A stretch of DNA of 64,000 nt from an uncultured delta proteobacterium (GTDB lineage: Bacteria > Myxococcota_A > Polyangia > Haliangiales > Haliangiaceae): positions 4,096,001 through 4,160,000 of the forward strand of contig CAWKDB010000010.1 of NCBI GenBank assembly GCA_963848295.1. Direction: 5' to 3'. This document shows positions 1 to 64,000 of the stretch, piece by piece. How positions within the stretch are numbered: position 1 is the first letter of the stretch; each line of letters begins with the position of its first letter. The notes below the pieces were generated by a model, which ran no database searches, had not been told where the DNA came from, and worked only from the letters and a program-made list of their open reading frames with translations. The position numbers and the translations under genes are program-made.

Positions 1-581
1 GGTGTGCGCAGCTCGAGCGCGCTCGCGATCTCGGCGAGCACGCGAGGCGTCGCGGTCGCGGTGAGCGCGATCATCGGCACGTTCGCCACCGCGCGCAGCT
101 CGGCGAGCCGCATGTACTCGGGCCGAAAGTCGTGTCCCCACTGGCTCACGCAGTGCGCTTCGTCGATCGCGATCATCGCGATCCGCGCGCGGCCGAGCAG
201 GCGCTTGAACCCATCGAGCACGGCGCGCTCGGGCGAGACGTAGAGCAGCGCGAGCTCGCCGCGGACCAACCGCGCGATCGTTTCGGCGCGAGCCGAGTCC
301 TCGCACTGGCTATGCAGCGCCGCGACCGCGACGCCGCGGCCCGCGAGCGCGCTCACTTGATCGTTCATCAACGCGATCAGCGGCGAGATCACGATCGTCG
401 TGCCCTCGCCGCGGCGCGCGCGCACGATCGCGGGCACCTGGTAGCACAGGGACTTGCCGGCGCCGGTCGGCAGCAGGACGAGCGCGTCGCGGTCCGCGAG
501 CAGCGCGTCGATCGCTTCGCCCTGGCCGTGGCGAAACGCGTCGTGGCCGAACACGTCGCGCAGGACCTCGAGCGCGCTCAT
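1..581 (-). CDS. recQ: RecQ-family ATP-dependent DNA helicase, N-terminal part (runs off the window start)
   Basis: Manual translation from ATG at 581: MSALEVLRDVFGHDAFRHGQGEAIDALLADRDALVLLPTGAGKSLCYQVPA, containing RecQ motif 0 and Walker A (TGAGKSLCYQ). Absent from the ORF track because the frame is open at the edge. Confidence 0.9.
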   Translation of the reverse strand, partial: MSALEVLRDVFGHDAFRHGQGEAIDALLADRDALVLLPTGAGKSLCYQVPAIVRARRGEGTTIVISPLIALMNDQVSALAGRGVAVAALHSQCEDSARAETIARLVRGELALLYVSPERAVLDGFKRLLGRARIAMIAIDEAHCVSQWGHDFRPEYMRLAELRAVANVPMIALTATATPRVLAEIASALELRT

Positions 582-701
582 CTCCACCCGGTAGCATGAG
601 GCTCTGTCAGTCGGCAGGCGATCGAGCGAACGGGCGACCACGGAAATCTGAAAGCCGCCGCAGAGAAGTGAGGTTCAGCGCGCGCCGCCGACCCGAACCG
701 C

Positions 702-717
702 GGGCCCGAGCTTTGCA
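702..717 (+). promoter_or_regulatory. Putative sigma54 (-24/-12) promoter
   Basis: GGGCCCGAGCTTTGCA = GG-N10-GC with TTGCA; ATG at 732. Confidence 0.55.
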
Positions 718-731
718 CCACCGGGGCGAAT

Positions 732-1919
732 ATGCGGACGCCTAGCCTTTTCGTGATCCTCGTCGCTGGATGCACGTCGCCGTCATCGCCCAAGACGCCG
801 CCCGGCTCGGTCGACTTGCAGATGAACGACCTGTCCGTGATGTTGCCGTTGCCGCAGACCCAGGCCGAGATCGACGCGATGCTGACGCCGATGTCGCCCG
901 CGGTCGGCGGCGCCTTGCTGCCCCAGGCGACGCTCGCCGCGGCGCAGGTCGGCATCGACTCTACGCAGTTGCACGCGGTCGCGTTTCGCTTCGATCCGTG
1001 CTTCGGTCAGCTCGGCGCGATCACCGATCCGTCGACCTGTGACAACCAGTTGCGCGTCGTGTTCCAGCCGATCTTCGTGGGGACCGACGGCGACATCACG
1101 ACGGCCGCGGATCAGGCGGTCCACGCGTTCTACTCGATCACCCGCGATCAGCTGATCGCCGCGGTCGATGAGATGGTCGCCGCGCGCGAGGACGACGGCA
1201 TCGACTACGACCTCGGCCCGCTCGCGCCACACCCGGTCGTCGCGAGCGAAGGGCTCGATGGCGCGCTCGCGCAGAAGCTGTTCGCGATCGTCACGAGGTA
1301 CGCAGGCGGCAGCGAGCTCGAGCGGATGACCGCGTTCGAGGTCGAGCTCGTCGCGGGCGGCGAGCCGGTCGTCGGCCCGGGCGAATTCTGGCAGTTCGAG
1401 TCCTTCGACATCGCATCCGGCGCGGCCACGCCGCGCCCGATCGCTACGCTCCCCGGCGACGTCAACACGATGACGCTGTCGGCCGCGGTCGACCCGCTCG
1501 AGTCGAGCGGCTCGCCGTCGACGACATCGACCGACAACCTCGCGGTCGTCGAGAGCATGACGATGGCCAGCGCCGCGACCACGGCCGAGCGCCGGACCGC
1601 GTTCGACGCCGCGCTGCGGGTCCTGAACCCGCACGACAATTCACCCGACACGATCGATTGCGCGAGCTGCCATCTCGCGCAGCCCGCGGTCACCCTGGTC
1701 GGCGTGCCGCTCGGCATGACCGTGACCGGCGACAGCGCCGCGTTCGTCGCCAGCCCGGGGATTCCGCTCGCCGATCTCGCGCAGACGACGCAGCTGGACA
1801 GCGACGGCGTGCTCAATATCCACGCGTTCAGCTATCGCAACGCCGATCCGATGATCAACCAGCGCGTGATCAACGAGACCGCCGCGAACCTCGCGTACCT
1901 CGAGACGGTATTGCGGTAA
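732..1919 (+). CDS. Lipoprotein with a single c-type heme motif
   Basis: Lipobox VAGC; CASCH (CxxCH) near the C-terminus. Confidence 0.7.
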   Translation: MRTPSLFVILVAGCTSPSSPKTPPGSVDLQMNDLSVMLPLPQTQAEIDAMLTPMSPAVGGALLPQATLAAAQVGIDSTQLHAVAFRFDPCFGQLGAITDPSTCDNQLRVVFQPIFVGTDGDITTAADQAVHAFYSITRDQLIAAVDEMVAAREDDGIDYDLGPLAPHPVVASEGLDGALAQKLFAIVTRYAGGSELERMTAFEVELVAGGEPVVGPGEFWQFESFDIASGAATPRPIATLPGDVNTMTLSAAVDPLESSGSPSTTSTDNLAVVESMTMASAATTAERRTAFDAALRVLNPHDNSPDTIDCASCHLAQPAVTLVGVPLGMTVTGDSAAFVASPGIPLADLAQTTQLDSDGVLNIHAFSYRNADPMINQRVINETAANLAYLETVLR

Positions 1920-1938
1920 CGAGGAGCGTACTCGCCGG

Positions 1939-3336
1939 TCAGCGCGCGCGCAGCCAGGCCAGCGCGATGCCGATCCGCTCGCGGCCCTGCGGCGGCGACG
2001 CTGCGAGCTTGTCGAGCAGGAGCTTGGTCATCGCGGCCCGGCCGCGACGATGCGCGAGCCGGACCAGCGCGGCGGTGCGAACCTCCGGCGCAGGATCCCG
2101 CGTTGCCAGGACATCGAGCGCGGGCTCGTCGAGCTCGCCGATGATCACGAGCCGGACGGCGGCGGACGCGTCGGCGCCGGCGCGGGCGACGAACGCGTTG
2201 TGGCGCAATCCGCACGTCACCTTGCGTTCGAGGAGCGTTTGCAGCGCCGCGGCGCGTACACCGGGATCGACGTCGCGCGCCAGCGTGCACAGATCGATGG
2301 CGGTGTCCGCCGATGGTGCATGCTCCACCGCCCGCGCATAGGCCACGCGCACCGCGGTCACCGGGTCGGACGCCGCGCGCGGCGGATGGTCGCAGTCGAG
2401 CTCGGCGAGCGCTTCGATCGCCGCGGCCCGCACCGCGCCGTCGACGCCGTGGGCGAGCTCTCGAATTTGCGCCGCGACCGCAGGGACGTGGGGCTCGTGC
2501 TCCGAGACGAGCCACCCGCCGATCGGGGTCAGCGTCTCCGCGCACGCGGCGCGCACGGATGGATCGGCGTCGCGAAATCCGCGGTCGAGCAGCGGCGCTG
2601 CGACGCCGAGGTCCTTGCCGGTCGCGGTGCGAAGAATCGCCGCCGGCACGGCCGCGCACACCGCGCGTCGCGTCGCGGGTGTGCCGGCCGCGAACCACCG
2701 CGCGAGCGTCGCACCGGTCTCGCCCTGACTCGGACTGACGTCGGGAAACAAAGCGATCAGCGCGGCGCTCGGCGTGCCGGCGCTCGCCGCAAACGCGGCG
2801 CGCACGATGTCGTCCGTTCGGGCCGGGACGGTCGCGAGCAGCGAGGCTTCCGCGGTCGCGACCGTCGGCCGAGCGATCAGGTCACCAGGCAATTGCGCGA
2901 CCACGCGATCGACGACCGCGGGATCGTGGCCCCACACGAGCGCCTCGACCGCCGCGACCGCCGTATCCGGATCGGTGGCCGCCGTGAGCTCGCCGACATC
3001 CGCGATCAGTTGCGGGTCCGCGACCTCGCGGTGAGTCGAGTAGTAGCGGAATGACCAGATCTGGTTCGCCGCGGCGATCGCGTCGACTTGTGCGGCGCGG
3101 TCCGCACTCGTGAGCGCCGCGTGTAACACCGCGGTCATCACGGCACGGACGGCGTCGGCGCGATCGGCGGCATTGGCCGCGCTCGCGAGTCGCGAAGCCT
3201 GTCGCGCGATCGCGTCGGGCTCTTGCGGCGACGTGGCAAGCTCCGCCGGTGCCGGTGGTTGCAGTGCAGGCGGCGACGCGACGCGCGCCGAGCCGCAGGC
3301 CACCAACACCAGGGTCATCGCTCGGCGCATCTGCAC
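1939..3336 (-). CDS. HEAT-repeat lipoprotein
   Basis: Lipobox LVAC; repeated D-x-D-P-x-VR-x-AA units (DADPSVRAAC, DVDPGVRAAA, DPAPEVRTAA). Confidence 0.7.
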   Translation of the reverse strand: MQMRRAMTLVLVACGSARVASPPALQPPAPAELATSPQEPDAIARQASRLASAANAADRADAVRAVMTAVLHAALTSADRAAQVDAIAAANQIWSFRYYSTHREVADPQLIADVGELTAATDPDTAVAAVEALVWGHDPAVVDRVVAQLPGDLIARPTVATAEASLLATVPARTDDIVRAAFAASAGTPSAALIALFPDVSPSQGETGATLARWFAAGTPATRRAVCAAVPAAILRTATGKDLGVAAPLLDRGFRDADPSVRAACAETLTPIGGWLVSEHEPHVPAVAAQIRELAHGVDGAVRAAAIEALAELDCDHPPRAASDPVTAVRVAYARAVEHAPSADTAIDLCTLARDVDPGVRAAALQTLLERKVTCGLRHNAFVARAGADASAAVRLVIIGELDEPALDVLATRDPAPEVRTAALVRLAHRRGRAAMTKLLLDKLAASPPQGRERIGIALAWLRAR

Positions 3337-3435
3337 TCGTGCTAGCTCGGACGGGCTAGCACGTCGCTCGGAGGCTCGCGCAACACATCTGTTACACCGT
3401 CGCGTTCTGGTTCGCTGCTCACAAGCAGCGAGCTT

Positions 3436-4104
3436 TCATTTGAACGAGCTCGATGCCGGGCGCTGCCGCGAATCGCCAGGTGGTCTCGTCGGCTGATATG
3501 TGCCGTCTGTCATGACGAAGCGGCGACGGATCGGCGGGCTCGCTCGGCGGGGCTTGTCGCTCGGCGGTTGAACCGATGTCTGGGCGAACGCGAGTGCGAG
3601 CGGTCTGCCGGGCTCGGTCGCAACGAGCTCGACGCCGTCCGCGGTCGAGAACCCGCCGCCGGTCGCGGAGATCATCGCGATCTCCCCGCGCCAGATCAGT
3701 TTCGGTCGACCGCCATCGAGTGAGACCACGGCCCAGCGTTCCCACTTCGTGTTCGCGGCATCGGTCTGACCCGTCCGCACGAACGCCGCGGGCAGCTTCG
3801 CGGACGCTGGCACGTTCGCGGTCGGTGCGACGCCGGGGGTGCCGCGCACGCGCGTCGGCTCGCCGAGGAGGTCGACAACCGCAAGTAGATCGACGGTTTC
3901 GGCCCGTCCGAGATCGAGCGTCCACGCCGGGCACTTCGCCGGGGCACCGCATTCCTTCTTCGCGGTGACGATCGCGTGCTGCTCGCCGCTCTTGCCCGTG
4001 AGCTCGACGCTCGCTCGAACCTCCGATCGCGGCTGCGGTGGCGGATCGGCGCACACCGCAGGTGGTGATCCGGCGACGACAAGCGCGAGCATGAATCTGC
4101 GCAT
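3436..4104 (-). CDS. Hypothetical secreted protein
   Basis: Likely start MRRFMLALVVAG at 4104, signal-peptide-like; no recognised domain. Confidence 0.55.
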   Translation of the reverse strand: MRRFMLALVVAGSPPAVCADPPPQPRSEVRASVELTGKSGEQHAIVTAKKECGAPAKCPAWTLDLGRAETVDLLAVVDLLGEPTRVRGTPGVAPTANVPASAKLPAAFVRTGQTDAANTKWERWAVVSLDGGRPKLIWRGEIAMISATGGGFSTADGVELVATEPGRPLALAFAQTSVQPPSDKPRRASPPIRRRFVMTDGTYQPTRPPGDSRQRPASSSFK

Positions 4105-4226
4105 CGCGTCAGCATAGTCGCGAAGCCGTTCGGCTGCTGGAAGTGACGAGGCTTCGCAAGGCGATGTTCGTGGAGGCGAGCGAGATCCAGTTGCGCCGCC
4201 CGCGCCCGACGCGTTACGAGCCAGGA

Positions 4227-6638
4227 GTGCGCTACTTGATCGCCGTGCTCGCGCTAGCGGGATGTGGCTCGCCGCCATGCGGCAACGGCGTGACCGCGTC
4301 GCAGCTCACGCTGCAGAGCGCAGACATGACGGTCGTGATCGCGACGCATCCGTACTCGCTGACCGTGCTCGATGCGAACGGCAACACGCTCGTCGACCAC
4401 GGCGCGCTCGGCTGGACGTCGGGGACGATGGGCATCCAGAAGGCGCTCTACAACGGCTACTTCTCGTTCTACCCGACGTTCGATCCTTGGCGCGACACGT
4501 TCGACGTCGTTGCCGCGACCCAAACCGATCAAGAGCTCGACGTCACGCTCCACGGCAGCGATGACGAATGCATCACCGTGTCGCACGTGATCCGCGCGGG
4601 CGCGCTCCGCGTCGAAGCACATCGCGGCGGCGACGAGCCTCGCGCGTGGCAGATCGGCTTCGCTTCGCCCGCCGACGAAGGCTTTCTCGGCCTCGGCGAG
4701 CGTTACGATCATGTCGATCACCGCGGGTTCGCGGTCTACAACTGGCCGGAAGAAGGCGGGTTGACGATGGGCGAAGCCGTGCCGCCCTCGGACACCAACC
4801 CGTATCCGAACGGCGGCACGATGACGTACTACCCGGTGCCGTTCTTTCTCTCGACAGCAGGCTACGGCTTCTGGCTCGACACGACCTACTTCAACCAATT
4901 CGAGCTCGCGTCGGAGTCCGACGATGCATGGCGCGCGTGGGAGGTCGGGCCGACGCTCGCGTTCGAGATCTACGTGCCGATCGCGGGCGATCCGCGGCCG
5001 TGGCCGCTGCAAGTGATCGACACGTTCACCGCGAAGACCGGCCGACCGATGATTCCACCCGACTGGAGCTTCGGACCGCGGCGCCGGATCGATCGCGGCA
5101 ACCTGGTCGACGGCGTCCCCGAGCTCCAAGCGATGCGCGATCAAGGGCTCGCGATCACGTCGGCCGACGACACGTTGCACTTCGCGCCGAACGGCGACGA
5201 CCTCGGTAACGAAGCGGCGCTGACCGCGTGGGTCCAGTCGGCGACCGCGCTCGGCTACAAGATGATCGGCTACTACAATCCGTACTTCTCGAGCGATCCG
5301 ACGAGCCCGCTCGCGAGCGTCACCGCGACCGGCGTCGCGAACGACTACTTCTTGAAGGCGAAGGACGGCACGCCCGGCGAGGTCACGTTGATCAGCGGGC
5401 AAGCGTTGACCGTCTACACGATCGACCCGACGTTTCCCGACGCGGTCGCGTATTTCACGGATCAGTTTCAGCGCGCACTCGATCTCGGCTACGCCGGTTG
5501 GATGTACGACTTCGGCGAGTACGTGCAGCCCGACTGGACCTCACACGATGGCTCGACCGGGTTCTCGCTGCACAACGAGTTTCCCGTGCTCTACGACCAA
5601 GCCGCGCACGATGCGCTCGAGCAGATCCGCCCGGGCGATTGGTATTACTTCTCGCGCTCCGGCTACACCGGGGCTCAGCAGTACGCGCCGATGACGTGGT
5701 CGGGCGATCCCGACGCATCGTTCGGGCTCGCCGAGGGCTTGCCGGCCCAGGTCCGCGCAGAGATCACGCTGTCGATGTCCGGCGTCGCGCACGTCGGCTC
5801 GGACATCGGCGGCTTCAAATGTCAGAACAATGGGCCGGACACCGCCGACGGCGAGCTGATCGCGCGCTGGATCGAAGCGGGCTCGTTGTCATCGGACATG
5901 CACGATGAAAACGCGTGCTCCGGCGGCGGGACGAAGGCGACGATCTGGACGTCGACCGACGCGCAGACCGCATGGAAGACGTACGCGAAGCTGCACACGC
6001 GACTCGGCCCGTACATGTCTGCGCTCGCGTTCCAGGCGCACGCGACCGGCACGCCGCTCGTGATGAGCCCGTGGCTCGTCCATCCCGAGCGCCGCGATCT
6101 TGCGACCGTCGACGACGCGTTCTACTTCGGTCCAGGCCTCTACGGCATCCCGGTCGTGACGCGCGGTGCGACGACGGTCACCACCGCGCTGCCACCGGGC
6201 GAATACGTCGATTGGCGCGATGGCACGCTCTACGACGGCGGGACCACCGCGACGCTGCCTGCTCCGCTCGACGAGCTGCCGCTCTTGCTCGTCGATGGCG
6301 CGGTGATCCCGATGCTCGATCCGACGATCGACACGCTCGCGGTGGAGACTTCGCCGACGGTGATCGGCCCGACCGATGTCGCCGATGTCTATGACGTCGT
6401 GGTCGCGATCTCGCACGCGACGGGCAGCGCGACGTTCGCGCTCGCCGATGGCAGCACGCTGTCCGCGCAATACGACGGCTCGCCGATCGCGTGCACGGGC
6501 TGCACGGTGACGCCGATCGGGACTCGAGTGCAGCGCGTGCAAGTGGAAGCGACCGCCGATGTCGACGCCGGAGGGCTCAGCCTGCATTCGGTGGGCGTCA
6601 CGCGCAGCCTGCGCTGGGACGTCTACGTGATCGACTAA
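4227..6638 (+). CDS. Glycoside hydrolase family 31 lipoprotein
   Basis: GTG start with lipobox LAGC; GH31 hallmarks GLGERY, VPFFLS, WMYDFGE (nucleophile), WSGD (acid/base), GSDIGGF. Confidence 0.85.
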   Translation: MRYLIAVLALAGCGSPPCGNGVTASQLTLQSADMTVVIATHPYSLTVLDANGNTLVDHGALGWTSGTMGIQKALYNGYFSFYPTFDPWRDTFDVVAATQTDQELDVTLHGSDDECITVSHVIRAGALRVEAHRGGDEPRAWQIGFASPADEGFLGLGERYDHVDHRGFAVYNWPEEGGLTMGEAVPPSDTNPYPNGGTMTYYPVPFFLSTAGYGFWLDTTYFNQFELASESDDAWRAWEVGPTLAFEIYVPIAGDPRPWPLQVIDTFTAKTGRPMIPPDWSFGPRRRIDRGNLVDGVPELQAMRDQGLAITSADDTLHFAPNGDDLGNEAALTAWVQSATALGYKMIGYYNPYFSSDPTSPLASVTATGVANDYFLKAKDGTPGEVTLISGQALTVYTIDPTFPDAVAYFTDQFQRALDLGYAGWMYDFGEYVQPDWTSHDGSTGFSLHNEFPVLYDQAAHDALEQIRPGDWYYFSRSGYTGAQQYAPMTWSGDPDASFGLAEGLPAQVRAEITLSMSGVAHVGSDIGGFKCQNNGPDTADGELIARWIEAGSLSSDMHDENACSGGGTKATIWTSTDAQTAWKTYAKLHTRLGPYMSALAFQAHATGTPLVMSPWLVHPERRDLATVDDAFYFGPGLYGIPVVTRGATTVTTALPPGEYVDWRDGTLYDGGTTATLPAPLDELPLLLVDGAVIPMLDPTIDTLAVETSPTVIGPTDVADVYDVVVAISHATGSATFALADGSTLSAQYDGSPIACTGCTVTPIGTRVQRVQVEATADVDAGGLSLHSVGVTRSLRWDVYVID

Positions 6639-9022
6639 GGCGAGCAGTCGCCGGGGCAGCTCACCGCGGTCTCCGGCGGATCGCAGTAGCCGTCGCCGCA
6701 CGACGGCGTGCACGTCACGTCTTGCGGGCACGAATGGCAGGTCTCGAGCGGATCGGCGATGCCGTCGCCGCACGTCGGTGCGAGCGCGCAGCTCGCTTGC
6801 GGCGGGCAGCTCGGCGTGCACGACGCCCAGCAATCGGGATCCGCGCAGCCAACGAGGCCATCGCCGTCGAGGTCGACCGCGGCGCCGCACAGATCGCTGC
6901 TCCGATCGCTGGCCCACATCAGGGTCCACGTCTGACCGAGGTACAGCATCGTCTGGCCGTGAACCGCGTCGTACGCGAGCTGGTGACCCGCTGCCATCGG
7001 CGGTGCGTTCGCGAGCGTGCGCCGCGCCCACGTCGAGCCATCCCATCGCCACAGATCGCCGAGCATCGGGCCACCGTTGACACCGCCCTGCGAGCCGCCG
7101 TAGAGCAGCACTTCGGAACGCACCGGATCGTAGGTCATCGCCGCGTCCCACCGCGGTCCCGGTGAGACGACCGGTTGGACCTGAGTCCAGTCCGCGCCAT
7201 TCCAGGCCCAGGTATCGGCCAGGTTCCCACTTGGCGTACGACCGCCGAACAGCACGACCTCGCCGCGTGCCGCATCGAACGCGATCTGAGACTCCGCGCG
7301 CGGATCGGGTCGAGTCGATCCCGAGACATCGGTCCACGTGGTGCCGTCCCACGTCCAGGTCTCGTCGTGCAACATCGTGCCGTCGTCGCCGCCGAACAGC
7401 ACGACCTTGCCGATCGCAGCATCGTAGGCGAGCGCGGCGCCGGTGTAGACGATCGGATGCACGGCCGACGCGATCGACGTCCAGCTCGCGCCGTCCCACT
7501 CCCACACGTTCGGATCGGCGAGGTCGCCGCCCCACAGCACGACGCGCTGACGGCCGACGTCATACGCGAGTGCGGCGCCATTGCGCGACGACGGCATCGG
7601 CGATGTCGTCGGACGCTCGACCCAACCGCCGCCATCGGACTCCCACACGATGCCGTCGCCGACCAAGACGACTCGGCCGCGACGCGCGTCGTAAGTCATC
7701 GCGGCGCTCTCGAGTGCCGGCGGGCCCGGATCCGGCGTCACCCCGTTCCACATCCCATCCGGCCCGAGCTGATCCGGTTGTGGCGAGGCCTGGCCGCCAC
7801 ACGCCACGATCGCGCCGCGCACCCGATCGAAGAACAGCGACGTGTACGGTGCGCTCGGCCCGGCGCCGGCGAGCTCGGTCCAGCTCACGCCATCCCAGCA
7901 CCACGCATCCGAAGAGCCCCCGGCGAGCACCACGCAGCCGCGCGTCGGATCGTACGCGAGCGCGGATGCGCCGCGCAGCGGGTTCGGTCCATCGGTCGCG
8001 ACCATCGTCCACGTGGCGCCGTCCCACTCCCAGGTCGTCCCGCCGGGCGCCCACATCACGGTGATGCCGCGCTTCGGATCGTGGGCCATCGGCGCGGTGT
8101 TGGTCGCAGGTGGCGAGCTCGCAGGAGACAGTTGCTGCCACGTCGCCCCGTCCCACTCCCAGGTATCTGCCAACGAGTCGGGAGAGACGAGCCCGCCGAA
8201 CAGCAGCACGCGATGCCGAGTGGCGTCGTACGTCATCGACGGTGCATCGCGAGGCGATGGCGACATCGGCCCGGTGACATCGGTCCAGTTCGTGCCGTCC
8301 CAGATCCACGTATCCTCGAAGGACTGGCCGAAGTCCGAGCCGCCGAACATCACGACGACGTGATGGTCTTCGTCATACGCCGCGGCCGCGCCGAACCGCG
8401 CTGCGGGCGATAGCACGGGTGTGACGTCGGTCCAGGTCGCGCCGTCCCACTCGAGCGTGCGTCCGGTGATCGAGAAGCTATTGTCGAGGCCGCCGAACAT
8501 GACGAGCCGGTCGCGCGCGACGTCGTAAGCAGCCGCTTGCTGCTCGCGTGCGATGCCGCCGAGTTGTGCGAGCTCGTGCCACGCCGGCGTCTCGGGCCGA
8601 CACGACGACGAGCAGCCATCGTGATCGCGCGCGTTGCCGTCGTCGCATTGCTCGCCCTTTGCGACATCGATGATGCCGTTGCCGCATGCTTCGTTCGACA
8701 GGCAATCCGCCGAGCATCCATCGCCGGACACGGTATTGCCGTCGTCGCAGACCTCGCCCGGATCGACGATGCCGTTGCCGCATGCGATCGGCAGACACAC
8801 GCCTTCGTGGCACGCGCCATTGACGGCGTCCGGTGCACTGCACAGAGAGTCGTCCGGCAGGCCGGTACACGCCGCGACCTGCTCGGTCGTCGTACAGCCT
8901 TGATGCGCGACGTCGCAGACAAAGCCGGCGGGGCACGTCGTCCCGTTCGAGCACGCCACGAGATCGTCGTTGATACAGCCAGTCGACCATGCGCAGACCA
9001 GAGCGAGGGCGATCGCGCGCAT
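6635..9022 (-). CDS. Lipoprotein with Myxococcus cysteine-rich repeats (DUF4215-like) and kelch-like beta-propeller repeats
   Basis: CGNGIVDPGEVCDDGN-type repeats; about a dozen YD..R..VVLFGG...TWEWDGxxW units. Confidence 0.8.
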   Translation of the reverse strand: MRAIALALVCAWSTGCINDDLVACSNGTTCPAGFVCDVAHQGCTTTEQVAACTGLPDDSLCSAPDAVNGACHEGVCLPIACGNGIVDPGEVCDDGNTVSGDGCSADCLSNEACGNGIIDVAKGEQCDDGNARDHDGCSSSCRPETPAWHELAQLGGIAREQQAAAYDVARDRLVMFGGLDNSFSITGRTLEWDGATWTDVTPVLSPAARFGAAAAYDEDHHVVVMFGGSDFGQSFEDTWIWDGTNWTDVTGPMSPSPRDAPSMTYDATRHRVLLFGGLVSPDSLADTWEWDGATWQQLSPASSPPATNTAPMAHDPKRGITVMWAPGGTTWEWDGATWTMVATDGPNPLRGASALAYDPTRGCVVLAGGSSDAWCWDGVSWTELAGAGPSAPYTSLFFDRVRGAIVACGGQASPQPDQLGPDGMWNGVTPDPGPPALESAAMTYDARRGRVVLVGDGIVWESDGGGWVERPTTSPMPSSRNGAALAYDVGRQRVVLWGGDLADPNVWEWDGASWTSIASAVHPIVYTGAALAYDAAIGKVVLFGGDDGTMLHDETWTWDGTTWTDVSGSTRPDPRAESQIAFDAARGEVVLFGGRTPSGNLADTWAWNGADWTQVQPVVSPGPRWDAAMTYDPVRSEVLLYGGSQGGVNGGPMLGDLWRWDGSTWARRTLANAPPMAAGHQLAYDAVHGQTMLYLGQTWTLMWASDRSSDLCGAAVDLDGDGLVGCADPDCWASCTPSCPPQASCALAPTCGDGIADPLETCHSCPQDVTCTPSCGDGYCDPPETAVSCPGDCSP

Positions 9023-9219
9023 CGCACCATTGTACCGAACGATGTCGTGCGGTCGGCGAAATTACGTCACGAGACCGAGGCCGGTGTTCTGGAAACCGGC
9101 GTGTGCTACCAAGCGCGGGTGCGACGGGTCGTCGTGATTGCGGGCGCTAGCGGCAACGGCAAGCGTTTCTCGACCGCTCGTAATGCGCAAGCGCGACGCT
9201 AGTGAAGCGCCGATGGCTT

Positions 9220-10041
9220 TCACGACCAGACCTCGTCGAGGAACGCGAGCAGCTCGCCGTCGAGCCGCGATGGCCTGATCCTCCATTCGGCGATCGACCG
9301 CGCGGTGACGAGCCGTGCGTGAGCGAGCTCGCGCGCGATCCGATCGGCGTCGCTGAACGGGTGGATCGGATCGGACGGATGGCCGATCACGAGAGTCGGC
9401 TGCGTCAACGCGCGGCGTGCCTCGATCGGCGGGGCGACGCGACCGAAGATCAAACCGTCGAGCACGGCGAGCGACGCGATCGGATCGCGGCGCAGGAAGT
9501 CGATCATGATGTCGACGACGTGGTGGGTGCGCGGGATGTGCCGCGTGATCGCCGCGACCGCGCCCATCGAGCGATGGCTGACGCGGAGCGCGAGCGCGAG
9601 CGGCACGAACGCTCCGGCCGCTGCGGGGAGCGCGTTCTCGAGCACCGGCATCTCGAGCACGAGCCCGCACGCGCGCTCTGGCGCAGCGACCGCCGCCTCG
9701 AGCGCGACGTTCGCCCCGAGCGAGGTCCCACCGATCACGGCCCGCTCGACGCCGAGGTGATCGAGCAGCGCGATCACGTCATGGCCGAACTGCTCCATCG
9801 AATACGCGGTCATGTCGTGCGGTTGGTCGGATGCGCCGTGGCCGAGCATGTCGAGCGCGACCAAGCGGTAGCCGGCGGCTGCGAGCGTCGGTCCGAGTCG
9901 CGTGTACATCCGCCCGTCCATCAGTAGGCCGTGAGTCATCACGATCACGCGCTCGCCTTTGCCGTGCTCGCGATAGGACAACCGGCGCCCGCGATGGACG
10001 AAGCTCGGGACGGGGGCGACTTTGCGGCGAAACAGCGCCAT
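9220..10041 (-). CDS. Alpha/beta hydrolase
   Basis: HGL oxyanion motif, DMLGHGAS, GTSLG nucleophile elbow; start MALFRRK at 10041. Confidence 0.85.
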   Translation of the reverse strand: MALFRRKVAPVPSFVHRGRRLSYREHGKGERVIVMTHGLLMDGRMYTRLGPTLAAAGYRLVALDMLGHGASDQPHDMTAYSMEQFGHDVIALLDHLGVERAVIGGTSLGANVALEAAVAAPERACGLVLEMPVLENALPAAAGAFVPLALALRVSHRSMGAVAAITRHIPRTHHVVDIMIDFLRRDPIASLAVLDGLIFGRVAPPIEARRALTQPTLVIGHPSDPIHPFSDADRIARELAHARLVTARSIAEWRIRPSRLDGELLAFLDEVWS

Positions 10042-10076
10042 GCAAAATGGTACCGCGAGCGGCACTGCGCTGCGGC

Positions 10077-11159
10077 CTACGAGGCCTTCGAGTCGCCGCC
10101 GGTGCGCGGAAGCTCGACGCCGAACACGCAACCTTTGCCGGGCAGATCGCGAACGCGAATCACGCCGCCGATCGCTTCGGCGCCACGCAGGCAGATCGCG
10201 AGCCCGAGCCCGAGGCCGCTGCGATCGGCGCTGCGCTGTTCGAACGGGCGAAACAGCGTCGCGGCTTTGTCTGGCGGGAGGCCGCCGCACTCATCTTCGA
10301 CTTCGATCAACACGCCGCTCGAGGTACTCGCGGTGCGCAGCGTGACATGGCTGCGTGGCTGCGTGTACTTGTAGGCGTTCTGCATGAGGTTCGCGATGAT
10401 CGACGCGAGGATCTGCCGGTCCGCCTCGACCACGGCGCCGGCGTCGTGCCGTTCGACCGTGAGTTTGTGGCCGCGCGCTTTCGCCTCCATCACTGCAGAG
10501 ACCTCGACTTCTTCGATCAACTCCGAGATCACGATCCGCTCGCGCATTCCGATGCCGGCGTTGAGCCGCACTGCGGCGAGCGAACGATCGACGAGATTGG
10601 TCAGCCGCTGCAAGCTACGCCCGAGCATCGCACCCGTGTTTCCGGAGATGTCGACGCTGCCTTCGCGGAGTGCGTCGAATGCGAGGGTCGCAGTGCCGAG
10701 CAGATTGCGCAGCTCGTGGGCCAGGTACCCGAGATCCTCGGTCGCTCGCTCGTTGCTCTCGGCCAGGAGATCGAGCTCGCGGCGCCGCCCGTACTGCGCG
10801 ACGGCCTCGGCGACCGTCTCGTCGAGACAAGCGGTGAGCGCCTTGAATTCTTGTGGTGAGATCGTGACGCGCCGTTCCAGCGCGAGCTCGCTGATCGAGT
10901 CGCACGCGTCGACACAGTCATGCACCACCTGGGCGACGGTGAAACCTCGCCGCAGCAGGTCGTCATCCTGCTTTGGTGCATCGCCATCGACAGCGCCGAT
11001 TAGCTTCGAGCGCAGCGTCGCGGTGATGTAGTCGAGGAACAGCGGCACGCCGTGCTCGAGCTCGGCGTCACTAGGTCTAGGAGCCATCCGCGCCGCGACC
11101 CGCGCCCGGCACCGCGAGATGATCTCGGCGCGGTTTGTCGCGATGAATTCGATCAACAC
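10077..11159 (-). CDS. Cytoplasmic sensor histidine kinase
   Basis: H-box AHELRNLL, N-box NLMQNAYKYT, DECGG, GLGLGL. Confidence 0.9.
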   Translation of the reverse strand: MLIEFIATNRAEIISRCRARVAARMAPRPSDAELEHGVPLFLDYITATLRSKLIGAVDGDAPKQDDDLLRRGFTVAQVVHDCVDACDSISELALERRVTISPQEFKALTACLDETVAEAVAQYGRRRELDLLAESNERATEDLGYLAHELRNLLGTATLAFDALREGSVDISGNTGAMLGRSLQRLTNLVDRSLAAVRLNAGIGMRERIVISELIEEVEVSAVMEAKARGHKLTVERHDAGAVVEADRQILASIIANLMQNAYKYTQPRSHVTLRTASTSSGVLIEVEDECGGLPPDKAATLFRPFEQRSADRSGLGLGLAICLRGAEAIGGVIRVRDLPGKGCVFGVELPRTGGDSKAS

Positions 11160-11281
11160 GCGGCGTGCCTACTCACGCGCGCAGCGTAACCGCTACGTGA
11201 CGCAAGCGCACGCGCCTGGCTCGCCGAGCGGCGGCGCACACCGCGACGACTTTGAAAGTACCTGGATCTATACGACTCGCT

Positions 11282-11297
11282 CGGCACGTGCGGTGCA
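11282..11297 (+). promoter_or_regulatory. Putative sigma54 promoter of the cyclic glucan synthase gene
   Basis: CGGCACGTGCGGTGCA = GGCACG-type -24 box, GG-N10-GC. Confidence 0.6.
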
Positions 11298-11327
11298 CTT
11301 AACCACCGACTCCTGGGGTATACCGCT

Positions 11328-14300
11328 TTGCTGTCCGCGCCCTCCCACGAACGTGTGCGATCCGCGCCTCGTCGGTCGCCGCGCTTCGGTCACCGGCGTT
11401 CCGTGGGAGATGGCGTCACCGCAGGTGAGGAGCTCCCGCTTCGCGCCGAGCTGTTCAGCGTCACGCAGCTCGAGCGCCACGCTCAGCTGCTCGCGGCGGC
11501 ACACGAAATCGGGCCGCGCACCGCCGACGATCGACTCCTCGCACGACTCGCGGCCAATCAGGCGGTGCTCGCGGAGGCCTACACGCTCGTCGCCGAAGCC
11601 GTGACCCGCGGCCGGCAGATCACACCGGCGGCCGAGTGGTTCATCGACAACTACCACCTGATCGAAGACCAGATTCGAACCGCGCGCCGCCACTTGCCGC
11701 GCGGCTACAGCCGCGAGCTGCCGCGACTCGTGCTCGAGCAGACGCCGCGAGTCTACGATCTCGCACTCGAGCTGATCTCGCATTCGCACGGCCGCGTCGA
11801 CCTCGATGCACTGCGTGCGTTCGTCACGTCGTATCAGACGATCCGACCGCTGTCGCTCGGCGAGCTTTGGGCGATCCCGATCATGTTGCGCCTCGCGCTG
11901 ATCGAGAACCTCCGCCGCGTGATCGCCGGCGTCACCGCGGGCCGCCGCGACCGTGAGCTCGCGGGCGTGTGGGCCGACAAGCTGCTCGACGTCACGCCCG
12001 ACGATCCGTCCAAGGTCGTACTCGTGCTCGCGCAATTGATCGCAGCTGATCCGCCGCTCAGCAACGCGTTCGTCTCCGAGCTCGCGTCGCGCCTGCAGGG
12101 CCAAGGCGCGGCGTCGGTGTTTCCGATGTCGTGGCTCGAGCAACGGCTCGCCGAGCGCGGCCAGACGATCGAGCATGGCTTCCAGCTCGCGAGTCAGAGC
12201 CAAGCGGCGGATCAAGTCACGATCGGGAACAGCATCGGCAGCCTGCGGTTCCTCGGCGCTACCGACTGGCGAGAATTCGTCGAGACCACGAGCGTCATCG
12301 AGCGGGCGTTGCGCGGTGATCCCGATGGCGTGTACGCGGCGATGGATTTCGCGACACGTGATCACTATCGCCACGTCGTCGAACAACTCGCGCGGCGAAG
12401 CGCGCTCTCGGAGCTCGCGATCGCCGAGGCTGCGGTCGCGCTCGCGGCGAAGGAGCCGCCGGGGCGCACGCACCACGTTGGCTATTTTCTGATAGATCGC
12501 GGGCGGCGCGAGCTCGAGCTCGTCGGGAAACAAAAAGAGCCGCGTGGCGAGGTACGAGTCGGCCAGCAACGTCGGTGGCGACTGCCGATCTACGTCGGCG
12601 CGATCGCCGCCCTTACCGCCGCGGTGACCACTGCGGCGACCCACGGCGCCGATTCGACCGCGCTCGACTCGATCGGCCGGATCGCATGGCCGATCGTGAT
12701 CGCGATCTGCGCGAGTCAGCTCGCAGTCGGCATCGTGCATTGGGCCGCGACGCTGCTCGTCCAACCGAATCTGTTGCCTCGGCTCGACTTCGCGAACGGA
12801 ATTCCCGCCGAGCACCGCACGATCGTCGCGGTTCCCACGATGCTGACCAGCACCGCGACGGTCGACGAGCTCGTCGATGGGCTCGAGGTGCGGTTCTTGG
12901 CGAATCGCGACGCGAATCTCGGCTTCGTCTTGCTCGGCGATCTCCGTGACGCGGCGACCGAGCACGTCGCTGGCGACAACGCGATCATCGAGCACGCGCG
13001 CACCGCGATCGATACGCTCAACGCGAAATATCCCGACGCGAGCCGCGGCGGAGGATTCTTCCTGCTCGTGCGCGCGCGCCGATGGAACCAGCGCGAAGGC
13101 ACGTGGATGGGCTGGGAGCGCAAACGCGGCAAGCTTGAAGACCTCAACGCGATGCTGCGTGGCGATGCAGAGCGATTCGCGATCGTAGCCGGGCCGATTG
13201 CACGGCTGCGCGCGGTCAAGTACGTCATCACGCTCGACAGCGATACCGAGCTGCCGCGCGACGCCGCTCGCTTGCTCGCCGGCACGCTCGGTCATCCGCT
13301 AAATCGCCCCGTGTTCGACGCCGTGCGCGGTCGGGTCACCGACGGCTACTCGATCCTCCAGCCGCGCGTCGGGATCACGCTCGACAGCGCGCGCCAGACG
13401 CGATTCGCGCGGTTGTTCTCCGGCGATTCCGGAATCGATCCCTACACGCGCGCGGTGTCCGACGTCTATCAGGATGTGTTTGGCGAGGGCTCGTTCATCG
13501 GTAAAGGGATCTACGATATCGACGGGGTGCGCGAGTCCACCGCCGGCAAGTTCCCGGAGAATCGCGTGCTCAGTCACGATCTGCTCGAAGGCGCGTATGG
13601 CCGCTCAGGGCTCGTCAGCGACGTGATCGTGTTCGAGGACTTCCCGGCCGCGCACGCTGCCGATGCCAGCCGGCGTGCGCGCTGGATCCGCGGCGACTGG
13701 CAGATCGCACGCTGGCTATTTCGGCGCGTCCCCGGCGGCGAGTCGCGATTGCCCAATCCGGTGTCGCGGCTCTCGCAGTGGAAGATCCTCGACAACCTGC
13801 GGCGGAGTCTCGTACCGATCGCGATGGGCGCGTTGTTCGTGATCGCATGGACGATTCCCGGAACGGCGCTGGCTTCGTTGCTCGTGCTCGCGGCGACGTT
13901 GCTATTACCCGGCGTGCTGGCATCGAGCGCGGCGCTGCTGCGCCGCCCGGCCGAGACGCCGCTGCGCTCGCACATCAGCGAGCACGGTCGCCAACTGGTT
14001 CGCCAGCTCACGCGCGATGCGTTCGCGCTCGCGTGCCTGCCGTACGACGCCGCGATCAGCGTGACCTCGATCGGTCGCGCGTGCCTGCGCGTGCTGATCT
14101 TGCGGCGCAAGCTCCTCGAATGGAAGACCGCCGCCGACGCGCAGCGGAGCGCGCGCACGACGATGCTCGGGATCTACGCGTCGATGTGGATCGCGCCGGT
14201 CACGGCGCTCGCGGTCGCCGCCGTGCTCGTTCGAACGGCGAGTGTGTGGCCGGCGGTCCCGGTGCTGGCGCTGTGGTTGTTCGCGCCGGCGTTGGTGTGG

Positions 14301-17300
14301 TGGGTGAGCCAGCCGGTCGAGACCCGGCGATCGCGGCTGTCGGCACCCGATCACGAGTTTCTCCGCGGCCTCGCGCGCCGAACCTGGCGTTTCTTCGAGA
14401 CCTATGTCACCGACGACGATCACGATCTCCCACCGGACAACGTTCAAGAAGATCCGCCGGTCGGGATTGCGCATCGCACATCGCCGACGAACATCGGGCT
14501 CGCGTTGCTCGCGAATCTCGCAGCGTACGACTTCGGCTACATCCCGACCGGCGGCGTAGTCGCGCGGACCGCCCGCACGTTCGCGACGCTCGACAAGCTG
14601 CAGCGCTATCGCGGTCACTTCTACAACTGGTACGACACGCGGACGCTCGAGCCTCTGCGCCCGATGTACGTGTCGACCGTCGACAGCGGCAATCTTGCCG
14701 GGCACCTCGCGACGCTCGCGAGCGGGCTCGTCGCGCTCGGCCACGATCGCGTCATCCGCCCGGAGCTGTTCGCCGGTCTGCGCGACACTCTCGCGATTCT
14801 CGAGGACGCCGGCGCCGATCCCACCGCGGTCACGTCCGCTCGCGCGTTGCTCGAGCTCGCGCCGATCACGCTGGCCAAGACGCGCGAAGCGCTGGTCCGG
14901 GTCTCCGCCGAAGCTCATCGCCTCGAGCTCCGCGTCGACTCGAAGTCCAAAGAGCTCGGCTGGTGGGCGCACGCATTCGACCAACAGTGCCAGCATGCGC
15001 TGACCGAGCTCGAGCAGCTCGCGCCCTGGGTCACGCTCGGACCACCGCTCGCGCCGCTCGATCGCGAGCTCCAGCAACGTCTCGACGACATCCCGACGCT
15101 CGCCGAGCTCGCACGCCTCGAAGTCACACTCGCCCCCGTGCTCGCGCGAGCACGTGCCGCAGCGGCTGGCACCGCATGGCTCGACGAGCTACGCGCCGCG
15201 GTTGCGCTTGCCTCCGAGCGCGCGGCCGCGCGGCTGACCGAGCTCCATCGCCTCGCCGCGCATGCGGGCGAGCTCGGGGATGCCGACTACGATCTACTCT
15301 ACGATCGCGGCCGCCATCTCCTCGCGATCGGGTTCAACGTCGTCGATCGTCGACTCGACGCCAGCTTCTACGATCTGCTCGCCTCCGAAGCCCGCCTCGC
15401 GAGCTACGTCGCGATCGCGCAGGGCAAGCTGCCGCAGGAGCATTGGTTTCATCTCGGGCGGCTACTCACGACCTCGGGTGGCGACCCGGCACTGCTGTCG
15501 TGGAGCGGCTCGATGTTCGAGTACCTGATGCCGCTGCTCGTGATGCCGACATACGACCGGACGTTGCTCGACTCGACCTATCACGTCGTGGTCGCTCGCC
15601 AGATCGAGTTCGGTCGCGAGCGCGACGTACCGTGGGGCGTATCCGAATCCGGCTACAACAAGACCGACGCGCACCAGAACTACCAGTACCGCGCGTTCGG
15701 CGTACCCGGTCTTGGATTCAAGCGCGGCTTGGCCGACGATCTGGTGGTCGCGCCGTACGCGTCGGCGATAGCCTTGATGGTCGAGCCCGATGCCGCGTGC
15801 GCGAACTTGCGCGTGCTCGCCGCCGACGACCGCCTCGGCGGCTACGGCTTCTACGAAGCGATCGACTACACGCCGACACGGTTGCCGCCTGGAAAGTCGA
15901 GCGTGACCGTGCGCTCGTACATGGCGCACCACCAAGGGATGTCGCTGCTCGCGCTCGCCTATGCGCTTGCGGATCGACCGATGCAACGCCGGTTCACCGC
16001 CGATCCCGCGTTGCGTGCGACCGAGCTCCTGCTCCAAGAGCGGTTGCCGCGCACCGCGACGGTCTATCCGCACCCGGCGGAGGTGTCGGCGGTGCGCACG
16101 ACGTCGAGTGAGGGCGAGCACGATCTGCGCATCTTCACGACGCCGAGCACGACGCAGCCCGAGGTCCATCTCCTGTCGAACGGCAGCTATCACGTCGCGA
16201 TCACGAACGCGGGCGGTGGCTACAGCCGGTGGCGCGATCTCGCCGTGACGCGCTGGCAAGAGGATCCCACCCGCGACTGCTGGGGCACGTTTTGTTACGT
16301 CCGCGATGTCACCACCGGCGCGTTCTGGTCGGTCGCGCACCAGCCGACGCTCAAGCCCGCCGCGAGCTACGAGGCGATCTTCTCTCAGGGTCGCGCGGAG
16401 TTTCGCCGGCGAGAAGACGAGCTCGACACGCACGTCGAGATCGCGGTGTGCCCCGAGGACGACATCGAGCTGCGGCGGATCACGATCGCAAACCTCGGTC
16501 GCAAGCGCACGCTCGAGCTGACGAGCTTCGCGGAGGTCGTGTTGACGCAACCTGCCGCCGACGCGGCGCACCGAACGTTCTCGAACTTGTTCGTGCAGAC
16601 CGAAGTGGTCGATGCCGATCGAGCGATCCTCTGCACGCGGCGCCCGCGCTCGGCCAACGAGAGACCGCCGTGGATGCTGCACCTGATGACCGTCCACGGC
16701 GCGAGTGCGCGAGAGACGTCGTACGACACCGATCGCGCCGCGTTCATCGGTCGCGATCGGTCGCCGGCGGATCCGATCGCGATGCATCGCACCGCGCTCA
16801 CGAATAGCAGCGGCGCCGTGCTCGACCCGATCGTCGCGATCCGTAACACCGTCGAGCTCGGCCCCGAAGAAACCATCCAGCTCCACATCGTCACGGGCGT
16901 CGCGGAGACGCGCGATGGCGCGATGGCGTTGATCGACAAGTACCGCGACCGGCACCTCGCGGAGCGCGTGCTCGAGCTATCGTGGACGCAGAGCCAGGTC
17001 ATCCAGCGCCGGCTCGAAGCGAGCAACGCCGATACGCGGCTGTGGGAGCGGCTCGCCGGCTACGTCATCTATCTGAACCCTGCGCTGCGCGCGCCGCGCA
17101 CGGTGATCGCGAGCAACAGGCTCGGACAATCCGGCTTGTGGGCCTACGGGATCTCGGGCGATCTGCCGATCGCGCTGTTACGCATCTCGTCGGCCGAGAA
17201 CATCGAGCTCGTGCGCCAGCTCGTGCGCGCGCACGCGTATTGGCGGCTCAAGGGTCTCGTCGTCGACCTCGTCGTGTGGAACGAGGATCCGTCCGGCTAC

Positions 17301-19997
17301 CGACAGAGCCTGCACGAGCAAGTCACGGGCGTGATCGGCGCGCTCGGCGATGCGTCGCTGATCGACAAGCCAGGTGGCATCTTTGTACGCCGCAGCGATC
17401 AGATGTCGGATGCCGACGCCGTGCTGATCCAGACGTTGGCCCGCGTGATCATCAGCGACACCGCCGGCACGCTCGGCGAACAACTCGACCGGCGGGCGCG
17501 CGCCGAAGCGATCGTACCTGCCGCGTGGCCGACGAGCCGAGAGCGGCGCCGCAGTGATACGCCGGTCGCGCTGCCCGCGATCCAGCGCCCGGATCTCACG
17601 GCGTTCAACGGCCACGGCGGGTTCACACCCGACGGTCGCGAGTACGTGATCGTCACGCATCGCGACGCGCGCACGCCGGCGCCGTGGGTCAACGTGCTCG
17701 CGAATCCGTATTTCGGCAGCGTCGTGAGCGAGAGCGGCAGCGCGTACAGTTGGTGCGAGAACGCGCACTCGTATCGGCTCACGCCGTGGGCCAACGATCC
17801 GGTGAGCGACCCGAGCGGCGAAGCGATCTACATCCGCGACGAAGACGACGGCAGATTCTGGTCACCGACGCCGCTACCGGCTGGCGGCGCGACGCCGTAC
17901 ACGACGCGCCACGGCTTCGGCTACACCGTGTTCGAGACCGCCGAAGCGGGAATCGCGTCGGAGCTCAGCGTGTTCGTCGCGACCGACGCGCCGGTGAAGT
18001 TGCTCGTCGTCAAGCTGCGCAACTCTTCGGGCCGAGCGCGGCGGCTTTCGCTCACCGGCATGTTCGAGCTCGTGCTCGGGACGCAGCGCGCCGCAAGCCT
18101 GCCGCACATCGTCACCGAGGTCGATCTAAAGACCGGCGCGCTGTTCGCGAAGAATCCATACGCCGACGAGTTCGCGCCGCGCGTTGCATTCCTCGAATGC
18201 AGCGAGGACCAGCGCACGGTCACCGGCGATCGGGCGGAGTTCATCGGGCGCAACGGCCAGCTCGAACGCCCGGCGGCGATGACCCGCGCGCGGCTCTCCG
18301 GTCGCGTCGGCGCCGGGCTCGATCCGTGCCTCGCGATGCAGACGATCATCGAGCTTGCGGACCACCAAGAGCGCGAGATCGTGTTCGCGTTCGGCTCGGG
18401 TCGCGATCTCGCCGACGCGCGCTACATCGTCGGCCGGTTTCGCGGGCCAGCCGCAGCACAGACCGCGCTCGACGCGGTGTGGTCCTACTGGAACCGCACG
18501 CTCGGCGCGGTCAACGTCCAGACGCCGGATGCGAGCCTTAACTTTCTCGCGAACGGCTGGCTGCTATATCAGGTGCTCGCATCGCGTATGTGGGGTCGCA
18601 GCGGCTTCTACCAATCTGGCGGCGCCTTCGGGTTCCGCGACCAACTCCAAGACGCGAGCGCGTTGATCCACGCCGAGCCGACGGTGCTGCGCGAGCAGTT
18701 GATCCGCGCGGCGGCGCGCCAGTTTCCGCAGGGCGATGTTCAGCACTGGTGGCATCCGCCGCTCGGGCGCGGCGTCCGCACGCGGATCTCGGATGACTAC
18801 TTGTGGCTGCCGTATGCGGTGTGTCGTTACGTCGCGGCGATCGGCGACACCGGCATCCTCGACGAGAAAATCGAGCTCATCGAGGGTCGCCCGGTCAACG
18901 CCGACGAAGACAGTTATTACGATCTGCCGACCCGGTCGGTGGAGACCGTCACGCTGTACGACCACTGCGTGCGCGCGATTCACCACGGCCTGCGTTTCGG
19001 CGCGCACGGCTTGCCGCTGATGGGCACCGGCGATTGGAACGACGGGATGAATTTGGTCGGCGAGCAGGGCAAAGGCGAGAGCGTGTGGCTCGCGTTCTTC
19101 TTGTATGACGTGCTCGAGAGCTTCACGCTGCTCGCACGCAAGCGCGGCGACGCCGGGTTCGCCGAGATGTGTTCGACCGAGGCCGCGAAGTTGCGCGCCC
19201 AGATCCGCGAACAGGCGTGGGATGGTGCCTGGTATCGTCGCGCCTACTTCGACGATGGCAGCCCGCTCGGATCGGCGAGCAATGCCGAATGCCAGATCGA
19301 TTCGCTGCCGCAGAGCTGGTCCGTCTTGTCTGGTGCAGGTGACCCGGACCGTTCGCGCCAAAGCCTCGCCGCACTCGACCAGCGCCTCGTCGATCGCGGC
19401 TTGCGCTTGATCAAGCTGTTCGATCCGCCGTTCGATCACTCGCCGCTCGAGCCGGGCTACGTCAAAGGCTACGTTCCCGGCGTGCGCGAGAACGGCGGAC
19501 AATACACGCACGCGGCGGTCTGGGCGGTGATGGCGTTCGCGGCCGCAGGAGAAACCGCGCGCGCGTGGGAGCTCTTCGACATCATCAACCCGGTGCGCCA
19601 CGGCAGCGACACCGCAGCGATCGCGACCTACATGGTGGAGCCGTACGTCGTGGCAGCGGATGTCTATACAAATCCGCAGCACGCGGGACGCGGCGGCTGG
19701 ACTTGGTACACCGGCTCGGCGGGTTGGATGTACCGGCTGATCGTCGAGTCCTTGCTCGGGATCCGACTCGACGTCGATCGGCTTCACGTCGCGCCGCTCG
19801 TCCCCGCCGCGTGGGATGGCTTCGACGTCCACTACCGCTATCGCGAGACCGTGCACCACGTTCATGTCAAGAACCTCGGCGGTGGCGGCGGCAATGTCGT
19901 TCGCGTTGTTTGTGATGGCGCCGAGAGCGCTGACAAGACGATCCCGCTGCGCGATGACCACCGAGAGCATTGGGCGACGGTCGAAGTCGGCGGTTAG
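11328..19997 (+). CDS. ndvB: Cyclic beta-1,2-glucan synthase (NdvB/ChvB/Cgs-like; glycosyltransferase plus GH94-type phosphorylase domains)
   Basis: 2889 aa; PAAEWFIDNY, GELWAIP, GWERKRGKL, SHDLLEG, RWIRGDWQ, HRTSPTNIG, SWSGSMFEYLMP, YQSGGAFGFRDQLQD, DWNDG, RENGGQYTH, GWTWYTGSAGW. Confidence 0.92.
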   Translation: MLSAPSHERVRSAPRRSPRFGHRRSVGDGVTAGEELPLRAELFSVTQLERHAQLLAAAHEIGPRTADDRLLARLAANQAVLAEAYTLVAEAVTRGRQITPAAEWFIDNYHLIEDQIRTARRHLPRGYSRELPRLVLEQTPRVYDLALELISHSHGRVDLDALRAFVTSYQTIRPLSLGELWAIPIMLRLALIENLRRVIAGVTAGRRDRELAGVWADKLLDVTPDDPSKVVLVLAQLIAADPPLSNAFVSELASRLQGQGAASVFPMSWLEQRLAERGQTIEHGFQLASQSQAADQVTIGNSIGSLRFLGATDWREFVETTSVIERALRGDPDGVYAAMDFATRDHYRHVVEQLARRSALSELAIAEAAVALAAKEPPGRTHHVGYFLIDRGRRELELVGKQKEPRGEVRVGQQRRWRLPIYVGAIAALTAAVTTAATHGADSTALDSIGRIAWPIVIAICASQLAVGIVHWAATLLVQPNLLPRLDFANGIPAEHRTIVAVPTMLTSTATVDELVDGLEVRFLANRDANLGFVLLGDLRDAATEHVAGDNAIIEHARTAIDTLNAKYPDASRGGGFFLLVRARRWNQREGTWMGWERKRGKLEDLNAMLRGDAERFAIVAGPIARLRAVKYVITLDSDTELPRDAARLLAGTLGHPLNRPVFDAVRGRVTDGYSILQPRVGITLDSARQTRFARLFSGDSGIDPYTRAVSDVYQDVFGEGSFIGKGIYDIDGVRESTAGKFPENRVLSHDLLEGAYGRSGLVSDVIVFEDFPAAHAADASRRARWIRGDWQIARWLFRRVPGGESRLPNPVSRLSQWKILDNLRRSLVPIAMGALFVIAWTIPGTALASLLVLAATLLLPGVLASSAALLRRPAETPLRSHISEHGRQLVRQLTRDAFALACLPYDAAISVTSIGRACLRVLILRRKLLEWKTAADAQRSARTTMLGIYASMWIAPVTALAVAAVLVRTASVWPAVPVLALWLFAPALVWWVSQPVETRRSRLSAPDHEFLRGLARRTWRFFETYVTDDDHDLPPDNVQEDPPVGIAHRTSPTNIGLALLANLAAYDFGYIPTGGVVARTARTFATLDKLQRYRGHFYNWYDTRTLEPLRPMYVSTVDSGNLAGHLATLASGLVALGHDRVIRPELFAGLRDTLAILEDAGADPTAVTSARALLELAPITLAKTREALVRVSAEAHRLELRVDSKSKELGWWAHAFDQQCQHALTELEQLAPWVTLGPPLAPLDRELQQRLDDIPTLAELARLEVTLAPVLARARAAAAGTAWLDELRAAVALASERAAARLTELHRLAAHAGELGDADYDLLYDRGRHLLAIGFNVVDRRLDASFYDLLASEARLASYVAIAQGKLPQEHWFHLGRLLTTSGGDPALLSWSGSMFEYLMPLLVMPTYDRTLLDSTYHVVVARQIEFGRERDVPWGVSESGYNKTDAHQNYQYRAFGVPGLGFKRGLADDLVVAPYASAIALMVEPDAACANLRVLAADDRLGGYGFYEAIDYTPTRLPPGKSSVTVRSYMAHHQGMSLLALAYALADRPMQRRFTADPALRATELLLQERLPRTATVYPHPAEVSAVRTTSSEGEHDLRIFTTPSTTQPEVHLLSNGSYHVAITNAGGGYSRWRDLAVTRWQEDPTRDCWGTFCYVRDVTTGAFWSVAHQPTLKPAASYEAIFSQGRAEFRRREDELDTHVEIAVCPEDDIELRRITIANLGRKRTLELTSFAEVVLTQPAADAAHRTFSNLFVQTEVVDADRAILCTRRPRSANERPPWMLHLMTVHGASARETSYDTDRAAFIGRDRSPADPIAMHRTALTNSSGAVLDPIVAIRNTVELGPEETIQLHIVTGVAETRDGAMALIDKYRDRHLAERVLELSWTQSQVIQRRLEASNADTRLWERLAGYVIYLNPALRAPRTVIASNRLGQSGLWAYGISGDLPIALLRISSAENIELVRQLVRAHAYWRLKGLVVDLVVWNEDPSGYRQSLHEQVTGVIGALGDASLIDKPGGIFVRRSDQMSDADAVLIQTLARVIISDTAGTLGEQLDRRARAEAIVPAAWPTSRERRRSDTPVALPAIQRPDLTAFNGHGGFTPDGREYVIVTHRDARTPAPWVNVLANPYFGSVVSESGSAYSWCENAHSYRLTPWANDPVSDPSGEAIYIRDEDDGRFWSPTPLPAGGATPYTTRHGFGYTVFETAEAGIASELSVFVATDAPVKLLVVKLRNSSGRARRLSLTGMFELVLGTQRAASLPHIVTEVDLKTGALFAKNPYADEFAPRVAFLECSEDQRTVTGDRAEFIGRNGQLERPAAMTRARLSGRVGAGLDPCLAMQTIIELADHQEREIVFAFGSGRDLADARYIVGRFRGPAAAQTALDAVWSYWNRTLGAVNVQTPDASLNFLANGWLLYQVLASRMWGRSGFYQSGGAFGFRDQLQDASALIHAEPTVLREQLIRAAARQFPQGDVQHWWHPPLGRGVRTRISDDYLWLPYAVCRYVAAIGDTGILDEKIELIEGRPVNADEDSYYDLPTRSVETVTLYDHCVRAIHHGLRFGAHGLPLMGTGDWNDGMNLVGEQGKGESVWLAFFLYDVLESFTLLARKRGDAGFAEMCSTEAAKLRAQIREQAWDGAWYRRAYFDDGSPLGSASNAECQIDSLPQSWSVLSGAGDPDRSRQSLAALDQRLVDRGLRLIKLFDPPFDHSPLEPGYVKGYVPGVRENGGQYTHAAVWAVMAFAAAGETARAWELFDIINPVRHGSDTAAIATYMVEPYVVAADVYTNPQHAGRGGWTWYTGSAGWMYRLIVESLLGIRLDVDRLHVAPLVPAAWDGFDVHYRYRETVHHVHVKNLGGGGGNVVRVVCDGAESADKTIPLRDDHREHWATVEVGG

Positions 19998-21175
19998 CGA
20001 TCGCAGCTGTTCATCATCCCGCTCGCGATCGCGTCCATGAGCGCTGCGAACTGCACAGCGTCGAACGACGAGCCGCTGGTCAGCCAGTCGTGGTGTCTTA
20101 GCTCGGGTCGCTGCTCGTGGTCGTTGTCCTCGTAGTGGCCGAGCACGTCGAGGTGATCGGCGAGCCCGGCCCACACGAGCGTGCCCCACAGTTGTGAGCG
20201 AATCGGCACGACGCCGTCGTTGCCCTCGACCGCGCCGTGGAGCTCCGGTGAGTCCTTGAACGCCGCGGCAAGCGTCGCTTCGAGCGCGGGCGGCTCGCCG
20301 GCGTCACCCGTGCGGGCCGGAAGCGGCGCACAGGGATAACGCTCGTCGCAATGCGACGAGATGCGATGCATCGCGGTGAAGAGCGCAAGCGAAAGCGCGT
20401 GCATCGGGTGGCCGAACGTGCGCAGCCATTTCGTCGGCGACGGATTCGGCGACATCGAGACCGTCGACTGGTACGCGACGCCGGGGCGATCGTCGAACCC
20501 GGCGGCCATGAGGTCCATCGCCTCGGGAGCGAGCTGCAACATCGCACCTTGATCATCTTTGATCGCGTTGAGGTAGGTGCGGACCTCGGGTTTTCCCGCA
20601 TCGGCTACGAGCTCGATCAGCGAGTCGACGGACTTGTCGAGCAACCGCAGCTCGATCCCGAACGTGCGATCGCCGCGTCCGAGGATCCGGATCAGCGCGC
20701 CGGTCGCGGCGAGTGGCCGTTGGCCGAGCGAGAGTCCGATAAACGTGAACGCCGAGAGTGCGTACAGCGCACGTTGACCATGCGCGGTCGCGAAGAAGCT
20801 CGCGAGCGGCGTCCCGTAGTGCGGCGTGTTCATCGTCGTCACGCTGCGCAATCGCGGCAACCACGCCATCGCGTCATCGCCGGTCTCCAAGCGCGAGCTC
20901 GGTGATGCGACGAGTCGCGCGTCGAGCCCGCCGGTCGAATGGCCGAGCAGATGAATAGGCCCACTGCCGGTCGCCGTCTGACCGATCAGCTCGGCGAGCT
21001 TACCAGCGCGTCTCCGCACCGATGCAGTCGGCAACACGTCGACCACGTGCACCTCGGTCGACTGCCCGGCGCGGCGAAACCGCTCGGTCAGCGCGCGCTC
21101 GACGTGCGCGAAGTAGTCGTACGTGGCGAGTCGCGCGAACCCGAACATGCCGGGCGACAGATAAACGTGCTGCAC
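19994..21175 (-). CDS. Lipase/esterase (alpha/beta fold, triacylglycerol lipase-like)
   Basis: GHSTGG elbow, TPHYGTPLA, NDGVVP, DHLD; GTG start at 21175. Confidence 0.85.
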   Translation of the reverse strand: MQHVYLSPGMFGFARLATYDYFAHVERALTERFRRAGQSTEVHVVDVLPTASVRRRAGKLAELIGQTATGSGPIHLLGHSTGGLDARLVASPSSRLETGDDAMAWLPRLRSVTTMNTPHYGTPLASFFATAHGQRALYALSAFTFIGLSLGQRPLAATGALIRILGRGDRTFGIELRLLDKSVDSLIELVADAGKPEVRTYLNAIKDDQGAMLQLAPEAMDLMAAGFDDRPGVAYQSTVSMSPNPSPTKWLRTFGHPMHALSLALFTAMHRISSHCDERYPCAPLPARTGDAGEPPALEATLAAAFKDSPELHGAVEGNDGVVPIRSQLWGTLVWAGLADHLDVLGHYEDNDHEQRPELRHHDWLTSGSSFDAVQFAALMDAIASGMMNSCDR

Positions 21176-21188
21176 GGAGCTCTGCACG

Positions 21189-21998
21189 CTATTCGGCGGG
21201 CTCGACGGCGGTGCCGCTGTCGATCGTGACCGCGCTCTGGGCGAGCAACCGGCCGTTGATCGATGCACCCGTGTTCAAGGTGATCGACGTCTGGCTCAAG
21301 ACGACGCCCTCGAGATGCGCGGTCGTCCCGACATCGACGAGGCCCGACACCTGCCAGAAAATATTCCGCGGCAGCGCGCCACCTGCGAGGATGATCTTCG
21401 CGCCGTTGCTGAGCGTCAGATTCTGCGCGATCTCGAAGATCCACACGTCAGTCGAGCTACCGGTGAGCGTGACGTCGGTCGGGACGAGCACACCCGTGCC
21501 CCAACTGTACGTGCCGGCCGGGATGGTCATCCCGCCGATGTTTCCGGCCCCGAGCTCGGTGACACTGGCGGCGCGACCGGCTGCGTCGGTGAATGCGAGC
21601 TGCATGTCGCCGATCGCCGCGGTCATGTTCGCCGGCGTCGGCACGGCATAGTCCGCCGCGTACACCTTGCCGGTGACTTGCAACGAGGTCGAGAACACGT
21701 TCGAAGGGTCGGGGCTCAGCGAGAACCCGGTGATGAAGCTTGCGGCAGCTGGGCTGACACCGACGTTTCCGGTGATCGCCGAGGTCGGCACGGTCGAGAT
21801 CCCGGTCTTCGCGAGCGCGACGAACGTCCCCGACGATCCGAGGTCCACCGCGAGGCGGCTCGGATTGCGCGGACCATCGTGAGCTCCGCTATCTCCGCCG
21901 CCACCGTTTCCGTCGGGTCCGCCGCCGTTTCCACCATTGTCTCCACACGCGACGACTAACGAGATGATCGAGAGACCGAGTGTCTTTGCGAGTTTCAT
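21189..21998 (-). CDS. DUF3494 ice-binding-like lipoprotein
   Basis: Lipobox VVAC, Gly-rich linker, then LAKTGISTVP..ITGNVGVSPAA..ITGFSL, VYAADY, DVWIFEI, NIFWQV, GRLLAQSAVT, typical of DUF3494/IBP-1. Confidence 0.88.
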   Translation of the reverse strand: MKLAKTLGLSIISLVVACGDNGGNGGGPDGNGGGGDSGAHDGPRNPSRLAVDLGSSGTFVALAKTGISTVPTSAITGNVGVSPAAASFITGFSLSPDPSNVFSTSLQVTGKVYAADYAVPTPANMTAAIGDMQLAFTDAAGRAASVTELGAGNIGGMTIPAGTYSWGTGVLVPTDVTLTGSSTDVWIFEIAQNLTLSNGAKIILAGGALPRNIFWQVSGLVDVGTTAHLEGVVLSQTSITLNTGASINGRLLAQSAVTIDSGTAVEPAE

Positions 21999-22011
21999 AT
22001 GCTCGGCGTAA

Positions 22012-22027
22012 AGCACCTTTCGAGCCA
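22012..22027 (-). promoter_or_regulatory. Putative sigma54 promoter (DUF3494 gene)
   Basis: Minus strand TGGCTCGAAAGGTGCT, GG-N10-GC; ATG at 21998. Confidence 0.6.
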
Positions 22028-22040
22028 CCTCGATCGCCGC

Positions 22041-22304
22041 TCAATTCGTCGGCGGCGTCGGCTGCGCCGGCACCGGCACCGGTGGCACGGTGTGCGTGGA
22101 CTTATCGGTGCGCGTCGTCGTCTGCGATCCGTCCGGTTGGTCGACGGTCGTCGTCGTCTTTACGTCCTTGCTCTTCTCGCCGGTGTTGTCCTCGGTCTTG
22201 GTCTCGGTGCGAGTGCTGGTGCGCGAGGTTGGTTGCGGCCCACCGCACGAGGCGACGAGTGCAGTAGTGATCAGGAAGCTACATACGTTGATTGATCTGG
22301 ACAT
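22041..22304 (-). CDS. Small Thr-rich lipoprotein
   Basis: Lipobox VASC; low-complexity Thr/Lys-rich body. Confidence 0.65.
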   Translation of the reverse strand: MSRSINVCSFLITTALVASCGGPQPTSRTSTRTETKTEDNTGEKSKDVKTTTTVDQPDGSQTTTRTDKSTHTVPPVPVPAQPTPPTN

Positions 22305-22316
22305 GCTCGCGACGTG

Positions 22317-22332
22317 TGCAAAGACCCGGCCG
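22317..22332 (-). promoter_or_regulatory. Putative sigma54 promoter
   Basis: Minus strand CGGCCGGGTCTTTGCA, GG-N10-GC; ATG at 22304. Confidence 0.6.
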
Positions 22333-22460
22333 CATGGCGATTCGCGAGACGCGCCGATGACGCCGCCGCTGGAACGTCATCGCCGGAGCCGAGCGCGGGC
22401 GCTCGCTGGGGCGAAAGCGCAAAGGCGATTCGGCGCGAGTCGCCGCCACGCCGACGCGTC

Positions 22461-22706
22461 TCAACTGATCTTGTTCTCGATCTTCTTGCCGGCGATCTTC
22501 ACGGCGTTGCCCACGTCCTTGATCTTCTCGCCCACCGTGTGGGCTGCATCCTTGATCTTCTCGCCCGCGGTTTGTGCCGCATCCTTGATCTTCTCGCCCG
22601 TGGTCTCGCGTGCGGCGCTTGCACCCGCTGCCGCCTTGTCGACGCCTGCCTTTGCGGCGGCTGCGGCGTGATCGATGGTGTTCTTGATCTTGTTGGTGTT
22701 GGTCAT
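22461..22706 (-). CDS. Small LEA/CsbD-like stress protein with 11-residue repeats
   Basis: MTNTNKIK...TGEKIKDAAQT-AGEKIKDAAHT-VGEKIKDVGNA; 33-bp DNA repeats (tccttgatcttctcgccc at about 22516, 22549, 22582). Confidence 0.7.
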   Translation of the reverse strand: MTNTNKIKNTIDHAAAAAKAGVDKAAAGASAARETTGEKIKDAAQTAGEKIKDAAHTVGEKIKDVGNAVKIAGKKIENKIS

Positions 22707-22719
22707 GCGCATGTAGGTG

Positions 22720-22735
22720 TGCAATTGGCCGGCCG
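22720..22735 (-). promoter_or_regulatory. Putative sigma54 promoter
   Basis: Minus strand CGGCCGGCCAATTGCA, GG-N10-GC with TTGCA; ATG at 22706. Confidence 0.6.
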
Positions 22736-23037
22736 ACGACCCAAGGTCTCGAGGTCCGGCTGCGCTCCGAGCGCTCGCGCTCGCCGGGCGAGCCCAAACG
22801 TTGGATCGGGGCGCGTGCGTCACACGTTGGTTCGAAACCGATGCCGAGGCGCACGCGTGCGCGGCACGTCCGGTGCACAGGTGAGCGCGGGTGGCGCGTC
22901 TCTCGGCGATCGCGAGCCGTCGAGGCCGTCGCGGACCGCCGCAAGGTTGTTGACCGCCGGCGGGGTGATTGCGCTAGGCGCACAGGCATGCAGCATGCGA
23001 CGTTGCGCTCGGCCTTGAGCTCGGAAGGCGAGGTTAG

Positions 23038-24435
23038 ATGCGAGGACGAATCTTGATCGTCGACGATGACGTCGACACAGCGGAGTTGCTGCGCGAGGCG
23101 TTGCGCAGGCGCGGCTTCGACGCGTTTGCGGTCCATTCGGCGCAAGCCTGTCTCGATCAGCTGCGCGCGCAACCCGCCGCGCTCGTGATCACCGACGTCA
23201 ACATGTCGGGCGGCTCGGGAATCGAGCTGTGCACGCACATCGTGCGCGACTACCCCGACACGCTGCCGATCGTGATCACCGGTGCCTCGGGGATCGAGAC
23301 GGCGGTCGCCGCGATTCGCGCCGGCGCGTACGACTACATCACGAAGCCGGTCGCGATCGACGCGCTCTCGCTCGCAGTCGCGCGCGGGCTAGACCACCAG
23401 GTGCTGCGGCACGAGCTCGCGAGCCTGCGCTCCGCGACGAGCAAGGAGCTTCCGCGTCACCGCATCGCTGGGTCGAGCCCGGCGATTCGCGCGACGATCG
23501 ACATGATCGAGCGCGTCGCGACGAGCGATGCCACCGTGTTGATCACCGGCGAGTCCGGGACCGGCAAAGAGCTCGTGGCTCGTGCGCTCCACGACGTCTC
23601 GGACCGTCGCGATAAGCCGTTCGTCGCGATCAACTGTGCCGCGATGCCGGCGGCGCTGCTCGAGAGCGAGTTGTTCGGGCACGTCCGCGGTGCGTTCACC
23701 GATGCCAATCGGTCTCGGCAAGGTCTGTTCGTTCAGGCGGGCGCCGGTACGATCTTCCTCGACGAGATCGGCGAGATGCCGCCCGAGATGCAGGTCAAGT
23801 TGCTGCGCGTGCTGCAGGAGCGAACGGTTCGCGCCGTCGGTGGTGATACCGAAACGCCGATTCGCGCGCGCGTCGTCACCGCAACCAATCGCGATCTCGA
23901 GCTCGAGGTCGCCGAGAAGCGATTTCGCGAAGACCTCTACTACCGCGTCAACGTCGTGCCGATCGCCGTGCCTCCGCTGCGCGATCGCGGCAACGACATC
24001 TTGCTGCTCGCGCAGTTCTTTCTCGAGCGCATCGCGAAACGCAGCGCCAAGTCCGTCGAGGGCATCTCCGCCCCGGCGGCGCGCAAGCTCGTCGAGTACG
24101 ACTGGCCGGGCAACGTTCGCGAGCTCGAGAACTGCATGGAGCGCGCGGTCGCGCTGTGTCGGTTCAGCGAGATCACGCTCGACGATTTGCCGAGCACGGT
24201 GAGCGCGCACAGCGTGCTCGCGACGGCGATCCCGATGCTGGCGCCCTCCGAGCTGATCACGATCGACGAGCTATCGCGGCGCTACGTGCGTCAGGTGCTC
24301 GCGGCCGTCGGCGGCAACAAGACGCAGGCGGCTCGCACGCTCGGCATCGATCGCCGTTCGCTCTACCGCCGCCTCGAGCCACACAGCGCGGTCAGCGAAC
24401 CCGAGACGAACGGCGCGGACGCGCCGACGCCCTAG
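23038..24435 (+). CDS. NtrC-family sigma54-dependent response regulator (REC-AAA-Fis HTH)
   Basis: ILIVDDD, GESGTGKE, ESELFGH.RGAFTDA, FLDEIGE, WPGNVREL, GNKTQAARTLGIDRRSLYRRL. Confidence 0.95.
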   Translation: MRGRILIVDDDVDTAELLREALRRRGFDAFAVHSAQACLDQLRAQPAALVITDVNMSGGSGIELCTHIVRDYPDTLPIVITGASGIETAVAAIRAGAYDYITKPVAIDALSLAVARGLDHQVLRHELASLRSATSKELPRHRIAGSSPAIRATIDMIERVATSDATVLITGESGTGKELVARALHDVSDRRDKPFVAINCAAMPAALLESELFGHVRGAFTDANRSRQGLFVQAGAGTIFLDEIGEMPPEMQVKLLRVLQERTVRAVGGDTETPIRARVVTATNRDLELEVAEKRFREDLYYRVNVVPIAVPPLRDRGNDILLLAQFFLERIAKRSAKSVEGISAPAARKLVEYDWPGNVRELENCMERAVALCRFSEITLDDLPSTVSAHSVLATAIPMLAPSELITIDELSRRYVRQVLAAVGGNKTQAARTLGIDRRSLYRRLEPHSAVSEPETNGADAPTP

Positions 24436-24577
24436 CGTCACGGATCGATCGTCAACGTTGCGGACGCGAAGGTGGTCGGCGTCACACACGATCCGCTCGC
24501 ATGGACCGAACGACAACCGGCTGCTGTTCACGGTTCAGCTCGACGTGATGCGTTACACCCGTGATCGAGCGAGCGAC

Positions 24578-25654
24578 TCAATACTTGACGGTCACGCCTA
24601 GTCCGACATTGGTGCCGGTGCGCGAGGTGAGCGGCGCGAAGTCGCCGTAGCTGTAATAGAAGAGGTCGGCCTTGAGCTCGCCTTCGACGTGCGTGGCGAG
24701 CATGTAGTCGAGCTTGACCCCGAACGTCTCGGACCACAGCGGCGACAGCTCGCGATCGTAGGTGATGTATTGAGCGACGGTCGTATAGTTGTCTTGATAG
24801 AACGTCGCGGCGCCCTGCGTATAGAATCGCTCGCGCAGCCGGAGCTCGAGCTTGCGCGACAAGTTCACGAAGTAGCGCGCGCCGAACGTGTGGCTCGTGA
24901 TGCCCCAATCGTCGTAATAGAATCGATAGTCGGCCTGCACCGAGCTCGCGTCGCCGACCGCGCGGTTGATCCCGGCGACGAACGCCTGGCGCCAGCGCGA
25001 ATCGGGATCGGTCTCGGGCACCCAGAACTCGGGGGCGGCGTCGATGCTCGCTCGAATCGGCACGAACCGGTAAGGGCTCGCCTGATAGCCCGATTCGTAG
25101 CCGAGCTCGTAGCTGACCTGCGCGATCGTCCGCTCGTTGATCACCTGCGTCCACGCGGCGGAGATGCTGTGGACGTCGAGCGAGCGGGAGAAGTTTTCGT
25201 CGTCGGCGCGTCCGACCGTGTTCAGCGAGAGGTTGTAGCCGATGCCGAGCGTCGTGTTCTTGTCGTCGAGTTGCTGCTCGAGCCCCACGTTGAACGTGTG
25301 CGACAGGTAGTCGTTCTCCTTCGAGAACAGGTAGCCGGCGCGCACCATCAGCGTATCGAACGTGTGCGACCCGCCGATCGTCACTTGATGTCGTGTGTCG
25401 TGGATCGTCGTCTTCGACGCCTGGCTCACCACGTCGACCGAGGCCGACGTCACGACATCGGCGAGATAGCCGAGCGTGACGCTCGTATTCGGCGCGACAT
25501 CGGCGGCGGCGGACACGACCGGCGACACGACCGTGGTGTGATCGCTGTCGGCGTAGACCTGCACCTTCGAGACGAACGACGTATCGGCGCGCGCGAACGG
25601 TGCGACGCACGCGACGACCACGCACACGCGAGCGCAGCTGGCTAGTTTCCCCAA
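24578..25654 (-). CDS. DUF3570-family outer-membrane beta-barrel protein
   Basis: DVVTSASVDVVSQAS, SKENDYLS, YRFYYDDWGITSHT, RFYTQGAATFY, TYDRELS; directly follows DUF4266. Start uncertain (TTG 25654, or GTG 25671 with a frameshift). Confidence 0.8.
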   Translation of the reverse strand: MGKLASCARVCVVVACVAPFARADTSFVSKVQVYADSDHTTVVSPVVSAAADVAPNTSVTLGYLADVVTSASVDVVSQASKTTIHDTRHQVTIGGSHTFDTLMVRAGYLFSKENDYLSHTFNVGLEQQLDDKNTTLGIGYNLSLNTVGRADDENFSRSLDVHSISAAWTQVINERTIAQVSYELGYESGYQASPYRFVPIRASIDAAPEFWVPETDPDSRWRQAFVAGINRAVGDASSVQADYRFYYDDWGITSHTFGARYFVNLSRKLELRLRERFYTQGAATFYQDNYTTVAQYITYDRELSPLWSETFGVKLDYMLATHVEGELKADLFYYSYGDFAPLTSRTGTNVGLGVTVKY

Positions 25655-25661
25655 CGGGACC

Positions 25662-25883
25662 TCAATTGCACCCGCAGCCGCCCCCCGACGAGCCGTAGCC
25701 GCCGGACGAGCCTTCGCGCGCCTCCTGCATGTGCAGATCGAGCTCGTCTTCGACCGGATCGGGTGCGAACACCATCTTGCGTTCGGCGAGCGTCGCGCGC
25801 TGGCGCGGCCTGACATGCGCGCAACCCGCGAGCGACGCGATCGCGACGAGGAGTGCGAGGCTCGAGCGTCGCCGTGGGCGCAT
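25662..25883 (-). CDS. DUF4266-family small lipoprotein domain
   Basis: LAGCAHVRPRQRATLA..M...EAREGSSGGYGSSGGGCGCN C-terminus. In frame with the upstream MYXO-CTERM-like segment, so possibly a fusion. Confidence 0.8.
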   Translation of the reverse strand: MRPRRRSSLALLVAIASLAGCAHVRPRQRATLAERKMVFAPDPVEDELDLHMQEAREGSSGGYGSSGGGCGCN

Positions 25884-26685
25884 CAGCGCGAACGCCACGA
25901 GCACGATCGCACCGGTCGCGAGGCTCGCATCGCCGGTGGCGTTACAGCCGCCGCTCTCCACCGGAGGCGGCGCAGCGCCGGCCTCGGCGAGCGGCACCGC
26001 ACCGACCGCGACGTCGTCGCCCAGCGTGTCGTTCGGGAAGTTCGGGAGTCCCGTCGCCGCCGTTGCCGTCGACCGCGGCGATGTACGCGGTGATCGTGCC
26101 GGCGCCGGCCGCCGGAGCGGTCCAGCACACATCCCATTGGACCATCGCGTGGTGGGCGCCGTTATGGACCGCGGCGGTGCCGTCGTTGAGGATATAGGCG
26201 TCGACGTCCGGCGGGATCGTCTCACCGCTGGCCGCGCACGCGCCGGAGACGACCGGAACGAATTTTCCGGTCGGGTTGCCGCTATCGTCGTCGAGCTCGA
26301 GCGCGAAGCCGTTGTCGTCACACGGCTTGTACGGCGTGAGCTGCGAACCACAGACGTCTCCGAGCGAGGCGTACTGCACCGCCTCGTGCTCGTGCGTCAT
26401 CACGACGCGCAGATGGTACTGCTGGTTCGCGGCCCAGCCGGTCGTGAACAGCTCGGGATGATCGGCCTCGATGCCGAGCCCGATCGTGCCCGGCGGATCG
26501 GTGTGACACACCGCGCACGTGTGGCCGGTCCAGCGTGGCGCGCCGTCGAACACGATGCCGCCGGCACCGTCGGTCAGCACCGGATCGCCGTCGAACTGCT
26601 CGCCGGTCGGGAACGCGTGCGCGGCGGTCGCCGCGAGCCCCACCGAGATCGCTATGCCGGCGCTAAGCGAGCGCATCACTTGCAC
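25884..26685 (-). CDS. Secreted Reeler-like protein with CxxCH and a MYXO-CTERM-like anchor, with an apparent frameshift near 26045
   Basis: Signal peptide (AHA-FPTG), TCAVCH, WTAPAAGAGTITAY..VDGNG. Sense continues in the other frame as NFPNDTLGDDV...GGCNATGDASLATGAIVLVAFALMRPRRR. Confidence 0.6.
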
Positions 26686-27122
26686 ACCCCGGTGCCGGCG
26701 AGCCAGTCGTGGATCGCGACATATTGCGGGTCGCTCGTCCCGCTCCAGATCGCCCCGCCTTTGTGCTCGTAGCCCCCGAGCGCCGCCGGCAGCGGCTTGC
26801 GCAGCAGCCAGTCGTCATCGACCGAGACGTCGAACACGAACCCCGCCGCCGACGTGAAGTTCCCGTGCTGCTCGTCGTCGGTCAGCGGGGCGATCGCATC
26901 GTCGATGTTCGCCGGCGGGGTCGCGCGCAGCTTGCCGAGCGAGTACACCCGGAACGGGCTGCCGGCGTTGCCATGGCACGCGTTGTAGCTGCACTGCCGG
27001 ATCAGCACCGGCTGGACGTTGCATTGAAACACCGCTTCGTCGAGAGCGGTGGTAGGGTCCGGGGCGGGACTATTGGTCACGGCGTTACAAGCCGCGAGCG
27101 CGAGGACGCACGCGTACCGCAC
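26676..27122 (-). CDS. Lipoprotein with a CxxxxCH motif (cytochrome c-like)
   Basis: GTG start, lipobox LAAC; VQPVLIRQCSYNACHG, LLRKPL, HKGG, resembling planctomycete/myxobacterial cytochrome-like domains. Confidence 0.6.
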   Translation of the reverse strand: MRYACVLALAACNAVTNSPAPDPTTALDEAVFQCNVQPVLIRQCSYNACHGNAGSPFRVYSLGKLRATPPANIDDAIAPLTDDEQHGNFTSAAGFVFDVSVDDDWLLRKPLPAALGGYEHKGGAIWSGTSDPQYVAIHDWLAGTGVCK

Positions 27123-27306
27123 GGCGTTGCCCTCGACGCCAGGACGAAACATCGCGCGCAATCTAGCGGAGACGGCGACCAGTTTCACGCACAATTCGAC
27201 AAAGACGAAAGATGCACAACACGCGCGGCGAACCGCCTCAGGGCAGTTATCTGCTGTCAGTGGCCGGCGCCAGACAGCGGCGAGGCCGAGTGGTCTGCTA
27301 CGCGCG

Positions 27307-27855
27307 ATGAGAAGAGCGGACGGGCTCTACGACATCTCGCGGCGCAAGTTCTGTGCGGTCGCGGGGCTGACGCTGGTCGTCGGCTGTATCGACAATGATG
27401 GCAGCGTCGTCCAGACCGGCCAGCTCGGCGACAACCTCAACCCCGACGCCGGCAATGGGCATCACGACGCGAACGGCGCGGTGGACGCGCAAGGTGGCCA
27501 GGATTCGTCCACCGGCATGGCGTGCACGGGCAACCCGATCGACGTCGGCGCCGCGAGCACGTTCGTCGCCAACACGCCGGTCTATCACTCGTCCGGCAAG
27601 TTCTTCGTCGTGCGCGATAGCGGCGGGCTCTATGCGCTGACCGCCGCGTGCACGCACGAAGGCGCGACCTGCGTCGTCCAAGGCAGCGATTTCTACTGTC
27701 CGCGCCACGGCGCGGAGTTCACGTTCAACGGTGTCGTCACCCGAGGCCCGGCGTTCCTTCCGCTCACGCACTACGCGATGTGCGACATGAGCAACGGCCA
27801 CGTCGGCGTCAACACATCGCAGACCGTCGCCGCGTCGGTGAGGTTGAATTCCTGA
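27307..27855 (+). CDS. Tat-exported Rieske [2Fe-2S] lipoprotein
   Basis: SRRKF Tat motif, lipobox VVGC, CTHEG and CPRHG Rieske boxes. Confidence 0.88.
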   Translation: MRRADGLYDISRRKFCAVAGLTLVVGCIDNDGSVVQTGQLGDNLNPDAGNGHHDANGAVDAQGGQDSSTGMACTGNPIDVGAASTFVANTPVYHSSGKFFVVRDSGGLYALTAACTHEGATCVVQGSDFYCPRHGAEFTFNGVVTRGPAFLPLTHYAMCDMSNGHVGVNTSQTVAASVRLNS

Positions 27856-29153
27856 TGCCGTTCCTCGCCGGAGTAGTCGTCGTGTTTGTCGGCGTCGCCG
27901 GCGGTGATCGTCGCGTCGATCATCAGGTCCAGACACTGCTCGAGCACCAGCACGTCAAGGCCGAGGCGATCGCACCCGCGCTCGTCCACACCCTCGCTCA
28001 TCACGGCGAAGGCAGTCGCGAGATCGTGCAGAAGCTCCACACCGCCGGCGTCGTCAGCGGCGAGATCGTCGAGAGCCACGGGCAATTCACGCTGCGCATC
28101 GCGATCTACAACGGCGACGGAGGCATGCGATCGTACTCCGAATCGCCGGTCGCCGGACGGGTGCTGACCAAGGGCGAGCTCGATGTGCTCGGCTCGAACC
28201 TCGAGGACGACGTGACCGCGATGGTCGCGAAGGCGGCGCACGAGACCGCACCGGCGCCCGCGGCGTCGCCGGACGAGATCGAGATGGATGAGCCAGCGGT
28301 CGCGGCGCAGGCCCGTCCAGCTCCGTCAGCGGAGCTCGGCACGACGCCCCCGGTCGCTGCCCCGGTCGAGACTCACGCCGCAGCGCCGGTCGAAGTCGCC
28401 GACGCGAACGCCGACACTTCGGATTCGGTCAGCGCCGACGAGATCGAATCGCTCACCGGTGGAGGTGGCGGCGACGCGACGCCTGCGCGGCCTCCCGAAC
28501 AAGCGCTGCACCTGCACGGCGCCGTCGGCTTGGGCTTCGCATCCCGCAGCTTCAGCGGACCCGCCACGATGCCGGGCTACGGATCGAGCGCGGTCGGTGC
28601 GATCCACTTCGAAGGTGCGGTGTCGCCGATCGCACACGCCACGCTCGCCGCTCAGGCCGAAACGACGCTCGACATGACGACGCCGGTCGCGAATGGCGTC
28701 GCGTCGACCTCGATGACGCGCTGGGAGCTGACCGCGAGCTACGCGCTGCTTCACGGCCGAATCGAGCTCTCGCCCGAGCTCGGCATCGGCCATCGCGCGT
28801 TCTCGATCGAGTCGACCGATCCGATGCGCTCACCCGACAATTCGTACGACTACGCGATCGTCGGCGTGACCGGCGGGATGGCACTCGGCCACAACCTCGC
28901 GCTACGCGGCCTCGTCGCATTCGATCCCGTCGTGTCGGGCACGGAGCCGACCGACATGGCGTTCGGCGATGCGACGCGCTGGGCCATCGATGTCGGCGGC
29001 GCGGTCGAGTTCCGCCCGTATGCGCACGTGTTCGCGCGGGCCGCGCTCGACTATCAACGTTTCTCCTGGTCGTGGAACGCGGGGTCTCGCGGCGCGGCCG
29101 GCGCGGTCGACGAGTATCCGTCGGGCACACTCGCGGTCGGCGCCGAATACTGA
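27855..29153 (+). CDS. Hypothetical protein with a probable C-terminal outer-membrane beta-barrel
   Basis: ATG overlaps the upstream TGA; Pro/Ala linker; alternating beta-strands ending in GAEY. Confidence 0.6.
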   Translation: MPFLAGVVVVFVGVAGGDRRVDHQVQTLLEHQHVKAEAIAPALVHTLAHHGEGSREIVQKLHTAGVVSGEIVESHGQFTLRIAIYNGDGGMRSYSESPVAGRVLTKGELDVLGSNLEDDVTAMVAKAAHETAPAPAASPDEIEMDEPAVAAQARPAPSAELGTTPPVAAPVETHAAAPVEVADANADTSDSVSADEIESLTGGGGGDATPARPPEQALHLHGAVGLGFASRSFSGPATMPGYGSSAVGAIHFEGAVSPIAHATLAAQAETTLDMTTPVANGVASTSMTRWELTASYALLHGRIELSPELGIGHRAFSIESTDPMRSPDNSYDYAIVGVTGGMALGHNLALRGLVAFDPVVSGTEPTDMAFGDATRWAIDVGGAVEFRPYAHVFARAALDYQRFSWSWNAGSRGAAGAVDEYPSGTLAVGAEY

Positions 29154-29162
29154 GGAGGCCAG

Positions 29163-29663
29163 ATGAAGTCCGTCGCAGTTGTTGTCGCGATGCTCGCCGT
29201 GATGGTGCTCGGTGAAGTCGCGCGTGCCGAGGTCAAGCAGGGCGATCACTTCACCGAGCTCGACGCGGTCACCGCGAAGGGCAAGAAGTTCCGGCTCAAG
29301 GCGATGGCCGGCAAGTGGGTGCTGTACACGTTCGGCGCGAGCTGGTGCCAGCCCTGCCACAAGGAGCTGCCCGCGTACGACCGGATCGCGCCCAAGCTGA
29401 CCGGCAAGGTGCTGTTCGTCGCGATCAACATCGACGAGAAGGTCAAGGATGGCCAAGACTTCCTCGACTCGCTCAAGCTCCACCACCTGTTCCCGGTGTT
29501 CATGTCGGACGGATCGAGCGCCGCGCTCAAGGCCTACGATCCCGACCACATGCCCTCGACGTTCGTGATCGATCCGACCGGCGTCGTCCGGCTGGTCCAC
29601 TACGGGTTCGAACCCGGTGACGAGGACAAGCTCGTCACGACCCTGATCGATCTGACGAAGTAG
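29163..29663 (+). CDS. TlpA-family thiol-disulfide oxidoreductase
   Basis: Signal peptide, ASWCQPC..ELP, MPSTFVIDP.G; GGAGG RBS. Confidence 0.9.
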   Translation: MKSVAVVVAMLAVMVLGEVARAEVKQGDHFTELDAVTAKGKKFRLKAMAGKWVLYTFGASWCQPCHKELPAYDRIAPKLTGKVLFVAINIDEKVKDGQDFLDSLKLHHLFPVFMSDGSSAALKAYDPDHMPSTFVIDPTGVVRLVHYGFEPGDEDKLVTTLIDLTK

Positions 29664-29729
29664 GCCGACGACGTAGGTCTCGTCACTTCGGCGAGCGAAC
29701 CCAACGACGCCTGTTCAGTCTAAGCGCTC

Positions 29730-30194
29730 ATGAAGTCGTTCCCGCCGAGTGCTAGTTGTTCTGGGTGCTCTCGCCGAGACCTTCTCAAAGCCGTCGGGGT
29801 CGCGGCTGCCGGTTCGCTCGTCGGCGGTTGTGGGCAGCCGGGGAGCTCGATTCCGGTCGGCGCGTCGAGCATGTGTGGCAGCGACCTATGTCTCGATCTC
29901 ACTGCCAGCGACAACAGCGAGCTCGGGGCAGCCGGTGGGGCGGTCCTCGTGGATGCACCGAACGACACGCTCGTCGTCGTGCGCATGACCGACACGACCT
30001 ACGTCGCTTTGTCCGCGGTGTGCACGCACGCGGGTTGCGAGGTCGATTTCGACGCGTCGGCCGACCGGCTCACGTGTCCTTGTCACGGGTCGGTCTTCAC
30101 GCTGTCGGGCGCCGTCGTCAACGGCCCTGCGAATCGGCCGCTGAAAACCTACGCGGTCGCGCTGTCCGGGACGACGCTGTCGATCACGCTGTGA
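29730..30194 (+). CDS. Tat-exported Rieske [2Fe-2S] lipoprotein
   Basis: SRRDLLK Tat motif, VGGC lipobox, CTHAGC and CPCHGS, GPA.RPL. Confidence 0.9.
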   Translation: MKSFPPSASCSGCSRRDLLKAVGVAAAGSLVGGCGQPGSSIPVGASSMCGSDLCLDLTASDNSELGAAGGAVLVDAPNDTLVVVRMTDTTYVALSAVCTHAGCEVDFDASADRLTCPCHGSVFTLSGAVVNGPANRPLKTYAVALSGTTLSITL

Positions 30195-30290
30195 AATCGG
30201 CCGCTCGCCGCAGTTGTGGGCGCGAGACGACACTGGGGGACGGAAGCCACAGCGGCGCGCGTGCAACTCCGGCAAACCCGTTCCCGCTGC

Positions 30291-30306
30291 GGGATCCGCG
30301 CTTGCA
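30291..30306 (+). promoter_or_regulatory. Putative sigma54 promoter
   Basis: GGGATCCGCGCTTGCA, GG-N10-GC with TTGCA; ATG at 30319. Confidence 0.5.
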
Positions 30307-30318
30307 GTTCACTGACGT

Positions 30319-30651
30319 ATGGCGGCCTGCTCCGTCTTCTTGGTGCTCGCGTGCTTCGTCGCGCTCGTCGCCGCATCGCGTCGAGTCGAGGCCGCGCCGC
30401 GGCTCGCCCGGGCGATGAGCGTGTCCGATGGCGTGCCGTTCGTGCCGAGCGACGGCGTGCCGGTGCGTCTGGACACCGAGCCCGGGCGCCGGCTCGCGCG
30501 GGGCAGCATCTCGCCGATGCCGTCGAGCTTGTCGCCAGCGCACGCGATCTTCGGCGAGCTCAATGCGCGCCGGATGCTGACCCCGATGCCGGTGATCGAT
30601 GACGCCTGGGAGCTCGGAACGGGGCCGATCGATCTTCGCGGCCGGCGTTAG
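30319..30651 (+). CDS. Hypothetical small membrane/secreted protein
   Basis: Hydrophobic N-terminus; candidate promoter immediately upstream. Confidence 0.5.
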   Translation: MAACSVFLVLACFVALVAASRRVEAAPRLARAMSVSDGVPFVPSDGVPVRLDTEPGRRLARGSISPMPSSLSPAHAIFGELNARRMLTPMPVIDDAWELGTGPIDLRGRR

Positions 30652-30665
30652 ACGCTCGCGTGTGA

Positions 30666-31508
30666 TCAGCGCAGGTTGCGCAGCCGAAAACATTCCGGCT
30701 CGGAAGGCGTGATCGGCTCACCGGTCACGGCGTCGAGCGCGAACGGCAGGTTCGGGGCCCCGGCGCTGCCGGTGAACGTGATCTCGACCGAACCGCCTGC
30801 GGGCCAGGTCGCATCGTGGTTGGGCGGCGGGACACGCAGGCTATCGATGCAGCGGACGATCCGCACCTTGTCGCGGTCGAGGTAGATCATCGTCTGGACC
30901 GGGACGTCCTTCGCGGTGAGCACGACGTCGCGATGCACGACTCCGTTCACGGTCGTCCGGCAGCCGGCCGCTCCGCCGGGCCCCATCGCGCAGTCGCGCT
31001 CCGGCCCGTAGCCGACCTGGATCGCCTCGTCGTAGTGATGGCCGACCACGCGTCGCTGCACATCCTCGGCCGTCAGCTTCGGGGTCCCCGGGATGAAGAA
31101 CATCTCGGTCAGCGTCAGCGCGTCCTTGGTGCGCCTGAACATCAACTGACCGCGGCCCAGGCCATCGGCGCCGTCGTCGAGCTCGAAGATGTCCTTCGCC
31201 GTCGGGATCGGCCCGAGCCGATCGGCTGCCGCCGGATCGATCCCGAACAGATCGGCGTTGCGGCGGACGAAGGCGCGCAGCGCGGGCAGGTCCGCGGCGA
31301 TCAGCGCCGGGTCCTTGGTCGTCGCGCTCGCGAAGTAGCCATGCTCGTCGTAGTAGACGATCGTCCACGCCGGGTTGCGCGCGGTGAACGCGGCTTGCAG
31401 GTGCGCGCGCTCGACCGGCGTATGCTTGACGAGCACCAGCGGGTACGCCGGCGCGGCCATTGCGGCGATCGGGATCGCGACGAGCAGCGCGACGAGGGAA
31501 CGAGTCAT
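30666..31508 (-). CDS. Hypothetical secreted protein
   Basis: MTRSLVALLVAIPIAAMA signal peptide; FVRRNADLFGI resembles peptidase propeptide segments. Confidence 0.6.
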   Translation of the reverse strand: MTRSLVALLVAIPIAAMAAPAYPLVLVKHTPVERAHLQAAFTARNPAWTIVYYDEHGYFASATTKDPALIAADLPALRAFVRRNADLFGIDPAAADRLGPIPTAKDIFELDDGADGLGRGQLMFRRTKDALTLTEMFFIPGTPKLTAEDVQRRVVGHHYDEAIQVGYGPERDCAMGPGGAAGCRTTVNGVVHRDVVLTAKDVPVQTMIYLDRDKVRIVRCIDSLRVPPPNHDATWPAGGSVEITFTGSAGAPNLPFALDAVTGEPITPSEPECFRLRNLR

Positions 31509-31623
31509 GCGCGAGACAACATAGCCGAATCCGCGGCGACTTCGCGTTACAACGCGGTGTCGTCGGCCACGTGCGTCTGCGCTTCGCCGCAACAGCTCGC
31601 GGCCGCGGGGTATGCTCCGAGTG

Positions 31624-32244
31624 ATGATCACGCTCTATCACCATCCGTTCACGCGGGCAGCGGGCATGCTGTGGCCGCTCGAAGAGATCGGCGTTCCCTA
31701 TGAGCTGAAGTTCGTCGACATCATGAAGGGCGAGCAAAAGTCGCCGGCGATGCTCGCGCTCAACAAGATGGGCAAGATCCCGGTGCTCGTCGACGGTGAT
31801 GCGGTGGTGACCGAGGGCAGCGCGATCGCGCTCTACCTCGCCGATCGCTACGCGTCCGGCCGCCTCGCTCCCCCGCTCGACGACCCGCGCCGCGGCACCT
31901 ACCTGCGCTGGTCGTTGTTCGCGCCGTCGGTCATTGAACCGGGTGCGATGGCGAAGCTCGGCGGCTGGGAGTTCAAGCCGTCGCAGGCCGGTTGGGGCGA
32001 TCACGACGCGATGCTGCGGGCGATCGACAGCGCGATCGACCACGGCGACTACGTGCTCGGCGACATGTTCTCGATCGCCGACGTCATCTTCGGCGGCGCG
32101 CTCCGCTTCATGGTGCGCTTCAAGATGATCGCAGCCAGCCCGGTCGTGGCCGCATACCTCGAGCGGATCTCGGCACGCCCCGCGTGTCAGCGCGCGGACG
32201 CGCGTAACGCGGCGATCGCGAAGGACCACGGCCTCACGCCGTAG
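31624..32244 (+). CDS. Glutathione S-transferase family protein
   Basis: MITLYHHPFTRA, LN.MGKIPVLVDG, EGSAIALYLAD, GDMFSIADV. Confidence 0.92.
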   Translation: MITLYHHPFTRAAGMLWPLEEIGVPYELKFVDIMKGEQKSPAMLALNKMGKIPVLVDGDAVVTEGSAIALYLADRYASGRLAPPLDDPRRGTYLRWSLFAPSVIEPGAMAKLGGWEFKPSQAGWGDHDAMLRAIDSAIDHGDYVLGDMFSIADVIFGGALRFMVRFKMIAASPVVAAYLERISARPACQRADARNAAIAKDHGLTP

Positions 32245-32253
32245 CCGCCGGAT

Positions 32254-32814
32254 CTAAACGACCTCGGCGGCGCTCTTGAACACGAAGTAGCGCTGCGCGG
32301 GATACGTCCAAGCCGCGAACACGACCACCGAGCTCGGTAGCTTCGCGAGCACGTACGGCACGCTCAGCTCGACCGCGAACAGCTGCATCGCGAGCGCCAT
32401 CAGCACCGCCGTGCCGAGCGAGACGCTCGCGAAGCGAAGCATCTGATCGAACGCGAGCGGCGAGCGATCGCGGAACGCGAGGTACTTGCCCAACGCGAAG
32501 TGGGCGACCGCGCCGCAGGCCGCGGCGATGAATGCCGCGACGAGGACTCGCGAGCCGGTCTCGACGAGCGCGACCAGCACGATCATGTCGACGACGCCCG
32601 CCGCGATGCTGGCGACTCCGGCGGAGAAGAAGACCTTCACGCCGGCCCATGACAGTCGCCGCGGCCCCGCGCGAGCTGCGGCGTCAGTCGCGGTCACGCG
32701 CGAACCACCTTGCTTTTTCGCGCCCGCGCGCACCGCACCGTCGAGGTCGACCGCATGTGACCTAACTTTCTGGACGGCGCACCTCGGTGGAGCGCTCGCT
32801 CTGGTCTCCAGCAA
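32254..32814 (-). CDS. GtrA-family membrane protein
   Basis: Four hydrophobic segments; terminal YPAQRYFVF. Start uncertain. Confidence 0.8.
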   Translation of the reverse strand: MLETRASAPPRCAVQKVRSHAVDLDGAVRAGAKKQGGSRVTATDAAARAGPRRLSWAGVKVFFSAGVASIAAGVVDMIVLVALVETGSRVLVAAFIAAACGAVAHFALGKYLAFRDRSPLAFDQMLRFASVSLGTAVLMALAMQLFAVELSVPYVLAKLPSSVVVFAAWTYPAQRYFVFKSAAEVV

Positions 32815-33044
32815 GCTAGGTCGTACGCCGCCGCTCGAACACGCATAACTCTGTCACGGACCGGCCGCCGCTATTCCGGCCCGTTACCTCGCGTGGATGC
32901 GAGCACAGCCGGCGTAGCTCACGCGCACGCGGTTCCGAGTGCGCGCCTGCACCGGCGGGCGGAGCTTCACCGGGCGTGATCGCTCGACGACGACGCGCAG
33001 TGGCCGCAGCGCGATCCCACCGTCGAAGAAGCGTTGCGCGAAGC

Positions 33045-33060
33045 CGGCACGCCCGATGCT
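33045..33060 (+). promoter_or_regulatory. Putative sigma54 promoter
   Basis: CGGCACGCCCGATGCT, GG-N10-GC; AAGGAG RBS at 33082-33087. Confidence 0.65.
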
Positions 33061-33093
33061 CGAGGTTGTCGGCAAACCTTTAAGGAGATAGTG

Positions 33094-33861
33094 ATGATGT
33101 CCAAGACTGTCACACTAGTCGTGTGTCTGGGCGCACTGGCGCTGACGCGTACCGCGGCCGCGGACCCGAGCCCTGCGACGACACCCGAGCCGACCCCGGT
33201 CGAGACCGGCGCCCCCGTGCCGACGGTCACGACGACGACCACGACGACCACCAACACGGTGCCGACCCTCGCCGAGGAGAACGACTGGTACAGCTATGCG
33301 TGGAACGAGCCCCGTCTCTCTTCCCAGATCGGCGTCGGGGTCGTCGTCGGCGGCGGGGTCACCGGCTTCACCGACAAGACGATGCGCGACAGCATGTCGT
33401 CGGATGTCGGCGGGCTGTGGGATGCGCGCTTGTCGATCGGAACGCACGTTCCGATCGGAATCGACGTCAGCTATCTCGGCACCGCGGCGGACGTCACGAC
33501 CCTCGCCGGCGTGCCCAACGGGACGCTGGTGGGGACAACCGTCGAGGCCGCGCTTCGTTGGAACATCTTCCCGCACTCGATCCTCGATCCGTACGTGTTC
33601 GCGGGCGCGGGCTGGCAGCGCTACGACGTGACGAGCATGGCGTTGCCGGTCGCGGACTCGGGCATGAGGGCGAGCGACAACGTCGCCGAGTTTCCGATGG
33701 GGACGGGCATCGCGTTCCGCGACCCGAGCGGCTTCACGCTGGACCTCCGCGGCACGTTCCGCGCGACGACGGACTCGACCCTCTTGCTCAATCAAGAGAC
33801 CGGCAACTACGCGAAGCTGCACACCTGGGAAGCTAGCGCCGCACTCGGCTACGAATTTTGA
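33094..33861 (+). CDS. Outer-membrane beta-barrel protein (8-stranded, OmpA/porin-like)
   Basis: Signal peptide, PYVFAGAGW, terminal LGYEF. Confidence 0.75.
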   Translation: MMSKTVTLVVCLGALALTRTAAADPSPATTPEPTPVETGAPVPTVTTTTTTTTNTVPTLAEENDWYSYAWNEPRLSSQIGVGVVVGGGVTGFTDKTMRDSMSSDVGGLWDARLSIGTHVPIGIDVSYLGTAADVTTLAGVPNGTLVGTTVEAALRWNIFPHSILDPYVFAGAGWQRYDVTSMALPVADSGMRASDNVAEFPMGTGIAFRDPSGFTLDLRGTFRATTDSTLLLNQETGNYAKLHTWEASAALGYEF

Positions 33862-33901
33862 GTCTTGAGGTCCGGCCCGCCACGCTGTTACCGTCGGCGG
33901 G

Positions 33902-34393
33902 TTGGACCGGCCGTATGTTCTCGGGGCCATGCTGGTCGCCGCCTGCTCGTCATCGAGCTCGGCGACGATCGCGCATCCGTTCGATGCCTGCAGCGCGCTG
34001 GAGCTCGACGCGCCCGGCGCGAGCGATGCCGAGCTCGCGAGCATCGACGAGGCGATCGCGTTGTGGCAAGCCGTCGACCTCACCGCACCGAGCCGGACCG
34101 CCGCGGCCGACGCACCCGCAGTGACGATCGTGTTCGAGCCAGGCAGCCCGGCTTGGTACGGCTACTTCGATGATGTCGCCGGCGCGATCTACATCAACAC
34201 CGAGCTGTCCGATGACCGCCGTGCGATCACGCTCGCTCACGAGCTCGGCCACGCGTTCGGCTTGGTGCACGTGCCGCCCGCACAACGCGCCTCGGTGATG
34301 AACGCCGGAAACTTGACGGTCGTACCGACCGATGACGACCACACAGCGATCGAAGCGATCTGGGGCAGCTGCGCCGACACGCCGGCCTCGTAG
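33902..34393 (+). CDS. Matrixin-like (metzincin) zinc metalloprotease lipoprotein
   Basis: HELGHAFGLVH plus SVM Met-turn; lipobox VAAC. Confidence 0.8.
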   Translation: MDRPYVLGAMLVAACSSSSSATIAHPFDACSALELDAPGASDAELASIDEAIALWQAVDLTAPSRTAAADAPAVTIVFEPGSPAWYGYFDDVAGAIYINTELSDDRRAITLAHELGHAFGLVHVPPAQRASVMNAGNLTVVPTDDDHTAIEAIWGSCADTPAS

Positions 34394-34401
34394 GGCCACC
34401 G

Positions 34402-35400
34402 CTACTTGACGTACTTGACGTTGAGGTCGACGTACATCGAGTCGCCGACCGAGTCGTACATCCCGCCGGTCAACAGGCTCGCGGCGCCAGCTCCGGCGTG
34501 TGCCAGGATCGGACCGATCTTGACGCTGATCGATCCGCCTGCGGCGATCCGGCCGCCACCGCTGCCGGTCAGCGAGTAGCCTGCGCCGGTGAAGATGCCG
34601 AGGTCGGCGCTCAGCCGGACCAACGATCCGATCTTGATGATCACCGCCGTCGGGATCTGGATCGCCTGCTGCGAGCCGGTCGGCGAGGATTGATCGATGA
34701 TCGTCGGCATCAACGAGAAGTCGAGGAGCGAGCTGAGCTTGAGCCTCGCGATCACCCCGGTGGTGAAGCCCGGCTCGAAGTTGCCGATGAAGTTTGGATA
34801 GTCCTTGTCGCTCAGGAGCATCGCGCCCTCGTGCATGTATCCAGCGCTGAGCTCGACCCCTAGCTCGCTGGTGCTCGCGGTCTCACCCGGTTCAGGCGGC
34901 TTCTTCGGAATCCTGGCCTCGAGGCGCACATCGAAGCCGCCGAACGTCTTCGGATCGTCTCCGTTCATCAGCATGTCGGGCTTCTTGACCGCGACCGGCG
35001 CGGTAGCGTTCACGGTGAGCCAGCGCGCCACCAAGACCTTGCCTTTGAGATCGACCGCGATCCAGTTGTAGGTCGCGAAGTGGCCGGACTCGTCGGGCCC
35101 GTTCGGGAAACGGACCTGACCGCCGGCATCGAAGTCGCCGGCCTTGGGCATCTTCGGCGCACGGACCGGCGGAGGCAGCGCGACATGTTGCTCCGCCCCG
35201 AGTGGGTCGCCGGACGTCGTCGGATCGGGTGTTGTGGGCAGCTGCGGCGCGGTGGGCAGCGGCGCGGCGGGCGGCAGCGGCGCGGCGGGCGGCAGCGGCG
35301 CGGCCGGCGGCTGGTTTGGATCTGCAGGCTGTGCAGCTGCCGATGCGGTCAAAGCGACGGTCGCGAGCAGCGCGACCGAGACAGGGCGACGGTTGGTCAT
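34402..35400 (-). CDS. Hypothetical secreted protein, probable beta-barrel, with a Pro-rich N-terminus
   Basis: Signal peptide, PAAPLP repeats, amphipathic strands ending VKYVK. Confidence 0.65.
   Translation of the reverse strand: MTNRRPVSVALLATVALTASAAAQPADPNQPPAAPLPPAAPLPPAAPLPTAPQLPTTPDPTTSGDPLGAEQHVALPPPVRAPKMPKAGDFDAGGQVRFPNGPDESGHFATYNWIAVDLKGKVLVARWLTVNATAPVAVKKPDMLMNGDDPKTFGGFDVRLEARIPKKPPEPGETASTSELGVELSAGYMHEGAMLLSDKDYPNFIGNFEPGFTTGVIARLKLSSLLDFSLMPTIIDQSSPTGSQQAIQIPTAVIIKIGSLVRLSADLGIFTGAGYSLTGSGGGRIAAGGSISVKIGPILAHAGAGAASLLTGGMYDSVGDSMYVDLNVKYVK
35236..35307. repeat. 18-bp coding tandem repeat (about 4 imperfect copies)
   Basis: ggcagcggcgcggcgggc units encoding PAAPLP. Confidence 0.8.
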
Positions 35401-35497
35401 GCGTTCCCTCCATCATCGTGGGGATTCGCTTTGCCCTGCTAGCCGCCTCACCGTGAGTCACGCGTGAGTCCCCGCGAGCTCTCGACTATGATGAGGG

Positions 35498-36343
35498 ATG
35501 CGCGCCTTCCTGCTCGTGCCAGCGATCGCGGCACTCCTCGGCGTGACAGCAGCGCGCGCGGAGCCGACGCCTCAACAGCGGGCGAGGGCGCTGATCGATC
35601 TGCAGGCAAAGGCGATCGATGATCGGAACGAGGAGGTGCTCTACGCGACGTTCACCCAGGACGCGGTGATCCTGGTGCCGGACCCGCGGCCGATGACGCG
35701 CGGCGATCAGATCGACGCGATCCGGCGAACCAGCCCGCACGAGTCGCTGAACTCGGCGAAGGTCGGCAAGCTCGTCGCGGGCGGTGACGCGAACGCGGTG
35801 TGGCTCGACGCCGAGCTCGCGATCGATGTCGCGGGTGCGGAGCCGGGGTACGGGATGCACCGCGAGGTCAAGATGCTGCGCGTGACCGAGCTCGCGACCG
35901 CGGACACCGGCTGGAAGGTGGTCGCCGCGGCGTTCTCGGAGCCGGGCACCGTCACGGAGGCACGGCAGCCGCCGTCGCCGATCGAGGGCAAGAGCGAGCC
36001 GCCGACGGCGCTCAGTGACTTGCTCGCGTCACCAGTGAAGCTCGAGGCCGCGCTCGGCAAGGACGCGAGTGTCACCGTGTTCGGGACCAGCCAGGGCGAG
36101 GTCGCCTACGGCGGCCCGGCCGCGCATGCGCTGCTGAGATCCTGGAGCAAGCTCGCGCTCTCGCTCTCGGGGGCACCGCGCGAGATGCACGGCAAGGGCT
36201 GGGCGTTCGCACTCGGCTACGTCGACTGGAAGCAGAAGCCGGGCGACAAGTTCCCGGCCCGGATGAGCGGCCTCGTGATCGCGCAGCCCGCCGCGAACAA
36301 CCGGTGGACCGTGGTCGCCGTCCAGTACACCGCCGGCGACTGA
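35498..36343 (+). CDS. Secreted tandem NTF2-like (SnoaL/DUF4440-like) protein
   Basis: Signal peptide; two units ending GWKVVAAAFS and RWTVVAVQYT. Confidence 0.65.
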   Translation: MRAFLLVPAIAALLGVTAARAEPTPQQRARALIDLQAKAIDDRNEEVLYATFTQDAVILVPDPRPMTRGDQIDAIRRTSPHESLNSAKVGKLVAGGDANAVWLDAELAIDVAGAEPGYGMHREVKMLRVTELATADTGWKVVAAAFSEPGTVTEARQPPSPIEGKSEPPTALSDLLASPVKLEAALGKDASVTVFGTSQGEVAYGGPAAHALLRSWSKLALSLSGAPREMHGKGWAFALGYVDWKQKPGDKFPARMSGLVIAQPAANNRWTVVAVQYTAGD

Positions 36344-36392
36344 AGAACCCGTTCGATCACCGCCCGCCGGAGTAGGACGCAGTTACTATGGA

Positions 36393-36953
36393 GTGGCGAT
36401 GGAGAGCTTCGTTCAGGGCTGGTCGCTCACCATCTTGCTGTGCGCATTCATCGTGCTGGTGTTCCTCGCCGGCTGGCTCCATGTCCATCGCGAGCTCGCG
36501 TGGGTCAAGGCGCTGACCGATCACCTCGGCTACGAGCTCGTCAGTGAAGAACCTGCGAAGCCGGGCTCGCTCGAGCAGCAGCAGATCCGCGACGAAGCCC
36601 ACGCGATCCTCGCCGCGAAAGACCCGGCGTGGGCGCAGAAGCAGGTGCGGAGCTGGCAGATGCGCGCGCAGCGACTCGAGCCCGCGCTCGCGTTCTGGGT
36701 CGACTTGTTGCGCCAGCTCGGGCTGCTCGGCACCGTGCTCGGCATCGGGCTCTCGCTCGCGTACACCGGCAGCGATCTGACGAAGCTGCTCGGGCCGCTC
36801 GCGCTCAAGGTGTGGACGACCGTCGCCGGCCTCGCGTGCAGCATCTTGTTGTCGGCGAGCTTCGCGATGACGGTCACCGCGTGGGTCGACGCGGCCGAGA
36901 AGAACCTCGAAGCCTGGGACGCGCGCCGGCGCACGCGCGGAGAATCGCGGTGA
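36393..36953 (+). CDS. MotA/TolQ/ExbB-family membrane protein
   Basis: LGLLGTVLGI and TTVAGL proton-channel helices. Confidence 0.8.
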   Translation: MAMESFVQGWSLTILLCAFIVLVFLAGWLHVHRELAWVKALTDHLGYELVSEEPAKPGSLEQQQIRDEAHAILAAKDPAWAQKQVRSWQMRAQRLEPALAFWVDLLRQLGLLGTVLGIGLSLAYTGSDLTKLLGPLALKVWTTVAGLACSILLSASFAMTVTAWVDAAEKNLEAWDARRRTRGESR

Positions 36954-37516
36954 GCCGTTCGCGCCGCCACCTGCGGATGCCGCCGGATCTGACGTCGCTG
37001 TTCGACGTGTTGTTCATCGTGATCTTCGCGGCGCTGATCCGCGCGACCGCGGCGCAGCAAGTCGCGGCCGCCGCGACCGCACCGCCGCCGCCCGTGCCCC
37101 GCGCGGTGCCGCTCGATCCGGCGTCGCTCCACGCGCGCGCTCTCGCCACGCTCGATCACGAGCTCGCCGCGCGGCCCGCGATCGTCGTACGCGTCTCGGC
37201 GGCCGGCACCGTGACCGCGCTCGATGCCGAAGGTTCGACGACGCCGCTCGACGTGCCGTTACTCGAGCACAGCCCCGATCCCGACGTCGCGGTGTCCTAT
37301 CTCGGCGATCGCTCGGCCGAGCTGCGGATCTGCGGGATCGCCGCGCTCCATGTCGGTGCCGCGACGCTCGCGCGCGACCTCGTGATCGTGGCGCCGGATC
37401 GCGCGCTCGCCGACTTGCCACACGCGCTGTTCGACGGCTTGCACCGCGACGTCGAGCGCTGTCTCGCCGAGCAGCAGGCCCTCGCGGTCATCATCGATCC
37501 GGCGGCGGCGCCATGA
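36950..37516 (+). CDS. ExbD/TolR-like protein
   Basis: GTG overlaps the upstream TGA; DLTSLFDVLFIVI transmembrane segment with the conserved Asp. Confidence 0.7.
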   Translation: MSRSRRHLRMPPDLTSLFDVLFIVIFAALIRATAAQQVAAAATAPPPPVPRAVPLDPASLHARALATLDHELAARPAIVVRVSAAGTVTALDAEGSTTPLDVPLLEHSPDPDVAVSYLGDRSAELRICGIAALHVGAATLARDLVIVAPDRALADLPHALFDGLHRDVERCLAEQQALAVIIDPAAAP

Positions 37517-37920
37517 GCGAGCTAGCCAAGGATGTCGCGAAGGAGCTCGACCGCAGGCGGCGCCGTCGTCGCCTGATCTTCGCCGCGGTCTGGATCGCGC
37601 TGATCGCGCTCGCGCTCGTCTACGTCCGCTGCGGCGGGAGCTGGGGGCTCGGCGGTCGCGGCTCCGGTGCTGGTTCTGGCTCCGGCGCTGGCACCGCGAG
37701 CGATGGCGGCCCGCACCGCTGCGCGCTCCGGATCGCGGCGAGCGGCGTCACCGTCGACGGACGAGCCGTCACGCGCGAAGCGGCGGTCGCGATCTGTCGC
37801 TCGGCGGGCGGCGCGGACGTCGTCGTGACCGGCGACGCACGCGAAGGCGACTGGGAGGCGGTGCGCGCCGCGCTCGAGGCCGCGAAGGTCCCGGTGTTCG
37901 TGCGCGAATCGGCCCGCTGA
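37513..37920 (+). CDS. Single-TM protein with an ExbD-like periplasmic domain
   Basis: ATGA overlap; poly-Arg plus TM, Gly/Ser linker, LRIAASGVTVDG...VVVTGDA...VRAAL. Confidence 0.6.
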   Translation: MSELAKDVAKELDRRRRRRRLIFAAVWIALIALALVYVRCGGSWGLGGRGSGAGSGSGAGTASDGGPHRCALRIAASGVTVDGRAVTREAAVAICRSAGGADVVVTGDAREGDWEAVRAALEAAKVPVFVRESAR

Positions 37921-37929
37921 CCACCGGTG

Positions 37930-40900
37930 CTACTGGCCGAGGCTGCCCGGGGTCTTGCGCCGCTCGCGCGCGGTCTCGATCACGGTGTAGAGGACCGGGA
38001 TCACGCCGAGGTTCAGCACGGTCGACAGGATCATGCCGCCGAACACGGTCGTGCCGAGCGAGCGGCGGCTCGCAGCGCCCGAGCCCGACGCGAGCACGAG
38101 CGGCAGCACGCCGAACACGAACGCGAGCGACGTCATGAGGATCGGTCGCAGACGAATCTTCGCCGCCTCGATCGCCGAATCCGCGATCGATCTGCCCTTC
38201 GCGCGCAATTGCTCCGCGAATTCGACGATCAGGATCGCGTTCTTGCTCGCGAGCCCGACGAGCATGACCATACCGATCTGCGCGAACACGTCGGTATCGA
38301 GGCCGCGCGCGGCGATCAGGATCAGCGCGCCGAGGATCGCGAGCGGCACGGCGAGCATCACGATCAGCGGCAGGACGAAGCTATCGTACTGTGCCGCCAG
38401 GACGAGGTACGCGACCACGATCGCGAGCGCGAACAGCAGCGCGATCTGATGACCGGCGCGCTGTTGCTCGAGCGACAGGCCGGCCCACTCGTGAGTCATC
38501 CCGGCAGGCAGGATGCGATCGGACAGCCGCTCCATGATCTTCATCGCATCGCCGGAGCTGGTCCCGGGCGCGGGCGAGCCGTTGATCTCGGCGGCGCGGA
38601 ACAGGTTGAAGTGCGTGATCACCTGCGGTGCGGTGGTCGGGGTGGCGTGGACGAGCTCGTCGAGCCTGATCAGCTCGCCCTTCGCCGAGCGCACGTAGAG
38701 CGAAGCGAGCGCGGCCGGATCGGCGCGATACGGTGCGTCGGCCTGGACGTAGACCCGGAACGAGCGGTCGCCGAGGTCGAAGTCGTTGACGTAGCTCGAA
38801 CCGAGATCGATCTGCAGCGCGCTCGCGATCTGCTGGAGCGAGACGCCGAGCGACTTCGCCTTCTCGCGATCGATCGTCACCTCGAGCTGCGGATCGTCGA
38901 CCGTGAACGTCGCGAGCACACCGCGCAGGTGCGGGTCCTTGCTCGCGGCAGCGACGATCTGAAATGTCGCCTGGGCGAGCAGCGCGGGCGGTCCGCCCTC
39001 GCGATCTTCGATCTCGAGCTGGAACCCGCCGAACACGCCGACGCCCTGGATCGACGGCGGCAGGAACGGCACGACGAACGCTCCGCCGATCCCGAACAGC
39101 GGTCCGCGCAACCGATCGATCAGCGCCTGCGCGGAATGCGACGAGCCCGGCCGCTGGTCGAACGGCTTCAGGCCCACGAAGATGATGCCGCGGTTCGAGC
39201 CGGGGCCGGCGAACGAGAAGCCGTTGACGTTGAACACGTGCTCGACCTCGGGCTGCTGCTGGAGCAGCTTCTCGACCTGCTCGGTCACGCCGAGCGTTCG
39301 CTGGAGCGACGCGCCGGACGGCCCCTGCACCGCGATGATGATGTAGCCCTGGTCCTCCTCGGGCACGAACGCCGAGGGCACGCGGGTGTAGACGATCGCG
39401 GTCGCGGCGAGGCCGAGCACGAACAGCCCGATCACGATCACGCGATGGCGCAGGCACCAGCCGAGCGCGCGGCCGTAGTGATCGTGAGTCCAGCCGAGGC
39501 CGCGGTCGATGCCGCCGAAGATCCGGCCTTTCGGCTTGGTCCGCACGCGCAGGAGCTTCGCCGCGGCCGCGGGTGACAGGGTCAGCGCGTTGAACGCCGA
39601 CAGCGTGATCGAGAACGCGATGGTCAGCGCGAACTGCTGGTAGATCCGCCCGGTGGTGCCGGGGAAGAACGACACCGGCACGAATACGGCGACCAGCACG
39701 AGCGACGTCGCGACGACCACGCCGGCGACCTCCTTCATCGCGTGCGACGCGGCCTCGGCCGGTGACTTGCGCTCCTCGTTGAGGTGGCGCTCGATGTTCT
39801 CGATCACGACGATCGCGTCATCGACGACGAGACCGGTCGCGAGCGTCAGGCCGAACAGCGTCAACAAGTTGATCGAGAACCCGAACAGCTTGACGAAGAT
39901 GAACGTACCTATCAGCGAGACCGGGATCGTGATCGCCGGGATGATCGTCGCGCGCCAGCCTTGCAGGAAGATGAAGATCACCGCGATGACGATCACGATC
40001 GCCGCCGCGAGCGTGACGAGCACATCGTCGACCGCGGTCTTGACCGCCGACGTCGGATCGAAGCCGATCTCGTACTCCAGCCCCGGCGGGAAGCGCTTCG
40101 CGAGCTGTTGCAGCCGCGCGTCGACCGCCTTCTCGACGTCGAGCGCGTTCGCGTTCGGCAGCTGGAAGATGCCCACGCCGATCGCGTCGTGGCCGTCGAT
40201 CCGCAGCGTCGCGCCGTAGTCCTCGGCGCCGAGCTCGACCCTGCCGACGTCCTTGAGCTGGACCAGCGTGCCGTCGCTGCCGGTCTTGACGACCATGCGC
40301 TCGAACGCGGCGACATCGGGCAGGCGCCCGGCCGCATGCACGCTGATCTGCACCGCCTGGCCCTTCGGCGCGGGCTCCTTGCCGAGCTGGCCGGCGGCGA
40401 TCTCGATGTTCTGTTCGCGGAGCGCCTCGACGACGTCGTCGGCGGTGAGCTGGCGCGCCGCGAGCTTCGGCGGATCGAGCCAGATCCGCATCGCGTAGGT
40501 GCGCGGGCTGAAGTTGCGCGCCTCGGCGACCCCGGGGATGCGCAGCAGCTCGTCGCGGACGTAGCGGTCGACGTAGTTCGACACGAACACCGACGAGTAC
40601 TCGCCATGTGCGCTGTAGAACGCCGCGGCGAGCACCATCGACGTCGAGCTCTTCGTCACGGTCACACCGGTCGCGCGGACCTCGGCCGGCAGGCGCGGCA
40701 GCGCGGTCTGCACCCGGTTCTGGACGTCGACCGCCGCGAGATCGAGATCGCGCCATGGCTCGAAGGTCACGGTGGTCTGCGACAGGCCGTCGCTCGTGCT
40801 CGACGACTGGATGTAGCGCATGCCCTCGGCGCCGTTGATCGCCTCTTCGATCGGCGTCGTCACCGCGGCCTCGACGGTCTGCGAGCTCGCGCCGATGTAC

Positions 40901-41046
40901 ACCGCGGTCACGACGACCTGCGGCGCCGCGAGCGTCGGATAGCGCGCGACCGGGAGCGTCGGCACCGCGATCGCACCGCCGAGCACGATCAGGATCGCGC
41001 ACACGGTCGCGAGGATCGGCCGCTTGATGAAGAAGTCGACGAACAC
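37930..41046 (-). CDS. RND efflux transporter permease (HAE1/AcrB family)
   Basis: FFIKRPILATV, GLVVDDAIVVIENIER, KNAILIVEFA, RLRPILMTS; GTG at 41046. Confidence 0.95.
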   Translation of the reverse strand: MFVDFFIKRPILATVCAILIVLGGAIAVPTLPVARYPTLAAPQVVVTAVYIGASSQTVEAAVTTPIEEAINGAEGMRYIQSSSTSDGLSQTTVTFEPWRDLDLAAVDVQNRVQTALPRLPAEVRATGVTVTKSSTSMVLAAAFYSAHGEYSSVFVSNYVDRYVRDELLRIPGVAEARNFSPRTYAMRIWLDPPKLAARQLTADDVVEALREQNIEIAAGQLGKEPAPKGQAVQISVHAAGRLPDVAAFERMVVKTGSDGTLVQLKDVGRVELGAEDYGATLRIDGHDAIGVGIFQLPNANALDVEKAVDARLQQLAKRFPPGLEYEIGFDPTSAVKTAVDDVLVTLAAAIVIVIAVIFIFLQGWRATIIPAITIPVSLIGTFIFVKLFGFSINLLTLFGLTLATGLVVDDAIVVIENIERHLNEERKSPAEAASHAMKEVAGVVVATSLVLVAVFVPVSFFPGTTGRIYQQFALTIAFSITLSAFNALTLSPAAAAKLLRVRTKPKGRIFGGIDRGLGWTHDHYGRALGWCLRHRVIVIGLFVLGLAATAIVYTRVPSAFVPEEDQGYIIIAVQGPSGASLQRTLGVTEQVEKLLQQQPEVEHVFNVNGFSFAGPGSNRGIIFVGLKPFDQRPGSSHSAQALIDRLRGPLFGIGGAFVVPFLPPSIQGVGVFGGFQLEIEDREGGPPALLAQATFQIVAAASKDPHLRGVLATFTVDDPQLEVTIDREKAKSLGVSLQQIASALQIDLGSSYVNDFDLGDRSFRVYVQADAPYRADPAALASLYVRSAKGELIRLDELVHATPTTAPQVITHFNLFRAAEINGSPAPGTSSGDAMKIMERLSDRILPAGMTHEWAGLSLEQQRAGHQIALLFALAIVVAYLVLAAQYDSFVLPLIVMLAVPLAILGALILIAARGLDTDVFAQIGMVMLVGLASKNAILIVEFAEQLRAKGRSIADSAIEAAKIRLRPILMTSLAFVFGVLPLVLASGSGAASRRSLGTTVFGGMILSTVLNLGVIPVLYTVIETARERRKTPGSLGQ

Positions 41047-42101
41047 TAGCTCTTCACCTTGGGCTCGATCGGCGCGCCGTCGCGCAGCTTCTGGACGTTC
41101 GAGGTCACGACGCGATCGCCCGACTTCACGCCGCCGAGCGCCACGTACTCGTTGTCGACGAGATCGCCGAGCTTCACCGGCCGTTGCTTCGCGACCTGCT
41201 GCGTGCCGTGCTGCTCCGCGACGTAGACGAAGCTCTGACCGCCGAGCCGCGTCACCGCGAGTGCCGGTATGCGCAACCCGGGATGGGTGTTCCACACGAC
41301 GCGCGCGCGCACGAGCTGGTCGGAGCGCAGCGCGCCCTTGGCGTTGTCGATGTCGGCCTTGACCAGCACCGACTGGGTCTGCGGGTTGACGTCGGCCGAC
41401 ACGAACTTCACGGTGCCGGTCCCGATGATGTGGCTCGCGTCGTCGACCAGCTGGATCTGGGTCTGGTCCGTGATGTCGTGCGCGCGATCGACCGGCACCG
41501 AGACGTTGGCCTCGAGCACGGAGTTATCGGTGACGGTCGTCAGCGTCGTCTGCGGCGTGACGCGGTCGCCGACCCGCGCCGGGATGTCGCCGACCACGCC
41601 ATGGCTCGGCGCGGACACCTTGTAGTAGCGAAGCTGCACCTGGTTCTGCGCGATCGTCGCGCCCGACGCTTCGACCGCGGCGCGTGCGGTGTCGTACTGG
41701 GCCGTCGCGTTGTCGAGCTCCTGCCGAGCCAGCGCACCATCGGCGACCAGCTTCCGAACCTTGGCGAGGTTCTCCTTCGCGAGCCGGAGCTGCGCGACGT
41801 GGCCGGCCTCCTCGGCATGCGCGGCGGCGACCACCGCGGGCTGGCGACCCGGATCGATCTGCACGAGCGGCTGGCCGGCCTCGACGGTCTGGCCCGGCTT
41901 GACGAAGATCTGCGTGATCGTGCCGTCGACCTGCGGCTGGATCGAGGCCGCCGTGCGCGAGCGCAGCGTCGCGAGATACTCGGTCGCATCGACGACCTCG
42001 GTCGGCGCGAGCGTGACGACCTCGACGGACGGCGGCGGCGGTCGCCCGGGCGGTGCCTTGGAACCACACGCGACGAGGCACAGGATCGCGAGGCGGCGCA
42101 T
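41046..42101 (-). CDS. RND efflux periplasmic adaptor (MFP) lipoprotein
   Basis: Lipobox LVAC, IQPQVDG.I..I.VKPGQ.V..GQ.L..ID, V.APS.GVVG. Confidence 0.93.
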   Translation of the reverse strand: MRRLAILCLVACGSKAPPGRPPPPSVEVVTLAPTEVVDATEYLATLRSRTAASIQPQVDGTITQIFVKPGQTVEAGQPLVQIDPGRQPAVVAAAHAEEAGHVAQLRLAKENLAKVRKLVADGALARQELDNATAQYDTARAAVEASGATIAQNQVQLRYYKVSAPSHGVVGDIPARVGDRVTPQTTLTTVTDNSVLEANVSVPVDRAHDITDQTQIQLVDDASHIIGTGTVKFVSADVNPQTQSVLVKADIDNAKGALRSDQLVRARVVWNTHPGLRIPALAVTRLGGQSFVYVAEQHGTQQVAKQRPVKLGDLVDNEYVALGGVKSGDRVVTSNVQKLRDGAPIEPKVKS

Positions 42102-42218
42102 GGTGCGGTTTACCGCCGCGCCCGCGCTTGAAAAGTGAGCGCGTTCGCCCGCGTGCGGCGGCAGGTGCTCACCGCCTACTGCGCGCGCCTGTCACGGCGC
42201 GGTGGCGAGGAGTACGCG

Positions 42219-43556
42219 CTACGGGCGGACGTGGTGTGGACCGCGCCCGCGCTCGGTCAGTCGCGGTCGCGGGCCGAACGCCTCGGGCGCCGCGCAGTGC
42301 GAGGTGGGTGCGAAGCCGATCTTCTTGTTGGCGACATCGATCACCGTGACGAAGGCGCGCATGAACGCGTCGCCCATCGTCGCGTTGCCTTGGTCGCCAC
42401 CGCCGTACACCACGAGGCAGTACTGGCCGCCACCGGTGTCGTAGAAGTACGACGCGAGCGCGGGGGCGCTGATCGTGATCGAGCCACCCCCGACGCCGGA
42501 GAACGTCAGCGAGAGCTTCGGCAACATCGCATCGACGGTCGCGGAAGTCGTCCCGGAAGACGCGGTGACGCAGCCAGCGGTGTCGGAATTCGAAGTCGTC
42601 GGGTCGGTGAGCGTCTGGCTCGGGAACAGCGACTTGAATGCGGTGTTCGCGTTGAGATCCTTGACCAGCGCGGTCTCGGCAGCGCTCGGGATATAGAACA
42701 GGCTCGTGCCCGTATCGACGATCGGGTTATCGAAGGTCGCGGCGGTCACGCCGAGGTTCGTGCCGCCGATCGCCATCGCCGTCATGTCGGCCGAATAGAA
42801 GTCGGCGTTGTCGCCGGTCGACAGCAGCGGCGTGTATTGCACGGGCGAAGCGACGTGAGTCTCGTCGTAGCCGCCGAGCCACATCGTGCCGTCGGTCGGA
42901 CACAGCTCGAAGCCCATGACCTTGGCCACACCCGCCGCGGTCACCGCGTCGAAGTAGGCGGTCGTGCCGGGATCGAGGAGCGCCGCTGGCCCCATGCCGA
43001 AGATGCCCTGATATTCGTTCCCCGCGAAGAACTGCGGGTTCGTGCTCTGCGACTTGATATCGACGAAGTCGAGCGACACGCTCGGCGTGCCGTGGTCGAG
43101 CGCGACGGTGTCGGAGTAGATCGATCCGGACCAGCCGCTGTTGTCGGCGTACGACGCTTGATCGCTCTTGCCGGTCGCGCTCGCCGAGGAGCCGGGCGCG
43201 TAGAGCGGCGACATTCCGCTGCACGTCGAGCAACCGGAACCGGCGAGGCCAGTCACCGTCGAACCGGTGTCGAGGTCGAGCTTGAACGTCTTGCCCGAGG
43301 CGGTGAGCGCGGGCAGGTAGAACTCGCCCTGATCGGCGCCGCTCGGCGTGGACAGCGGGATCGAATAGACGCCATTCATCGGCCCGGTGGCATCGGACGA
43401 CGACGAGCCGTCGACCGGGATCGCGCCGTCGCCGTCGGTGCCTCCGTCGTGAAGCGAATGCGAGGCGTCGGTGTTGCCGTTCGGGTTGGAGCCGGCGCTG
43501 CAACCGGTGACGAGCCCAAGAGTCATGACGAGCATCGAACGGAACTGCACTCGCAT
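42219..43556 (-). CDS. Pepsin-like (A1-family) aspartic protease lipoprotein
   Basis: Two catalytic motifs LDTGS and VDTGTS, flap Tyr (SYADNS), GIFGMG, MGDAFMRAFVTVID...KIGFA. Confidence 0.88.
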   Translation of the reverse strand: MRVQFRSMLVMTLGLVTGCSAGSNPNGNTDASHSLHDGGTDGDGAIPVDGSSSSDATGPMNGVYSIPLSTPSGADQGEFYLPALTASGKTFKLDLDTGSTVTGLAGSGCSTCSGMSPLYAPGSSASATGKSDQASYADNSGWSGSIYSDTVALDHGTPSVSLDFVDIKSQSTNPQFFAGNEYQGIFGMGPAALLDPGTTAYFDAVTAAGVAKVMGFELCPTDGTMWLGGYDETHVASPVQYTPLLSTGDNADFYSADMTAMAIGGTNLGVTAATFDNPIVDTGTSLFYIPSAAETALVKDLNANTAFKSLFPSQTLTDPTTSNSDTAGCVTASSGTTSATVDAMLPKLSLTFSGVGGGSITISAPALASYFYDTGGGQYCLVVYGGGDQGNATMGDAFMRAFVTVIDVANKKIGFAPTSHCAAPEAFGPRPRLTERGRGPHHVRP

Positions 43557-43764
43557 GGCGGACACGCTAGCCGCGGCCGTCGTGCGTTGGCGCTTTCAGC
43601 CTCGAACAGCCGATGACACTCGAGTGCGCAGAGTGTGCAAATCGTAACTTCCCGGTCGCAGTGACCGGCGATCCGCATCGTGCGCCTCGGCGACAGCGCA
43701 CGACCCATCGTGCCCCACGCGAGGACACAGCGCGCTCGTGCGCGAGACCCTCTCGAGGTGCGCG

Positions 43765-44058
43765 TCAGTGTTTGTGCGCGGCCTTGTTACCGGGCTTCGC
43801 GCCGTGCCATTCGTTGACGTGCTTGTTTGCCTCGAGCCAGGTGTTGAGCTCGGCGGCGACGACAGCTGGGATGTGATCGAGATCGCCGGTTAACAGGCCA
43901 TTCACCTCGTTCAGCGCCAGCTCGATGTCGTTCGTTGCGCGATCGTCGGGCTCGAGCTTCGCAAGTGCTAGCTCGAGCTCCTGCTTGCGAACATGAACAC
44001 GCGCCTTGAGGTTCATGCCGCGGGTCGCGTCGGTCGTGTTTTCCTTGGTGTGGATCAT
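43765..44058 (-). CDS. Small hypothetical helical protein
   Basis: AAGGAG RBS and a candidate sigma54 promoter upstream. Confidence 0.7.
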   Translation of the reverse strand: MIHTKENTTDATRGMNLKARVHVRKQELELALAKLEPDDRATNDIELALNEVNGLLTGDLDHIPAVVAAELNTWLEANKHVNEWHGAKPGNKAAHKH

Positions 44059-44086
44059 CGGATCTCCTTCGATAGCGTCATGCTCG

Positions 44087-44102
44087 TGCAGAGATCGTGC
44101 CG
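44087..44102 (-). promoter_or_regulatory. Putative sigma54 promoter
   Basis: Minus strand CGGCACGATCTCTGCA, GG-N10-GC. Confidence 0.65.
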
Positions 44103-44261
44103 TGACGTGCGATCAGCGGCTCGCGCGGAGCCCCTTCGTGGTGGGTCGACGAGAGTTGTCGTGTCGCGAACCCGCCGCGTGTGGCGCCCGCGCCCGTCGG
44201 TGTCGCGATGATGAGGCGCTCCGAGCACCGGGTCGCGCGGATCGATTAGACTCGCGGGCAG

Positions 44262-46217
44262 ATGGATGCCGGGCCGGAATTCGAGCGTTGTCTCGCACTC
44301 GTCGTCGCCAGCGTCGAACGCACGGCGAAGCGCGTCCATGGTGCCGCCGACCTGCCGCACTTGCCACTGCCGATCAGCGCCGAGCCCGGCACGCCCGCGT
44401 ACGAGATGGCGACCGCGCTGGGTCTGCTGCCCGACGAGCTCGAGCTCGTGTGGTCGCTGATCGCGCGCGCAGTCGAGCCGTCGATCGCGGCGCATGCGCG
44501 TGACGTGTTCGGCGCCGACGCGTTGCTCGGCGTCAGCCTCGCCCATCACATCGCATGGCGCGAGCTGTCGCCCGAGCGCAGTCGCGCGCTCCTCGCCGTG
44601 CTCGATCGCGGCCACCGCCTGCGCACGAGCGGCATCCTCGTGCCGGTCGGCGACGGGCCGTACGACGTCCAATCGCCGTGGACCACGAGCCCGCGCGTGT
44701 GCAACTTCATCCGCGGCTCGCGCGACGTCGATCCCGAGCTCTCCGCGATCGGCGGCCTCGTCGAGCCCGGCCGCGTCTACCACTCGGCCGCGCAGGAAGC
44801 GACGCTCGGCCAGCTCCGGCACTGGCTCGGTGCCTCGGCCGCCGCGACGATCCAGCTCGACGGGCGGGCCGGCTCGGGTCGCCGCACCGCGGTGGCGATC
44901 GCGGCCGCACCGCGCCGGACGATCGCGGTCGACTTCGCGCGCGTCTCGGGCCGTCGCGCGCTGCCGACGCTGCTCGCGCTGTGGCGCGAGGTCCTGCTGC
45001 TCGACGCCGTACCGGTGATCGCGAACCTCGACGATCTGTGGGCGCGGCTGCCGCCCGACGACGAGCTCGAGCAAGCGTTGGTCGGCGCGCTCGATGCGAT
45101 CGACGGCCCGCTGATCGTGACGACGTCGTCGGGACCGCTCGAGCTCCGCGCGTCGCGCCGTCTCGTGCTCAATGCGCGGTGGCCGCTGCCGGATGCGGCG
45201 ACGCGCCGGCGCTTGTGGAGCGAGCTCCTGCCCGAGCGGCCCGCAGACAACGTGCTCGATCTCGTCGCCGATCGCTACGAGCTCGGAGCCGGCGGCATCG
45301 TCGCGGCGGCGCGGTCGGCGCAACATCGTGCCGGGCGGCGCGACGGCGTCCCGGTGCTTGGCGAGCTGGTCGCGAGCGTCCAAGACAACATCGCCGAGCG
45401 CCTCGGCGAGCTCGCGAAGCGCGTCGAGGTCACGCAAGAGTGGAGCGAGCTCGTCTTGCCGGCCGAGACGCGCGACGACGTCGCGATGTTGATCGGTCGC
45501 ATTCGCAACGCGCACGTCGTGCTCGACGGCTGGGGCTTTCGCAAGAAGCTCGCCCGCGGCGGCGGCGTCGCGGCGCTGTTCTCGGGACCGCCCGGCACCG
45601 GCAAGACGATGGTCGCCGGCCTCATCGCCCGAGAGCTCGAGCTCGAGCTCTATCAAGTCGACCTGTCGCGCATCGTGTCGAAGTGGATCGGCGAGACCGA
45701 GAAGCAGCTCGCGCGCGTGTTCGAGGCGGCCGAGGCCGGCCACGCGCTGCTGCTGTTCGACGAGGCCGACGCGCTGTTCGCCAAGCGCTCGGCCGAGGTC
45801 AAGTCGGCGGTCGATCGCTACGCGAACCTCGAGGTGAACTACTTGCTCCAGCGCGTCGAGAGCTTCGGCGGCGTCGTCGTGCTGACCACGAACCTCGACA
45901 GCAGCATCGATCCCGCGCTGCGCCGCCGGCTCGCGAGTCACATCGTGTTCGGACCACCCGAGGTCGGCGAACGCGAGCGGCTGTGGCACACGATGCTCGA
46001 CACGCGCGCGCCGCGCGACCCCAACCTCGATCTGCGCGCCCTCGCCGAGGAGTTCGCCGACATGAGCGGCGCGAACATCCGCAACGCGACACTCGCCGCG
46101 GCCTTCATCGCCGCCGACGAGGGCCGGCCGATCGGCGCGAGCCACCTGCGCCGCGCCGCGCACAGCGAGTATCGAGCGATGGGGCGCGTGCTGAGTCGCG
46201 GCCCGAACGGCCGGTGA
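44262..46217 (+). CDS. AAA+ ATPase of the eCIS-associated (Afp15/Pvc15-like) type
   Basis: Degenerate first AAA (GRAGSGRRT); active second [55 protein letters not shown]. Confidence 0.85.
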
Positions 46218-46275
46218 GCTCGTGGCCGCGATCTCGTATACGCGGTGCGCGCGCCCGCACCTGACCGCGCGGCGG

Positions 46276-47265
46276 ATGAGCACGTACACGATCCTCGGCT
46301 TTCTCGGCTACGCGCTCGCGAACGTCGTCGGCTCGGTGCTCGCGAGCGCGTGGGACCTCACGCTCGGCGAGCGGCTGATCGCCCTGTTCGCGCCGGGCGT
46401 CGCGTTCATCGTCGTCGTCACGATCGCGAGCGCGATCTCCGGCATGGAGCGCATCGTGTTCTATCAGTGCACGCTCGCCGCGCTCGGCTCGGTGCTCGTG
46501 CTCGGCCTCGCCACGGGCGCGCGCGTCGAGCGGCTGCTCGACATCGTGACGATCGGCATCGGCGTCTTCCTCGTGTTCGGCCGACTCGGCTGCTTCTCGG
46601 TCGGCTGTTGCCACGGCACGCTCGGCCGCGGCATCACGTACGGCCCGGCGCACGTCGCGATCGGCTTCTGGCCGCGCTGGCAGGGGCGGGCGCTGTGGCC
46701 GGTGCAGGCGATCGAAGCGGCGGCGAGCGCCGCGCTCGTCGTGCTCGCGCTGCTGTCGTCGGCGACGCCGGGCACCGCGGCGCTCGTCTACCTCGACGGC
46801 TACGCGCTCGTCCGGTTCACGCTCGAGCTCGCGCGCGGCGATCTGATGCGCCCGTACGTGCGCGGCCTGAGCGAAGCGCAGTGGCTCGCGGTCGGCTGCG
46901 CGGTCGCGTGCGCGGCCTGGCGCCCGCATCCTGTGACGCTCGCGATCGCCGCGCTGCTCGTCACCGCGACCGTCGTGCTCGTCGCTCGCCGCCGCGCGCG
47001 CGAGCTGCTGTCACCACCGCACCTGCGCGACCTCGATCGCGCGCTGCTCGCCGCCGCCGACGGCGACAAGCACGTCACGACGCTCGGCATCTCGGTGTCG
47101 CGGCACACGCTGCCCGACGGCCGCACCGACTGGATCCTGTCCGGCACGCACCCGAGATGGTCGACCGCGCTCGCGCGTCGGCTCGCGCACGCGATGTGGC
47201 CCGACCCGTGGGAGATCGTCGAAGGCCGCACGCCGGGCATCGTGCACGTGCTCACGCCGCCGTGA
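46276..47265 (+). CDS. Lgt-like (prolipoprotein diacylglyceryl transferase family) membrane protein
   Basis: FGRLGCFSVGCCHG, PVQAIE, YALVRFTLE..RGD; multiple TMs; divergent. Confidence 0.7.
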   Translation: MSTYTILGFLGYALANVVGSVLASAWDLTLGERLIALFAPGVAFIVVVTIASAISGMERIVFYQCTLAALGSVLVLGLATGARVERLLDIVTIGIGVFLVFGRLGCFSVGCCHGTLGRGITYGPAHVAIGFWPRWQGRALWPVQAIEAAASAALVVLALLSSATPGTAALVYLDGYALVRFTLELARGDLMRPYVRGLSEAQWLAVGCAVACAAWRPHPVTLAIAALLVTATVVLVARRRARELLSPPHLRDLDRALLAAADGDKHVTTLGISVSRHTLPDGRTDWILSGTHPRWSTALARRLAHAMWPDPWEIVEGRTPGIVHVLTPP

Positions 47266-47302
47266 TTCGGTCGACGTGCGTCACGACGACCGCGAAGCCA
47301 GA

Positions 47303-47983
47303 TCACGACTCGCGATGGCCCGCCGGCGGCAGCAGCCCTTGCTCGGTGCAGTTGAGCATCACGATCGCGCTGTGAAAGAACGCGTAGTCGGCGGCGAGCA
47401 CGATCGCGCCGAGCGCCGCGAGCCACGCCGCCGCCGGGCTCGCGGCAACACCGGCGACGAGCGCTGCGGAGACGGTGACGAACCACGCGACGCGTCCCGG
47501 CCGCCAGCTGCGCTCGAAGCGCGCGATCACTTCGGCGATCGGTGCCGCGCCGCGGTCGACGAGGATCACTTTCGTATGCGGCGGCAACTGCCACGCGGCG
47601 CGCATCACGTCCTCGCCGGGAATGTAGCTCGAGATGTACGCCGTCAGCGCGAGGTCGCGCGGAACGACGAACTTCAGACCGACCCGACGAATCGCCTGCG
47701 TCGCGATCTCGATGTACGTGCCGGTCGGCACGGCGATATCCATGCCGTTGGTCACGCGCAGCACGAGCGCTTGGCTGAGACACGCGTCGCGCCCGATCTT
47801 CGCGCCGAGCGTCACGTCACCGGCGCCGACGAACACGACGTCGAGCGCGCGCCGCCGCCATTCGTCGTCGGTCTCCTGCAACGCGGGGAGGTTCTTGCTC
47901 ACGCGCCGCAGGTGACGCACGCCGCGGCCGAACGACAGGCCGAGCAGGCCCGCATAGAGCGCGGCGAACACGAGCACCATCAC
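47303..47983 (-). CDS. Hypothetical membrane protein
   Basis: One N-terminal and two C-terminal hydrophobic segments; overlaps the upstream stop codon. Confidence 0.6.
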   Translation of the reverse strand: MMVLVFAALYAGLLGLSFGRGVRHLRRVSKNLPALQETDDEWRRRALDVVFVGAGDVTLGAKIGRDACLSQALVLRVTNGMDIAVPTGTYIEIATQAIRRVGLKFVVPRDLALTAYISSYIPGEDVMRAAWQLPPHTKVILVDRGAAPIAEVIARFERSWRPGRVAWFVTVSAALVAGVAASPAAAWLAALGAIVLAADYAFFHSAIVMLNCTEQGLLPPAGHRES

Positions 47984-48690
47984 CGAATAGCTTGCAGCAA
48001 CGCCGCGAGCTTTGCCTCGTCGATCACGCCGAACTTCGCTTCGATGCCGGTGCCGACCATGAACGCGTCGACGTAGGGCACGTAGGTCCGGGCGTTCTCG
48101 GCGGTGACGCCCGACGCGAGCGCGATCGCCGCGTCACCGGCGCCCTCATGAAGCGCACGCAGTCGTTCGGGATCGGCGGCCTGCCCGGTGCCCGGACCGC
48201 TCGTGCACAGCACGTCCATGTAGCGCGCCGCGATCGCCGCCGTGCGGCCGAGATCGCCGAGCGCGATGTCGCGCTGGTACTTGAACGCCGTGCCACCGAA
48301 GTAGAGGCCGGTCCAGTTGCGTGCGCGGCGCGCCGCGACCATCTCCTCGGCGCCGGGCTGCTCGGTCGCGCGCTCGTCGATGCTCGCGTTGTCAGACCAG
48401 ATGCCATCGATCCGCCCACCACAGCCGTCGAGTGCGGTCGCGAGCGCCGCCGCTGGGCGACGAGACAACAGGTTCACGCCGACCCACAGCGAAGGGTACT
48501 TCTCGCGGACCTCGACGATCAGCTCGAGCACTTCGGGCTCGCGCAGCCCTTGATCGATCAGGAACAAGCCTTTAGCGCCGGCGCGATGGACGACCGCGAT
48601 GCTGCGCAGGGCCTCTTCGCGACTCACCGGATGGACGACCGGGAGGACGACCGGGCTCGTACCGAAGATCTCGATGATTCGATTCATCAT
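47980..48690 (-). CDS. BtpA/SgcQ-like TIM-barrel protein
   Basis: VLPVVH, VGVNLL, FKYQ, DVLCTSGPGTG, LASGVTAEN, FMVGTGI. Confidence 0.75.
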   Translation of the reverse strand: MMNRIIEIFGTSPVVLPVVHPVSREEALRSIAVVHRAGAKGLFLIDQGLREPEVLELIVEVREKYPSLWVGVNLLSRRPAAALATALDGCGGRIDGIWSDNASIDERATEQPGAEEMVAARRARNWTGLYFGGTAFKYQRDIALGDLGRTAAIAARYMDVLCTSGPGTGQAADPERLRALHEGAGDAAIALASGVTAENARTYVPYVDAFMVGTGIEAKFGVIDEAKLAALLQAIR

Positions 48691-48697
48691 GCTTCAT

Positions 48698-49588
48698 CCT
48701 CGCATGACGTCAGGGCCGACGACCACGCATCGCAAGGCGCTCGCGACCTCTGAGGCCCGCATCGCGCTAACTCGTGCCGAGCGCGAAGGTCTTGCTCAAC
48801 ATCGCGACCAGCCGATCGAGCGTCGTGCGGCCGGGCAGCGGCAGCAGGCCGGCCTCGACGATCGCGCCGAGCTTCGCATCGCCGCGCCATGCGGTGCGCT
48901 GGCGGCTCATGATCGCGATCACGTTGGCGGTGTAGTCGCCGGTGAACGGGTGCTCGCCGGTGTGCCAGTAGGCGATCATCGCCGCCAGCGCGAACACGTC
49001 GGCCGCCGGTGTCGGCGGATCTTCGGGCCGTGCGAGCACCTCGGGCGCAAAGTACACGTGAGGGAAGCACAGCGGCACACCGTAGTCGGGCTTGGTCATC
49101 TTCGCGTGGAACACGTCGCAGCGCGGCGCGATGCCGGTCACGCGGTCACCGTCGATGTACACCAGCTCCGGGCGAAGGCCGCCGAGCACGATGCCGCGCG
49201 CATGTGCCGCCGCGACGACCTCGGCGACCGCGAGGCCGAGCCGAGCTGTCGTAGCCGCGTCCATCACCGTCGGGTGATCTGCGCTGGGGATGCCCGCAGG
49301 TTCGTCTTCGACCAGCCCGTCGTAGCGGGCCTCGCCGGTCGCGGTGACCGGGCCGATGTGCCGTAGCGCCGCAATCCCAGGCAGCTCGTAGCCGAGGCGC
49401 TGGCGGACCTGATCGAGTGGATCGCGTTGCGGCGTCCCGATCGAGATCAAGACGGAGGTCTGGCGCTCGCGATCGCGGCCGCGGTACAGCCCTCGGTCCG
49501 CGCCGCCGGCGAGCTCCTCGCGTAGCTCGTAGCGAGCGTGATCGAGTGTGGCACCTAGCGGGAGGTTGTCGCGCAGGAACGCTTCGCG
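48698..49588. repeat. ~890-bp direct repeat, copy 1
   Basis: Near-identical to 53170..54059; starts cctcgcatgacgtcagggccgacgacc, ends gcgcaggaacgcttcgcg. Confidence 0.92.
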
Positions 49589-50245
49589 AAATGTCGCGGC
49601 GTCGCGCATGAGCTTGTCGATCGTGTCCGTCGAAACCGACAACTCGCCGCCGGTGTCTTCTCGCACGATCCGAAATCCAGTGCCAGCTCGCGACACGCGA
49701 ACCGTCGGATTGCCATGAACCTCCGCGATCCCGCCGGCTAGCGCCTCTCGGAGTGCGGATCCGGAGCGGGAGAGCAGCGCGTCGAGCAGGCACCGCGCAA
49801 CACCCTCCGGATCATTCGCAAGCGCAAATCCCCCGTCCTCGCTCACCTGGACAAACGGTGCTTCGATGGCCCCAAACAGGACCTCGAGAGCATCGTCGAC
49901 CTCGGGCACATCACCGCCGTAGTCGGCGTCTTCGTAGCGAAGCGTATAGTGCTTGCGAAGCCACGCGACGAAGTGGCGTGCTGGTTCGACCGGGGTGATT
50001 CGATACCAGATGCGAATCATCATCGGTGCTACCTCGACCCCGATGACCGTGCCGGGAAAGCGTGCAGGCTCGTCTGCCCTCGCGTGCAAGGCTGTCTCGA
50101 TCCCCGAGACACCGTAAGAGAGCATGAAGGTGTGAGGCGAAACTGGATCCCGGGCCGAGTAGCGCAGACTCACAATGTACTTCTCGACGGAAGTGACATC
50201 GAACTCGCGATGATCTGCGGTACGAAGAATGATGTCCTGAATCAC
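48767..50245 (-). CDS. Putative immunity protein 3: variable N-terminal domain plus Ser/Thr pseudokinase domain
   Basis: Paralog of 51202..52689 and 53238..54716; kinase-like C-half (HARGIVLGGLRPEL, YFAPE, DVFALA, GEHPF). Confidence 0.75.
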   Translation of the reverse strand: MIQDIILRTADHREFDVTSVEKYIVSLRYSARDPVSPHTFMLSYGVSGIETALHARADEPARFPGTVIGVEVAPMMIRIWYRITPVEPARHFVAWLRKHYTLRYEDADYGGDVPEVDDALEVLFGAIEAPFVQVSEDGGFALANDPEGVARCLLDALLSRSGSALREALAGGIAEVHGNPTVRVSRAGTGFRIVREDTGGELSVSTDTIDKLMRDAATFREAFLRDNLPLGATLDHARYELREELAGGADRGLYRGRDRERQTSVLISIGTPQRDPLDQVRQRLGYELPGIAALRHIGPVTATGEARYDGLVEDEPAGIPSADHPTVMDAATTARLGLAVAEVVAAAHARGIVLGGLRPELVYIDGDRVTGIAPRCDVFHAKMTKPDYGVPLCFPHVYFAPEVLARPEDPPTPAADVFALAAMIAYWHTGEHPFTGDYTANVIAIMSRQRTAWRGDAKLGAIVEAGLLPLPGRTTLDRLVAMLSKTFALGTS

Positions 50246-50415
50246 GGAGCCTTCTTGTGACCGGCCGACATCACGGCGTCGTTGTAAGCATCAGCCTGCA
50301 CCTGAACTGCCACCGAGGCGAGCTTCTCGGAATCACCAAACGCAAGCTCCTCTCCGTTGCCAAGACGAAGCATGAACGTATGAGGCGCGATCGGGTCGGG
50401 TGCACCGAGACGCAG
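50242..50415 (-). pseudogene. Chimeric relic: immunity N-terminal fragment joined to a toxin C-terminal tip
   Basis: Reads LRLGAPDPIAPHTFML...QVQADAYNDAVMSAGHKKAP*. PDPIAPHTF matches 53238..54716, and AY..AVMSAGH matches the toxin tips. Confidence 0.7.
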
Positions 50416-50416
50416 C

Positions 50417-50920
50417 TCACGCGTTCGCTACCACCTGCGCGTACGTAGTCAGGTAGGACGCGAGTAACGTCGGGAGATCCCGAGCGGCGTCACTCGAGAT
50501 CAGGCCATAGCGCGCGCTCGTGTACGGACCGGTCGTGATCTCGGCGGGCATTCGAGCGACGACATCCTTCCTGCCGACGAGCCCGTAACCACGCTCCTGT
50601 TCGCGTCGCGTGCGCCATTGAAAGTAGCGTTGTTTCTCGACCGCAGCTGCCAGATTGTGAGACTCCACGCGCTTCATAATGCTCGATCGATCGGCGTCGA
50701 ACGCTACGATTCGCGGGCCCTGTTGCACGGGTGCGTCGGCGCGGAGCTCGAACACGATGACGTAGCCGGTCGCAGGAGCATCGGCGAGCATTCCCTCAAC
50801 GATCGGAACCTCGATCGCGAGCGCGTCTCCGACCGCCTTCGCGAGCTCGTCGACATGCCACGGCTGCTCGGCCACCGCCGCCGGGCGTGCGTTCACAGGA
50901 ACGAGAATGGTGACCTTCAT
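50417..50920 (-). CDS. Hypothetical protein (candidate orphan immunity protein)
   Basis: 167-aa ORF with AAGGAG upstream, inside the orphan cassette; no recognised family. Confidence 0.55.
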   Translation of the reverse strand: MKVTILVPVNARPAAVAEQPWHVDELAKAVGDALAIEVPIVEGMLADAPATGYVIVFELRADAPVQQGPRIVAFDADRSSIMKRVESHNLAAAVEKQRYFQWRTRREQERGYGLVGRKDVVARMPAEITTGPYTSARYGLISSDAARDLPTLLASYLTTYAQVVANA

Positions 50921-50926
50921 GAACGC

Positions 50927-51106
50927 CTACGGCTCCTTCGGGAAGCGCGCTACGTCGATGTCGTCCAGAAGACGTTCACACACGGTCAGCAATTCACGAT
51001 CGGGAAGCGGGTGCAATGCGATGGAAGCGAGGATTCGAGCGCGCGTCGTCGCATTGTTCGAGCGAAGCTTCTCGAGCCGATATAGCTGGTCATCTTCTTC
51101 GGTCAC
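50927..51106 (-). pseudogene. Short ORF or gene fragment (59 aa, HEAT-like)
   Basis: VTEEDDQLYRLEKLRSNNATTRARILASIALHPLPDRELLTVCERLLDDIDVARFPKEP*; below the ORF-track cutoff. Confidence 0.4.
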
Positions 51107-51201
51107 TGTGCAGTCTCGAGATCGTTACGGAAGTCGCGCCGTGTCGTCGCGGTTCACCAGATTAGAATTCGGCACGCCCGGCGGCACGACTATCGTCCAG
51201 T

Positions 51202-52689
51202 TCACGGTGCGTCGACGCGACCTACGAACCCGTCTTGCAGTGCGGTCAGCAGACCGTCGAGCGAAGCACGGCCAGGCATCGGCTTTAGCCCGGACTCGAC
51301 GATCGCGCCGAGCGCCGCATCGCCGCGCCATGGAGTGCGTTGGCGCGTGACGATCGCCATCACGTTCGCCGAGTACTCGCCGGTGAACGGATGGTTGCCG
51401 GTGTGCCAGAACGCGATCATCGCAGCGAGCGCGAACACGTCCGCGGCCGCGGTCGCGGGATCCTGCGGGCGTGCGAGCACCTCGGGCGCGAAGTAGATGT
51501 GCGGGAAGCACAGCGCGACGCCATGATCGGGCTTGGTCATCGAGGCGTGAAATAGGTCGCACCGCGGCGTGATGCCGACGACGCGATCGCCATCGAGGAA
51601 CACGAGCTCGGGACGCAGGCCTCCGAGCACCAAGCCGCGAGCGTGCGCCGCGGCGATAGTCTTGCCGACCGCGAGCCCGCGCTGCGCCGCCTCAGTGGCG
51701 CCGAGGTTCGGCCATCCCGTCGCGCGAACTCCTGGCGGCGGCTCCTCTTCGACGAGCCCGTCGTAGCGCGCCTCACCGGCGGAGGCGAGCGGCCCGATGT
51801 GAAGCAGCGCGGCAACGCCTGGCACCTCATAGGCAAGCCGCTGCTCGAGTTTGGCGACCGGCTCGCGCTGAGGCGTTCCGAGCGTGATCAGCACCGGCAC
51901 GTTGCGCTTCACGTCCCGCCCGCGATAGAGCCCGCGGTCCGGGCTACCGAACAGCTCGTCTTCGATCTCGAACCGCCCGCCGTCGAGCGTCAAACCCTTC
52001 GGAAAGTCCCTCAGCCGATAGTTGTTACGGACCTGCACCGCGGCGGCGAACAGCTGATCGATTTGCTCGACCGACATCGTCATCGCTTCGCCGATGTCAT
52101 CGCGCGCGATCCGCCACACGTCTCCGCTCCTCGTCGCGTGTAGCGAGCTATCGAACCGTACCTCGTCAGTCGAGCGCTTCGAGAGCTGGTCGTGCCACGC
52201 CGGGCCTTGGCTCTCGGAGAGCAACGCGTCGATCAGTGCCTTGGCGATCCCGACCGGGTCGTTGATGACCTCCAATCCATGCTCGTCGTACTGCGCCACC
52301 GAAGGCGGGTGGACCTCCCCGAACAGGCGTTCGAAGTTGGCATCGACGTCCGGGACCTCGCCGCCATAGTCGTCGTCAAAGAACCGAACTGGGTATCGTC
52401 CACGCAGCCAGGCAACGAAATGCCGCGCGGTCTCGACCTCCGAGCTCAGATAATGAATGCCGATTCGATGGCTGTGGACATCGAACAGGATCGATCCCGT
52501 CGGAAACTGATCTGAGTGAGCTACTCGTTCCGCAATCGCGTCGTCGAGCAGCTCCTGCGCATACATCGCGATAAACGTGTGCGCGTCATGCGGATCGCGC
52601 GCGACGAGTGGCAGCGCCGCCAGATAGGCCTCGACCTCGCCCACATCGAACTCCCCGGTGACCGGCTCGATCGCGATGTCCTGGATCAC
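51202..52689 (-). CDS. Putative immunity protein 2: variable N-terminal domain plus pseudokinase domain
   Basis: GTGA overlap with the orphan toxin tip; same architecture, with a more diverged kinase-like half. Confidence 0.75.
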   Translation of the reverse strand: MIQDIAIEPVTGEFDVGEVEAYLAALPLVARDPHDAHTFIAMYAQELLDDAIAERVAHSDQFPTGSILFDVHSHRIGIHYLSSEVETARHFVAWLRGRYPVRFFDDDYGGEVPDVDANFERLFGEVHPPSVAQYDEHGLEVINDPVGIAKALIDALLSESQGPAWHDQLSKRSTDEVRFDSSLHATRSGDVWRIARDDIGEAMTMSVEQIDQLFAAAVQVRNNYRLRDFPKGLTLDGGRFEIEDELFGSPDRGLYRGRDVKRNVPVLITLGTPQREPVAKLEQRLAYEVPGVAALLHIGPLASAGEARYDGLVEEEPPPGVRATGWPNLGATEAAQRGLAVGKTIAAAHARGLVLGGLRPELVFLDGDRVVGITPRCDLFHASMTKPDHGVALCFPHIYFAPEVLARPQDPATAAADVFALAAMIAFWHTGNHPFTGEYSANVMAIVTRQRTPWRGDAALGAIVESGLKPMPGRASLDGLLTALQDGFVGRVDAP

Positions 52690-53000
52690 TGGCCCACCTT
52701 GTGCCCGGCGCTCATAACGTCGTCCTGGTATGCCCGGAATTGCGGCTTGTTCGTACCGGCATTGTAGGGGTTGTTCGTGTCGCCGGTTCCCTTCGGAACT
52801 GCGCGACCTTCCGCATCGACCTTGAACGCGACGCCATCCTGGCCGGGCGCGGGTGTCGCGGTCTTTACCTCGACGCTGTACATGACCTTACCGGCGTTCT
52901 CTCTGTCACCCTTCGGCTTGACGCGGATGAGTGTTCCATCCGTGAACGAGTAGACTGCCTGGTCCTGCTTTGCGGTTTTGGCCGGATCCGTCGGGTCACC
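52686..53000 (-). pseudogene. Orphan toxin C-terminal module
   Basis: DPTDPAK..KQDQAVYSFTDGTLIRVKPKGD...YSVEVKTATPA..QDGVAFKVD..G..VPKG..D.NNPYN...VMSAGH, colinear with the large toxin's C-terminus. Confidence 0.85.
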
Positions 53001-53169
53001 GATGGGTTGGGTTGCTTGCAGCGCGTGCTGGTAGCTCAGGTCGGTAATTGACCAGCTCTTCGGCCGAGAAAATCCCAAGGTTGTTGGGGGCATCGAGCAT
53101 TGCGTGGGAGATCAGGAGCCCCGAGCCATCATCGAGTTCGATGACAACACCCGCCTCGCGCGGTCTCCG

Positions 53170-54059
53170 CCTCGCATGACGTCAGGGCCGACGACCACGC
53201 ATCGCAAGGCGATCGCGACCTCGGAGCCCGCATCGCGCTAACTCGTGCCGAGCGCGAAGGTCTCGCTCAACATCGCGACCAGCCGATCGAGCGTCGTGCG
53301 GCCGGGCAACGGCAGCAGGCCGGACTCGACGATCGCACCGAGCTTCGCATCGCCGCGCCATGGCGTGCGCTGGCGGCTCATGATCGCGATCACATTGGCG
53401 GAGTAGTCGCCGGTGAACGGGTGCTCGCCGGTGTGCCAGTAGGCGATCATCGCCGCCAGCGCGAACACGTCGGCCGCGGGCGTCGGCGGATCTTCGGGCC
53501 GTGCGAGCACCTCGGGCGCGAAGTAGACGTGAGGGAAGCACAGCGGCACACCGTAGTCGGGCTTGGTCATCTTCGCGTGGAACACGTCGCAGCGCGGCGC
53601 GATGCCGGTCACGCGGTCACCGTCGATGTACACCAGCTCCGGGCGAAGGCCGCCGAGCACGATGCCGCGCGCATGTGCCGCGGCGACGACCTCGGCGACC
53701 GCGAGGCCGAGCCGAGCCGTCGTGGCCGCGCCCATCACCGTCGGGTGATCTGCGCTGGGGATGCCCGCAGGTTCGTCCTCGACCAGCCCGTCGTAGCGGG
53801 CCTCGCCGATCGCGGTGACCGGCCCGATGTGCCGTAGCGCCGCAATCCCAGGCAGCTCGTAGCCGAGGCGCTGGCGGACCTGATCGAGTGGATCGCGTTG
53901 CGGCGTCCCGATCGAGATCAAGACGGAGGTCTGGCGCTCGCGATCGCGGCCGCGGTACAGCCCTCGGTCCGCGCCGCCGGCGAGCTCCTCGCGCAACTCG
54001 TAGCGACCGTCATCGAGTGTGGCACCTAGCGGGAGGTGGTCGCGCAGGAACGCTTCGCG
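53170..54059. repeat. ~890-bp direct repeat, copy 2
   Basis: See 48698..49588. Confidence 0.92.
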
Positions 54060-54716
54060 CAGCTGAGACGCGTCGCCGGCGAGTCGCTCGATCGTCTCCG
54101 GTGACAGCGTCAGCTCGCCGCGGTCATCGCTGCGAATCCGCCACCCCATACCGTCCCAGCTCGCAACAAGCCCACGCGCGATCTGGAGTGGCGCCTGGCC
54201 AGCGGCGACCGGTGGCTGTTGCAACTCGGCACCGCGCCCCGACAGCAGGGCTAGCACCAGCTCGTGCGCGATGTCGTCGGGATCGTTGATGAGCTCGAGC
54301 CCGTTCTCATCGAAGCTCGAGACCACCGGCGGATGAACCTTGCCGAACAGTAGCTCGAGCTTGTCGTCTACGTGTTCCGTGCGATCGCGACCGTAGTCGT
54401 TGTCGAGAACCTTCAGCGCGTAACGCTCGCGCAACCATTGAACGAAGCGCCTAGGCTCTTCGGTCCGGCTGGTCGAGTATCCGAGGGTGATCACCTGGGG
54501 GTGAACTGCGACGACGACGATCGGGCCTGGGAAGCCTGTAGCGCCACCCGTTCGCTCTGCGAGCGCCTCGTCGAGCACGTCTCGCGCATAGCCCAGAATG
54601 AACGTATGAGGTGCGATCGGGTCGGGCGCCGCCCACGCACGGCTCGTAAGGAATGTCTCGATCGCCGGGACATCGAACGTCCCGGTTAGCGGCTCTAGAG
54701 CGATATCAGTGATCAT
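53238..54716 (-). CDS. Putative cognate immunity protein 1: variable N-terminal domain plus pseudokinase domain
   Basis: ATG overlaps (ATGA) the reconstructed native toxin stop at 54713-54715. Confidence 0.78.
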   Translation of the reverse strand: MITDIALEPLTGTFDVPAIETFLTSRAWAAPDPIAPHTFILGYARDVLDEALAERTGGATGFPGPIVVVAVHPQVITLGYSTSRTEEPRRFVQWLRERYALKVLDNDYGRDRTEHVDDKLELLFGKVHPPVVSSFDENGLELINDPDDIAHELVLALLSGRGAELQQPPVAAGQAPLQIARGLVASWDGMGWRIRSDDRGELTLSPETIERLAGDASQLREAFLRDHLPLGATLDDGRYELREELAGGADRGLYRGRDRERQTSVLISIGTPQRDPLDQVRQRLGYELPGIAALRHIGPVTAIGEARYDGLVEDEPAGIPSADHPTVMGAATTARLGLAVAEVVAAAHARGIVLGGLRPELVYIDGDRVTGIAPRCDVFHAKMTKPDYGVPLCFPHVYFAPEVLARPEDPPTPAADVFALAAMIAYWHTGEHPFTGDYSANVIAIMSRQRTPWRGDAKLGAIVESGLLPLPGRTTLDRLVAMLSETFALGTS

Positions 54717-57700
54717 GGTCCAGCCCGGTGGCCGGCGCCCATGACGGCCGACTCGTATGCATCGTACTGCGTCTTGTTCGTTCCGTCGTTGTACGGGTTG
54801 TTCGCGCGTCGCGTACTCGAGCCCCGCGCAGGATCAGGGCGCGACCGTTGTCTGGCACCCACGCGTTCGCCGTCTTCCGAGTTCCCGTTGCGTCCTCGAC
54901 CTGAATCGCTCCTCGAAAGCGGATAACGAAATCCCAGCCGAGCGTCTGCAGGAACCGATACAGCTTCTGATCGCCGAAGCCGCGATCCGCCAGCACTGTG
55001 ATCTTCACGTCGGGCGCGACGCAGTCGTGCAGCCGTTCGAGCAACCGATACTCGTGGTCATTCCGCTTGTTCTTGAGCGTGGTCTTGCTCACCGTCATCC
55101 AGATCAACGGGGTCGCCCGCCCATGGCTGGTGATCAGGTAGCCCGCCAGCGTCGCGTGGTCGTCGCCATCGAACTCTGTCCAGTCGAGCGCGACGACGAT
55201 CTCCTTGCGCTCTGCGACGACAAACTGGGCCCACGGTCGGAACAACGTCCACACGTCGATGCCCGGGTTTCCGAGCAAACGATCGGTCTGCTCACCCCGG
55301 ACGTCATCCGGACCCTTCGGTACGGGATCACCCTGTATATCCACTTTGAACGAAACCCCCGCTTGATCGGATGCCGGCGTCGCAGTCTTGACCTCGACAC
55401 TGTATGTGAGCTTGCCCGGATTGTTATTCTTGTCACCCTTTGGCTTGATGCGGATCAGGGTCCCATCGGTGAAGTCATAGGCGACCTGGTCCTGCATCTT
55501 CGTGGGGTCCGTAGGATCCTTCGTGGGATCGATGGCCCGCGTCGCCGCACCTCCTGCAACCTCGAGGTCTAGCAAAGCTTCCATCTCTGCCTGGGTCTTG
55601 CCGTCGAGCTGAGACGCGAGGCGCTTCGCCGCCCCGCCCGCCGTTCCGCTGTCATAGTTCGTGAGCCGATTCTTCAGGTCCGTCGTCGGTCCTTTGAAGG
55701 CCTTTCGACTGGCCATCTCTGTAGTCGCACGATTCGTAGCAGCGGTCTGTGCCTCGTTCTTTGCAGCGGCCTTTGCAGCCTTGTCAGCGGCCTTGCCCGC
55801 GAGTTTGATCGCGGTGTCCGACTTGGCCCCGGGCTTCGCCATCTCGCTGTCGTAGGTGGCAACCCCTGCAGCGCGCGTTGCTTCTCGCACGCGCACGGCG
55901 GCGTCGGGAGGAATGTCCTGGTACTTGGCGAGCTCGCGCCCCGAGTGGCTATTGGCCGTGTCGAAGATCCGCGTCGCATCGCCTGGTGGAATGTTGCCGG
56001 CCTTGGTCTGCAGGTCGGTCGGACCCGCTAGTCCGGCTTCGTCACCGGTTACCAGGCCCGCGGGCGGCTCGTTGAATATCACGACGCTACCGAGAGCCTC
56101 GTGGTCGACCGTATAGACGTCGCCGCTCCATACGAAGTTGCCGTGCTCATCGGTCGCGATCATTCGCGACTTGAAGACACCGACGTTCTTGTTCCCGGCC
56201 CAGGATCCGATGCGCTCGGGCTGCAGGATCTTGATCTGGACGAGCGGCTCCTTGGCGCCGGGCGTCGGGTTGCCGATCCTATCACCACCCTTGGAGGCGT
56301 ACGGGGTCTGAACTGTGTGCTCGGCGAGCTTGTTGCGCGCGCAGAACGCGACGTCGGCTGCCGACGGGAACACGTTGACCTTGTTGAGCTCGCCGTTACG
56401 ACCGCCGCCCTGCACGAGCTCTCCGAAGCTCGTCGACCCACCCTTGATCATCTTGCCGGCAGTCAACGGATGCGAGTGAGCGACGGCGCGCACGCCCGGG
56501 AACCCGGCCCAATCGACCGCCCCGGGCTCGCCGCGGATGATGAAGAACTCGCCGTTCGCCTCGCCGATGCCCCATTCGACGCTGCGCGTATCGAAGTGGC
56601 GCGGCGCTTCCATCCCGATCGCTTGAAACGCGGCGGGATCTCCGGCGGCGAGCTTGGCGAGCACCGCTTGGGCAGTCGACTCGTTCGCTAGCTTCGTACC
56701 GATCGCGACGTTGGTCCGCGTCAGCACGGCGGACGGATCCATCGTCGGGGTGATCTCGACCGCCGGCGTCGCAGCCTGGTCCGGCGTGGCGGGGGCGGTA
56801 CCCTTCGTGTCGATCGCGTCGATGAAGGCTTGCTGGTCCTTGGCCGAGAGCTCGCCCAGATGCGAACGTGCGGCCGCGATGTCAGCCGCGTTGTTCTGTT
56901 CGACCGCATTCTTGAGCGCGAGCAGCGCAGTGCGTTGCTGTTCGGTGAGCGAGTAGATCTGCGCGTCGTCGAGCTTCGCTCGCCTCGCGACCTCGACGAT
57001 CTGCTTGCCCGTCGGTGTGATCGCCCAATCGGGCACGGCCTCGGCGACCAGGATCGGCGTCGCGTTGTCGCCCTTCGGCGTGATTCGCCAGGTCTGCGCG
57101 CCGGTTCCCGGATCGCGCTCGCCTTCCGGAACGACGGTCGCGCCTTCGGCGGTCTCGAGCGCGCGCATCCGCGCGACCTCGGCGGCCCCGGCCTCGAAGA
57201 AGTTCGGACCGCGCTGCTTCATCGTCATCGCCATCTCGGCGCCGAGCGAGTTCGCGCGCAGGTCGTTCAACGTCTTCATCTGCTTGTCGAGCACGTCACC
57301 GTTGATGCCCTGCGCCTTGGCACCTTTCTTGTCGTTATTCGCCGCGTCTTTGAGCGCCTCGAGCGCGTCCATCTCCTTGTCGATCTGCGCTTGGTCTCTG
57401 TGAGCCGCCTCGATCACATCCGCGGCCGATACCTTGCCGCCCCTCGTCACCCTGTCCTGCATCACGAGGTTGGCCTTGCGCTCGGTGGCCCAACCATCGA
57501 GTGCGAGCTGCCATTTCTTGCCCGCAAACGCGGCGCTGACCTCGAGCTTCTTGATCGGCGACTCCATCAGCCGGCCACCGATCGAGAAGATCACGGCCTG
57601 TGACACCGCCATGATGATCGCGTCATGCTGCTCCTGCTCGGTCATCGGCTTCGCGCCGAACATCTGTTTGACCTTCGCCTCGACCCAGCCGGTCATGATC

Positions 57701-60700
57701 CCGATGCCGCTGTTGATCATCGACTGACCGATCGCGTCGCCTGCGGTCGCGGCGAACTTCGCGAGCTTACCGGCCTCTTCGCCGGCCTTGAACAACCTCG
57801 ACAGCCCGAGCGCCTTGACGCCCATGCCGACGCCGCGCATCGCGCCGAACATCACCAGGTTCTTCGCGAAGTCGCTGAGCAGCGCACCGATGCTGTGATC
57901 CCTCGAGAACGCCACGTTCGACAGCACCGTGAATGTCGCGGTCTCGGCGAGGAAGCCGGCCACCGCGGCCGTGTTGCGCGCGACGCCGATGCCGCCGACC
58001 ACGACCTCCGTGCCATCGACGACCAGCGCTGTGCCGCCGAGCGTGGCCGACAGCGCCGAACCCGCGCCCATGCTGACGAGCGTGATCGCGACCATCGCGA
58101 TGATCATCACGATCATCTGGTCTTCGTGGATCGTCTTGAGCTCGTCCTGGACCTCCTTGAGGAAGCCCTGGAACTTCGTGTCCGCGGCGAGCGTCTCGAA
58201 GTCGGTGCGGGCCTTGTCCATCGCTTTCTTGTCGCCGGCCTCGCCCTTCTTGATCAGCGCGTAGATCGCCTTCCACTGCGCGTAGTAGTCCTTCGCTCGC
58301 ACCTTGAGCGCGGTGGCGTCTCGCCGGTCTCCGCCGAGCGTCGTCCACGAGTCCACCGCCTGATCGAGCGAGGTCCACTCGTGCTCGAGCTGGGCGGCCT
58401 GCGCGGCGACCTGCGATTCGAAGATCAAGTTGCGGGCGTCTTGCGTCGTGCCCGCCGCTTTCGGATCGGCCTTGGACGGGTCACCGAGCATCTGCGACAT
58501 CATCTGCGCGCGCAGCTGTCCGAGTTGCTTGCGCTCCTCGATCTCGCGCTTGCCCATACCGTCGGTGTCGAAGTCTTGCTTCGCGTCGGTCGTATCGCTC
58601 GCCTGATACGACGCCGACTGCGGCGTGCTGAGCCCGCGCTCGAGGATCTCGATCTCCAGCGTCAGCGTGTGACGCGACGCCGCGGCGATCATCTGCGCGG
58701 CACTGTCGACGAGGTCACACGACAGCAGCGCGTTCGCCCACATCTCGGCGTCCTGGCGCAGCGGATGATCCGGCGGCAGCCCGTCGGTCGTGCCCTTGTC
58801 GGCCGAATCCTTGTTGGCGGCTTTGTAGGCGTCGAGTCGCGCGCCATCCCCCGCGAGCCCGGCGCCGGCGCGCGAGATGATGTCGGACTGCTTCTTGGAC
58901 TGAGCGTCCCACTTCGCGACGTCGCCATCGTCTTGGGTCTCGAGCTGGGAGACCCGGTGCTCGATCATCGTCGCCGCCGTGATGACCTTCTCCTCGAGCT
59001 GGAACTGCTGCGCGATCGGCGCGATCGAGGAGCGCAGCACGTTGGCGTTCACGCGCATCTCCTCGAGGATGCGCTCGCGCGGTCGCGCGTCCTTGGGATC
59101 GATCGGGCCCGCTTGCGACAACGCAGCCTCGGCTGCCTCGGGGCCGTTGGAGCGCGCGAGCTGTGCGGCGCGGCCGATCGGATTCTCGACCTCGGCGAAC
59201 GTGCCACGCGTATCGTCCTCGAGGCCGTACAGCGGGTGCGCGACCTGGAGCCGGAAGCTCTCCGTCGATGGCAAGCCGAGCGCGAGCACGATCTCCTCGG
59301 GCGTCGCCGTCGCCGGGCTGATCAGCCGGTGCCAGCCGGGCAGGTCTTTGACATCCTCGAGCTGGATGTTCTGAGACGAGTTGAGCAGCTTCGGCGGGCC
59401 GGCGAGCTCGGGATGCCGCTCCTTGAACTTGACCTGATCGATCCCGACCATGTTGCCCTTCGCGAGGGCGGTGATGACGAGCGGATCGATCGGATGCGAC
59501 ACGAGGACGTCGTCGGGACCGGGCTCCTTGCCGTTCGCGATCTTCGCTTGCGCGTAGCGCGGGATCTCGCGCTGCAGCGATTCCGCGATCCGGCGCGCGA
59601 GCGCGTTGCCGACCTCGGTGCCGACGCTCGGGAAGTACGAGTCGGGCCCCTTCGACACCGGCGATCCGCCGTCGACGCTCGCTGGCTCTACCTCGGTCAC
59701 GACGCGCGACTCTGCGACCAGCTTGCCGATCAGCTCGGGGCGCACGAGCGAATCGAGGTCGGTCTTCGCGGTGATCTGTGCAGCCATCGCGGTGGGAAAC
59801 TGCGTGACACCGGCCGCCGTCCACGTCACCGTGTCGTCGTAGGTCGCGAACGGCAGGGCGCGCAGTTGATCGGCAGCGCCGGCGGCGATCTGCACCAGGT
59901 ACTGCTCGTAGTAGGCCTGCGTCGTCGGCCCGGGGTCCACCGTGCCCGCTTGGCAGCGCTGCAGTTGCAGCCCGGTGCGCATGACGTCGCCGACCGCGCC
60001 CGCGAAGTTGCCCAGGCGCTCGAGCCCGGCGTCGCGCTCGGCGCCCTGATCCTCCGCGCCGATCGGCTGGCGTCGAGCGTCCGGATCCTTGTGCGCGTCG
60101 GCTTGCTGCGCGGTGTGCGCGAGCTCGTGCGCGAGCAACGCGTCGCCCGCCACCCCGGACGTCGGTGCGCTCGAGCCCATGACGACGTTCTGCCCGACGG
60201 CGAACGCGGCGGCCCCGTGCTCGCTCGCCATCCCGGCCGCGGTCGGCCCGGTGTGGATCTTCGCGCCCGAGACGTCGGCGCCGACGACCGCCGACATCCG
60301 CTGCGCGGTCGCGTGATCGAGCGAACGGCCCGGGCCGAGCTCGGCCTCCATCCCGTCGAGCGACTTGCGATTGACGATCGGCTGCGCGTCGCTCGCGGAC
60401 CGCGGAGCTTGATTCGTCTCCGCGGCTTGCGCGGCCGCTGGATCGGCGGCGGCGAGCTCGGGTGGCAGCTTGTGGGTCTGCTTCCAGTACTGGACGCCGG
60501 CGCGGACGCGCGCGACGAGCAACGGGACCAGCGCCTCGGCACCGGTGGCGGTGCGCGCCTCGGGGACCCAGCGCTGGATCAAGGTCACCGTCGACTTCGC
60601 GGGCAGCGCCGCGTACTTCGCGAAGTATTGCGCGATGTACGGACACGCGACCGCCGAGCCGATCATGCCGAGCTCGGCATCCGCCGCCGCGGTGACGAAC

Positions 60701-61308
60701 GGCCTCAGCCGCTCGAGAAACGAGCTCTTCAGCATCTGCCCGGGGGCGAGCGTGCCGCCGTCGACGAGAAGCTGTTGCACCGCCGAGGCCCCGGCCGTGA
60801 CCTGCGCCGCGACCTGATCGGCGTGTTGTTCCGCCGCCGAGCCCTCGGCACCGACCGCGACCTTGCGCTGCGGCGCCGGTGTCGCGCCTCGCTGCTGCGC
60901 GACGTGCGTGAGCTCGTGCGCCATCAACGCTTGGTCGTGCTCGCTCTCGCCGGGCCCCAGGAAGATGTCGTTGCCGTACGCGAACGCGCGCGCGCGCATC
61001 GCGTGCACCGTTTTTTGCGACAGCGGATCTTTGTGGAACCGCGCACCGCTGACATCCACGCCGGTGTCCGCCCGCACCAGGGCCGCGAGGTCCGCGGGTA
61101 CGGGCTGTCCCTCGCCCCGCTTCTCCACCGCGAGCGTCGCGGCGTCTTCGAGATCGTTCGGGGCGCGGGCGGCGCCGAGGTCGCGCCACAACTGGGCCTC
61201 GCGGCGCGCGTGATCGGGCGCGACGCCATCGCTTCGCGGGCTCCGTCGGGCCTCGGCGACCGGGCGCTCGGCGAGCTCGGGACGATGAAGTCTCTCGCGC
61301 TCGCTCAT
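54713..61308 (-). CDS. DUF4157 (eCIS core domain) polymorphic toxin, with its C-terminal tip interrupted by a transposase fragment
   Basis: Two DUF4157 units (ARAFAYGNDI...AHELTHVAQQ; AAAFAVGQNV...AHELAHTAQQ), LQRC, hydrophobic region IVMIIAMVAITLVSMGAG, JAB-like HSHP...PSAAD, C-terminal variable module. Confidence 0.82.
54803..55299 (-). mobile_element. Internal fragment of an IS4-like DDE transposase (497 bp, no ends seen)
   Basis: QTDRLLGN..IDVW, VALDWTEFD, HGRATPLIW, VLADRGFGD, DFVIRFRG. Covers the first two catalytic Asp regions only. Confidence 0.82.
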
Positions 61309-61498
61309 CGCCCCCCGGGCCAGTATACGATCGCCCGGTCAGAATATCCCCGCGATTCCAGACGATCCGGTGGATCCAGGTTGCCAAGCGGTGAGCCGTG
61401 GCCCGTGCGGTCACGCCCGACCGCACACCGAAGCGAGCCTATTCGCTGTGAGGCGACACCGCCTCGTGATCGCGCGGCCCCAGAGCGCCCGAGCCTGA

Positions 61499-61514
61499 TG
61501 GCGCGTCCGATGCA
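61499..61514 (+). promoter_or_regulatory. Putative sigma54 promoter
   Basis: TGGCGCGTCCGATGCA, GG-N10-GC; GGAGG RBS before ATG 61536. Confidence 0.62.
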
Positions 61515-61535
61515 GCGTCACGTCTGGGAGGACGT

Positions 61536-61841
61536 ATGAAGATCAGGAAGAACCGAGTGTCCAAGCGCACCGGCGTCGCGGTCGACGCCGCCCTGGCAGC
61601 CGCGGCGCGGGGCGCGGCCCCGACCTCCGACGACGCAGCGGCCTTACCGAACGACGAGGATCGTCGCGAGACCGACGTCATCGGAAAGGCCGCCGGCGTC
61701 ATGATCGCAGACCGCAAGCCACTCGGCGGGCCCGACATGATCGAGCGACGGGATGCCCATCGTTGGGAGCTCGATCCCGCGTCGGCCGACGCGGCCGCCG
61801 CGGAGGATTCGTCACCACCGCCGTCCTCGGGGCAACGCTGA
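61536..61841 (+). CDS. Small hypothetical protein
   Basis: RBS and promoter present; C-terminal RRDAHRWELDPASAD; TGA overlaps the next ATG. Confidence 0.65.
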   Translation: MKIRKNRVSKRTGVAVDAALAAAARGAAPTSDDAAALPNDEDRRETDVIGKAAGVMIADRKPLGGPDMIERRDAHRWELDPASADAAAAEDSSPPPSSGQR

Positions 61842-62624
61842 TGCTGCGCCTCTTGGAGGACGAGCTGCGAGGGTTTCAGATCGACGCCAGGGACGGCATC
61901 ATCGGTCACGTCGTCGGCGTGTACTTCGACGACGATGCGTGGACGGTCCGCTACCTCGTGGTCAATACCGGCAGCTGGCTCGACGCGCGCGAGGTACTGA
62001 TCTCGCCGATCAGCCTGAGTGCGACCGACGGCCTGAGACGCACGCTCGTGGCGCGCTTGACCAAGAAGCAGGTCGAGGACAGTCCGTCGATCGATCTCGC
62101 GAAGCCCGTCTCCCGCCAGCAGGAGTCGGAGGTTAGCGCCCATTACGGCTGGCCTACGTACTGGAACACCGGTCTATGGGAGAGCCACGTTCCCGAGACG
62201 ATGGCGGTGATGGAAGCGACCGCCGAACGAACCGCCACCTCCCCGCACCGACGGCGATCCTCATCTGAGAAGCAGTCGCGAGGTGATCGGGTATCACCTC
62301 CATGCGATCGACGGCACGTTGGGGCACGTCGAGGATCTCGCCATCGACGACGAGACCTGGACGGTTCGCTACCTGTCGGTGGCCACCTCGAGCTGGTGGC
62401 CCGGCGGGCACGTCCTGATCTCGCCGCGCTGGATCCGTGCGGTGCGATGGACCGAGCGCAGGGTCGACGTCGCGGTGACCAGAGACGTGATCGAGCACAG
62501 CCCGACGTGGACTCATACCTATCCGATCACGCAGGACTACGAGGACAGGCTGCTCGATTACTACCGCAAGCGCGAAGCCTGGTCGATCGATCGTCGCTCG
62601 ATCGAGCCAAGCCCGCCTCGCTGA
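61841..62624 (+). CDS. Tandem PRC-barrel protein, frameshifted at about 62190-62245
   Basis: Two units (GF.IDARDG.IGHV..VYFDDDAWTVRYLVV.TG.WL and DPHLRSSREVIGYHLHAIDG..GHVED..IDDETWTVRYL) lie in different frames. Confidence 0.8.
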
Positions 62625-62680
62625 TGGCCTCATCGACCATCTCCATACCGTCGCGTTACGCTATCGCCAATAGCGTGTAG

Positions 62681-62812
62681 TTACGGCATCCGGTTCCCTG
62701 AATTCTGGCCGGGCTCGATGCCACCAGCGACCGCCACCAGGCCCTTGACGGTGATCTGCTTGATCGCCTTCTTGTTGATCGTGACCTTTTTCGGCCGACT
62801 GGTCTTCTTCAT
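62681..62812 (-). CDS. 43-aa peptide with a basic leader ending in a double-glycine motif (RiPP/bacteriocin precursor-like)
   Basis: MKKTSRPKKVTINKKAIKQITVKGLVAVAGG-IEPGQNSGNRMP*; not in the ORF track. Confidence 0.7.
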   Translation of the reverse strand: MKKTSRPKKVTINKKAIKQITVKGLVAVAGGIEPGQNSGNRMP

Positions 62813-62824
62813 GCGCCGGAATAG

Positions 62825-62840
62825 AGCACGCCGTGTGCCA
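62825..62840 (-). promoter_or_regulatory. Putative sigma54 promoter of the small peptide
   Basis: Minus strand TGGCACACGGCGTGCT, near-consensus -24 box. Confidence 0.7.
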
Positions 62841-62965
62841 GCGACTCGGCAGGTGGATTGGCCCGCGCCGCGCGATCCTCCGGTCGCACTTCACTTGAAG
62901 TGCGATCTTCAAGTAACGATCGCCTCGACCACCCCCCCGGTTCCAGCTGCGGCACAATCACCTCG

Positions 62966-64000
62966 TTGCCCGACAGCGGTCGTGTAGTTGGCGAGTTCGT
63001 CCTCGAAGAGCAGATCGGGGGCGGTGGCGGCGGAAGTGTGTTCCGCGCGTACCAACCCGTGTTGCAGCGCAACGCGGTCGTAAAACTCCTTCACGCGAAC
63101 GGAGAACAGGCGCTCGTCGATCAGTTCCTCCGCGAGGCGCGCCTCGCCTCGCGGCTGGACCATCCGTTCGCGGCGCACGTCTACGCGTTCGGCGCCGAAG
63201 CCGACGGCCTGCTGTGGATCGCGATGGAGATCGTCCGTGGAACGCCGCTGTCGGAGTTGTTAGCCGGCGGACCCTTGGACCGCGGTCTCGCGTTCGTCGA
63301 GCGGGTCTGTGAGGTCGTGCAGTCGACGCACGAGCTCGGCATCATCCACGGCGATCTGAAGCCATCGAACATCATGGTGATCTCGCGGGTGGGCAGCTTG
63401 TTCCCCAAGCTGATCGACTTCGGAATCGCCCGCGACTCGAGTGATCGCACGAGCGGCGGGCTCGGCACGCCGGCGTACATGGCGCCCGAACAATGGGTGT
63501 CCGGCCAGACGCTCACACCGGCGACCGACGTCTACGCGCTCGGCGCACTCACGTTCGAGATCCTCACCGGCAACCCGCCCTTCACGGGGCGCTCGAGGAT
63601 GGAGCTCGCGACCCACCATGCGCGCAGTGCGCCGCCGACGCTGCCGGCGGAATTTCCGAGCCGCATCAGCGCCGCGATCACGAAGGCGATGGCGAAGCAG
63701 CCGGCCGAGCGTTTTGCCAGTGCGGTCGAGTTCGCGCGGGCGTTGAACGCAGGCTCCGAGGAGGCGTTGGCCGCGATCCACGTGCCGCGAATCGACGAGC
63801 TGACACGCGACGATGCGCTGCTCGGCGCCCCGGAGCCGATCGCGGAGGCCGTCGCGCGCCTCGATGCGGCGAGCGATCCCGAGAGCGCTTATGCAGCGAT
63901 GCGGCGGCTAGTCGAGACCATCGCCCAGTACATCGGTGTCGTCGCCCTCGGTTGCCGCGCGCGCGTGCGCGCCGGAGCGATCGCGAGCGAACACACGACC
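62966..64000 (+). CDS. Ser/Thr protein kinase, N-terminal part (runs off the window end)
   Basis: Manual translation: EEQIGGGGGGSVFRA, AVVK, FLREARLASRLDHP, IIHGDLKPSN, LIDFGIA, GTPAYMAPEQ, DVYALG. TTG start is inferred. Confidence 0.9.
   Translation, partial: MPDSGRVVGEFVLEEQIGGGGGGSVFRAYQPVLQRNAVVKLLHANGEQALVDQFLREARLASRLDHPFAAHVYAFGAEADGLLWIAMEIVRGTPLSELLAGGPLDRGLAFVERVCEVVQSTHELGIIHGDLKPSNIMVISRVGSLFPKLIDFGIARDSSDRTSGGLGTPAYMAPEQWVSGQTLTPATDVYALGALTFEILTGNPPFTGRSRMELATHHARSAPPTLPAEFPSRISAAITKAMAKQPAERFASAVEFARALNAGSEEALAAIHVPRIDELTRDDALLGAPEPIAEAVARLDAASDPESAYAAMRRLVETIAQYIGVVALGCRARVRAGAIASEHTT

Follow-up and report, generated by a model that had tools for sequence, protein, structure and literature searches.

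What does a soil myxobacterium do with a very large DUF4157 protein and the run of similar genes behind it? This is the question raised by the array at positions 48698–61308 of the window, the 64,000-nucleotide stretch analysed here (G000:C10:4096001-4160000, part of a 7.8-Mb genome, G000, that is 85% complete). A sequence-only reading had proposed a polymorphic toxin layout built on a DUF4157 trunk, in an organism of myxobacterial origin; our analysis supports the layout, and the names of the nearest relatives support the origin, as the closest named relatives of the window's genes are Kofleriaceae. We think it likely, judging from sequence comparisons, that the locus encodes an antibacterial polymorphic toxin of the eCIS/PVC type, together with a cognate array of cytoplasmic immunity genes.

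The array lies on the minus strand and comprises a 2200-aa open reading frame, three paralogs of 492, 495 and 492 aa that are 53–72% identical to each other in pairs, and open frames of 135 and 167 aa. The main toxin gene, trunk plus tip, occupies 54713–61308 (the 2200-aa frame spans 54706–61308 as assembled, owing to a piece of an insertion sequence described below), and is followed by paralog 1 (53238–54716), an orphan tip cassette formed by the 135-aa frame (52686–53093), paralog 2 (51202–52689), a 57-codon open frame that is a candidate gene (50927–51100), the 167-aa frame (50417–50920), a recombination scar (50242–50416) and paralog 3 (48767–50245). Both the 57-codon frame and the 167-aa frame, of which the genome has one copy, match no family. 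Tip-like stops at 54713, 52686 and 50242 each overlap the next start by 4 nt (ATGA or GTGA). The earlier description of a two-DUF4157 protein, three same-strand paralogs and three tip-end peptides overlapping the paralog starts is confirmed. The same description had counted three homologous tips; the main tip and the orphan cassette stand, but the third is a scar with only the last ~17 codons of a tip. The variable parts have a GC content of 0.61–0.62, compared with about 0.68.

Several neighbours of the array deserve mention. Behind it, 47303–48690 (minus strand) holds a BtpA/SgcQ-family gene and a gene for a 226-aa membrane protein, and in a Kofleriaceae locus (L005) a pseudokinase is followed by the same BtpA-like gene, with a similar membrane-protein gene nearby on the opposite strand. 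A 651-aa CDC48-like AAA ATPase is encoded 2.5 kb from the array (44262–46217, plus strand); from its likeness we take it to be a possible loader of the Pvc15/Afp15 type. At a further locus (L006) a pseudokinase gene comes after the C-terminal end of a similar ATPase. The gene at 42219–43565 (minus strand) encodes a secreted-looking pepsin-like aspartic protease (PF00026, E 2e-29), which is uncommon in bacteria.

The trunk of the main toxin contains two eCIS_core (DUF4157, PVC-metallopeptidase) domains (PF13699, E 8e-34) at 60883–61104 and 60097–60321, both with the HExxHxxQ motif intact (HELTHVAQQ at residue 131 and HELAHTAQQ at residue 394). Its sole strongly hydrophobic stretch, residues ~1060–1089 (58042–58131), is possibly a membrane-crossing segment. 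Closer to the tip is a domain with H-x-H-P ... P-S-x-x-D (56065–56757), JAB/MPN-like by motif alone, which matched nothing among Pfam families and PDB sequences and is present in 7 of the 144 tip-bearing proteins; its H-x-H and S-x-x-D are kept across four aligned proteins. Next, at 55300–56016, come a helical pre-toxin segment rich in Ala, a pair of conserved helices and the tip domain up to three quarters of its length; all of these features are on the minus strand. Residues 1–1492 of the trunk, and only these, are shared at 43% identity with a second protein of the same genome, encoded on contig C2, which has an unrelated C-terminus and overlaps a different small gene; this paralog supports the swapping of tips on one trunk that the sequence-only reading envisaged. 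The C2 protein (L001:6043-13022; G000:C2 about 478.0–485.0 kb) has ~2130 aa and two eCIS_core domains; its C-terminus of ~640 aa belongs to no family and has a GGDE-like motif by eye, the overlapping 192-aa gene is likewise without a family, and the two are a candidate for another unnamed toxin/immunity pair.

The tip is a domain of about 150 aa with two helices, a five-stranded meander and a final helix that bears a conserved His, and it had no match in Pfam, NCBIfam or PDB, in keeping with the unassigned C-terminal toxin domain first noted. The family is fairly common: it numbers 144 clusters at 50% identity, is at the extreme C-terminus in 135 of them on trunks of many lengths, and occurs in 20 of the 138 genomes of the source organism's family. 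Among members of at least 300 aa, 13 of 68 have eCIS_core and one, from Myxococcus xanthus (WP_161606598.1), has an annexin; PT-TG is found on one shorter member. The near-invariant residues are D, R, P, G, E, A-F-K, G, P, P and H, with K, D, S, K, N and Q highly conserved. The orphan tip, whose homology begins at about residue 24 of its frame and which is without both conserved upstream helices, is 64% identical to the main tip. Elsewhere (L059, G445:C94), a second eCIS_core protein with a 2252-aa open frame lies 2 kb beyond a toxin whose frame appears to shift ahead of the tip.

The conserved set of the tip consists mostly of basic residues and a His on a small helix/meander domain, and with considerable reserve we regard the tip as probably a nuclease. 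Its secondary structure and conservation fit the order of BECR-like RNases (a helix, then strands 3, 4 and 5, with a long loop after strand 3 that catalytic residues flank), and we treat this possible identity as a lead only; an hhalign comparison with only two PF15657 members, using a tip model without the helix, was not significant. Two named families were rejected. Ntox3 (PF15536; annexin/PVC-linked, known from Haliangium) has a model that matched no tip in the five tip-bearing genomes and a conserved Cys that is absent from the tips; the same model did find a genuine Ntox3 domain elsewhere in the genome of one relative that has the tip (G410:C4:5321228-5321620). Ntox47 (PF15540) and PF15657 gave no profile match: neither is among the best 25 of 26 families listed for 71 tip members at E<=0.5, neither matched 12 chosen members at E<=10, and PF15540 was matched in one of the 138 family genomes, a genome without the tip. 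Ntox6 (PF15544) had no match in the five tip-bearing genomes, and its positive control gave no match either.

Each paralog has three parts, and the first part alone tracks the tip. This N-terminal domain of ~125 aa, here called ImmN, lies at 54336–54716, 52312–52689 and 49868–50245 in paralogs 1, 2 and 3, ahead of a middle domain of ~100 aa and a pseudokinase (from about 54050 in paralog 1), and its array copies are 42–44% identical to each other. ImmN forms a separate gene behind the tip in two metagenome loci (L002 and L003), with the same 4-nt overlap. Of 25 further loci outside the training set of the first profile, 24 also have ImmN adjoining the tip, a pairing beyond chance; several of the 25 share a genome, and one (L022) is close to a training locus. 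They are the 27 loci L019–L045 minus L042, which is a duplicate, and L034, which stops within the tip. The first profile gives a match no more than about 100 nt behind the tip in 21 of them, a wider profile adds three, in one of which ImmN is fused in frame with the tip, and the sole exception is L041, with no ImmN behind the tip by either profile. All four ImmN matches in 401 genomes of the phylum lie behind a tip or a tip scar, tip and ImmN share a single open frame with no stop between them in L033 (G447:C226), and several tip/ImmN cassettes are also seen in G410 and G530. Across 21 pairs, the similarity of the tips is correlated with that of the ImmN domains (Spearman 0.64; 0 of 1000 permutations), as shared ancestry could give likewise. 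The linkage of the tip to a downstream family in other genomes is thereby supported, and homologous loci show neither invariant C-termini nor a lack of linkage to this paralog family, the two outcomes against the sequence-only reading that sequence can reveal.

ImmN occurs alone (L002, L003 twice, L019, L023, L025 and L031, as well as database proteins of 127–130 aa), in tandem, or as a fusion with other small domains, of at least two kinds. Its commonest partner is a ~125-aa domain with a T-D-G-x-x-x-W-P motif (L013:7078-7443, L020–L022, L024, L026, L037, L043, L044 and L060) that has no match in Pfam and is probably a second immunity domain. The earlier view of pseudokinase and immunity as a single unit does not hold, since the immunity signal is in the 125-aa N-domain, often alone, and the pseudokinase is an occasional passenger. 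There is strong genomic evidence for ImmN as the putative active part of the antidote, and if the tip is toxic it is highly likely that ImmN neutralises it. The structural model of ImmN is a soluble alpha/beta domain, which would point to a cytoplasmic target.

The kinase-like part of the paralogs aligns with Hanks-type kinases and keeps APE and the C-lobe, with HRDLKPxN changed to GGLRPEL and DFG to RC[DE]. It is without the catalytic Asp and Asn and without the DFG motif, and we rejected an active Hanks-type Ser/Thr kinase because the HRDxKxxN and DFG motifs are lost. A scan of the genome gave no strong pseudokinase matches beyond the three array copies. Identity among paralogs is 33–40% in the middle domain and 65–97% in the kinase-like part, the highest value being that of paralogs 1 and 3. 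These two share 953 bp at 94.8% identity, a block that extends beyond the stop codon and is closed by a 60-bp 3′ flank (48698–48757) repeated behind paralog 1 at 53170–53229 (95%). The scar before paralog 3 contains a 35-bp relic of the paralog 1 ImmN (50369–50403) as well as its tip codons. The repeat and the relic together indicate that recombination built up the array, its 3′ part staying constant and its 5′ part varying. We lean towards the middle domain and pseudokinase being a constant passenger, whose near-identical copies would be likely recombination anchors.

As assembled, the end of the main tip is displaced. Residues ~2004–2200 of the large frame are not toxin; residues 2007–2170 match IS4 transposases (NF033591, E 3e-30; PF01609), and 54803–55299 (minus strand) is a 497-bp piece from the interior of an IS4 transposase gene. 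The tip end YDAYESAVMGAGHRAGP lies in a different frame beyond this piece, where the last 29 codons of the tip, with the final helix and conserved His, occupy 54713–54802 (minus strand), and tip sequence flanking the piece on either side matches the orphan tip. The intact main protein of ~2000 aa first described corresponds to the length without the piece, which that description did not mention; annotation of the gene as assembled would label it a transposase fusion. Four other sites in the genome match the piece at 98–99.4%, and all are whole IS4 elements of ~1.28 kb with inverted ends and 8–9-bp target duplications (C10:1921492-1922776, C2:1406142-1407426, C2:1503435-1504718 and C4:302731-304008); recent activity of the element is indicated because these copies are near-identical and have such duplications. 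The piece itself was checked for IS ends and a target duplication and has neither, and it is 3 bases shorter than the full copies, near its ends. A transposition event at 54803–55299 was rejected on the grounds that this is an internal piece only, without both IS ends and target duplication. A contig of public run X1, which contains 57% of sampled words and may be the source sample, and whose contigs drop rare variants, joins 54802 to 55300 and omits exactly the 497 bases (depth 2.8; short side 41 letters), and therefore an allele without the piece exists. Among the 32 of 66 pieces listed, IS contigs from runs X1–X4 exit the window at 54815 or 55292 into the remainder of the IS element, and none bridges toxin and IS. 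There is a good probability that the piece is an assembly artefact or a minor allele, and it is probably not a fixed break.

Two other explanations are, in our view, unlikely. The locus could be a decaying relic, with a main toxin genuinely disrupted by IS-derived DNA and nothing but the immunity genes retained; the frame break in the assembly, the third tip that is a scar and the orphan tip without its helices would fit, as would broken tips in related loci (the second cassette of G410, and G445). However, the contrast between the piece and the four full copies, its three missing bases and the behaviour of the run contigs all argue against a true break. Alternatively, the pseudokinase may work in defence, with ImmN capturing the toxin and the dead kinase passing the message on, either as a scaffold or as an allosteric partner for host Ser/Thr kinases, so that the whole would be a sensor-plus-signal protein. 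A GGLRP-type module with APE and the C-lobe kept does recur behind varied N-terminal domains in conflict-like contexts, as a separate gene after ImmN (L002), fused to another domain (L003), after ImmN and a second domain (L060) and with HEAT repeats (P0007). Its counterpart in another Kofleriaceae genome, which has the same gene downstream, is 72% identical. Yet among 17 other regions with long flanks it is found behind ImmN in three (as a separate gene in L002 and L003, fused in G416) and missing in 14, so neutralisation does not need it; it is also present without a nearby tip (L004, L006 and P0007), and a recent duplication or conversion would account for the 97% identity of copies 1 and 3.

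It is less improbable, though still on the unlikely side, that the tip is toxic but not a nuclease, being some other cytoplasmic enzyme or binder, or that the JAB-like pre-tip domain is an equally important second toxin or a releasing peptidase. Structure comparison recovered no nuclease fold for the tip, the P-H of Ntox47-like families is missing in most members, and JAB domains, with which the kept H-x-H and S-x-x-D would agree, are listed as toxins in the available text of PMC3482391. On the other side stand the conserved basic residues and His, the named Atlas neighbours of the tip (all below 0.9, mostly Ntox families), the restriction of the JAB-like domain to a few members and the fact that no second immunity gene tracks it. 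Very unlikely, in our view, is a eukaryotic or distant prey target, as with many eCIS effectors, with the downstream gene acting as a chaperone: many PVC/eCIS toxins are without immunity genes, and their targets may be distant organisms (PMC3482391 and PMC8213781, in their available parts), but one would look for orphan cassettes and for a divergent downstream gene that tracks the tip only where the producer itself or its relatives are vulnerable.

A candidate delivery machine is encoded on C2 at about 901–934 kb (about 911–934 kb in a narrower delimitation), where an eCIS operon contains two sheath genes, tube and baseplate genes (including baseplate J) and a short eCIS_core gene downstream; FHA-like and kinase genes are also seen in this region by eye. 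The main toxin gene is distant from this operon, in trans to it. Sheath genes are present in all five of the tip-bearing relatives examined (only tip-bearing genomes were compared), and in G411 one lies about 10 kb from the toxin. A search of G000 for a T6SS sheath gave no VipB match. The main toxin is probably loaded in trans onto the C2 eCIS.

The preferred reading, an eCIS-type antibacterial toxin with its immunity array, would work as follows. A constant trunk of two DUF4157 domains and a long helical region would present a swappable C-terminal toxin of ~150 aa, and the C2-encoded eCIS would load this large protein in trans. The tip, once released, would cut nucleic acid in the target cytoplasm, RNA more likely than DNA, and the translationally coupled gene behind it would be the antidote, acting through ImmN. 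Orphan tip/ImmN cassettes may be a store of other specificities, which would give protection from the variants of relatives and be available for recombination with the main gene, and the locus would be used against relatives. Classical immunity and orphan arrays with DUF4157 toxins point to eCIS use between related bacteria, and a role in kin discrimination is possible, which would give a route to it in a little-studied myxobacterial family with no T6SS sheath gene found. Several natural alleles of tip and ImmN in one genome make activity and specificity directly testable. Decoy-plus-pseudokinase sensing is known from plant immunity, and by that analogy a broader scheme can be imagined, to which we give little credence: Kofleriaceae-like myxobacteria would fire released eCIS particles at close relatives, an allele series of a new nuclease family with matching immunity cassettes would set kin groups, and some lineages would wire ImmN to a pseudokinase that signals toxin capture to a kinase network.

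CDI, Rhs and Maf loci have orphan toxin/immunity cassettes downstream of toxin and immunity genes, and the present locus resembles them in its toxin, overlapping immunity gene, downstream orphan tip/immunity pairs and lower GC in the variable parts. It differs from them in that there is no haemagglutinin, Rhs or MafB trunk, the cassettes are alleles of one toxin family and not unrelated tips, and immunity is fused to a constant C-terminal module. The polyimmunity proteins of PMC3482391 are similar in the ways that ImmN is arranged, alone, in tandem or in fusions; its partner here is a pseudokinase, a word not mentioned in the available text of that paper.

BECR-like RNases (Ntox47, PF15657 and SRLase1; available parts of 10.64898/2026.08.28.747851 and 10.64898/2026.09.18.752725) share several traits with the tip: a helix leads into a meander whose third and fourth strands are separated by a long loop, conserved residues flank this loop, and a conserved His comes late. 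One tip subgroup (P0123, P0142, P0145, L035 and L036) has also kept P-H where the fourth strand begins. In most tips, however, P-H is replaced; there are an extra A-F-K strand, a P-K loop and a final helix, the profile match is not significant, and R-x-K stands where SRLase1 has Arg70/Asp72. As for other toxins of this kind, the available text describes PT6 as DUF4157-fused and needing the periplasm in E. coli (bioRxiv 10.1101/2021.10.19.465003, Nachmias et al.), whereas ImmN looks cytoplasmic, PT6 being compared by description only. PT7 is reported to have DNase and rRNase activity (PMC13675652, available part); comparison with PT7/PIM7 (PDB 8owu; bioRxiv 10.1101/2021.10.19.465003) gave 12% identity and a Z in the range of common arrangements, chain C being either the toxin or the immunity protein.

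The closest likeness is to PVC-metallopeptidase (DUF4157) toxins, described with variable tips and in many cases without immunity genes (Zhang et al. 2012, PMC3482391), and tied to eCIS (Geller et al. 2021, PMC8213781, and PMC11297309); in its available text PMC8213781 calls their usual lack of immunity a mystery. The locus has the same N-terminal HExxHxxQ domains, long linker and variable C-terminal toxin, in a genome with an eCIS operon, and to call it an undescribed system, as was first done, is an overstatement, such polymorphic toxins being already described in the available parts of PMC3482391 and PMC8213781. Unlike many of those toxins, as far as the available texts of PMC3482391, PMC8213781 and PMC11297309 extend, it comes with a cognate immunity gene and an array of orphan cassettes; its tip is also outside Pfam families, and the toxin is far from the eCIS operon. 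By the libraries searched, the type of system is a known one and the toxin-immunity pair, neither domain of which is named there, appears to be new, with a pseudokinase fusion that is odd but optional.

Follow-up and report, generated by a model that had tools for sequence, protein, structure and literature searches.

The window, a stretch of 64,000 nucleotides from an uncultured delta proteobacterium, raises the question why three paralogous genes in the position of toxin immunity genes should each encode a kinase-like domain that has lost its catalytic residues. P1 (53238-54716, 492 aa), P2 (51202-52689, 495 aa) and P3 (48767-50245, 492 aa) all lie on the minus strand and show the same architecture of two N-terminal modules, N1 and N2, followed by a pseudokinase domain (PK); in P1 these cover 54333-54716, 54042-54332 and 53247-54041, respectively. 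A preliminary description of the locus had placed the three genes in the immunity position, which was borne out, and the motifs it quoted were found in all three open reading frames, but the N-terminal part that it treated as one domain of about 210 aa is in fact about 225 aa long and made up of two separable modules, N1 (residues 1-127) and N2 (128-225). From comparative sequence analysis we put at about 0.7 the probability that PK neutralises a JAB domain in the toxin encoded upstream and that P1 to P3 are polyimmunity fusions for a toxin with two warheads.

The upstream gene encodes a polymorphic toxin of 2200 aa (54706-61308, minus strand) with two eCIS_core (DUF4157) domains (Pfam, E 8e-34, two stretches), a long trunk, an unannotated domain with a putative JAB/JAMM fold (56014-56736, minus strand) and a C-terminal tip. 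It has the N-terminal eCIS_core and exchangeable C-terminal tip of eCIS/PVC toxins, and the genome also carries particle genes: those for the eCIS tube and sheath lie on contig C2, away from the locus studied here. Delivery by an eCIS is presumed. A paralogue of the toxin on C2 matches it in aa 2-1498 alone and therefore has no JAB domain; it is also without PK. The main tip is split by a 497-bp internal piece of an IS4-family element (54803-55299, minus strand; NCBIfam E 3e-30) into an N-terminal part at 55300-55620 (minus strand, start approximate) and a last part at about 54710-54802, and its profile match covers positions 4-79 of 107. The IS piece is 98-99% identical to four other places, the whole element measuring about 1285 bp, and one contig of run X1 omits precisely these 497 bp; the piece may be either a real insertion or an assembly artefact. 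An orphan tip cassette (52686-53093, minus strand) with an intact tip domain (52689-53012, alignment A5) precedes P2, which overlaps its stop codon. The orphan tip matches the main tip in two pieces with 73% and 76% DNA identity and conserves D-G-x-x-x-R-x-K-P, E, K and a terminal H. Upstream of P3 there is no tip gene, just decayed remnants (50231-50403, minus strand) consisting of 35 bp from the beginning of an N1 (50369-50403, repeat D9) and 59 bp of a tip end and gene start (50231-50289, repeat D13). A 167-aa open reading frame for which Pfam and NCBIfam scans gave no family match lies at 50417-50920 (minus strand).

The C-terminal domain of all three paralogues has a degenerate kinase fold, as the preliminary description had proposed. 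Pfam Pkinase matches P1 to P3 below its threshold (E 3-5e-5), and a profile of 16 PK domains aligns with PknA of M. tuberculosis over about 240 positions (11-249, E 1.3e-15), pairing VLIS/VLIT with VAVK, LGGLRPEL with HRDVKPGN and APR with DFG. Both lobes of the Hanks-type Ser/Thr kinase fold align and the APE, DxF/W and GxxPF landmarks are conserved. The β3 lysine, the catalytic aspartate and the DFG aspartate are each kept in none of 148 PK domain rows (taken from the best 150 representatives, leaving out a canonical kinase domain and three proteins with multiple kinases), a pattern that speaks against an active Hanks-type kinase. Among 45 PK domains derived from loci, the lysine site is occupied by T (31), S (7) or A (7) and the aspartate site by G in 37 and D in 1. 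An ordinary kinase encoded in the same window (from 62858) has all catalytic residues intact. The family comprises at most 348 representatives (E<=1e-30, an upper bound), with Polyangium jinanense as a cultured carrier, and a metagenome scan gave one true relative with the same N1-N2-PK order and 12 further weak kinase matches.

What the N-terminal modules do can be read in part from their neighbours. The N-terminal region had been proposed to bind the toxin, and stand-alone homologues had been predicted downstream of similar tips; the latter holds for N1, which follows the same tip in 26 of 26 cases with the later model (18/19 with a model from which those loci had been left out), in 22 of them without any pseudokinase. 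Therefore N1 is likely the immunity domain of the tip, and the idea that anti-tip immunity needs PK was rejected. At one locus, N1 and a frameshifted PK remnant come after an orphan tip that has no JAB. N2 was found solely attached to PK, in a search pool that is itself biased towards PK. Neither the tip nor N1 has a match in Pfam, NCBIfam or PDB sequence searches; Atlas matches to N1 are unnamed and all under 0.9, a word-indexed homologue search with the N-region returned the query alone, and a pattern scan of the genome contigs with the tip gave no match.

The JAB domain is the proposed first warhead. Its motif E...HxH...PSxxD, in which HxH and SxxD stand about 35 residues apart, is invariant in 23 of 23 members (alignment A7) and corresponds to the metal site of JAMM (MPN+) proteins. 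A predicted model (pLDDT 92.9) retrieved four JAMM/MPN proteins as top hits in a VIA search of 48,161 chains, although as weak matches (Z 5.1-4.3; best rmsd 3.8 over 103 residues), and Foldseek gave nothing at E<=0.001. No Pfam or NCBIfam family matches the domain. PF15659 and PF14220 match none of the 23 members and nothing in the genome of the window at E<=10, profile comparisons with Prok-JAB and DUF4329 align the HxH stretch alone, and hhalign against five DUF4329 domains yields a probability of 0.5%. The nearest named Atlas clusters, Tox-JAB-1 and Tox-JAB-2 (0.89 and 0.84), serve as leads only. A cultured carrier of the JAB toxin is Hyalangium versicolor, and the JAB and PK profiles are unrelated to each other. 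JAB is the last toxin domain in 16 of 58 loci; the second tips found after JAB elsewhere number 42 in 27 clusters, one of which is Pfam CdiA_C.

Is PK tied to this domain? In a blind test it adjoined 30 of 33 newly found JAB toxins. From 36 new toxins 35 were fetched and 32 had enough downstream DNA, with PK within about 5 kb in 29; as two of these were already known as PK matches, 27 of 30 are strictly new, to which three other families add 3 of 3. In ten genomes PK stood beside 12 of 12 eCIS-core genes that bear JAB and 0 of the 225 that do not, which rules out a general association with eCIS toxins; the genomes had been picked for carrying the pair, and related ones are not independent. The gene order follows simple rules. 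With JAB terminal, the PK domain starts 9-93 bp past the toxin stop at all 14 assessable loci, and at 13 such loci no other conserved gene was found after PK. With JAB internal and a second tip behind it, PK lies 350-2762 bp away (35 loci) with another module slotted in, and the two ranges do not overlap. Across 45 pairs, sequence identity in JAB correlates with that in PK (Mantel rho 0.53), and linkage alone would account for some of this correlation. Thus N1 with the tip and PK with JAB both show what marks an immunity protein, namely a position directly after, and co-occurrence with, one toxin domain. There are exceptions: three of the 32 assessable JAB toxins (L177, L178 and L203) lack PK in cis, and their JAMM motif is intact. 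In one genome lacking PK in cis (G003) a single distant PK occurs elsewhere, and in another (G033, 86% complete) none was found. Conversely, 6 of 21 PK loci in the ten genomes are not close to any JAB toxin, two further PK genes follow eCIS-core toxins in which JAB was not detected (L217, L218) and two lie upstream of the toxin (L040, L117).

These data suggest that the upstream protein is a two-warhead toxin in which an internal JAB/JAMM zinc domain is followed by a variable tip, both presumably toxic. The tip would be neutralised by N1 and the JAB domain by its cognate immunity protein, the dead kinase domain, N2 being a lineage-specific appendage. PK would most likely act by binding JAB, without ATP chemistry. 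New tips and their own immunity modules might be inserted between a fixed JAB and a fixed PK, either as separate genes or as PK fusions, and recombination through the conserved PK DNA may have built the array of orphan tip and immunity cassettes. A tentative extension, which we hold to be possible at best, is that JAB attacks Hanks-type Ser/Thr kinases of rival myxobacteria, a conjectural target, and that PK is a dead copy of it conferring decoy immunity by mimicry. This would explain why the whole kinase fold is kept with catalysis erased, why PK accompanies a single toxin domain and why large, kinase-rich genomes are where the pair was mainly found.

Co-occurrence fits an immunity protein or a chaperone alike. 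JAB could be a processing or loading module rather than a warhead, with PK as its dedicated chaperone, adaptor or activator; it often lies directly ahead of the second tip, the usual place of releasing peptidases, and a lethal domain should not tolerate the three toxins without PK in cis. However, a terminal JAB leaves nothing to release, PK occupies a translationally coupled immunity slot at the 14 assessable loci with no other conserved candidate, and PMC3482391 describes JAB domains that serve as toxin tips and have dedicated immunity genes, which makes this reading rather unlikely. It is more doubtful still that PK uses unusual enzyme chemistry to neutralise JAB or to undo the damage that JAB causes, in the manner of SidJ, a protein of kinase fold that glutamylates SidE. 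Beyond this precedent, the family does have near-invariant polar residues (Glu at the hinge, R-P-E within the catalytic loop, an Arg at the DFG Gly and the Asp of DVF), but all three canonical nucleotide and metal ligands are jointly lost in 148 of 148 rows, and no alternative metal-binding cluster was identified.

The preliminary description had favoured a relay in which the N-domain senses the toxin and PK serves as scaffold or signalling output to the host Ser/Thr kinase network. The N-terminal modules fused to PK are indeed of at least 24 unrelated kinds (69 N-parts compared), the genomes are rich in ordinary kinases and one relative (P0132) joins a canonical kinase to a PK-family domain. 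This model nevertheless seems improbable: about half of the family (78 of 150 representatives) is stand-alone PK without an N-module, N1 mostly follows its tip without PK, PK presence is predicted by JAB and not by tips or eCIS toxins generally, and one and the same immunity module is separate from PK at L036 and L039 and fused to it in P0019 and L110. That PK is a mere conserved DNA anchor for cassette recombination, without a toxin-related protein function, can largely be dismissed by purifying selection (dN/dS 0.20-0.32, six pairs), the fixed family-wide substitution pattern and the JAB tie across families, even if P1 and P3 are 97% identical in PK, share a 60-bp 3' flank and are 41% identical in N1, and therefore indicate recent exchange.

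If the main reading is correct, a bacterial pseudokinase family of up to 348 representatives would obtain a defined job as immunity protein, guarding against a JAB warhead rather than signalling, which would be a new role for a pseudokinase. It would also define an undescribed clade of JAB toxins and reveal two-warhead toxins with a simple rule for stacking their immunity genes. PMC3482391 allows for either peptidase or nuclease activity of JAB toxins, and the JAB-PK pair would offer a handle on what they cut in bacteria.

A literature search found no pairing of a JAB toxin with a pseudokinase. Polymorphic toxins associated with eCIS that carry DUF4157, orphan tip cassettes and polyimmunity proteins have been described (Zhang et al. 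2012, PMC3482391; Geller et al. 2021, PMC8213781). As in PVC/eCIS toxins, an N-terminal DUF4157, a long linker, a variable tip, a downstream immunity gene, orphan cassettes and multi-immunity chains are present here; what differs is that two domains of catalytic appearance follow one another in the toxin and that the immunity modules are stacked to match. Among the nine occurrences of 'kinase' in PMC3482391 ahead of its final part and Additional File 1, none concerns a kinase-like immunity protein. Tox-JAB-1 (PF15659, immunity protein Imm65) and Tox-JAB-2 (DUF4329/PF14220, immunity protein Imm-NTF2-2) share the E, H[ST]H, S, D motif, the toxin position and perhaps the JAB/deaminase fold with our domain, which in contrast matches neither of the two Pfam models, differs in the HxH-SxxD spacing, is carried by an eCIS_core and not an RHS protein and is often internal. 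Imm65 and Imm-NTF2-2 gave no Pfam match among the scanned neighbours and fused parts, the partner of JAB here being the pseudokinase, and at five of five DUF4329 loci the pseudokinase is absent within 1.5 kb. The Legionella metaeffector SidJ, a kinase-fold protein that inactivates SidE, is, as proposed for PK, a pseudokinase silencing a co-encoded toxic enzyme, but it is an active glutamylase in a eukaryotic host, whereas PK is a degenerate PknA/PknB-type Hanks domain in an immunity slot. EssB/YukC, a membrane-bound part of the secretion apparatus, differs from PK, which looks soluble and is tied to one toxin domain. Like PK, EssB/YukC of type VIIb secretion is a bacterial pseudokinase within an interbacterial toxin system (PMC9600267).

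On the minus strand of the window the array opens with a 2200-aa ORF carrying two eCIS_core domains (54706-61308), followed by P1 (53238-54716), an orphan tip (the variable C-terminal toxin end as a cassette without toxin body), P2 (51202-52689), a 167-aa ORF with decayed remnants and P3 (48767-50245), the three paralogs being putative immunity genes. The main tip is split by 497 bp from the interior of an IS4 element, which is found at four more sites of the genome; as exactly this piece is missing from one contig of a public run (a single contig, depth 2.8), the insertion could be artefactual or an allele of a sub-population. P1 and P3 are 97% identical in their C-terminal pseudokinase domain (PK) and have a 60-bp 3' flank in common but show only 41% identity in their N-terminal module N1, which points to a recent recombination through the PK half. 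The eCIS tube and sheath proteins are encoded on another contig of the genome. Also in the window are a 651-aa AAA ATPase (44262-46217, plus strand) 2.5 kb from the array, which we take to resemble the Afp15-type ATPase of eCIS, a secreted-looking pepsin-type aspartyl protease (42219-43565, minus strand; Pfam Asp, E 2e-29) and an ordinary Ser/Thr kinase (62858-64000, plus strand), truncated at the edge of the window, in which Lys, HGDLKPSN and DFG are all preserved.

All motifs quoted in the preliminary description were found in the three ORFs, and the degenerate kinase fold proposed there was confirmed, as the C-terminal 265 aa align to both lobes of PknA (E 1.3e-15), with VLIS/VLIT at the position of VAVK, LGGLRPEL for HRDVKPGN and APR for DFG. 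When 1.84 billion representatives were searched with the profile, 348 proteins matched at E<=1e-30. Among the best 150 of them 78 are stand-alone and 72 possess an N-terminal extension, counts that take in P0132 and P0135-P0137, four proteins none of which is a simple member of the family; the N-parts that were compared, 69 in all, fall into 24 BLAST clusters, most without a Pfam name. P0132 is a canonical kinase fused to a PK-family domain, and P0004 contains two PK-family domains. With the β3 Lys, the catalytic Asp and the DFG Asp each kept in 0 of 148 family rows, together with the alignment to PknA, PK is by sequence a distinct pseudokinase family, and its scores lie well apart from those of ordinary kinases in the same genomes. 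Within the genus 15 of 90 genomes carry it, as do 21 of 400 drawn from the class; named relatives come from Kofleriaceae, Polyangia, Hyalangium and Haliangium.

The toxins upstream of PK differ in their tips and have one internal region in common, corresponding to aa 1525-1765 of the window toxin (56014-56736), with invariant E, HxH and PSxxD in all 23 aligned sequences and no match to a Pfam or NCBIfam family. Its predicted model, a confident one (pLDDT 92.9), was compared with 48,161 PDB representatives and the four best were all JAMM/MPN proteins, at low scores throughout: PfJAMM1 (Z 5.1, rmsd 3.8, 103 aligned), BRCC36 (Z 4.6), DSY2949 (Z 4.3) and CSN5 (Z 4.3). Since Foldseek gave no significant match with this model and profile comparisons align the HxH stretch only, it is on the basis of the motif and the consistent identity of the top fold matches that we call the region a divergent JAB domain. 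The second tips following it vary widely, with the 42 sorting into 27 clusters; one tip is CdiA_C. A paralog of the window toxin at L175 (G000:C2:477682-484446) matches aa 2-1498 and has another end, without JAB and PK.

A JAB profile run against 138 genomes had 55 matches, of which 36 were new and the other 19 belonged to the alignment itself (this and one further tally include the unpublished G075 and G010, on which no claim rests). Leaving out one new locus from an unpublished genome, 35 were examined, three of them without downstream DNA, and PK was found within about 5 kb of 29 of the 32 assessable toxins, counting two frameshifted copies, one 4.6 kb away and two seen beforehand in the PK search. 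Three further JAB toxins from other families all have PK. In ten well-assembled genomes, picked for carrying the pair, 256 eCIS_core matches correspond to 237 genes, and PK adjoins 12/12 with JAB and 0/225 without; of their 21 PK loci, six are orphans and the other 15 lie next to a JAB toxin. Related genomes are non-independent, hence we give no p-value for this pairing. No family PK occurs within 1.5 kb of five DUF4329 and 19 Prok-JAB loci. Against the pairing speak the orphan PK genes and three toxins, L177 and L178 (G003) and L203 (G033), in which the JAMM motif is intact and only a second-tip immunity gene lies alongside. G280, G307 and G269, all of one genus, have 39-52 eCIS_core matches each, a very large effector repertoire.

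JAB is terminal in 16 of 58 JAB ORFs, and in all 14 assessable cases 9-93 bp separate the stop codon from the start of the PK domain; at 13 terminal-JAB loci PK is followed by no further conserved gene. Where a second tip is present (42 ORFs), PK lies 350-2762 bp downstream in 35, a gap that leaves room for one more immunity module; of the remaining seven ORFs, three have no PK, two have it upstream, one has it at a distance of 4.6 kb and one could not be assessed. At L036 and L039 one such module is encoded by its own gene ahead of PK, and at L110 it is fused to PK. At L039 (10581-19349) the JAB toxin is followed by two immunity-like genes and a stand-alone PK directly before an eCIS sheath/tube-like operon.

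The preliminary description had assigned toxin binding to the whole N-terminal part; this part divides into two modules, N1 (aa 1-127) and N2 (aa 128-225), of which N1 tracks the tip. Stand-alone homologs, which it had suggested looking for after similar tips, do exist: immediately downstream of homologs of the window's tip, N1 occurs as a protein of 126-135 aa or joined to other domains. With a model built without those loci N1 was detected behind 18 of 19 new tips, and with a later model including them behind 26 of 26. Of the 26 cases, three have PK next (L041 and two in the window), one has a frameshifted remnant of it (L164) and 22 have none, so that N1 is likely the cognate immunity domain of the tip, with no need of PK. 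L159 (G294:C3:2393000-2412999) has three copies of one tip, all of them paired with an N1 protein of 258-259 aa and none with PK, and at L170 (3266-5776) one tip precedes three N1 paralogs in tandem, which make up a homogeneous run of polyimmunity. N2 recurs as N2-PK in 11 representatives and at L035, and N1-PK without N2 is found in P0030 and P0054. The JAB toxin of L035 (292-8379) has a second tip that by eye resembles a minimal protein kinase; next come a 179-aa gene, a tyrosine phosphatase on the opposite strand (Pfam Tc-R-P, E 2e-7) and N2-PK.

The simplest rule covering terminal and internal JAB would be that each warhead has one immunity module of its own, that of the tip coming before that of JAB; under it the window genes would read as N1 (anti-tip) plus N2-PK (anti-JAB). 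Sequence identities of JAB and PK are correlated over 45 pairs (rho 0.53), in part through linkage, and a dN/dS of 0.20-0.32 in six pairs, by the crude NG86 method, indicates purifying selection on PK. We propose, at a probability of roughly 0.68, that PK binds JAB stoichiometrically. That it might mimic, as a decoy, rival kinases as the real target of JAB is a doubtful idea, and a role as chaperone appears unlikely. Atypical catalysis by this pseudokinase is quite improbable, and the signalling output of the preliminary description is little favoured. A pure DNA anchor is hardly credible.

DUF4157 is a marker of eCIS toxins in the accessible part of Geller et al. 2021 (PMC8213781), and in that of PMC11297309 'kinase' and 'immunity' occur in the references only. 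The literature search, with subscription papers largely outside its coverage, found neither a pseudokinase immunity protein nor a JAB-pseudokinase pair. The available text of Zhang et al. 2012 (PMC3482391) describes polyimmunity proteins and PVC toxins, pairs Tox-JAB-1 with Imm65 and Tox-JAB-2 with Imm-NTF2-2, regards JAB toxins as possible nucleases and presents kinases as toxins or targets only. The link between immunity position and pseudokinase noticed at the outset is real and more specific than first read: beside these pairs it is, as judged from the genes, a polymorphic toxin-immunity system in which a JAB clade not described before has a pseudokinase as partner.
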